Shown piece by piece: positions 1 through 32,000 of a stretch of 32,000 bases of DNA. The notes under the pieces were generated by a model. The model saw only the letters and a list, made by a program, of their open reading frames with translations. It was not told the DNA's origin and ran no database searches. The stretch's first letter is position 1, and each line of letters starts with the position of its first letter. The translations under genes and the position numbers were made by a program. The DNA comes from Caedibacter taeniospiralis (lineage in GTDB: Bacteria > Pseudomonadota > Gammaproteobacteria > Francisellales > Francisellaceae). The DNA lies in contig NZ_PGGB02000002.1 of assembly GCF_002803295.2 (NCBI RefSeq), forward strand, positions 5,099-37,098, written 5' to 3'.

Positions 1-809
1 TGGCGAAAATGGCAGAAGATGAAAAAGAGCAGTATGGCAAGTTTTGGAAGGCGTTTGGTCAAGTGCTAAAAGAAGCGCCAGCCGAAGATCATGAAAACAA
101 AGAGAAAATTGCCCAGTTATTGCGTTTTGCCTCCACACATAAAAATACGGCTGAGCAGGATGTTTCTCTCGTGGACTATGTCTCACGCATGAAGGAAGAT
201 CAGAAGTTTATCTATTACGTAACCGCGGAGAGTTTTAATGCAGCGAAAAACAATCCACAATTGGAGGTTTTCCGCAAAAAAGGTATTGAAGTTCTGTTGT
301 TAAGCGATCGCGTGGATGAGTGGATGACCTCGCATTTATCTGAGTTTGAAGGTAAAACCCTGAAGTCAGTTGCCAAAGGTGATTTGGATTTGGGTAGTTT
401 AGATTCAGAGGATGAGAAAAAACATCAGGAAGAAACTCAAAAAGCGTTTGAAACCATTATCAAGCAAATGAAAGAAGTGTTGAAAGCCCACGTTGATGAG
501 GTTCGTATTTCTAAGCGCTTAACCAACTCCCCAAGTTGCATTGTGGTGAACGATTATGGCATGAGTATGCACTTGCAAAAAATGATGGCAGACGCAGGAC
601 AGATGATGATGCCTGGCATGGGGGGTAAACCGATTCTTGAAATCAATGCTGAACATAAGCTGGTTAAACATTTGCAGCAAGAACAGGACGATGCACAATT
701 TGCCGACTGGACAAATCTTTTATATCAGCAGGCGCTGCTTGTTGAAGGGGCGCAGCTTGAGGACCCCGCAAGCTTTGTGAGTCTAATGAATAGGTATCTG
801 GCGGTATAA
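1..809 (+). CDS. htpG: Molecular chaperone HtpG (Hsp90), C-terminal ~268 aa; the 5' end lies upstream of the window
   Basis: The reading frame is open from the window edge, in the same frame as ORF 9..809. The translation (…FIYYVTAESF…, …VLLLSDRVDEWM…, …SPSCIVVNDYGMSMHLQKMM…) matches the conserved middle and C-terminal domains of bacterial Hsp90. Confidence 0.93.
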   Translation, partial: AKMAEDEKEQYGKFWKAFGQVLKEAPAEDHENKEKIAQLLRFASTHKNTAEQDVSLVDYVSRMKEDQKFIYYVTAESFNAAKNNPQLEVFRKKGIEVLLLSDRVDEWMTSHLSEFEGKTLKSVAKGDLDLGSLDSEDEKKHQEETQKAFETIIKQMKEVLKAHVDEVRISKRLTNSPSCIVVNDYGMSMHLQKMMADAGQMMMPGMGGKPILEINAEHKLVKHLQQEQDDAQFADWTNLLYQQALLVEGAQLEDPASFVSLMNRYLAV

Positions 810-858
810 CTGCGAATTTTAATGCCTATAGCTCTGAGGATGAATAAGAAGACAAACT

Positions 859-1197
859 TTAGAGAGCTTCTTGATTCATCTCTCCCGTACGGATACGGAT
901 AACTTCTTCTAAGTGGGTGATGGTGATTTTCCCTGCGCCTATTTTATCTGTTTGATTAACGCTGATGATGGCATTAACAAAATCCTTTTTTTGTTCATCA
1001 CAGCAAATAACTTCTACTTTTATTTTAGGCAGGAAATCAACAGCGTATTCAGCGCCACGATAGAGTTCAGTGTGCCCTAGCTGGCGACCAAAGCCTTTGA
1101 CCTCAGTGATAGTGATACCCGTTGCTCCGACATTCAACAACTCTTCACGAGTGCGATCAAGTAGATAAGGTTTAATGTAAGCAGTAATTAGCTTCAT
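859..1197 (-). CDS. glnB: Nitrogen regulatory protein P-II family (GlnB/GlnK-like), 112 aa
   Basis: The length is the canonical 112 aa. It has a T-loop sequence, GFGRQLGHTELYRGAEY, with the conserved Tyr51 position, and a C-terminal …EEVIRIRTGE… motif. No amtB or glnA is adjacent. Confidence 0.88.
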   Translation of the reverse strand: MKLITAYIKPYLLDRTREELLNVGATGITITEVKGFGRQLGHTELYRGAEYAVDFLPKIKVEVICCDEQKKDFVNAIISVNQTDKIGAGKITITHLEEVIRIRTGEMNQEAL

Positions 1198-1275
1198 GCG
1201 TGAACTGATTGGTCAATTTGGCTGTCTATGCTACATTATGCACTATCTGTTAGTAAAGCAATTAAGTGGTAGTGT

Positions 1276-1530
1276 ATGAAACTTAACAATAAACTCATTG
1301 ATGATGTGGCTAGTAAAATTTCAAGTGGGATCCCAGATAGTCTAAAGACGATTGCCAGTGAGCTTGAAAGTAATTGTAAGAGTGTTCTTAGGGCAAGTTT
1401 TGAGAAACTTGATCTGGTTACGCGCGAGGAGTTTGATATTCAAAAGGAAGTGCTGGTGAAAACCCGTCTAAAACTTGAGCAACTTGAAAAAAAAGTAGAC
1501 GCGCTTATTGCCAAATGTGATGAGCAATAG
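1276..1530 (+). CDS. ubiK: Ubiquinone biosynthesis accessory factor UbiK (YqiC/BMFP family), 84 aa
   Basis: It is a coiled-coil protein with the core …LDLVTREEFDIQKEVLVKTRLKLEQLE…, which closely parallels E. coli UbiK (…[23 protein letters not shown]…). Confidence 0.8.
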   Translation: MKLNNKLIDDVASKISSGIPDSLKTIASELESNCKSVLRASFEKLDLVTREEFDIQKEVLVKTRLKLEQLEKKVDALIAKCDEQ

Positions 1531-1538
1531 GCTCAAAA

Positions 1539-3047
1539 ATGTCATTAGCTACGGTTTATAGCCGCGCCCAGCTTGGCGTTGACGCTCCTCAAGTGACGGT
1601 TGAGGTACATTTATCGCATGGATTGCCAAGCTTATCTATCGTTGGTTTGCCAGAAGCTGCTGTGAAAGAGAGCAAAGATCGCGTGAGAAGTGCGATTATT
1701 AATTCAGGTTTTCAGTTCCCAAATAAACGCATTACGATTAATCTTGCGCCTGCGGATTTACCAAAGGAAGGTGGGCGATACGATTTGCCGATTGCCATTG
1801 GTGTTTTGATTGCATCCCAGCAGATTATTGCCCCTGATGTCCTTGAATATGAATTTGCTGCTGAGCTCTCATTATCTGGTAAACTTAGACCCATTAAAGG
1901 TATTTTGCCTTTTGCGATTCAAAGTTTAAAACATCAAAGATGTCTTATGATTGCGCCTAAAAATCAGTCAGAGGTAACGCTTTTGCCCAAGCTATGCGCC
2001 TATGCGGCAAATAACCTGCAAGAGGTTGTTTTGCACTTGTCAAAAACTCAATTTTTAAATGAGGCAGTACCAGATCAAACGGAGAAGACAAATCTGTTCC
2101 CGTTGTTGGATCTGTCCGAGGTAAAGGGTCAGTTTCAGGCGAAACGTGCGCTTGAGATTGCGGCAGCTGGAGGGCACAATGTATTGTTTATTGGTCCTCC
2201 TGGAACGGGTAAAACGATGCTGGCTTCCCGCTTTCACACAATACTCCCTAAGCTGACTATGGAAGAAGCGTTAGGCAGTGCAATGATTGCGTCTATCAAG
2301 GGAGTAAGTGATATTGCCACACATTTTTATGATCGACCATTTCGAGCTCCACATCACACCTCATCAGCAGTGGCACTCGTTGGTGGTGGCTCAAATCCCA
2401 AGCCTGGGGAGATTTCACTGGCGCATAATGGCGTTTTATTTTTAGATGAACTCCCTGAATTTGATCGCAGAGTTTTGGAGGTGCTAAGAGAGCCGCTAGA
2501 GTCAGGAAGAATTGTTATATCTCGAGCAAGCGCGCAGGTGGAGTATCCTGCTAAGTTTCAATTGATTGCAGCAATGAATCCTTGTCCTTGCGGGTTTTTA
2601 GGATCACAAGTGAAACTCTGTAAAGATACAGATGCCCAAATCAAACACTATCAACAAAAACTGTCAGGACCATTACTGGATCGCATTGATCTGCAGGTTG
2701 AGGTGTTGGAAATAGACCATCAGACGCTGACGGGAAAAGCGGAAGGTGAAGCAAGTCAAGCTATTAAAAAGCGCGTTTGTGCAGCAAGAGTCTTACAAGT
2801 CAAACGGCAGGGGAAAATTAATGCTGAACTGCAAGGTAAGGAAATTGATCAATTCTGCGTTTTAGGGGATAATGAGCGCCTGTTGTTGACTGAGGCTATC
2901 CAAAAATTAGGTTTATCTGCCAGGGCTTATCATCGCATCCTGAAAATTTCGCGGACAATTGCTGATTTGGTAGGGCAAACAATAATTGATAAGCACCATA
3001 TTCAAGAGGCTTTGAGTTATCGTAAGCTTGAGCGTTTTCAGCAGTAA
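1539..3047 (+). CDS. comM: YifB/ComM family Mg-chelatase-like AAA+ ATPase, 502 aa
   Basis: The N-terminal Lon-protease-like domain reads …RITINLAPADLPKEGGRYDLPIA…. Walker A is GPPGTGKTM. It also has …GVLFLDELPEF… and a C-terminal …LSARAYHRILKISRTIADL… motif, all typical of ComM/YifB. Confidence 0.93.
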   Translation: MSLATVYSRAQLGVDAPQVTVEVHLSHGLPSLSIVGLPEAAVKESKDRVRSAIINSGFQFPNKRITINLAPADLPKEGGRYDLPIAIGVLIASQQIIAPDVLEYEFAAELSLSGKLRPIKGILPFAIQSLKHQRCLMIAPKNQSEVTLLPKLCAYAANNLQEVVLHLSKTQFLNEAVPDQTEKTNLFPLLDLSEVKGQFQAKRALEIAAAGGHNVLFIGPPGTGKTMLASRFHTILPKLTMEEALGSAMIASIKGVSDIATHFYDRPFRAPHHTSSAVALVGGGSNPKPGEISLAHNGVLFLDELPEFDRRVLEVLREPLESGRIVISRASAQVEYPAKFQLIAAMNPCPCGFLGSQVKLCKDTDAQIKHYQQKLSGPLLDRIDLQVEVLEIDHQTLTGKAEGEASQAIKKRVCAARVLQVKRQGKINAELQGKEIDQFCVLGDNERLLLTEAIQKLGLSARAYHRILKISRTIADLVGQTIIDKHHIQEALSYRKLERFQQ

Positions 3048-3073
3048 CAATCGATAAGTAACACGGTAAAAAG

Positions 3074-3976
3074 ATGAAAAAAATAGGCTCGCAAGTTTTA
3101 GTTTTAGTCTTGTATTTATGGGGGAAATTAAGTTTTAGCGTGGTGCAACGGCTTGGTTGGTTTATTGGCACGCTGTTTTTTTACCTTAATAGCGATATGC
3201 GCCGCGTTGCACGTATCAACATTGACAAATGCTTTCCTGAGCTTAGTGAATACCACAAAAAAAAGCTATTGAAAGGGACGCTGCAGCAGACCTGTATGAC
3301 AGGCGCCGAAATGCCAGGGATATTATTTAAAAGCCCTCAGAAATTGTTGCAGCAGATTCAGGTGTGTTATGGTGAAAAACTGATGCAAGAGCTCTATGAA
3401 CAAGGTAGAGGGGTTTTGCTAGTAGCGCCTCATTTGGGAAGTTATGAAATAGCGTCGATGTATATTTCAAGTAAATATCCTTCGGCGATGTTGTATACGC
3501 CCCCTAAAATTAAAGTTCTGGATCGGCTGATTCTTCAAGCGCGCTCACGCTTGTGCAAAAATATGTCGCCAGCAAATCATAAGGGCGTGAAGATAATCTT
3601 CAAGGCGCTTGCTAATAAAGAGGTCATTGCGATGCTGACTGACCAGGTTCCAGTGGATGCAGGTGGTAGTTATATTGATTTCTTTGGACATCCAGCTAAA
3701 ACGATGAATTTTCCCGATAAACTGTATAAGCGCTACAAGCCCGCGGTTGTGTTAAGCTATGCGGTACGTAATTCCATTGGTAAGGGGTTGACTTTGTATA
3801 TCGAAGATCTGGAACCACTAATCAAGCAATATCAAGCGATAGAGGGAATGAAAGATCCAGTAGCTTACGCATTTACCAGGCGCTTTGAGGAAATCATTCG
3901 CCAGTATCCCTCGCAATATCAGTGGGCATACAAACGCTTTAAATATCACCCGCAAGGTGTTGATTTTTATAAATAA
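3074..3976 (+). CDS. lpxL: Lipid A biosynthesis late acyltransferase (LpxL/LpxM/HtrB family), 300 aa
   Basis: It has an N-terminal membrane anchor, the H(X)4E acyltransferase motif in …APHLGSYE…, and a C-terminal …YPSQYQWAYKRFK… typical of the family. Acyl-chain specificity cannot be called from sequence. Confidence 0.82.
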   Translation: MKKIGSQVLVLVLYLWGKLSFSVVQRLGWFIGTLFFYLNSDMRRVARINIDKCFPELSEYHKKKLLKGTLQQTCMTGAEMPGILFKSPQKLLQQIQVCYGEKLMQELYEQGRGVLLVAPHLGSYEIASMYISSKYPSAMLYTPPKIKVLDRLILQARSRLCKNMSPANHKGVKIIFKALANKEVIAMLTDQVPVDAGGSYIDFFGHPAKTMNFPDKLYKRYKPAVVLSYAVRNSIGKGLTLYIEDLEPLIKQYQAIEGMKDPVAYAFTRRFEEIIRQYPSQYQWAYKRFKYHPQGVDFYK

Positions 3977-3982
3977 TTGGGG

Positions 3983-4144
3983 GTTACGAACTTTTGCTGC
4001 ACTACCCCGCCTCGCAGGCTCGGCACCCCTTCACTTGTGAAGGGGAATTTTTGAGAAGCCCCTGTCCTGCAATTCCCCTTCGTTAGCGAAGGGGTGGCTG
4101 CGAAGCAGACGGGGTAGTCTTCAAGCTCAGCAAAAGTTCGTAAC
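3983..4144. repeat. MITE/REP-like 162-bp palindromic element with 17-bp perfect terminal inverted repeats and two internal GC-rich hairpins
   Basis: The left end, gttacgaacttttgctg (3983-3999), is the exact reverse complement of the right end, cagcaaaagttcgtaac (4128-4144). The next arm segments (actaccccg…) also pair. Two internal perfect hairpins are present: ccccttcac-tt-gtgaagggg (4026-4045) and ccccttcg-ttag-cgaagggg (4075-4094). The element is much more GC-rich than its flanks and fills the lpxL-hemE spacer. A related copy lies at 18596-18638. Confidence 0.8.
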
Positions 4145-4192
4145 TTCAGTAAATAACTGAAGTAGGTAACTTCTCTAAACTGAGGATAAAAA

Positions 4193-5242
4193 ATGAGAAC
4201 ATTATTTTTGGATGCCTTACAAGGCAAGCCTGTTTCGCAAACTCCTGTGTGGATTATGCGCCAGGCTGGGCGTTATTTGCCTGAGTATCGGCAAACGCGC
4301 TCGAAGTTTAGTGATTTTATGGCAATGTGTAGAAATGCTGAAGCCTGCTCTGAGGTCGCTTTGCAGCCTTTAGATCGTTATGATTTAGATGCCGCGATTG
4401 TCTTTTCGGATATTTTAACCGTTCCTGAAGCAATGGGAATGAAGTTGCAATTTATCAGTGATAAAGGACCAGTATTTGAAAAACCGCTGAGAACTTTGCA
4501 GGATATTAAGATGCTGGATTGCAAATATGCGATGGAAAAGCTGCAGTATGTGATGGATGCAGTTTCGACGACTAAAAAAGCGCTTATCAATCGCGTCCCT
4601 TTAATTGGCTTTAGCGGGAGTCCATGGACTTTAGCTGCCTATATGGTTGAAGGGCAGGGTTCTAAACAATTCACCCAGTTACGTAAAATGCTTTATAGTA
4701 CTCCTGGGCTTTTGCATCAATTGTTAGCTGATTTAAGTAGGGTCATTGTCGATTACCTGGATCAGCAGGTCAAAGCAGGTGCAGATGCGGTGATGCTTTT
4801 TGATACCTGGGGAGGCATGCTTTCCGAGAAAAATTATGCTCCATTTTCATTAAATTATATGCGGCAAATAACTAGTTTGCTTAAAGCGCGTCACCCACAA
4901 GTTCCAGTAACCTTATTTACCAAGGGCGGTGGATTATGGTTGGATCAATTAGCAAAAACAGGCTGTGATGGTATTGGTATTGATTGGAGTATAGATATTT
5001 ATCGCGCACGCGAAATTGTTAAAGATAGGCTCACCCTGCAGGGAAATCTGGATCCAGCGGCATTATATGGAAGCGATGAGAGCATAACTGAACAAGTGAA
5101 ATATATACTTCAAAGTCAGAAAGAATATGGTCGCTTTGTGTTTAATTTGGGACATGGGGTGTATCCAGATATTTTGCCTGAGAAAGTAAAGGTAATGATT
5201 GATGCCGTGCGCAAGTTTGGCAAAAAGCAAATAGAAAATTAA
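4193..5242 (+). CDS. hemE: Uroporphyrinogen decarboxylase, 349 aa
   Basis: It has the N-terminal signature …PVWIMRQAGRYLPEY…, plus …AIVFSDIL… and …GFSGSPWTLAAYMVEG…. A GAGGA RBS lies 6 nt upstream of the ATG. Confidence 0.95.
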   Translation: MRTLFLDALQGKPVSQTPVWIMRQAGRYLPEYRQTRSKFSDFMAMCRNAEACSEVALQPLDRYDLDAAIVFSDILTVPEAMGMKLQFISDKGPVFEKPLRTLQDIKMLDCKYAMEKLQYVMDAVSTTKKALINRVPLIGFSGSPWTLAAYMVEGQGSKQFTQLRKMLYSTPGLLHQLLADLSRVIVDYLDQQVKAGADAVMLFDTWGGMLSEKNYAPFSLNYMRQITSLLKARHPQVPVTLFTKGGGLWLDQLAKTGCDGIGIDWSIDIYRAREIVKDRLTLQGNLDPAALYGSDESITEQVKYILQSQKEYGRFVFNLGHGVYPDILPEKVKVMIDAVRKFGKKQIEN

Positions 5243-5252
5243 GTGAACTTGT

Positions 5253-6961
5253 ATGATAAAAAGAACAAAGCGATTTGAGTTTAAACGCAACCCTGAAACC
5301 AATGAAATGTGGGTTGAAACAGATTTGCAGGGTAAAAATTTACTGACGCTTGCCTCCTTAAATAAAGGGACGGCATTTAGTGAACGCGAGCGAGAAGAGT
5401 TTGGCTTGCTTGGCAAACTGCCATTTCAGATTGAATCTATTGAGGAACAAAAGACGCGCGCATACCAGCAGTATAAATCCTTTAGAAGTAATATTGGACG
5501 CTATAGTTTTTTAAAGAACCTGCACAATATCAACGAAACGCTTTTTTATCGTTTGGTGCGTGATAATTTAAATGAAATGCTGCCTGTCATATATACCCCC
5601 ACGGTTGGGGAAGCGGTGATGCGTTATAGTGAGCAGTTCTTGTCACCTCGTGGGCTTTATATCGCCTATCCTGATCGGCATAAAATGCGTGACATTTTAC
5701 GCAATCGGACCAATTCAGACATTGATATTATCGTCGTCAGTGATGCAGAAGGGGTGCTTGGAATTGGTGACCAAGGGGTCGGGGGCATTGAGATTCCCGT
5801 GGCTAAGCTTATGGTTTATACGCTTTGCGCAGGTATCAACCCCGGGCGCTATTTGCCCGTATTTTTAGATGCAGGAACAAATAATAAGAAATTACTCGAA
5901 GACCCTTTGTACCTTGGTTGGCGGCATGAGCGCGTGTGCGCGGTAAAGAATATGATGAAATGGTTCAGTTGTTTATTGAAGCCGTCAAAGAAGAAATGCC
6001 AGAAACTTTTCTACATTGGGAAGACTTTGGTCGTGATAATGCACGTAAAAATTTGCTTAAATATCAGAACGAAATCTGCAGCTTCAATCATGATGTGCAG
6101 GGAACGGCAGCGGTTGCCCTGGCAGCGCTTATTTCAGCGGCTAAGCGCATAGGAGTGAAGTTTAACACGCAAAAATTCGTGGTCTTTGGAGCAGGCACGG
6201 CAGGTCTTGGCATTGCCGATGAAATTGTTTCAGCCCTGGTACACTCTGGATTAACTAAAGAACAGGCTTATCAACGGTTTTGGTGCATTGATAAAGATGG
6301 TTTGTTGATTGTCGATCAGGAAATGATGGATTTCCAGAGACCTTATGCGTGTACGCGTGAGTCAGTTAAGGGTTGGGTGGCTGATGAGGCTGGACGAATT
6401 TCTCTCGTAGAAGTTGTCAAACAAGCTAAGCCTACAACCTTAATTGGTTGCTCAGGTGTCGCCAATGCTTTTACTGATGAGGTGATTATAGAGATGGCAC
6501 GTAATAATCAGCATCCGATTATTTTTACCTTATCCAACCCAACAAGTCGCTGTGAGCGTGTGCCTGAAGATGTCATTCGCCTGACTAATGGGCAGGCTTT
6601 AGTTGCAACGGGAAGTCCATTTGAGGATGTGGGTTATAAAGGCAAAGTCTATCGCATTGCACAGTCAAATAATGCGCTGGTGTTTCCAGGTATTGGTCTG
6701 GGTATCGTTGCCATTGGTGCTAAGAGATTTACGGATAACATGTTATGGGCGGCGTGTAAAGCGTTAGCCAATTATTCAACGCAGGACGATGCCTTATTAC
6801 CAAAGTTGAGTGAGGCATATAGCGTGAGTCGTCAAGTAGCGTTTGCCGTTGCCAGACAGGCGATTGCGGATGGGGTTGCTGAGGATGTTGATGATATTTG
6901 GCGCAAGATTGACCAGGTAATCTGGGAGCCAAAATATTACCCTTACTATCTTAAAAAGTGA
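5253..6961 (+). pseudogene. maeA: NAD-dependent malic enzyme (SfcA/MaeA type) interrupted by one frameshift near 5937
   Basis: ORF 5253..6152 encodes the malic-enzyme N-terminal domain (…NKGTAFSERERE…, …VIYTPTVGEA…, …DQGVGGIEIPVAKL…) up to …LGWRHERV. The conserved continuation, RGKEYDEMVQLF…FNHDVQGTAAVALAAL…VVFGAGTAGLGIA…, runs in the frame of ORF 5936..6961. The two frames join exactly if the 2 nt 'tg' at 5937-5938 (context cgc gtg TG cgc ggt aaa) are removed. Confidence 0.85.
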
Positions 6962-6981
6962 CCGAAGGTATTGTGTATGCC

Positions 6982-8385
6982 TTACTTTCCTAGGTCTTTA
7001 AGTGCAACGCCGTTTTCTAAATTCTTTTCAATATGTTCCAGGCTGACACCTTTAGTTTCAGGCACGAAGAACTTCAGGAAGATCATGGAAAGAATACAAA
7101 ATCCGCCAAAAACAAAGAATATTGAGGCGTTACCATAGGCTTTCATAAAGCTTAAGGCATTTGCCATCACAGCACCCGCGAATGTCCAGTTGACCATGGT
7201 GGTGACAGTCATGCCGATTTCACGTCCCTTCAATGGGAAAATCTCTGCGCAAATCACCCATGCAACGGGTCCCCATGAGCAGGCAAAGCCAAATATATAA
7301 ACAATCGCGGAGATTAATAGAACTGCTTTAGGAAGTTCGCCAGGTGTCACACTACCTGAAATGGATAGGAAGGCAAAGCCCGCGGCAAACATTGAAACCA
7401 TCATCACGATGGCGCCAACATAAAGCAGTTTTTTTCTGCCCCATTTTTCAATCCATTTGATCGCAGGGAAGGTAAATAACATGTTGACCGTTGGGATGGC
7501 TAAGAGGGCAATAAGACCCGTCATGCCAGCATAACCGAAGATTGTCGGCGCGTAGTAAATCATCATGTTGATTCCAACTAATTGTTGGAACATTTGTAGG
7601 ATAACACCAATGATAAGGATTCTCCAAAAGAAACCCTTGGAAAGCATATTAAATCCAACCCCTTTATTGGCAACAATACTTTCTTTAATTTCTTTGATTT
7701 CCTCTTCAATTTCTTGCTGTGAAGCACGGACTTTTTTAAGCACAGACAGGGCTTTTTGATCCTGGTTTTTAAGTAGTAGCCAACGAGGGCTTTCTGGCAG
7801 AAACAAGCTACCAAAGAACATGACCGCCGCGAAGACGACAATTACGCAAAACATTAAAGTCAGTGAAATACTCACGTGCCCCAAAGCCTTAGCAATAAAC
7901 ACATTGGTAACAGCAATCAGGAAAATACCGATGGTGATCATCAGCTGAAAGAGTGTTGCCATGCCGCCCCTAATGGATTTTGGTGCCGTTTCAGAAAGAT
8001 ACAAAGGCACTGTAAATGAGGCAATTCCAACGGCAAATCCTAAGCCAAAGCGGCAGGCTGTTAATATGCCAAGTGGTGGCAGAAACGCAGAGATTAATGA
8101 GAAGGCAGAAAATAAAAACCCCGCTAGAACAAGCACTCTTTTTCGTCCTAATGCGCGCGCAAACAGTCCGCTGACTAGGGCACCCACAATTCCGCCCCAG
8201 GCTAAGACAGCAGAGTAATGTTCTCCTTGCTGTGTGGTGAGTCCATAGACGTTGTCAATGGTTGATAAGGAATTTGCTATAAATCCCTGATCCAAACCAA
8301 ACAAAAGTCCACCAAGTGCCCCGATCAAGCACACCATATAGATAAGCTTCTGGTACTCTTTTTTTGCGTCGATATTTGCTGTCAT
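6982..8385 (-). CDS. MFS sugar porter family transporter (sugar:H+ symporter), ~467 aa
   Basis: It is a 12-TM protein with sugar-porter signatures (…GRKRVLVLAG…, …PESPRWLL…, …PVAWVICAEIFPLKGR…, …PETKGVSLE…). I placed the start at the second ATG (8385) because AGGAG lies 7 nt upstream of it. The ORF is open to 8409. Confidence 0.88.
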   Translation of the reverse strand: MTANIDAKKEYQKLIYMVCLIGALGGLLFGLDQGFIANSLSTIDNVYGLTTQQGEHYSAVLAWGGIVGALVSGLFARALGRKRVLVLAGFLFSAFSLISAFLPPLGILTACRFGLGFAVGIASFTVPLYLSETAPKSIRGGMATLFQLMITIGIFLIAVTNVFIAKALGHVSISLTLMFCVIVVFAAVMFFGSLFLPESPRWLLLKNQDQKALSVLKKVRASQQEIEEEIKEIKESIVANKGVGFNMLSKGFFWRILIIGVILQMFQQLVGINMMIYYAPTIFGYAGMTGLIALLAIPTVNMLFTFPAIKWIEKWGRKKLLYVGAIVMMVSMFAAGFAFLSISGSVTPGELPKAVLLISAIVYIFGFACSWGPVAWVICAEIFPLKGREIGMTVTTMVNWTFAGAVMANALSFMKAYGNASIFFVFGGFCILSMIFLKFFVPETKGVSLEHIEKNLENGVALKDLGK

Positions 8386-8435
8386 TTTTTTTCTCCTGAC
8401 CTTAGTCATTATCTAGAGTTTATAATTCCAGGCGC

Positions 8436-8453
8436 TATTGCAGCAATAATTGC
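8436..8453. promoter_or_regulatory. Overlapping ATTGC/GCAAT palindromes in the divergent transporter/fructokinase control region (candidate operator)
   Basis: tattgc-a-gcaata (8436-8448) and gcaat-a-attgc (8443-8453) are two overlapping inverted repeats that share the central GCAAT. They lie between the divergently oriented sugar porter and fructokinase genes. Confidence 0.3.
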
Positions 8454-8519
8454 ATTTCATGTCAATAAATTACGTTATTTAAATGGGAAAAGAGTTCCAG
8501 GGCTTGCTGATTCCAAAGT

Positions 8520-8547
8520 TTGACATTTATGACTCTAAGCGTATATT
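8520..8547 (+). promoter_or_regulatory. Sigma70-type promoter for the fructokinase/cupin genes
   Basis: The -35 is TTGACA (8520-8525), the spacer is 16 nt, and the -10 is TATATT (8542-8547). It sits ~40 nt upstream of the fructokinase ATG at 8586. Confidence 0.5.
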
Positions 8548-8585
8548 GGCGACAGGTTTTTTCGGTCATGAGGCAAATTGATAAG

Positions 8586-9484
8586 ATGCGTAAATTTTTA
8601 GGGGCAATAGAGGCGGGAGGTACTAAATTTGTATGTGCCATTGGCACGGATCAAGGGGAAATATTGGATCGTGTGCGTTTTGCAACAAAGACTCCTGAGC
8701 AAACGATGGCAGAAGTGGTTGAGTTTTTCCATCAGCATATGACTCAATACTCAATCAGTGCGATTGGTTGTGGTTCTTTTGGTCCTATTGACCCTGATAA
8801 GTCCTCTGATACATACGGACACATTACGCATACGCCAAAGCTTGCCTGGCGAAATTATAATATTGTCAAAACATTGGAAGATGCTTTAAGTGTTTACCCG
8901 TGGCATTTGATACAGATGTTAATGCTGCAGCTTTAGGTGAGTATCACTGGGGAGCGGGCAAAGGCTTAAGCGATCTTGTTTATCTTACCGTTGGGACGGG
9001 GATTGGTGGAGGTATTATAGTCAATCATCAATTAGTTCATGGTAGCGCACATCCTGAGATGGGGCATATTTATGTTCCTGTGGATTTAACCAAAGATGAC
9101 TTCAAAGGTGTTTGCCCCTCACATGGTAATTGTTTCGAGGGACTTGCATCGGGTCCTGCATTAAAAGCACGTTGGCAGGTAAAATCCGCACTTGATTTGC
9201 CAAATGATCATAAGGCCTGGGATATTGAAGCGGACTATTTATCTTATGCCTTAGTGAATTACATCATGTGTTTTATGCCAAAGCGCATTATCTTAGGTGG
9301 TGGGGTGATGAAACAAACCCATCTTTTTGAGAAAATCCGCAAAGCAGTGCGACAAAAAATCAATGGTTATTTAAATCAGGTCTATTGTGATCGTTTGGAA
9401 ACCATTATTGTGCCACCTGCTCTGGCAGACAATGCAGGCATTATGGGTGCATTGGCTTTGGCGAATACGCTCACAATTGAATAG
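8586..9484 (+). pseudogene. ROK-family fructokinase (Mak/YajF-like) interrupted by one frameshift near 8898-8900
   Basis: The N-terminal part, MRKFLGAIEAGGTKFVCAIG… (ROK ATP-binding motif), runs to …TLEDALSVYP in the frame of ORF 8520..8936. The conserved continuation, VAFDTDVNAAALGE…LTVGTGIGGG…HPEMGH…CPSHGNCFEGLASGPA (the Zn-binding Cys/His motif of ROK kinases), is in the frame of ORF 8900..9484. A single missing nucleotide (…tac ccg [g]tg gca ttt gat…) would restore one ~299-aa protein. Confidence 0.82.
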
Positions 9485-9537
9485 CACTACTGCAAGTGGC
9501 TTGAGAATAAACAGTCTAATAAAGAAGGTACACAAAA

Positions 9538-9894
9538 ATGAATATCAATGAAGTTGGAAAGGTATATGAAAGACCCTGGGGAACCTACCGCACGATTGAG
9601 CTCGCAACAGGCTATCAGGTTAAAGTAATTACGGTAAACCCAGGGGGGCAGTTGTCGCTACAAAAACACTTCAAGCGGGCTGAGCATTGGGTGGTGGTCA
9701 AAGGCTCGCCAACATTTACCATTAGTGAGAGTAAAAAGACTTATCTGGTTAACGAACATGTTTACATCGAAAAGGAAGAAGTACATCGTATGGAAAATAA
9801 TACCGATCTGCCTTGTGAAATTGTTGAAGTCCAAATCGGCAATTATCTCGGTGAGGACGACATTGTTCGGCTAGAGGATATTTATAACCGTTAA
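9538..9894 (+). CDS. Cupin-domain protein resembling the C-terminal mannose-6-phosphate isomerase domain of type II PMI/ManC, 118 aa
   Basis: …ERPWGTYRTIE…YQVKVITVNPGGQLSLQKHFKRAEHWVVVKG…GEDDIVRLEDIYNR matches the cupin PMI domain of bifunctional ManC proteins. The His/Glu metal ligands are present in the QKH…EHW context. Confidence 0.75.
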   Translation: MNINEVGKVYERPWGTYRTIELATGYQVKVITVNPGGQLSLQKHFKRAEHWVVVKGSPTFTISESKKTYLVNEHVYIEKEEVHRMENNTDLPCEIVEVQIGNYLGEDDIVRLEDIYNR

Positions 9895-9897
9895 ATA

Positions 9898-9926
9898 TGT
9901 ACTTATATGAGTACTTGCTCTATAAT
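9898..9926 (+). promoter_or_regulatory. Putative yefM-yoeB promoter with an overlapping GTAC-core inverted repeat (candidate autorepression operator)
   Basis: A -10 TATAAT lies at 9921-9926. A weak -35, TGTACT, lies at 9898-9903 (17-nt spacer). The inverted repeat gtact-tatatg-agtac (9899-9914) overlaps the -35 and spacer. From memory, E. coli YefM-YoeB operators are built around TGTACA-type cores. Confidence 0.4.
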
Positions 9927-9960
9927 CCAGGCATCCTGATTTTAAGTGAAAAGATTTTTT

Positions 9961-10218
9961 ATGCATACCGTCAACTATAGTAATTTTGGCAACCAGCTTG
10001 CAGCTTCCATGGATAAGGTTGTAATGGATCATCAACCAATGATTGTTACCAGAGGCAGCGATAAATCTGCGGTGGTGGTGATGTCTTTGGAGGACTTCAA
10101 ATCGTATGAAGAGACTGCTTATTTGATGTCAAGCTATGTAAATGCAAGCCGTTTAAATGCAGCGATTAAGGAAATCAATAACCAGCAAGTGCAACGACAT
10201 GGAATAATTGAGGAATGA
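9961..10218 (+). CDS. yefM: Type II antitoxin, Phd/YefM family, 85 aa
   Basis: MHTVNYSNFGNQLAASMDKVVMDHQPMIVTR…VVMSLEDFKSYEETAYLMSS..NASRL aligns along its length with E. coli YefM (…ISYSEARQNL…ILITRQ…[26 protein letters not shown]…). The stop overlaps the toxin start (ATGA at 10215-10218). The ORF track's 9946 start is a GTG, and the ATG at 9961 fits family length better. Confidence 0.9.
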   Translation: MHTVNYSNFGNQLAASMDKVVMDHQPMIVTRGSDKSAVVVMSLEDFKSYEETAYLMSSYVNASRLNAAIKEINNQQVQRHGIIEE

Positions 10219-10472
10219 TCCTGGCTTGGTCAACGTGTGCTTGGGAAGATTATCTTTTTTGGCAGGAAAATGATAAAAAGAAGCTAAAGCGCATCAATCA
10301 GTTGATCAAAGACATTAAGCGAACGCCTTTTTCTGGTCTGGGTGATCCTGAACCTTTGCGTTATAATTGGGCAGGTTTCTGGTCGCGGCGCATTGATCGT
10401 GAACACCGCTTGGTCTATCAATATGAAAATAATACCATCACCATTGCCCAATGTCGTTTTCACTACGGCTAA
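10215..10472 (+). CDS. yoeB: Type II toxin, YoeB/Txe family ribosome-dependent mRNA interferase, 85 aa
   Basis: …WSTCAWEDYLFWQENDKKKLKRINQLIKDIKRTPFSGLGDPEPL…GFWSRRIDREHRLVY…CRFHY parallels E. coli YoeB almost motif for motif. This includes the positions of catalytic Glu46, Arg65 and His83-Tyr84. Confidence 0.93.
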   Translation: MILAWSTCAWEDYLFWQENDKKKLKRINQLIKDIKRTPFSGLGDPEPLRYNWAGFWSRRIDREHRLVYQYENNTITIAQCRFHYG

Positions 10473-10564
10473 CTCTCCTAAAATAAAAACTTGTAATTTT
10501 GGGCTCCAGCGCAATCTATAGCGATTATGTTTTTTACCAACCCAACAATTAAGCAGGGAAATGT

Positions 10565-11119
10565 ATGTTAGAAATGAAAGGCACTACGATTTTATGCGTG
10601 CGCCGTGGTGATGAAGTAGTGATTGGTGGTGATGGTCAAGCGACTCTAGGCAATACGGTGGCTAAGGATAATATTGTTAAAGTGCGTAAATTAAGTAATG
10701 GCAAGGTGTTGACAGGTTTTGCAGGTTCAACCGCAGATGCGTTTACGTTGTTTGAAAAATTTGAGCAAAAGCTCGATTTTTATCAGGGAAATTTAGAGCG
10801 TGCGTCGGTTGAAATGGTACGTGAATGGCGTTTGGATCGAATGATGAGTAAATTGGAGGCGATGATTATTGTAGCTGATGAAAATAAATCACTCCTTATC
10901 TCTGGCGTTGGAGATGTCATGGCAGCCGATGAAAGAGGTATCTTGTCGATTGGTTCAGGTTCGGCCTTTGCAAAAGCCGCAGCTCACGCTTTGGTCGATA
11001 ACACGGATTTGCCAGCCTACGAAATCGTGCAAAAAAGCTTAAATATCGCTGCAGATATTTGTATTTACACCAATCATAATTTAACCATTGAAAAATTACC
11101 CAACAAGGCAAAAGCATAA
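10565..11119 (+). CDS. hslV: ATP-dependent protease subunit HslV (ClpQ), 184 aa
   Basis: …[27 protein letters not shown]…[14 protein letters not shown]… The catalytic N-terminal Thr is preceded by a short propeptide (MLEMKG). hslU follows immediately. Confidence 0.93.
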
Positions 11120-11143
11120 GCCATTTTTGTTAAGGAAGAGACT

Positions 11144-12493
11144 ATGTCGCAAATGACACCTAAAGAAATTGTAAGTGAATTAGATCGTTTTATCATTGGT
11201 CAGAAAGCTGCTAAAAAAGCCGTGGCCATTGCCCTTAGAAACCGCTGGCGCAGAATGCAATTAGAAGAAGGAATGCGCCAGGAGGTAACCCCTAAAAATA
11301 TTTTAATGATCGGACCCACAGGGGTTGGTAAAACTGAAATTGCGCGACGCTTGGCAAAACTTGCTAATGCCCCATTTATCAAGATTGAGGCAACAAAATT
11401 TACGGAAGTTGGTTATGTGGGTAAGGATGTAGATTCTATCATTCGTGATCTGGCTGATATTGCGATTAAAATGTACCGTGAGCAGGAGAAAACAAAAGTA
11501 TCCGTGCGTGCGGATGTGCTTGCCAGAGAGCGTATCCTCGATGCGCTATTACCTCCAGCAAGAGAAAGTAAGGTTGGTTTCGCTAATGAGCCTATTGAGA
11601 TGGAGCAAAAAAGCGAAAGCACCACACGCCAGTTATTTAGAAAAAAACTGGAGGCTGGCGAGCTGAATGACAAAGAAATTGAAATTGATATTGCAATGGC
11701 ACCGCAGCAGATGAATATCATGGGACCTCCAGGCATGGAGGATATGACCGATCAGCTGCAAAACCTGTTTTCTGCCATGGGGAACGAACGTAGAAAACGC
11801 AGAAAAATTAAAGTTAAAGATGCCCTGAAGTTATTGCAAGATGAAGAAGCAGGCAAGCTTGTTAATGAAGATGACGTTAAGCTTAAAGCGATTGAGGCGG
11901 TTGAACAGAACGGGATTGTGTTTATTGATGAGATTGACAAGGTATGTAAAAGATCAGAACAGCGCGGAGGTGATGTCTCACGCGAAGGTGTGCAGCGTGA
12001 TTTGTTGCCATTGGTTGAAGGCTCAACCGTAAGTACCAAATATGGCATGATAAAAACCGATCATATATTATTTATTGCCTCAGGGGCATTTCATGTGGCT
12101 AAACCATCCGACTTAATTCCTGAACTGCAAGGTCGTTTACCAATTCGTGTTGAGCTTAGATCTCTTGAGGTAGAAGACTTTGTGCGTATTCTTAGCGAGC
12201 CTGATTATTCGCTAATTAAACAATATATTGCGTTATTAGCTACGGAAGCGCTTAATGTGACTTTTGACAACGATGCGGTGAGGCGTGTCGCTGAGATTGC
12301 ATATCGGGTTAATGAAGAAGTTGAAAACATTGGTGCAAGGCGCTTACATACGGTATTGGAGCGATTGTTGGAAGAAGTATCTTTTGATGCGTCAGATCGG
12401 ACTGAAAAAAGCTTCAACATAAGCGCGGATTATGTTAATGAAAAACTAGGTGATTTGGTCAAGGATCGTGACTTAAGCCAGTATATTCTTTAG
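11144..12493 (+). CDS. hslU: ATP-dependent protease ATPase subunit HslU (ClpY), 449 aa
   Basis: It begins [32 protein letters not shown]. Walker A is [15 protein letters not shown] and Walker B is [10 protein letters not shown]. It also has …[11 protein letters not shown]… and a C-terminal …DLSQYIL. An AAGGAAG RBS lies upstream. Confidence 0.96.
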
Positions 12494-12551
12494 TACATTT
12501 AAGCAGCTAAATAAAATTCGGTGATAACCATAGAAAACTCAAAAAATGCAA

Positions 12552-12579
12552 TTGACTTTGGGGCTTTAGCCCTTATAAT
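12552..12579 (+). promoter_or_regulatory. Strong sigma70-type promoter for the tRNA Gly-Cys-Leu operon
   Basis: The -35 is TTGACT (12552-12557), the spacer is 16 nt, and the -10 is a consensus TATAAT (12574-12579). It ends 13 nt upstream of the mature tRNA-Gly 5' end. Confidence 0.7.
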
Positions 12580-12592
12580 CTGTCCCTGTTCT

Positions 12593-12667
12593 GCGGGAAT
12601 AGCTCAGCGGTAGAGCACAACCTTGCCAAGGTTGGGGTCGCGAGTTCGAACCTCGTTTCCCGCTCCA
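12593..12667 (+). tRNA. tRNA-Gly (anticodon GCC)
   Basis: I folded it by hand. The acceptor stem is GCGGGAA/TTCCCGC. The anticodon stem-loop is CAACC-TTGCCAA-GGTTG. The T arm is GCGAG-TTCGAAC-CTCGT. CCA is encoded. It is near-identical in layout to E. coli tRNA-Gly(GCC). Confidence 0.95.
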
Positions 12668-12670
12668 GAT

Positions 12671-12744
12671 GGCTGGGTAGCAAAATGGTTATGCAGAGGC
12701 CTGCAAAGCCTTGGACACCGGTTCGATTCCGGTCTCAGCCTCCA
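12671..12744 (+). tRNA. tRNA-Cys (anticodon GCA)
   Basis: The acceptor stem is GGCTGGG/CTCAGCC (one G-U pair). The D stem has the A13:A22 mismatch typical of tRNA-Cys. The anticodon loop is CTGCAAA and the T arm is ACCGG-TTCGATT-CCGGT. The discriminator is U73, followed by CCA. Confidence 0.95.
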
Positions 12745-12759
12745 GAACAAAGTTTTAGT

Positions 12760-12848
12760 GCCTGGGTGGTGAAATAGGTAGACACAAGGGACTTAAAATC
12801 CCTCGAGACTTAACTCTCGTGCCGGTTCGACTCCGGCCCCAGGCACCA
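12760..12848 (+). tRNA. tRNA-Leu (anticodon TAA), class II with long variable arm
   Basis: The acceptor stem is GCCTGGG/CCCAGGC. The anticodon stem-loop is AGGGA-CTTAAAA-TCCCT. The long variable arm is CGAGACTTAACTCTCG. The T arm is GCCGG-TTCGACT-CCGGC, followed by A-CCA. The Gly-Cys-Leu order is the same as glyW-cysT-leuZ in E. coli. Confidence 0.95.
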
Positions 12849-12962
12849 TGTCTACGTTCATTTTCATGGCGACAGATTTTTGCAATGCGAGAGCGCTTGC
12901 TTGTCCTTTCAACTTAGACTAGACTGCTGTGCTTCGAAAATAGACAAATCAACATAATTACA

Positions 12963-13307
12963 ATGGAAACAAAGCAAATTTTAGATTTAGCCGTGAATGC
13001 CCTTGAGGATATCAAAGCCGAAAATATCACCGTTATGAATGTTGAGCATTTAACTGAGCTTATGAGCTACGTGGTTGTGTGTACGGCTAACTCTGGCACG
13101 CACGCAAAGGCACTTGCCAGTCATCTTGAGCTGACGGCAAAAAGAAATATGCTGACCATACTCGGTGTTGAGGGTGAAGCCAAAAGTGATTGGGTATTGG
13201 TTGATCTAGGCGATGTCGTCGTCCATATTATGCGCGAAGAAACCAGACAGTTTTATCAGTTAGAAAAACTTTGGGATATCAAACCAAATTCACCAAAAGC
13301 GCTTTAA
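12963..13307 (+). CDS. rsfS: Ribosomal silencing factor RsfS (iojap-like), 114 aa
   Basis: …ALEDIKAENITVMNV..LT.LMSYVVVCTANSGTHAKALASHL…DWVLVDLGDVVVHIMREETRQFYQLEKLW is the characteristic RsfS/DUF143 pattern. It is not flanked here by nadD or rlmH. Confidence 0.9.
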   Translation: METKQILDLAVNALEDIKAENITVMNVEHLTELMSYVVVCTANSGTHAKALASHLELTAKRNMLTILGVEGEAKSDWVLVDLGDVVVHIMREETRQFYQLEKLWDIKPNSPKAL

Positions 13308-13379
13308 TAACATGCAAAAAACAGCGTCAAACTTATGGGTAGTTATTTGAGATAAATATGCCAGAAAAATAACCGTTTT

Positions 13380-13649
13380 TTAGGCAGTGCTGAGTAGCAG
13401 TTTCATTTCTTCAGGGGAGACAAATCCGGCTAAACGTCTGGTGGCCTTACGAATTTCAGAGATGGGCAATACCACCTGGCATAATCGATTAAGAAAAACA
13501 GTACCTGACTTACAACCACGCGCTGCCGCTAGATTTATAATATAGCGCATACGCTCAAGTGTTCTTTTATCTTTGGTCACTGATTGATTAAATGATTGTA
13601 AATAATTAACCACCCAATCAAAAGTTAGCAAGAACTTTCCTTTCAACAT
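13380..13649 (-). CDS. Hypothetical small basic protein, 89 aa, with no family recognised
   Basis: The only evidence is an ORF with a 246-bp upstream non-coding region. The translation, MLKGKFLLTFDWVVNYLQSFNQSV…RGCKSGTVFLNRLCQ…, gives me no confident match. It looks helical and Lys/Arg-rich. Confidence 0.4.
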   Translation of the reverse strand: MLKGKFLLTFDWVVNYLQSFNQSVTKDKRTLERMRYIINLAAARGCKSGTVFLNRLCQVVLPISEIRKATRRLAGFVSPEEMKLLLSTA

Positions 13650-13895
13650 GCGGAACTCCTATTTAGCTTTGGCTGCTTGCACGCAATGATGACAGGCAAG
13701 GTGATTTATTTCAAGTTTCGGCAAGCAAATAATTGCTGTTTCCACGCCTGAAAGCGATGACTGATCAAGCGTGATTACAAAACAAAATACTTGTTTTTGC
13801 AATCTGCATCCGAGCCTAAAAAACACTTTATATTTTCAAAAATTTGGGTATATTCTCTAAACAAAATTCAAGCAATAGCATTTTAGGATAACTCC

Positions 13896-14846
13896 ATGTC
13901 GGATTTAATGCTTTTTAGTGGTCGCGCAAGTAGTGCGCTGACCGAAGAAATTTCCCATTTTTTGGGTGTACAACTTGGCAGAGCAACTGTTTCAACATTC
14001 AGTGATGGGGAATCACATATTGAGATTATCGACAATGTCAGAGGGCGCGATGTCTTTATCGTCCAATCCACGTGCCCGCCAAGTAATGACTACATCATGG
14101 AGCTCATGTTTTTAACTGACGCACTACGTCGCTCATCAGCTGGGCGCATTACTGCAGTCATTCCCTACTTTGGTTACGCGCGCCAGGATCGTCGCGTGCG
14201 TTCATCACGCGTACCCATCTCTGCCCGTGTAGTGGCTGACATGCTAACAGGCGTCGGCATTGATCGTCTGCTTACGGTAGATATTCACGCAGAGCAGATT
14301 CAGGGTTTTTTCAATATACCCCTGGATAACGTTTACGGCACACCAATTCTTTTGGATTACATCCGTGCACGTCACCTGGAAAACCCTATCGTCGTCTCTC
14401 CTGATATCGGGGGAGTTGTCCGCGCACGCGCCATGGCAAAAGCCTTAAATACAGACTTGGCGATTATTGATAAGCGTCGTCAAAAAGCGAATGAATCAGA
14501 AGTAATGAATATTATTGGGGATATCACCGATCGCCATTGCTTGATCGTCGATGACATTGTCGATACAGCAGGCACTTTGTGCAAAGCTGCTCAAGCGTTG
14601 ATTGAGCACGGAGCAGATAAGGTTTCTGCCTACTGTGTTCACCCTGTGTTATCAGGAAATGCAATTGCAAACATTGAAAGCTCGGTATTAGAAGAACTTG
14701 TTGTTACCAATTCCATTCCGCTTCATACCAATGCACTTAAGTGTAAAAAAATCAAAACCCTTTCATTAGCGCCTATGTTGTCCGAAGCCATTCGTCGAAC
14801 TAACAATGAAGAGTCGATCAGTTTAATGTTTTGTGACTTAATTTAA
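13896..14846 (+). CDS. prs: Ribose-phosphate pyrophosphokinase (PRPP synthetase), 316 aa
   Basis: …[23 protein letters not shown]…[10 protein letters not shown]…[13 protein letters not shown]… The PRPP-binding loop is [13 protein letters not shown]. Confidence 0.96.
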
Positions 14847-14849
14847 ATC

Positions 14850-14878
14850 TTAACTTTTCTCTTTACTTCTGTTACAAT
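14850..14878 (+). promoter_or_regulatory. Sigma70-type promoter upstream of rplY
   Basis: The -35 is TTAACT (14850-14855), the spacer is 17 nt, and the -10 is TACAAT (14873-14878). This leaves a ~75-nt leader before the rplY ATG, and the leader contains the 8-bp palindrome ctgatcag. Confidence 0.45.
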
Positions 14879-14957
14879 CTCGCGGCTTTCTGATCAGGGT
14901 CGCATGGTCTGAAAGTGGTTTAAAACTAACTTTAATCACAAATTTAAGGAATTAAAA

Positions 14958-15248
14958 ATGACTGAATTTACATTCCAGGCGGAATTAAAAACTGAAACAG
15001 GTACGGGTGCGAGCCGCCGCCTACGTAAAACAGGTAAAATCCCTGCAATTATCTATGGCAATGGCGCAGAAGCAATTTCAATCTCACTTGATCACAACAA
15101 GATATTCCACGCTTTAGAAAACAAGGACTTCTACAGTGCAACCGTCAGCATTAACATTGACGGCAAAACTGAAAGCGTTAAAATCAAAGCATTACAACGT
15201 CATCCATTTAAGCCGAAAATCCTCCACGCCGATTTCATCCGCGCATAA
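14958..15248 (+). CDS. rplY: 50S ribosomal protein L25 (short, E. coli-type form), 96 aa
   Basis: …GTGASRRLRKTGKIPAIIYG…HNKI..AL.N..FYS…LQRHPFKPKILHADF is the L25 5S-rRNA-binding domain without the CTC extension. An AAGGA RBS lies upstream. Confidence 0.92.
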   Translation: MTEFTFQAELKTETGTGASRRLRKTGKIPAIIYGNGAEAISISLDHNKIFHALENKDFYSATVSINIDGKTESVKIKALQRHPFKPKILHADFIRA

Positions 15249-15575
15249 ATACTCAATAAGCTTTCAGTACGTGACATCAAAACCTCTTGGCTGATGTCGC
15301 GGTTAATAAGTCTTTAAGTACTTTACTTTCAATATTTGATTATTTTTAACTCATTATAATTACAGGTTCGCAGACGGAACGACGTCAAAGCCGTGATGAA
15401 TCACATTCCCAAATGCACCCTTTAACTTAGTGCCATTGCCCTTTAACTTCGTTTAAGGGGGTGCTTATCCCTTTTGGGCAAAGATCTGACTGGTCATTAA
15501 TGCTTAGGTTTTTACTGCTTTTGCTCGTTATTCTCGTTAAAATGTGTAGCTAATGAAAAATAATGAAATACGCTG

Positions 15576-17648
15576 ATGTTAGATAAACTCGACTTATTAT
15601 TTGAACTAGGCACGGAAGAGCTGCCACCAAAAGCCCTCAAACAAATGGCACAAAATCTGTTAGATCAGGTGTGCAAGCAGTTAGATGATTTAGACATTGA
15701 CTATCAAGACAAATCGTTTTATGCGTCACCGCGGCGTTTAGCGTTTATCATCAGAAACATTCAAACCATGCAAAAGGATCGCTTAATCGACAAAGAGGGT
15801 CCTTTTATCGATAAAGCTTATGATGATAAAGGTGTGCCAACAAAAGCTGCATTGGGATTTGCACAAGCCTGTGGCGTGGGGTTTGATAAGCTCTCAACCA
15901 TTGAGCATCAAAAGGGCAAGCGACTTTTTTATCAGGTTCAGCAACAAGGTCTTAGAACCAAAGACATCATTGGCGAAATCATTGATGGCGCACTCAAAAG
16001 ATTACCCATTCCAAAGATGATGCGCTGGGGAAATGAGGATCATCAATTTGTACGCCCTGTGCACTGGGCGGTGCTATTGCTTGGTGATGGGCTGATTGTG
16101 CATTCATTCTATGGTTGTAAAACATCTCATATCAGCTATGGTCACCGTTTCCATCACCCTGATGCGATTCATATTAATTCTTCGGCAGAATATGTTGCAA
16201 AACTAAAAAATGCTCATGTTCTTGTTGATTGGGAAATGCGTAAGTCTACGGTGATTCAGTCTGCAAAGGCTTTGGCTAAATCTCAAGACGCTCATGTAAT
16301 CCTAAATGATGAGTTAGTTGAGGAGGTTACGGCTATTGTCGAGTACCCGCATGCACTATTGTGTGACTTTGACCAAAGCTTTCTGCGAGTACCACAAGAG
16401 GCACTTAGTTCGGCGATGGAAGGTCATCAGAAGTGTTTTGCACTGGTGGATAAAAACAATAAGCTGGTCAATCATTTTATTACCATGAGTAATATCGACA
16501 GTCATGCTCCGCAAACGGTGATTAAGGGAAATAACAAAGTGATGGCTGCACGCTTATCAGATGCGGCATTTTTCTATGATACAGATGTTAAAAAACCGTT
16601 AGACACCTATATTGAAAAGCTTAAAGTGGTGACGTTTCAGAAGGAGCTAGGTTCGGTTTATGACCGCACACAGCGTATTGCGCTTCTGGCAAAGTCGATC
16701 GCAGGACATATTGGTGCGGATGAAGCGCTCGCCCATCGCGCAGGGCTTCTCAGTAAAGCAGATTTAATGACTGGTATGGTTTATGAGTTTACTGACTTGC
16801 AAGGCATTATGGGTAAATATTACGCACGTGCTCATGGCGAAAATGAAGCCGTATGTGAGGCAATTGAGCAGCAATATTGGCCAAAATATGCAGGTGATCG
16901 CCTGCCAAATGGAAAAGTTGCTCAAGCACTAGCTTTGGCAGAGAAATTAGATACGCTGGTTGGAATTTTTGGCATAGGGCAAAAACCGACAGGTGATAAA
17001 GATCCATTTGCATTGAGACGTGCCGCGATTGGTGTGCTGCGAATTTTAAAAGAATGCCATGTAAAAATTGCATTATCAACCCTGGTTCAGTTATCGATAG
17101 AAAGCTTCGCACATGATCAGCTTCAAAATATTAACGGGTTGAAAGAAGCCTTAATGCAATTTTTTGTTGATCGCCTAAAAGTTATTTACAAAGAAGAGGG
17201 CGTTGCAGCTGAAATTTTTGAAGCAGTAAGAGCCGTTGCGCATACGGATGTTACTGACTTTGACGCGCGCATCAGTGCTGTAATTGAGTTTAAGACCCAT
17301 CCCGCATGTGAGCGTTTAGCACAAAGCAATAAGCGTGTTGCGAATATCCTTAACAAAAATAATGTCAATCAGGTGTTAAGTATCAATAAAGCATTGTTGC
17401 AAGAGCCTGCTGAGTTTACCTTGTTTGAAGCTTTAACCAATACCAAAGCGCGATTAGAATCTATTCTTGCTAATACAGAATATAAAACTGCACTTATGGT
17501 GCTTTCGCAGTTGGATCAACCGATTGCAGATTTTTTTGAGCATATAATGGTCATAGCGGAAGATGAAAGCGTTAAAAATAATCGCTTGGCATTGTTGCAG
17601 CAGTTATCGGTTTTATTTAAACAAGTTGCTGATTTGGCTGTTTTATAG
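15576..17648 (+). CDS. glyS: Glycine--tRNA ligase beta subunit, 690 aa
   Basis: The N-terminus reads …LLFELGTEELPPKAL…. It also has …RPVHW…, …FITMSNI… and …DPFALRRAAIGVLRI…, giving full-length agreement with GlyS. No glyQ ORF lies upstream in this window. Confidence 0.95.
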   Translation: MLDKLDLLFELGTEELPPKALKQMAQNLLDQVCKQLDDLDIDYQDKSFYASPRRLAFIIRNIQTMQKDRLIDKEGPFIDKAYDDKGVPTKAALGFAQACGVGFDKLSTIEHQKGKRLFYQVQQQGLRTKDIIGEIIDGALKRLPIPKMMRWGNEDHQFVRPVHWAVLLLGDGLIVHSFYGCKTSHISYGHRFHHPDAIHINSSAEYVAKLKNAHVLVDWEMRKSTVIQSAKALAKSQDAHVILNDELVEEVTAIVEYPHALLCDFDQSFLRVPQEALSSAMEGHQKCFALVDKNNKLVNHFITMSNIDSHAPQTVIKGNNKVMAARLSDAAFFYDTDVKKPLDTYIEKLKVVTFQKELGSVYDRTQRIALLAKSIAGHIGADEALAHRAGLLSKADLMTGMVYEFTDLQGIMGKYYARAHGENEAVCEAIEQQYWPKYAGDRLPNGKVAQALALAEKLDTLVGIFGIGQKPTGDKDPFALRRAAIGVLRILKECHVKIALSTLVQLSIESFAHDQLQNINGLKEALMQFFVDRLKVIYKEEGVAAEIFEAVRAVAHTDVTDFDARISAVIEFKTHPACERLAQSNKRVANILNKNNVNQVLSINKALLQEPAEFTLFEALTNTKARLESILANTEYKTALMVLSQLDQPIADFFEHIMVIAEDESVKNNRLALLQQLSVLFKQVADLAVL

Positions 17649-17666
17649 TGCATGGGCGTATTGCTA

Positions 17667-17715
17667 CACCCTACGGGTGAGAGTAGTAGGGTGGATAAGC
17701 CAAAGGCGCATCCAC
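17667..17715. repeat. REP-like GC-rich double hairpin immediately after glyS
   Basis: There is a perfect 8-bp stem, caccctac (17667-17674) / gtagggtg (17686-17693). A second stem overlaps it: gtggat (17691-17696) / atccac (17710-17715). The GC content is well above the flanks. It probably serves as the glyS terminator or an mRNA-stabilising structure. Confidence 0.6.
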
Positions 17716-17817
17716 GCGGGAAAGCAAAAGCGCAAAACGGACGGAGTAGTCATTCCATTTGCATCATTTTATCTTTGAGGGAGAAGGATCAGGTTTCAGT
17801 CTGGATGGCTGGCGAGA

Positions 17818-18153
17818 TCATGACAAAATCACTTTTGAAATTTTTAAGACTTGCTCGATGCATGCTCTGGGGCATATTTCTATCTTCTCTGCATTTCGTG
17901 ACTGGAAATCTGTTGATCGTATTTGAAAGGTTATTATACTCCCCTGAGTTTTGCAGTTATCAGGGAGAATAACTTCAAATTTATTGCCACGCTGAGTACT
18001 TGTAATTGCGGCAACAAAGGCAAAACCAGTGTGTTCATTAAAAACCGATTTTGTTAGCACCAAAGCGGGTCTTCGTTTCATTATTTCGCGTCCAGAACTG
18101 GGATCAAAGTCAAGCCAGATAATATCGCCTTGATTCGGAATGTACTTTTTCAA
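17818..18153 (-). CDS. Type II toxin, MazF/PemK family endoribonuclease, 111 aa
   Basis: …YIPNQGDIIWLDFDPSSGREIMKRRPALVLT…FAFVAAITST… is the MazF/PemK/ChpB N-terminal SH3-like signature. The start overlaps the antitoxin stop by 4 nt. Confidence 0.9.
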   Translation of the reverse strand: MKKYIPNQGDIIWLDFDPSSGREIMKRRPALVLTKSVFNEHTGFAFVAAITSTQRGNKFEVILPDNCKTQGSIITFQIRSTDFQSRNAEKIEICPRACIEQVLKISKVILS

Positions 18154-18404
18154 AGCTCTTTTCCTTTAGAGTTGTCGTGCATCCATTCTTTATCCTCATC
18201 TAAAAGCTTAAAGCTTGATTTTGGACTTGCAGCAAGCATTTGCTCCAGGCTTAACTCCTCCATTTTAGGTGTTAAAACTATTTTGTTATCTTCGACACTA
18301 ATGTCGAGTTTGTCTCCAGTGTGAAGATTGAGTATCTGAAGTATTTTCTTAGGAATGCTTACAATATTGGCACCACCTGATTGTCTGAGAGATAATGATG
18401 ACAT
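18150..18404 (-). CDS. Type II antitoxin, MazE/PemI/ChpS-like with an AbrB/SpoVT swapped-hairpin domain, 84 aa
   Basis: …RQSGGANIVSIPKKILQILNLHTGDKLDISVEDNKIVLTP… is an AbrB-type DNA-binding domain followed by an acidic tail. It sits upstream of, and overlaps, the MazF-like gene. Confidence 0.85.
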   Translation of the reverse strand: MSSLSLRQSGGANIVSIPKKILQILNLHTGDKLDISVEDNKIVLTPKMEELSLEQMLAASPKSSFKLLDEDKEWMHDNSKGKEL

Positions 18405-18425
18405 TTTAATGCTCCATTTTATTAA

Positions 18426-18443
18426 GTTATATAAAAGTATAAC
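18426..18443 (-). promoter_or_regulatory. Inverted repeat in the mazEF-like promoter region (candidate operator)
   Basis: gttata-taaaag-tataac (18426-18443) is a perfect 6-bp inverted repeat located 22-39 nt upstream of the antitoxin ATG. It overlaps TATA-rich -10-like hexamers on the minus strand. Confidence 0.4.
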
Positions 18444-18595
18444 ATGACCAAGCGAAAATATAGCATTTAATTTAGCGGATCATGAATCACAATGCCTTTA
18501 TAAGACCATAATACCCTGCCAGCTTCACGTGCAGAGCTTGTGGCATTCAAAGCTAAAAAGCAAAGCTGTTTGCTTCTTTCGGGCGCTTTTCACCT

Positions 18596-18638
18596 CCTTC
18601 ACTTGTGAAGGGGTGGCAGCCGTAGGCTGACGGGGTGG
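18596..18638. repeat. Derivative (internally deleted) copy of the 3983-4144 palindromic element family, located just downstream of mfd
   Basis: ccttcac-tt-gtgaagg-ggtggcagccgtaggctgacggggtgg. The hairpin is identical to hairpin 1 of the element at 4026-4045. It is fused directly to a close match of that element's right arm (gaaggggtggctgcgaagcagacggggtag, 4088-4117). Confidence 0.65.
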
Positions 18639-18685
18639 TTTTGGCGCGAAAAATCACTAAGGTAGCGGCATTGGAATTATACCCC

Positions 18686-21600
18686 TCAGCCAACAAATTT
18701 TGAATGCGCTTCTGCCTGTTTTGTTTTTAAATAAAGCGTATCAATAAAATCATGTACAAAGGCAATACGCTCTTTGGCTTGTGGTAATGCCTTTTTGATC
18801 ATAAGTTTCTGATCCTGACCTAATTGAAAGTCCTGAGGCTTCATTTGCACAAGCTTAATCAAATGAATGGGATCAAAAGTAAGTGGCGTGACAAAAATGA
18901 TTTTTCCACCTGCTGAGTGCATTTCAATTTTTTGAATACCCACAAGGGTGGCGCTAAGCTTTAAGTGGGTAATATCAAATAAATATTGCGCATATTCAGG
19001 CAACAAGCCAAAACGATCGATGACTTCAATTTTGATAGTATCAAGCTCATTGTGCGTTTGCGCGCTTGAAATTCGCTTATAAAGTCCTAAGCGCACATGT
19101 ACGTCAAAGATATATTCCTCGGGGAAAAGGGTGGGGATACGTAGCTCAATCTGGGCATCAGTTTGGAATGACTGGTTTATTTTAGTTGCATCAAAGCTTT
19201 CACCTCTTTGTAACGCTGAAATGGTTTTTTGCAGCAAGTCCATATAGAGGTTGAAACCAATGCCTTGCATATTGCCGCTTTGCTCTTTTCCAAGCATTTC
19301 TCCAGCCCCTCTGATTTCTAAATCATGATTGGCCAGCAGATAACCACCCCCTAAAGATGCGGTTTCTAAAATAGCCTCCAAACGCTTTTTAGCATCTTTA
19401 GCCAGAGAGGCTTCTGGTGGAGTTAATAAGTACGCATACGCTTGATGATGTGAGCGACCAACACGACCGCGTAATTGATGCAGTTGCGCAAGACCAAAAC
19501 TATCCGCGCGTTCAATAACGATGGTATTGACGTTAGCAATATCAATGCCTGTTTCAATGATCGTGGTGCAAAGCAGGATTTGGTAGCGATTCTGTTGAAA
19601 CTCAAACATGATTTTCTCAAGTTCGCGTTCGCGCATTTGCCCATGTGCTACGGCGATATTAATCTCAGGAAAAATCTGGCGTAACTGTTCTGCTTTATCA
19701 TAAATGGTACTGACACTGTTATGCAGATAATACACTTGTCCGCCACGAAGCATCTCCCGCATTACCGCTTCTTTGATAATGCTATTGTTGTATTGCTTGA
19801 CAAAAGTTTTTACAGAAAGTCGCTTAGCTGGTGGGGTTGCAATGATTGATAAGTCACGAATATTGGAAAATGCCATATTCAAGGTGCGTGGGATTGGTGT
19901 TGCTGTCATGGTGAGAATATCGATGTTAGTCCGCATAGCCTTCATTTTTTCTTTGTGTGTAACACCAAAACGGTGTTCCTCATCGATAATCAGAAGTCCT
20001 AAGTTATGGAATTTGATTTTATCGGACAAGAGTTTATGCGTACCGATCACTATATCAATCGTTCCATTATTAATCCGCGTGATCGCTTCATTTTGTTCTT
20101 TGCTGGTCTTAAAGCGCGATAAGACCTCAACACTGGCCCCCATTTCATTAAAGCGGTCACTAAAATTATCAAAATGCTGTTGTGCCAAGAGTGTTGTTGG
20201 CGCAAGGACGGCAACTTGTTTGTTGTTGCTTACCGCAATAAACGCCGCACGCATAGCAACTTCTGTTTTCCCAAAGCCAACATCGCCGCAAACCAGGCGA
20301 TCCATGGGCTTTTCAGCAATCATGTCTTTGATGACATCATTAATGGCAAGCGCTTGATCAGGGGTTTCTTCAAAGGGAAAACCTTCACAAAAACCGAGGT
20401 ATTCCTTCTCATTGAAAATATTGCCATAGCCTTTTTTAAGCGCACGTTGTGCGTAAATAGCAAGAAGATCAGCCGCAACATCATTGATTTTTCTGGCAGC
20501 TTTTTCCTTTTCCTTTTCCCAGGTATCGCTGCCAAGTTTGCTGACAGGTGCATGCTCAAGCTCAGTACCACTATAACGACTGACAAGGTGAAGCGCGTAA
20601 ATAGGCACATAAAGTTTCTCATCATTTTTAAACAAAAGTGTTAAGAACTCGGTTTCCTGGGTTCCAAGATCAAGCCTGGTCAAGCCATCAAAGCGTGCAA
20701 TGCCATGTTCAATATGAACAACAGGGCTTCCCAGGCTAAGCTCAGATAAATCTTTGAGTGCAACAGTGGGAAGCGCTTCATGGACCTCCTTTTTATGCGT
20801 GCGCAGAGGTAATGCGCTGTGATTAGCAAAGAGATCAAACTCGGTAATAATCAGCTGATCCTCATTAACAATAATCCCCTGGGAGAAAGGCGCTATGGTG
20901 ATTGCGATGCGATGTTTTGATGTGACTGCCTCGCTGAAATGGCTAAAGCTTTGCGCTGTGAGTTTCAGCTTGTTGAGATTTTCATGGAGTAATGCTTTTC
21001 TGCCCGCGCTTTCGGAGCAGAAAATTATTTTTTTAAAGGAGCTCTTAGCAAGTAAATCCAGTAATTTTTGATAAGGTTCTTTATATTGGTAGTGAACATG
21101 AAGATCGGGCAAGTTTTTGACATTAAGCGTATTTGCCTTTGATTTTTCTTGTGCTAACCATTTGATATGACTGAAGTTTTTGGTTGCAGCATTAAATTCT
21201 ATCGGAGATAAAAAGACGCATTGTGGGGGTAAAATTGGACGCTCGGGATCATGTGCAAGCTGATCGTGGCGTGTCATGATGTCCCGATAATAAAGCTCTA
21301 CAGTATGCTGGCAATCATAGATATTATGCACGATAGTACCACTATTTAAGTAATCAAATATCGTGCTGAGCTTCGGATAAAATAAAGGCAGATAAAATTC
21401 AATGCCATTAATGGTTCTACCTTTGATAATTTGTTGGTATATCAGATTTTGCGTATCTGTTTGGGGTAGCAGCTCAAGCCAGTTTTGCGCAAAACAATCG
21501 AGTGTTTGCTTATCAAGGATGAACTCCTGTGTTGGCAATATTTCGACTTTGTCAATGCGGTTATGAGAGCGTTGCGTTTCCAGATCAATGCTGCGAATAC

Positions 21601-22153
21601 TGTCGACTTCATCATCGAACAAATCAATGCGATAAGCCTCATCTGATCCCATGGGAAAAATATCTAAAATGCTGCCACGTACACTAAACTCACCACGCGA
21701 AATCACCTGAGAAACATTTTGATAGCCCGCTAACTCCAATTGGCGTTTTTTCTCTGTAAGCTCAAGCTTATCTCCTTTTTGAATCATAAACGCATGAGAG
21801 ACTAAAAAGCTTGGTGGCGGAAGGTATTTTAATATGGTGTTAGCGCTAGCGATAACTACGGCATTAGGGTGATTTTGCAACTGATTAAGGGTATTTAAAC
21901 GCGAAGAAATGATATCTTCACTTGCGGAGAAGTGGTCAAATGGCAGAATTTCAAGATCGGCAAAATGAAGTATCGTCTGGTTTCGGAGTAGAAAGCCAAG
22001 TTCATTATGCAGTTGAAGCGCTAATTGGGCATTTTCACAAATGAGCAGATGAGTTTGTGTATGCTGTGATATATATTCACTTAGGACTAAAGAAAGGGCG
22101 GTTGGAATAGCATTGGCATAAATATCGCGTACGCCTTGTGGCAAAATTTGCAT
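18686..22153 (-). CDS. mfd: Transcription-repair coupling factor Mfd, 1155 aa
   Basis: It has a UvrB-homology N-terminus, an RNAP-interaction domain, and superfamily-2 translocase motifs (…LVCGDVGFGKTEVAMRAAF…, …LLIIDEEHRFGV…, …TATPIPRTL…, …QLRGRVGRS…). The length is canonical. Confidence 0.97.
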   Translation of the reverse strand: MQILPQGVRDIYANAIPTALSLVLSEYISQHTQTHLLICENAQLALQLHNELGFLLRNQTILHFADLEILPFDHFSASEDIISSRLNTLNQLQNHPNAVVIASANTILKYLPPPSFLVSHAFMIQKGDKLELTEKKRQLELAGYQNVSQVISRGEFSVRGSILDIFPMGSDEAYRIDLFDDEVDSIRSIDLETQRSHNRIDKVEILPTQEFILDKQTLDCFAQNWLELLPQTDTQNLIYQQIIKGRTINGIEFYLPLFYPKLSTIFDYLNSGTIVHNIYDCQHTVELYYRDIMTRHDQLAHDPERPILPPQCVFLSPIEFNAATKNFSHIKWLAQEKSKANTLNVKNLPDLHVHYQYKEPYQKLLDLLAKSSFKKIIFCSESAGRKALLHENLNKLKLTAQSFSHFSEAVTSKHRIAITIAPFSQGIIVNEDQLIITEFDLFANHSALPLRTHKKEVHEALPTVALKDLSELSLGSPVVHIEHGIARFDGLTRLDLGTQETEFLTLLFKNDEKLYVPIYALHLVSRYSGTELEHAPVSKLGSDTWEKEKEKAARKINDVAADLLAIYAQRALKKGYGNIFNEKEYLGFCEGFPFEETPDQALAINDVIKDMIAEKPMDRLVCGDVGFGKTEVAMRAAFIAVSNNKQVAVLAPTTLLAQQHFDNFSDRFNEMGASVEVLSRFKTSKEQNEAITRINNGTIDIVIGTHKLLSDKIKFHNLGLLIIDEEHRFGVTHKEKMKAMRTNIDILTMTATPIPRTLNMAFSNIRDLSIIATPPAKRLSVKTFVKQYNNSIIKEAVMREMLRGGQVYYLHNSVSTIYDKAEQLRQIFPEINIAVAHGQMRERELEKIMFEFQQNRYQILLCTTIIETGIDIANVNTIVIERADSFGLAQLHQLRGRVGRSHHQAYAYLLTPPEASLAKDAKKRLEAILETASLGGGYLLANHDLEIRGAGEMLGKEQSGNMQGIGFNLYMDLLQKTISALQRGESFDATKINQSFQTDAQIELRIPTLFPEEYIFDVHVRLGLYKRISSAQTHNELDTIKIEVIDRFGLLPEYAQYLFDITHLKLSATLVGIQKIEMHSAGGKIIFVTPLTFDPIHLIKLVQMKPQDFQLGQDQKLMIKKALPQAKERIAFVHDFIDTLYLKTKQAEAHSKFVG

Positions 22154-22216
22154 AAGGGTTAGTGAAAGCTTAATTATCGTGTGCCTAGTCTATACCACTG
22201 AATTAACAGATTCTAG

Positions 22217-22331
22217 TCATTGTGCCGTGTATCCGCCATCGATGGCAATCTGACTGCCTAGAATAACTGGAGTTACCTAAATGTGTATTGTTTGCCAAAT
22301 TCATCTTAAATCCAGTGACGTTAGGCAATGC
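22217..22331 (-). pseudogene. Remnant of the 3' end of a short-chain dehydrogenase/reductase (SDR) gene
   Basis: The minus-strand translation of 22217-22276 is VTPVILGSQIAIDGGYTAQ*, which matches the typical SDR C-terminus (…ITGQ.I.VDGG.T..*). The preceding segment reads …NLANNTHLGNSSY in a different frame. That is consistent with a decayed …IAN.V.FL.S..SSY(I)TG… region. No intact upstream ORF exists. Confidence 0.45.
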
Positions 22332-22446
22332 AGCTTAGTCAAGTCCTTGCATGAAAATATTCAGGCAAAAAAATGCCGCCTTTGACAAAAAATGCCGTTA
22401 GAATGACGGCTATATTTTGATGATTTTTGAGTAACAAGGGGCAAAA

Positions 22447-24582
22447 ATGTCTTTGACAGAAGCAACACAAGAAATAGCTTTGCAAGCGGCATCGTTAGAT
22501 ATCTGGGATAGTAAGTATCGCTTAAAAACGCGCTTGGGCGAAGCGGTTGATGGAAAAATTGATGATGCCTATAAACGCGTGGCAAAGGCGCTTTCTGAAG
22601 TTGAAAAAACAAAAGAATTACAGCAAAAATCTTATCAAGAGTTTCTATGGGCATTAAGAAATGGAGCTATTCCTGCAGGAAGAATTATTTCCAATGCAGG
22701 TGCTTTGGAACATAAACCTGCCACCTCAACGATTAACTGCACTGTTTCTGGTACTATTTATGACTCTATGGATAACATCTTGCAAAGAGTTCATGAGTCA
22801 GGACTTACCCTTAAAGCAGGGTGTGGTATTGGCTATGAGTTTTCGACCTTAAGACCAAAAGGCGCCTTTGTTGCAGGTGCGGGGGCGCATACCTCAGGTC
22901 CCATGTCCTTTATGGATATTTATGACAAGATGTGCTTTACCGTGGCATCAGCTGGAGGCAGGCGCGGAGCACAAATGGGAACCTTTGACGTGGGGCATCC
23001 TGATGTATTGGATTTTATTCGCGCAAAACGCGAGGATGGGCGCTTGCGCCAGTTCAATCTTTCGCTGTTGATTACCAAAGATTTTATGCACGCAGTTGAG
23101 AATGATCAGATATGGTCACTGGCTTTCCCAATGTCAGCTGCTGAACAACAAGCACACAATATTGATTTAAACGACTCTACGCAGGTTCTATGGCGTGATT
23201 GGCCGATCAAAGAGGGCTATATTACCGATCCATCAGGACTTGTTGCGTGCAAAATTTACAACACGATCAAGGCGCGTAGATTGTGGGATATGATCATGTC
23301 CTCAACCTATGATTATGCTGAACCTGGGTTCATTTTGATCGACAAAGTTAATGATGACAATAACAACTGGTTTTGTGAAACTATTCGCGCCACAAATCCT
23401 TGTGGGGAGCAGCCATTACCACCTTATGGTTCTTGCCTGTTAGGCTCGGTTAATTTAACGCAATTTATTGAAAATCCATTTACAGATAGCGCAAGTTTTA
23501 ATTGGGAAAAATATCGTAAGGTTGTGCGCATTTTTACGCGCATGCTCGATAACGTCGTTGAGATTAATGGCTTACCATTGAGCGAGCAACGTCATGAGAT
23601 TGAGTCAAAACGTCGCCATGGCATGGGGTTTTTGGGCTTGGGGTCTGCTATTACCATGCTTAAAATGAAATATGGTAGTGAGACTTCCGTGGCGTTTACC
23701 GAAAAAGTTGCTAAAGAGATGGCACTGGAAGGTTGGCGCGAAGGCGTGAGGCTCTCGAAAGAAAAAGGCAGCGCTCCAGTGCTTGAGAAAGACTATACGG
23801 TGGCTCATGAGTTTTTACGCTTGCGCCCTGAAATGGCTGCTGACGGTATTAAAGCGGGTGATGTTATTAAAGGGCGTCTCTTACACGCGAAATATAGTCG
23901 TTACATGCAGCGCATTGCACAAGAGGATATTTCAATTATTGATGCCATTTGTGAGTATGGTTGTCGTTTTACGCATCATACCTCCATTGCGCCGACGGGT
24001 ACGATTTCGTTGTCTTTGGCTAATAACGTCAGTAACGGCATTGAGCCAAGTTTTGCCCATCATTATGCGCGTAATGTTATTCGTTCGGGTAAAAAAACCA
24101 AAGAAAAAGTAGATGTATTCTCATATGAGCTACTAGCCTATCGCCATTTAGTGAATAAAGAAGCGATGCCATTTGCCAAGGAGGAAGCACATAAGCTGCC
24201 TGATTATTTTATCAGTGCCGATAATGTGTCTCCAAAAGAGCATGTGGATATTCAGGCTGCCGCACAAAGATGGGTGGATTCAAGTATTTCCAAAACGGCT
24301 AATGTACCTACAGATTTCCCCTTTGCTGATTTTAAAGACATCTACCTTTATGCCTATCATCAGGGACTTAAAGGCTGCACGACGTTTAGGTTTAACCCTG
24401 AAGTTTTCCAAGGTGTGCTGGTTAAAGATGAGGATCTTGAGAAAACACTTTATCGTTTCACCCTTGAGGATGGCTCAATAGTTGAGTTAAAAGGTAATGA
24501 AATGATTGAATACGATGGTGAAGAGCACAGCGCTGCAAATCTCTATGATGCCTTGAAAGAGGGGTATTATGGGAAATTTTAA
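22447..24582 (+). CDS. nrdJ: Class II (adenosylcobalamin-dependent) ribonucleotide reductase, large catalytic fragment (NrdJa-like), 711 aa
   Basis: …INCTVSGTI.DSM… The finger-loop region …ATNPCGEQPLPPYGSCLLGSVNL… carries the catalytic Cys. Other motifs are …SIAPTGTISL…NGIEP…, …SISKTANVP… and …GLKGCTTFR. The protein ends (…LKEGYYGKF*) before the C-terminal Cys-rich tail found in unsplit NrdJ proteins. Confidence 0.9.
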   Translation: MSLTEATQEIALQAASLDIWDSKYRLKTRLGEAVDGKIDDAYKRVAKALSEVEKTKELQQKSYQEFLWALRNGAIPAGRIISNAGALEHKPATSTINCTVSGTIYDSMDNILQRVHESGLTLKAGCGIGYEFSTLRPKGAFVAGAGAHTSGPMSFMDIYDKMCFTVASAGGRRGAQMGTFDVGHPDVLDFIRAKREDGRLRQFNLSLLITKDFMHAVENDQIWSLAFPMSAAEQQAHNIDLNDSTQVLWRDWPIKEGYITDPSGLVACKIYNTIKARRLWDMIMSSTYDYAEPGFILIDKVNDDNNNWFCETIRATNPCGEQPLPPYGSCLLGSVNLTQFIENPFTDSASFNWEKYRKVVRIFTRMLDNVVEINGLPLSEQRHEIESKRRHGMGFLGLGSAITMLKMKYGSETSVAFTEKVAKEMALEGWREGVRLSKEKGSAPVLEKDYTVAHEFLRLRPEMAADGIKAGDVIKGRLLHAKYSRYMQRIAQEDISIIDAICEYGCRFTHHTSIAPTGTISLSLANNVSNGIEPSFAHHYARNVIRSGKKTKEKVDVFSYELLAYRHLVNKEAMPFAKEEAHKLPDYFISADNVSPKEHVDIQAAAQRWVDSSISKTANVPTDFPFADFKDIYLYAYHQGLKGCTTFRFNPEVFQGVLVKDEDLEKTLYRFTLEDGSIVELKGNEMIEYDGEEHSAANLYDALKEGYYGKF

Positions 24583-24593
24583 GGAATACAAAA

Positions 24594-25184
24594 GTGGGTA
24601 TTAATGTATTACCTGAATATGTTCGCAGGCACTACGAAATCTATGAATATAAACATGCTTGTGCGATTCTCAAAGAGGACTTTCCAAATGAGTGGGCAGA
24701 TATAGTTTCGTTGCTGGAAGCCTTTAGGTTAAAGAAGAGCTGGATTATTCAATCTGGAGGGCGTAAATCAAAGGTTGCTGAGTATATTGACAACTATTTG
24801 TACGCCATGGGGTGGGTTGAAAAACAATTTAGCACCCAAGTAATTGTAGATGATGTGACTTATAATTCTCCGACTCACAAGGTTGACTGCTTCAAAAATA
24901 GGGTTGCATTGGAAATAGAGTGGAATAATAAAGACCCTTTTTATGATCGATATTTAAATAACTTCAGATTGTTGTTTGATCTTAAGGCTGTTAGTGTTGG
25001 AATTATTATCACTCGTTCGGACGAGTTACAGACAATATTCAATGATCTTGGGCGCGGACAATCTTATGGTGCTTCAACGACACATCTTGGCAAGCTCTTA
25101 CCAAGGATTGAGGGAGGTGGGGGTGCTGGTTGTCCGTTGCTTGTGTTTGGTATGAAAAGTAATTTGTTTGAAGAGGATATTTAG
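24594..25184 (+). CDS. Putative type II restriction endonuclease, BamHI/BglII/BstYI-like fold, 196 aa
   Basis: It has a GTG start 8 nt after an AAGGA RBS. The core, …THKVDCFKNRVALEIEWNNKDPFYDRYLNNF…VGIIITR…, gives a D98-X8-E107-X-E109 arrangement followed by a hydrophobic beta strand. This resembles the catalytic cores of BstYI/BglII (D-X8-E-X-Q) and BamHI (…E-F-E…) as I recall them. It is paired with a DNA methyltransferase gene. Confidence 0.6.
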   Translation: MGINVLPEYVRRHYEIYEYKHACAILKEDFPNEWADIVSLLEAFRLKKSWIIQSGGRKSKVAEYIDNYLYAMGWVEKQFSTQVIVDDVTYNSPTHKVDCFKNRVALEIEWNNKDPFYDRYLNNFRLLFDLKAVSVGIIITRSDELQTIFNDLGRGQSYGASTTHLGKLLPRIEGGGGAGCPLLVFGMKSNLFEEDI

Positions 25185-25805
25185 GTGGGTGCTAAAGAAG
25201 ATTTTATGAATGAACTAAAGGGGCGAAAGTTTAAAACCATTTTAGCCGATCCTCCCTGGCAGTTTCACAATCGAACAGGTAAGGTGGCGCCAGAGCATAA
25301 AAGATTAACTCGATATCCGACTTTGGTTTTGGATGAAATTAAGAAACTTCCTGTCGTAGAGATCGCAGATGAGACTGCACATTTGTATCTATGGGTACCC
25401 AATGCGTTGCTGGCTGAGGGACTTGAAGTCATGCAAGCCTGGGGATTTACTTATAAAACCAATTTGGTGTGGTATAAGGTGCGCAAAGATGGGGGTCCTG
25501 ATCGTAGGGGCGTCGGTTTTTATTTTAGGAATGTTACGGAAGTAATATTGTTTGGTACGCGCGGAAAAAATGCACGGACTTTGCCTCCTGGGAGGAGTCA
25601 GGAAAATATTGTGTTATCAAGAAAACGCGAGCATAGTAGGAAACCTGATGAACAATATGATTTGATTGAGTCCTGCAGTGCGGGTCCTTATTTAGAGTTA
25701 TTTGCTAGGGGGGCTCGAGAGAATTGGTGTGCCTGGGGAAATCAGGTAGAAAACTACAAACCTGATTGGGATACCTATGCCAATCATTCACAGGCATCAA
25801 GGTAA
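25185..25805 (+). CDS. MT-A70 family DNA methyltransferase (DPPW motif; most likely N6-adenine), 206 aa
   Basis: …FKTILADPPWQF… (DPPW encoded at 25248-25259), …HLYLWV.N… and …WGF.Y.T.LVW.K… are the MT-A70 signature blocks. The GTG start directly abuts the nuclease stop (TAG|GTG), with GAGGA 7 nt upstream. An alternative ATG lies at 25206. Confidence 0.8.
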   Translation: MGAKEDFMNELKGRKFKTILADPPWQFHNRTGKVAPEHKRLTRYPTLVLDEIKKLPVVEIADETAHLYLWVPNALLAEGLEVMQAWGFTYKTNLVWYKVRKDGGPDRRGVGFYFRNVTEVILFGTRGKNARTLPPGRSQENIVLSRKREHSRKPDEQYDLIESCSAGPYLELFARGARENWCAWGNQVENYKPDWDTYANHSQASR

Positions 25806-25820
25806 CTTTGGGAGAATAAA

Positions 25821-26513
25821 ATGGCAGTAAAGATAGAGAAAAAGATCACTGGGTTTAATATTGTAAAAGCGAATGAGAAGTTGCTGGATGCCGCAACAAA
25901 GCCAGTTAAAAAAGAAAAAACGCATCTACAGATGAGTGAGAGTGTTAAGCGCCCTGAGTCACTTACGGGAGAAACCTATAAAATTAAGCCGCCTCAGGCT
26001 GAGCATGCTTTATATGTGACTATTAATGATATTGTATTAAATGAGGGAACTGAGCATGAGGTGCGTCGACCTTTTGAGATTTTCTTAAGCTCAAAAAATA
26101 TGGAGCACTTTCAGTGGACCATTGCTTTAACACTCATTATTTCAGCGGTGTTTCGCAAAGGCGGCGATGTTACTTTCCTGGTTGAAGAGTTAAGATCAGT
26201 ATTTGATCCAAATGGTGGTTATTTAAGGCGTGGTGGTAAATACGTCCCCTCGCTTGTTTCAGAAATAGGGGATGTGATCGAAAAGCATCTTAAAAAGATT
26301 GGCATGTTACCACAGGATGACTTGGATGAAACACAAAAACTCTATATTGCAGCTAAGCGTCAAGAGCTTGATGAGCGTCAACAGCCAAGTAATGATACAA
26401 GCAATAGTTTTCCGCTTGAGTCACAATTATGTGTCAAATGTAGCACCAAAGCCATGGTGAGAATGGATAACTGTTTGACCTGTCTTAATTGCGGTTATTC
26501 CAAGTGCGGTTGA
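25821..26513 (+). CDS. nrdJ: Class II ribonucleotide reductase C-terminal fragment (NrdJb-like, TSCPD-type domain with Cys-rich tail), 230 aa
   Basis: …RPESLTGETYKIK…ALYVTIND…RPFEIFLSSKNMEHFQWTIALTLIISAVFRKGG…V.ELRSVFDP.GGY… and a C-terminal CVKCSTKAMVRMDNCLTCLNCGYSKCG. This corresponds to the C-terminal region of unsplit NrdJ, and to NrdJb of Pseudomonas aeruginosa, where the enzyme is also split. Confidence 0.8.
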   Translation: MAVKIEKKITGFNIVKANEKLLDAATKPVKKEKTHLQMSESVKRPESLTGETYKIKPPQAEHALYVTINDIVLNEGTEHEVRRPFEIFLSSKNMEHFQWTIALTLIISAVFRKGGDVTFLVEELRSVFDPNGGYLRRGGKYVPSLVSEIGDVIEKHLKKIGMLPQDDLDETQKLYIAAKRQELDERQQPSNDTSNSFPLESQLCVKCSTKAMVRMDNCLTCLNCGYSKCG

Positions 26514-26670
26514 GTTTTTAGCTATTAGGACTCTAGGTTGGAGTGATAACTCCAGTAATAAATTGGCTGTAAAGCGCTAAAAACCATGATATTTTTGATT
26601 GACGATTAGGCGTTGTTTTGCGATGATGCCCACTTATTTTGCATATCAATACCCGAAAAAAGTTAAATTC

Positions 26671-27255
26671 ATGAAATGCTATGTGTTATGTGCTGCTTTA
26701 CTGGCTGCCAGCAGCTTAAGTCCTGCCTACGCTGATAATTCGCAGGATGCCGTTATTGGTCCTGAATCTTCAAAAAATCAAGCAACCGTTACGAACGCCT
26801 CAGCAGCAGGCACGGCAGAAGAGCAAAAAAAAAATCAGAGTTTTTGGCAGTTTTTAGAAGGAACACAGCCTGAAAATGCGGTTTACTTAGGGATGCTAAC
26901 CTGGCATTTTAACCCTGAAAGCCGAAAGGATGATCGTCGGTCGAATAATCTGATAGGTGGGGTTTATCAAAGTATTTTCGTTGGTACTCTACTCAATTCA
27001 TTCAGTGATCGCGCGTTTGTAGTCGGGGTGCAACGTAATCTGTACACCAACCAATTATCACAAAATAACCAGGTCAATGTTGGCTACCGCTTAGGGCTTA
27101 TATCTGGTTACGATGAACGGATGTCCGATATTGCCAAATATTTGCCTGTATTGCCTATTCCTGAGCTTTATGTTGATTATGCGTATAAGAACGTTGGCGC
27201 TGAATTGTCTTATATTGGGGTGGTATTTACTGCCAAGTTTTTTGTACGGTTTTAA
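26671..27255 (+). CDS. pagP: PagP-like outer-membrane lipid A palmitoyltransferase (Legionella Rcp-like), ~194 aa
   Basis: The signal peptide is MKCYVLCAALLAASSLSPAYA. …VYLGMLTWHFNPESRKDDRRSNN..GG… parallels E. coli PagP (…[30 protein letters not shown]…). …LPVLPIPELYVDY…FFVRF parallels …LPVLLPLASVGY…WMRFQF, with a terminal aromatic residue typical of beta-barrel OMPs. The start was chosen at the ATG preceding the signal peptide. Confidence 0.65.
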   Translation: MKCYVLCAALLAASSLSPAYADNSQDAVIGPESSKNQATVTNASAAGTAEEQKKNQSFWQFLEGTQPENAVYLGMLTWHFNPESRKDDRRSNNLIGGVYQSIFVGTLLNSFSDRAFVVGVQRNLYTNQLSQNNQVNVGYRLGLISGYDERMSDIAKYLPVLPIPELYVDYAYKNVGAELSYIGVVFTAKFFVRF

Positions 27256-27353
27256 AGTAGATATTGCTACCAGACCAAAAATGACATGTCTTTAGCGTGA
27301 AAACATGGTAGGCTTTTTGGCAGTAGCAAAAGTGTGGTAATAACACGTACCCA

Positions 27354-28403
27354 ATGATAGAAACAGATCGCATTATTTCGGGAAATAAACAAAAAGAAGA
27401 TCAGCAGATTGATCGTGCTATTCGCCCCAAATTACTTCAGGATTATCATGGTCAGCCTGTTGTTAAAGAACAGATGGAAATTTTTATTGAAGCGGCAAAA
27501 AAGCGTAAGGAAGCTTTAGATCATGTACTCATCTTCGGTCCCCCGGGTCTTGGCAAAACAACGCTGTCACATATCATTGCCAATGAAATGAATGTCTCAT
27601 TAAAGCAGACTTCGGGTCCTGTATTAGAAAAAGCAGGTGACTTGGCTGCACTTTTAACCAATCTGGAAGCCAATGATGTGCTTTTTATTGATGAGATACA
27701 TCGCTTAAGTCCTGTGGTGGAGGAAGTGCTTTATCCTGCGATGGAGGATTATCAACTGGATATTATGATCGGTGAAGGGCCTGCGGCGCGTTCAATTAAA
27801 ATTGACTTGCCACCGTTTACGCTTGTGGGGGCAACGACAAGAGCGGGGCTTTTGACCTCTCCCCTTCGGGATCGCTTTGGTATCGTACAACGTTTAGAGT
27901 TTTATTCAGTTGCTGATTTAACGGATATTGTGATGCGCTCAGCCAAGCTCTTGAATGTCAATATTGAGGTCTCAGGCGCCAAAGAAATTGCTAAGCGCGC
28001 GCGCGGAACACCAAGGATTGCCAATCGTTTGCTAAGACGCGTGCGGGATTATGCCGAAGTAAAAGCGCAAGGGGTCGTTGATCATAAGGTTGCGGATAGG
28101 GCGCTTTCTCTTATTAATGTCGATCCTGTTGGCTTTGACCATATGGATAGGCGTTATCTATTAAACTTGATTGATAAATTTTCAGGTGGTCCTGTGGGTT
28201 TAGATACCATTGCTGCATCGATCTCAGAAGAGCGCGGTACCATTGAAGATATGATAGAGCCTTATTTGATTCAACAGGGTTATATTATGCGCACCGCGAG
28301 AGGACGCGTGGCAACACACCATGCGTATCGTCATTTTGATGTGCAAATGCCAGAAAAGCTGGCAGATTATCAGGAGCTATCACCTGATAGCAAGCTTCAA
28401 TAA
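27354..28403 (+). CDS. ruvB: Holliday junction branch migration helicase RuvB, 349 aa
   Basis: …[39 protein letters not shown]… The Walker B is LFIDEIHRL. It also has …[37 protein letters not shown]… and …[15 protein letters not shown]. Confidence 0.96.
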
Positions 28404-28414
28404 AGGGGGGTATT

Positions 28415-29359
28415 TTGGGAATTATTATAGGAATTATTTCAGGTATGCTTTGGGGCTTAAATGATGTTTTAACTAACGTTTACTCCGAACAGGGTTTATT
28501 TAGTAGTGCAACCTTTGCGGTACTGGTCTTTGCCCTGGTGCTATCCTTAATGCAGGATGGTTTTTCGTGTGCTGGAATATATACCTACCATCACGTAAGG
28601 GGCAGCTTCAAAGAGAATCTTGCTAAAACGCGACATAAAAATTTTTGGCCACTTGTTGTTGCCGCTATTTGCGCGGGTCCCTTGGGGATGGTGACAGGAA
28701 TCATGGGCATTGCCTATGCAGGACCTGTTTATGCAGGTGTGGTGACTTCCTGTTATCCAGTGGTTGCATTACTCCTTGCGATGACATTGTTGCGTGAAAA
28801 AGCGACAAAGCTAAAAATACTGGGCATCGTTTTAACCGTTATTGGGGTAATGTTTATTTCGATTACGGGTGTTCGTTCAGGGGCGGAGCATATCGTCATA
28901 GGTTTGATATTTGCCAGTTGCGCGATGCTTGGCTGGGGGGCTGAATCCATTTTGTTTTCTATCGCGCAAAAAACCACAACGCAGGATGTATCCTGGCTTT
29001 TAGCGATTCGCCAAAGTGTCTCGTCTTTAAGTTACCTGGTGATTTTGAGTTTTTTACTGCTATTTGACTATCAACAAACCTGGCAGGTAATAAGCCAGTT
29101 ATTTTTACCTTTGCTCATTGTGGGGTGTGTGTTATCGGCCTCAAGCTCGTATCTTGCGTATTACCATGCCATTAAGCGCATTGGCGCGAGTTTAGGAACG
29201 ACATTTAATGCCAGCTTTATCTTTTGGGCAGGAATCTTTAGTGTGATGTTTAATATTACAGAGGTACAACGGTCGTTTATTCTGTGGAGTATTGTATTGA
29301 TCTTCGGCATTTACTTTGCCTCAAAAGGAAATAAAAATTTCGCTCAGGTGGCTTGTTAG
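28415..29359 (+). CDS. DMT-superfamily (EamA-like) integral membrane transporter, ~304-314 aa
   Basis: It has about ten predicted hydrophobic helices in a duplicated 5+5 arrangement. The start is uncertain: TTG at 28415 or ATG at 28445. The substrate cannot be inferred. Confidence 0.55.
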   Translation: MGIIIGIISGMLWGLNDVLTNVYSEQGLFSSATFAVLVFALVLSLMQDGFSCAGIYTYHHVRGSFKENLAKTRHKNFWPLVVAAICAGPLGMVTGIMGIAYAGPVYAGVVTSCYPVVALLLAMTLLREKATKLKILGIVLTVIGVMFISITGVRSGAEHIVIGLIFASCAMLGWGAESILFSIAQKTTTQDVSWLLAIRQSVSSLSYLVILSFLLLFDYQQTWQVISQLFLPLLIVGCVLSASSSYLAYYHAIKRIGASLGTTFNASFIFWAGIFSVMFNITEVQRSFILWSIVLIFGIYFASKGNKNFAQVAC

Positions 29360-29478
29360 GCTGGGCTTTAAAAAGCTATATAAGGTATCTGGCATGAAAG
29401 AGCAGGAAAATTTAATTTTTATCTTAAAGAGGCTTCAGGTATTTATTTACCATGAGAAAGAGATAGCGGAGTGGCAAT

Positions 29479-30327
29479 ATGCAGGCATTAGTTAATTTAC
29501 TTAGACGCAGCAAGATCATTTTAGGAATGATCGCGCTGCTTCTTATCGGGTATGGCATCTATTTCTTTTTTGCCTTTTCCATCACTACAGACAATGCCTA
29601 TGTGATGGCAAATATTCAACCTGTGGCAGCAGAAGTTTCAGGAAAAGTGGATGGCGTGTATGTGCAGAATAATGAATGGGTGAAAAAGGGGGTATTATTA
29701 TTTTCATTGGATGCCAAGGCTTATGAAATAAGGCTTAAACAAGCAAAGCTAAGCTTGGAATCTGTTCAATTACAACTGACAGAGGCTGAAAATATATTAG
29801 CAGCGTTTAAGCAACAGAATATGATAAGGCGCTATGAGCTGCAGCTAGCAGTAGACAAAATGAGGGTAGAACGAGCACAGGCTCAGTTAAGTGTTGAAAT
29901 TGCTCAATCACAATTACAGGCAACTCAAGTCTACGCACAAGCAGATGGTGTCATCAGTAATTTAACGCTTACCAAAGGAGCTTTTGTGCAAGCCTATCAA
30001 CCCCTGTTTGCATTTATTCATACCGATAAGTGGTGGATAGAGGCAAACTTTAAGGAAACAGACTTAGCCAGCATCAAAAAAGGAGATAAGGCAAAGATTC
30101 GTCTGCGCATGTATTTGGGGAAGAAAGCATATATAGGAGTCGTTCAAGATACTAACTGGGCGGTCGGTAGAAGCAAGACGGATACAAACACCTTATTGCA
30201 ACAGGTTCCCCAGGAAAACCAGTGGCTATTATTACCTCAACGTTTTCCTGTGCTTATTGAAATAAAAGATCCTGATCCAAATTTCCCACTACATGTTGGG
30301 GCCAGCGCCTATGTTACGATTGAATAA
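29479..30327 (+). CDS. HlyD-family membrane fusion protein (AaeA/EmrA-like efflux adaptor), 282 aa
   Basis: It has an N-terminal TM anchor. …TDNAYV.ANI..VAAEVSGKV..VYVQNN..VKKG..LF.LD… is a lipoyl-like domain. A coiled-coil hairpin follows, then …A.ADGVISNL…G..V… and a C-terminal beta barrel. A GGAG RBS lies upstream. Confidence 0.85.
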   Translation: MQALVNLLRRSKIILGMIALLLIGYGIYFFFAFSITTDNAYVMANIQPVAAEVSGKVDGVYVQNNEWVKKGVLLFSLDAKAYEIRLKQAKLSLESVQLQLTEAENILAAFKQQNMIRRYELQLAVDKMRVERAQAQLSVEIAQSQLQATQVYAQADGVISNLTLTKGAFVQAYQPLFAFIHTDKWWIEANFKETDLASIKKGDKAKIRLRMYLGKKAYIGVVQDTNWAVGRSKTDTNTLLQQVPQENQWLLLPQRFPVLIEIKDPDPNFPLHVGASAYVTIE

Positions 30328-31318
30328 AAGCAAGAAAAGCGCCTACTATGGTCTCGCACAAGATCCTTATTTGGAGATTGCTTATCATGTAATGGTGAGT
30401 TTGCTGGCATTTTGCATACTCCTACTGGGGTATCTGTTTTTTCAATGGCCTGATTTTCTTATTTTTTTGATCATTAGTGTTTTGCTTATTTTTATCAGCG
30501 CTTTTCCATTGGGGCAATCACGATGGGGACAAATTAAGGCTGTTTTAATGATAAGTGCTGGCTTGTGGATATCCTTTGTTGGCGTTTTTGTTAATGCCGA
30601 GTCAAAGCTCCTGACGATTGCATGGGTTTTCTGCTACAGCTTAGGCTGCTATATCATCAGTCTACGAAACAATAACTTGAGACTATATCTGGGGTTAAGC
30701 ATTGTTTTTCTGCCTATTTACATTCATTTGCTGGCTGATGCAACCCTGCTGTCACCGATAAATAGCAGTGAGTTATTGATCAACTATTCATCTGGATTTG
30801 CCATTTGTGCATTGTATGCGCTGATCGTTGCACTTCTTGCGCCAAGAAGATCAAAAGCTAAAGTATTGCTCGCGATGACAGCGTATATTTATGCGCTAAG
30901 ACGCGTGCTGTTAAGTGAAAACAAACACGAATATCGCGACAATCTTTATGATATGTACAGTCATTTATATTATCTTCGCGAGCAAAGGGATCAATACCAT
31001 CAACGATTTGATCAAGATTTCCTGTTGATGATGAGTTCATATATTGATGTGATATACCAGATTGGGATGACTTACGCTTATGTTTTAAATAATCCTGAGG
31101 TGAAACTACCTTTCTATCAGGCAAGCATATGGATTGATAGGCTTTTAGCTGAGAAAGAGTGGTCTATGCAGGAAGGGTTAATCAAGGAGCAGAAGGATTG
31201 GGCACAGGTTATTGAATCCCCTCTATTAAAGGATGCCTTAACGAAAATTGAGGCATCTGTTGTTAGGCTTGTGCCAATTTATCAGGAAATTAAAAAACTC
31301 AGGAAAAAATATGCTTAG
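30311..31318 (+). CDS. Integral membrane protein, possibly the N-terminal-half equivalent of a FUSC/AaeB-type efflux protein, ~335 aa
   Basis: It has about six hydrophobic helices followed by a ~150-aa helical soluble region. It overlaps the HlyD stop and the downstream FUSC-like start (ATGCTTAG). The assignment rests on context and topology only, and the start is uncertain (30293, 30311 or 30392). Confidence 0.45.
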   Translation: MLRLNKSKKSAYYGLAQDPYLEIAYHVMVSLLAFCILLLGYLFFQWPDFLIFLIISVLLIFISAFPLGQSRWGQIKAVLMISAGLWISFVGVFVNAESKLLTIAWVFCYSLGCYIISLRNNNLRLYLGLSIVFLPIYIHLLADATLLSPINSSELLINYSSGFAICALYALIVALLAPRRSKAKVLLAMTAYIYALRRVLLSENKHEYRDNLYDMYSHLYYLREQRDQYHQRFDQDFLLMMSSYIDVIYQIGMTYAYVLNNPEVKLPFYQASIWIDRLLAEKEWSMQEGLIKEQKDWAQVIESPLLKDALTKIEASVVRLVPIYQEIKKLRKKYA

Positions 31319-31964
31319 TGTAATCGATCGGTTAACGCTTTATCGCGCCGTTAGAATATCATTGATGCTAAGTGCTGCAGTGACACTGTGGCTTGTGGCT
31401 GATATCGAACGCGGTTATTGGATTGCGATGACCTTAATGATTATTTACATGCCATTTGAGCCTGGACTTGTCAATAATCGTATTAAAATGCGCTTACTTG
31501 GTACGCTCGCAGGTTTGTTATTTGGTTTTTTGCTGATTGAATTAATGCGAGCACATCAGTTATGGCTGGCAACTATTCCACTGCTAATTTTATTTGCGTT
31601 GTATTTTTCGATTGTGCATTACATGTATGCGACTGTGTTTATTACCATCGGCGTCATGGTGATGTTTTCGATGCTTGATACAGGAGGGATGTCGCCTGCG
31701 ACTTTTATGCTGGCACGTTTTATTGACACATTCATTGCCTGCGTTTTGTGTTTTATTGCTGAAGTTTTTTTTCGTCCGAAAAAAATGATCGCACATGCCA
31801 TTATAAAGGATCTTGAAGATATATTGACTGCATACGCTAAGCACTTTGATATCATGTATAACGCCTTTATGAACCAGAAGTTTTACCAGATCTCTATTGA
31901 GGAGTCGACAAAATTTAATAACAGCCGCTGCGAGCCATGGAGAGCGGAACGCGAGGGCGAGTAG
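31311..31964 (+). CDS. FUSC-family (fusaric-acid-resistance/AaeB-like) membrane protein, apparently truncated, 217 aa
   Basis: …ERGYWIAMTLMIIYMPFEPGLVNNRIKMRLLGTLAGLLFG… is the FUSC signature (GYWA..T…QP..G…R…R..GT..G). An AGGAAA RBS lies 5 nt upstream. The ORF ends inside a GC-rich stretch (31920 onward) that looks compositionally foreign. Confidence 0.65.
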   Translation: MLSVIDRLTLYRAVRISLMLSAAVTLWLVADIERGYWIAMTLMIIYMPFEPGLVNNRIKMRLLGTLAGLLFGFLLIELMRAHQLWLATIPLLILFALYFSIVHYMYATVFITIGVMVMFSMLDTGGMSPATFMLARFIDTFIACVLCFIAEVFFRPKKMIAHAIIKDLEDILTAYAKHFDIMYNAFMNQKFYQISIEESTKFNNSRCEPWRAEREGE

Positions 31965-32000
31965 ACCCGGGTAGCCTTGCGCTGTTGATCAGCAAGCGAC

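Follow-up and report, generated by a model that had tools for sequence, protein, structure and literature searches.

A predicted restriction–modification cassette as later cargo between the two genes of an already split class II ribonucleotide reductase

How did a restriction–modification (R-M) pair come to lie exactly between the two genes of a split, B12-dependent class II ribonucleotide reductase (RNR), and was it the pair that split the reductase? The question is raised by a locus in the window, i.e., the whole 32,000-nt stretch of Caedibacter taeniospiralis DNA that was analysed. Four co-oriented + strand genes follow one another in the order nrdJa-R-M-nrdJb, separated by 11, 0 and 15 nt. 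The coordinates, lengths and tight layout given in the original prediction were all borne out, as were the four protein identities, for which Pfam and NCBIfam profile searches were employed. A stretch of 1,238 nt with two foreign genes separates nrdJa from nrdJb, and the adjacency expected of the two genes in a single operon is not found here. The features, all on the + strand, are as follows.

22337 to 22404, + strand: region upstream of nrdJa, likely the operon promoter or operator (aligned upstream regions of five Fastidiosibacteraceae, some with and some without the cassette)
22447 to 24582, + strand: nrdJa, catalytic subunit of the predicted split class II (B12-dependent) RNR, 711 aa (Pfam, NCBIfam)
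24270 to 25770, + strand: tract of raised identity to Fastidiosibacter lacustris (sliding identity, mismatch counts)
24594 to 25184, + strand: R, predicted type II restriction endonuclease of BglII/BstYI fold, 196 aa, GTG start (PF09195, invariant residues, BstYI fold match)
24818 to 25152, + strand: 335 nt of R deleted from the cassette of F. lacustris (pairwise alignment)
25185 to 25805, + strand: M, predicted DNA methyltransferase of the MT-A70 family (DPPW), 206 aa, GTG start (PF05063, PADLOC)
25806 to 25820, + strand: 15-nt spacer with the nrdJb ribosome-binding site GGGAGAATAAAATG (sequence; common to loci with different cargo)
25821 to 26513, + strand: nrdJb, predicted TSCPD and Cys-rich C-terminal subunit, 230 aa (TSCPD, PRK08665 C-terminal match)

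NrdJa matches Ribonuc_red_lgC (2e-125) and TIGR02504 NrdJ_Z (571 bits against a cut-off of 400), and is 84–89% identical to NrdJa of Cysteiniphilum, Fastidiosibacter, Fangia and Facilibium. NrdJb matches TSCPD (1e-6) and its translation shows a Cys-rich tail; an identical protein is present in public metagenomes, and the identity to NrdJb of related genera is 80–87%. On the unsplit-NrdJ model PRK08665, NrdJa covers positions 4–565 and NrdJb positions 585–759. No residues are missing at the junction. Compared with unsplit NrdJ, NrdJa is extended at its C-terminus by a tail and NrdJb at its N-terminus by a leader, and no intein/Hint signal was found in either extension. Judged by domain content, NrdJa and NrdJb are a split class II RNR of the NrdJa+b subclass. 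This subclass is monophyletic and near-universal in those γ-Proteobacteria that have a class II RNR (PMC5704485, PMC4520616), and what the split is good for and how it arose have both been described as unclear (PMC4520616).

R matches Endonuc-BglII (PF09195) with 1e-42 and 146 bits against a cut-off of 26, over model positions 1–162 of 163. The BglII-like catalytic spacing, known from the structures of BglII and BamHI, is D-x8-E-x-Q/E and is of the PD-(D/E)XK type. The corresponding motif in R is D98-x8-E107-x-E109, and all three residues are invariant in 34 close family members; upon addition of a divergent, 30%-identical homologue, D98 and E109 were still invariant and E107 was at least 90% conserved. 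The AF2 model of R is of only moderate confidence (pLDDT 70, pTM 0.73), and its comparison with the PDB by Foldseek returned BstYI as the top three matches (probability 1.0, E 2e-6 to 6e-6, TM 0.52–0.62). By domain, catalytic residues and predicted fold, R is a type II restriction endonuclease of the BglII/BstYI family. M matches MT-A70 (PF05063) with 6e-32 over positions 1–172 of 172, contains the DPPW motif and is recognized by PADLOC as MTase_II (5e-88), its nearest solved relatives being chains of a Tetrahymena MT-A70 family protein and METTL3; it is probably an N6-adenine DNA methyltransferase of the MT-A70 type. Wherever an intact R and the M region were both available in the contexts examined, R and M were adjacent. 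Translational coupling of the two genes is suggested because the TAG stop codon of R directly abuts the GTG start codon of M.

Upstream of nrdJa, the five-genome alignment revealed an invariant AGTCAAGT box (22337–22344) and a TAnAAT −10-like hexamer (22399–22404), and this promoter region is conserved whether or not cargo is present. From this conservation, 22337–22404 is likely the promoter or operator region of the operon. No NrdR-box match was found within it, and no riboswitch was obtained at the Rfam gathering score in the nrdJa upstream region. Consensus scans gave no excess of promoter-like sites in the region (14 found, 10.4 ± 3.2 expected), while terminator-like sites were somewhat enriched (9 vs 3.9 ± 1.8); inside M there are two weak 5-bp terminator-like hairpins and nothing stronger. 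The earlier observation that no convincing promoter or terminator is evident inside the operon was thus sustained, and so was that of a host-like composition, as R and M cannot be told apart from host genes by GC3 or codon usage.

We propose that a two-gene type II R-M module was inserted precisely in the ~20-nt spacer of a pre-existing split nrdJa-nrdJb operon of a Fastidiosibacteraceae bacterium. Within this family, the cassette would have spread and been replaced by homologous recombination with the conserved nrdJ genes as arms, so that the site would behave as a small integration hotspot, its content differing between near-identical strains. Since no promoter is evident within the cargo, every gene is preceded by its own ribosome-binding site and R and M abut, transcription would most likely start at the conserved nrdJa promoter and read through R-M, with nrdJb translated from the same transcript. 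The pair is most likely an ordinary restriction–modification defence and addiction module, unrelated to nucleotide reduction. Taken as a whole, i.e., ancient split, later mobile cargo, recombination hotspot, read-through and defence/addiction role, we consider this explanation to be quite probable.

Across the roughly 150 gammaproteobacterial loci surveyed, a split reductase is what is normally found. Among the informative loci, 106 of 150 have the halves at most 300 nt apart (genomes, 41 of 76; metagenomes, 65 of 74), and in the closest genera, represented by Facilibium, Fangia and two Thiotrichales isolates, the nrdJa-nrdJb spacer is 15–31 nt, which corresponds to the empty site. Outside Fastidiosibacteraceae, R-M was found between the halves in no surveyed locus. 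The split came first and the cassette is later cargo.

The mobility of the pair is evident from its distribution. The same R-M pair, ~72–76% identical, occurs in unrelated contexts in Magnetomorum, Desulfuromonas and a 4.3-Mb metagenome assembly, and homologues of R are 70–79% identical across phyla. R homologues are also carried by 13 plasmids and 5 phage records. The pair is one member of a very large mobile family that is unusually conserved. Compared with F. lacustris, the cassette is 95–98% identical at the nucleotide level while the nrdJ flanks are ~77% identical, and the cassette is therefore young relative to the split; the values are 95.6% for M and 94.9% for R(1–79), against 86% for NrdJa and 82% for NrdJb. 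Identity is 87–98% over 24270–25770 and about 72–83% in the flanks. The high-identity tract comprises the last ~300 nt of nrdJa together with R and M, with a sharp drop at the nrdJb start, and we infer that it is a horizontally exchanged segment. In the last 330 nt of nrdJa, third-codon-position identity is 0.69 and 0.66 with cassette-bearing genomes but 0.44–0.55 with cassette-free genomes, the baseline being near 0.50. The right end of the tract is at the M 3′ end and not inside nrdJb; therefore the right-hand crossover is not explained by nrdJb homology alone, and an older cassette allele may have been replaced here.

Differences between close genomes were also observed. Two F. lacustris assemblies with ~100% identical flanks carry R′-M in one case and a 602-aa AAA_21/PtuA/AriA-like ATPase in the other, the breakpoints of the swap being the nrdJa stop codon and a point about 15 nt before the nrdJb ATG. 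In one F. lacustris assembly most of R is gone (335 nt deleted), an 80-aa R remnant is called and M is intact. A further contig, 98.2% identical to the window downstream, diverges completely from ~17 nt upstream of nrdJb; the ~15 nt upstream of nrdJb are all that loci with different cargo share there and mark the right cargo boundary. Both the F. lacustris pair and the comparison of the window with this contig show what is expected of a hotspot, namely conserved flanks and different cargo in close genomes. In Cysteiniphilum, nrdJa-R-M is kept, the operon is broken directly after M, and nrdJb is elsewhere on the chromosome. The idea that the cassette stabilises itself doubly, by post-segregational killing and through the risk of its excision to an essential operon, is weakened by its strain variability within a species, by the deletion of R in F. 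lacustris and by the broken operon of Cysteiniphilum. The arrangement had also been held to be undescribed; indeed no discussion of nrdJa-R-M-nrdJb was found in the searched literature, but the layout is not unique, as it is the same in at least F. lacustris QLIR01000003 and partial in Cysteiniphilum CP103983.

Among the surveyed loci, spacer cargo of selfish or defence type includes R-M, the PtuA/AriA-like ATPase, MqsRA, DUF4160/DUF2442, DUF3800, an AbiZ-like DUF6161 protein and an HNH endonuclease, and cargo of other kinds includes a histone-H1-like protein, a PAS-GGDEF-EAL protein and a hydrolase. In other lineages, almost all confidently identified spacer cargo is co-oriented with nrdJ. 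An HTH-HNH endonuclease family of 162 proteins was found exactly in the nrdJa-nrdJb spacer in six of six loci examined and appears to be dedicated to it. Neither an integrase nor a target duplication was seen at the site.

A single acquisition by an ancestor of the window organism, Fastidiosibacter and Cysteiniphilum, with vertical inheritance and strain losses and no exchange, would agree with the three nrdJ-linked cassettes being closer to one another (M 84–96%) than to others (no more than 76%) and with the fully host-like composition. The Cysteiniphilum cassette (R 79%, M 84%) is somewhat more diverged than its NrdJa (89%), as faster-evolving genes would be, and this divergence is also compatible with old vertical inheritance. 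Nevertheless, the contrast between cassette and flanking housekeeping genes in F. lacustris, with its sharp drop at the nrdJb start, the synonymous-site hitchhiking in the nrdJa 3′ end and the different cargo of near-identical strains make this account unlikely. One ancestral entry of the cassette followed by later exchange is likely, the observed discordance opposing vertical inheritance as the whole story.

It might also be thought that the window cassette is an inactive, decaying remnant without current restriction activity. Both R and M have GTG starts, R is already lost in a sister lineage, and 77 kb of host DNA showed no palindrome avoidance linked to the module, GATC-core hexamers not being avoided. 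However, R and M are full length with family-invariant residues, including D98, E107 and E109, as well as DPPW intact, both proteins can be aligned with their Cysteiniphilum counterparts from the first residue, and Cysteiniphilum R has an ATG start at the same position, which leaves the remnant a distinctly doubtful reading. For a defence and addiction module, the deletion of R with M intact in F. lacustris is the decay order expected for an active toxin/antidote pair, and it lends indirect support to M methylating DNA in protection against its partner nuclease.

The same intact M can be taken as a sign that the pair, or at least M, is domesticated, the methyltransferase serving epigenetic regulation connected with nrdJ and the supply of DNA precursors, and its position in the operon being functional; the unusual conservation of the family across phyla and the coupling of its expression to the nrdJ promoter would fit. 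The occurrence of the same module in unrelated contexts, plasmids and phages, the unrelated cargo at the site in sister strains and the lack of such a gene in most nrdJ operons make this very improbable. Finally, that the cassette or its ancestor fractured a continuous nrdJ into nrdJa and nrdJb, as the original prediction had suggested, resembles in form the phage Aeh1 nrdA split by mobE endonuclease (PMC3045599) and would suit a cassette placed exactly at the domain boundary, but it is refuted, with next to no probability left to it, by the occurrence of the split, free of any cassette, in 106 of 150 informative loci, among them those of the nearest genera, the monophyly and wide distribution of the split subclass (PMC5704485, PMC4520616), the junction without missing residues, the confinement of R-M between the halves to Fastidiosibacteraceae among surveyed loci, and the cassette identity of 95–98% across lineages whose nrdJ is ~77% identical.

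The R-M pair itself is ordinary, and its address is the informative part. According to the survey, selfish and defence genes repeatedly occupy the nrdJa-nrdJb junction, and which of them are present varies from strain to strain. By analogy with mobE breaking phage Aeh1 nrdA, the junction could be an ancient selfish-element site, at which a free-standing endonuclease fractured NrdJ, with the HTH-HNH family as its descendant and the spacer persisting as a landing pad. We regard this as a speculative and rather improbable suggestion, though it supplies a concrete explanation of the NrdJ split that can be tested. If true, the cargo (R-M, toxin–antitoxin pairs, defence ATPases) would exploit the nrdJ promoter to be expressed, and recombination in the conserved nrdJ flanks would serve its spread. 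The locus would offer a natural system of addiction and defence modules using an important operon for expression and recombination-mediated spread, and it warns against taking adjacent nrdJa and nrdJb for granted in annotation pipelines and RNR databases.

Among known systems, NrdJa/NrdJb of Pseudomonas aeruginosa (PMC4520616) likewise consists of two polypeptides, catalytic NrdJa and Cys-rich NrdJb, split at the same position; there and in most relatives both genes form one operon, whereas in the window 1,238 nt and two foreign genes lie between them. In phage Aeh1, nrdA is fragmented by the mobE homing endonuclease, whose insertion caused the break (PMC3045599), and "fractured genes" with split inteins and a free-standing endonuclease have been described (PMC2677866). 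Like the window, these have a nuclease gene between two halves of an RNR catalytic subunit, and the halves still assemble into an enzyme. There the endonuclease caused the break, while in the window the break is older than the cassette and the nuclease is, by prediction, a restriction enzyme with a cognate methylase and not a homing endonuclease. Relatives with empty split sites and no Hint signal set the window apart from a homing-endonuclease fractured gene, and in the fractured NrdJ of Dassa et al. the break lies at the thiyl-radical site and thus elsewhere than in the window. Type II R-M systems of the BglII/BstYI and MT-A70 clades are alike in domains, catalytic motifs and adjacent co-oriented genes; the window pair differs by its GTG starts, the lack of a C-protein and of an evident promoter of its own, and its embedding inside a housekeeping operon. 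Conserved flanks with cargo interchangeable between close strains are shared with the core-gene-flanked defence hotspots and with the cases of Furuta et al. 2010 (PMC2853133), who reported R-M allelic substitution and insertion into operon-like clusters; at the nrdJ site of F. lacustris, R-M is similarly swapped for an unrelated defence-type ATPase. Unlike the known hotspots, the nrdJ site is a roughly 20-nt spacer in a two-gene operon for two subunits of one enzyme, and its cargo is almost always co-oriented with the operon.

The four co-oriented open reading frames of the nrdJ locus were found where the original prediction had placed them, and profile searches upheld all four of its family assignments.

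The four genes of the nrdJ locus in the window
22447-24582: nrdJa, 711 aa, co-oriented with the other three
24594-25184: R, nuclease, 196 aa, GTG start
25185-25805: M, methyltransferase, 206 aa, GTG start immediately 3′ of the R stop codon
25821-26513: nrdJb, 230 aa, co-oriented with the other three

Between consecutive genes lie 11, 0 and 15 nt, and a purine-rich ribosome-binding site precedes each gene. NrdJa matches Ribonuc_red_lgC (2e-125) and TIGR02504 NrdJ_Z (571 bits), and NrdJb matches TSCPD (1e-6). R and M match Endonuc-BglII (1e-42) and MT-A70 (6e-32), respectively, with the whole model covered in both cases. The catalytic motifs of R and M are intact. D98-x8-E107-x-E109 of R is invariant among 34 family members; M has DPPW, and PADLOC type II methyltransferase models match it at 5e-88. 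No significant match was obtained for the R sequence among PDB chains, so R is linked to BglII and BstYI only by the Pfam profile and by fold comparison, in which the three best PDB matches of its AlphaFold model (pLDDT 70) were BstYI. The closest solved relatives of M are eukaryotic MT-A70 enzymes, which fits the published placement of the MT-A70 clade as a branch within the bacterial R-M methylases, those of BglII systems included (PMC4738411).

Consensus scans gave no promoter excess across the cassette region and just two weak terminator-like hairpins, both inside M, in agreement with the earlier reading that no internal promoter or terminator is evident. The composition of the cassette is likewise host-like, as R and M agree with host genes in GC3 and codon usage. 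Upstream of nrdJa, an invariant AGTCAAGT box (22337-22344) and a TAnAAT hexamer (22399-22404) are conserved in five genera. Neither NrdR boxes nor a B12 riboswitch were found upstream of nrdJa, and no riboswitch there attained the Rfam gathering score. We infer that the R-M module is transcribed from this conserved promoter region, that R and M are translationally coupled and that nrdJb is expressed from the same mRNA as nrdJa and the cassette. The module would then act as a conventional restriction and addiction system. Elsewhere in the window, a cluster of three tRNA genes lies at 12593-12845.

It had been proposed that insertion of the cassette created the nrdJa/nrdJb split. A scan with NrdJa, one genome per species, provided 80 loci and a metagenome scan with NrdJb 80 further loci; nrdJb lies ≤300 nt from nrdJa in 106 of the 150 informative ones. 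Spacers of just 15-31 nt, which are empty sites, occur in the organisms most closely related to that of the window: Facilibium subflavum, Fangia hongkongensis and two Thiotrichales isolates. Near relatives were also sought in metagenome contigs by the NrdJb scan, where all matches were ≤68% identical. The literature concurs: almost all gamma-Proteobacteria with class II RNR have nrdJ split at a single, specific position, and the NrdJa+b proteins form a monophyletic subclass (PMC4520616, PMC5704485). The split is therefore older than the cassette, and the proposal was rejected. Nor are residues missing at the junction, a point raised in the original prediction. Positions 4-565 of the unsplit NrdJ model PRK08665 correspond to NrdJa and 585-759 to NrdJb, and both proteins have extra residues there. 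No intein or Hint remnants were found in the NrdJa tail and the NrdJb leader.

The spacer accommodates a variety of other genes, which are listed below with the handles of the loci compared.

Other occupants of the nrdJa-nrdJb spacer
L012, L019: DUF4160/DUF2442 pair
L023: DUF2442 alone
L040: MqsR-MqsA and a 192-aa ORF
L045: DUF3800 and other ORFs
L054: AbiZ-like DUF6161 protein and a hydrolase
L161, L170: PAS-GGDEF-EAL
25 Lysobacterales loci (e.g., L026:12236-12790, L031:12151-12738, L064:12119-13003): Lys/Ala-rich histone-H1-like gene, co-oriented
L095:187-1023, L130:499-1347, L175:4001-4906, L176:4001-4891, L177:4001-4882, L178:4001-4813: multi-HTH + HNH endonuclease gene, co-oriented

With few exceptions, the cargo genes that could be identified with confidence point in the direction of nrdJ, as would be expected if expression of nrdJb requires read-through. 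In five metagenome loci, no nrdJa lies within at least 5.9 kb upstream of nrdJb; one of these (L144:6584-9528) lacks nrdJa over 10 kb, and its nrdJb follows a TIR-domain gene (470 aa) and an ORF of 511 aa.

In each of the six loci examined, the HNH gene occupies exactly the position between nrdJa and nrdJb. It belongs to a compact family of 162 proteins (E <= 1e-10), all about 270-310 aa, and looks like a free-standing gene of homing-endonuclease type dedicated to the split site. The HNH proteins are 51-64% identical vs 65-85% for NrdJb across the same loci; this sequence divergence suggests long residence in one host clade and not recent homing. No description of this spacer family was found in the literature searched. 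One of the six loci, L178, carries two selfish elements, as the host nrdJa (319-3945, 1,208 aa) contains a LAGLIDADG intein and the spacer holds the HNH gene. The 0.7-1 kb spacer genes of Lysobacterales were considered as decayed HNH genes. This was rejected because the HNH profile matches only the six known loci and the Lysobacterales product is Lys/Ala-rich and H1-like. The latter has a conserved N-terminus, MSNG(N/D)GVTA, and its gene is apparently vertically inherited within the order.

Comparison of near-identical strains revealed that the cargo is replaced. Two Fastidiosibacter lacustris assemblies, JAMBMW01 and QLIR01, have nrdJ flanks about 100% identical. The former carries between nrdJa and nrdJb a 602-aa AAA_21 ATPase (L091:4092-5900) which resembles PtuA, AriA, GajA and ATPase-Toprim defence proteins; the latter carries a truncated R and M at that site (L092:5109-5985). 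One breakpoint coincides with the nrdJa stop codon; the other precedes the ATG of nrdJb by about 15 nt. Moreover, one metagenome contig matches the window at 98.2% identity from nrdJb on. Upstream of a point about 17 nt from the ATG of nrdJb, its sequence is unrelated and corresponds neither to M nor to the 3′ end of nrdJa. Presence of the cassette thus varies even among members of the species to which the window belongs. An ENA contig with identical NrdJb has a 300-nt gap after a partial upstream gene.

The module itself was found 3′ of nrdJa in three genera of Fastidiosibacteraceae.

State of the module in three genera
Window organism: nrdJa-R-M-nrdJb, intact
Fastidiosibacter lacustris QLIR01000003: nrdJa-R′-M-nrdJb, 335-nt deletion in R
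Cysteiniphilum sp. QT6929: nrdJa-R-M, then unrelated genes

The F. lacustris deletion corresponds to window 24818-25152; what remains of R is an 80-aa fragment, and M is intact. Near the end points of the deletion, though not exactly at them, lies a 16-nt inverted repeat with 88% complementarity (window 24828-24843 / 25181-25196). In strain QT6929, the chromosome that carries the cassette also encodes NrdJb (WHN65995.1), at another position. Very large co-oriented genes lie upstream of the relocated nrdJb of Cysteiniphilum sp. 6C5 (L089:1-7828, L090:1-7828), and no Pfam domains were found in them (1,918 aa and 1,018 aa in L089). Between the window and F. lacustris, protein identity is 86% for NrdJa, 82% for NrdJb, 95.6% for M and 94.9% for R(1-79). 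Nucleotide identity is about 72-83% through nrdJa and nrdJb; it is higher, at 87-98%, in a tract that starts near 24270, within the final 300 nt of nrdJa, and extends to M, and it drops sharply at the nrdJb start. Over the final 330 nt of nrdJa, identity at third codon positions is 0.69 and 0.66 vs the two cassette-bearing genomes and 0.44-0.55 vs cassette-free ones, the baseline being near 0.50. On these alignments, the cassette and the host have decoupled histories, and the pattern is that of segment exchange by homologous recombination with a crossover in the nrdJa 3′ end. Neither target-site duplications nor terminal inverted repeats were found around the cassette. Taken together, the comparisons show that the cassette inserted at an empty-site spacer and was exchanged horizontally between lineages, and that R was lost while M was retained. 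The proposition that the essential operon shields the cassette is weakened by the observed variability and the Cysteiniphilum rearrangement; what may stand is that operon context biases which deletions are tolerated, such as the clean internal R deletion.

R has at least about 8,000 relatives in the database, and the R-M pair occurs in unrelated neighbourhoods in Candidatus Magnetomorum, Desulfuromonas and a 4.3-Mb metagenome assembly, where R and M share about 72-76% identity with those of the window. Plasmids (13, of which 8 are conjugative) and 5 phage records also contain R homologs. Thus, the pair is a type II R-M module that is compact, moves horizontally and has been very successful. 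For a restriction system, conservation of the family is unusually high: the best 120 of the about 8,000 R relatives are all 70-79% identical across Gamma- and Deltaproteobacteria-type lineages. Palindrome avoidance in 77 kb of host DNA with intact module gave no module-linked signal for the recognition site, and GATC-core hexamers are not depleted there. GGCC (15 observed vs 70.7 expected) and CCGG (8 vs 30.4) are strongly under-represented in window 1-32000. This scarcity is not common to other hosts of the module, and it suggests pressure from other restriction systems in the window lineage. A second, independent R-M/nrdJ adjacency is found in a Lysobacterales MAG (L083:13762-15337), where nrdJb is directly followed by genes for a BglII-like nuclease distinct from R (26% identity) and for an MT-A70 methylase of 317 aa that shares 67% identity with M.

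Each of the four proteins is a member of a known family, and, in line with the original prediction, no paper mentioning genes between nrdJa and nrdJb was found in the literature searched. More interesting than the R-M arrangement are the hotspot and its dedicated HNH family, which render the origin of the NrdJ split experimentally approachable. Documented precedents include R-M systems inserted in operon-like clusters and R-M loci that underwent allelic substitution (PMC2853133). Nuclease genes between RNR halves are known in phage Aeh1 (PMC3045599) and from split-intein "fractured genes" (PMC2677866). There, however, homing endonucleases caused the break, and the fractured NrdJ (PMC2677866) is broken at a different site from nrdJa/nrdJb. 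The present arrangement is a mobile R-M module in a core-gene-flanked hotspot, a variation on known phenomena.
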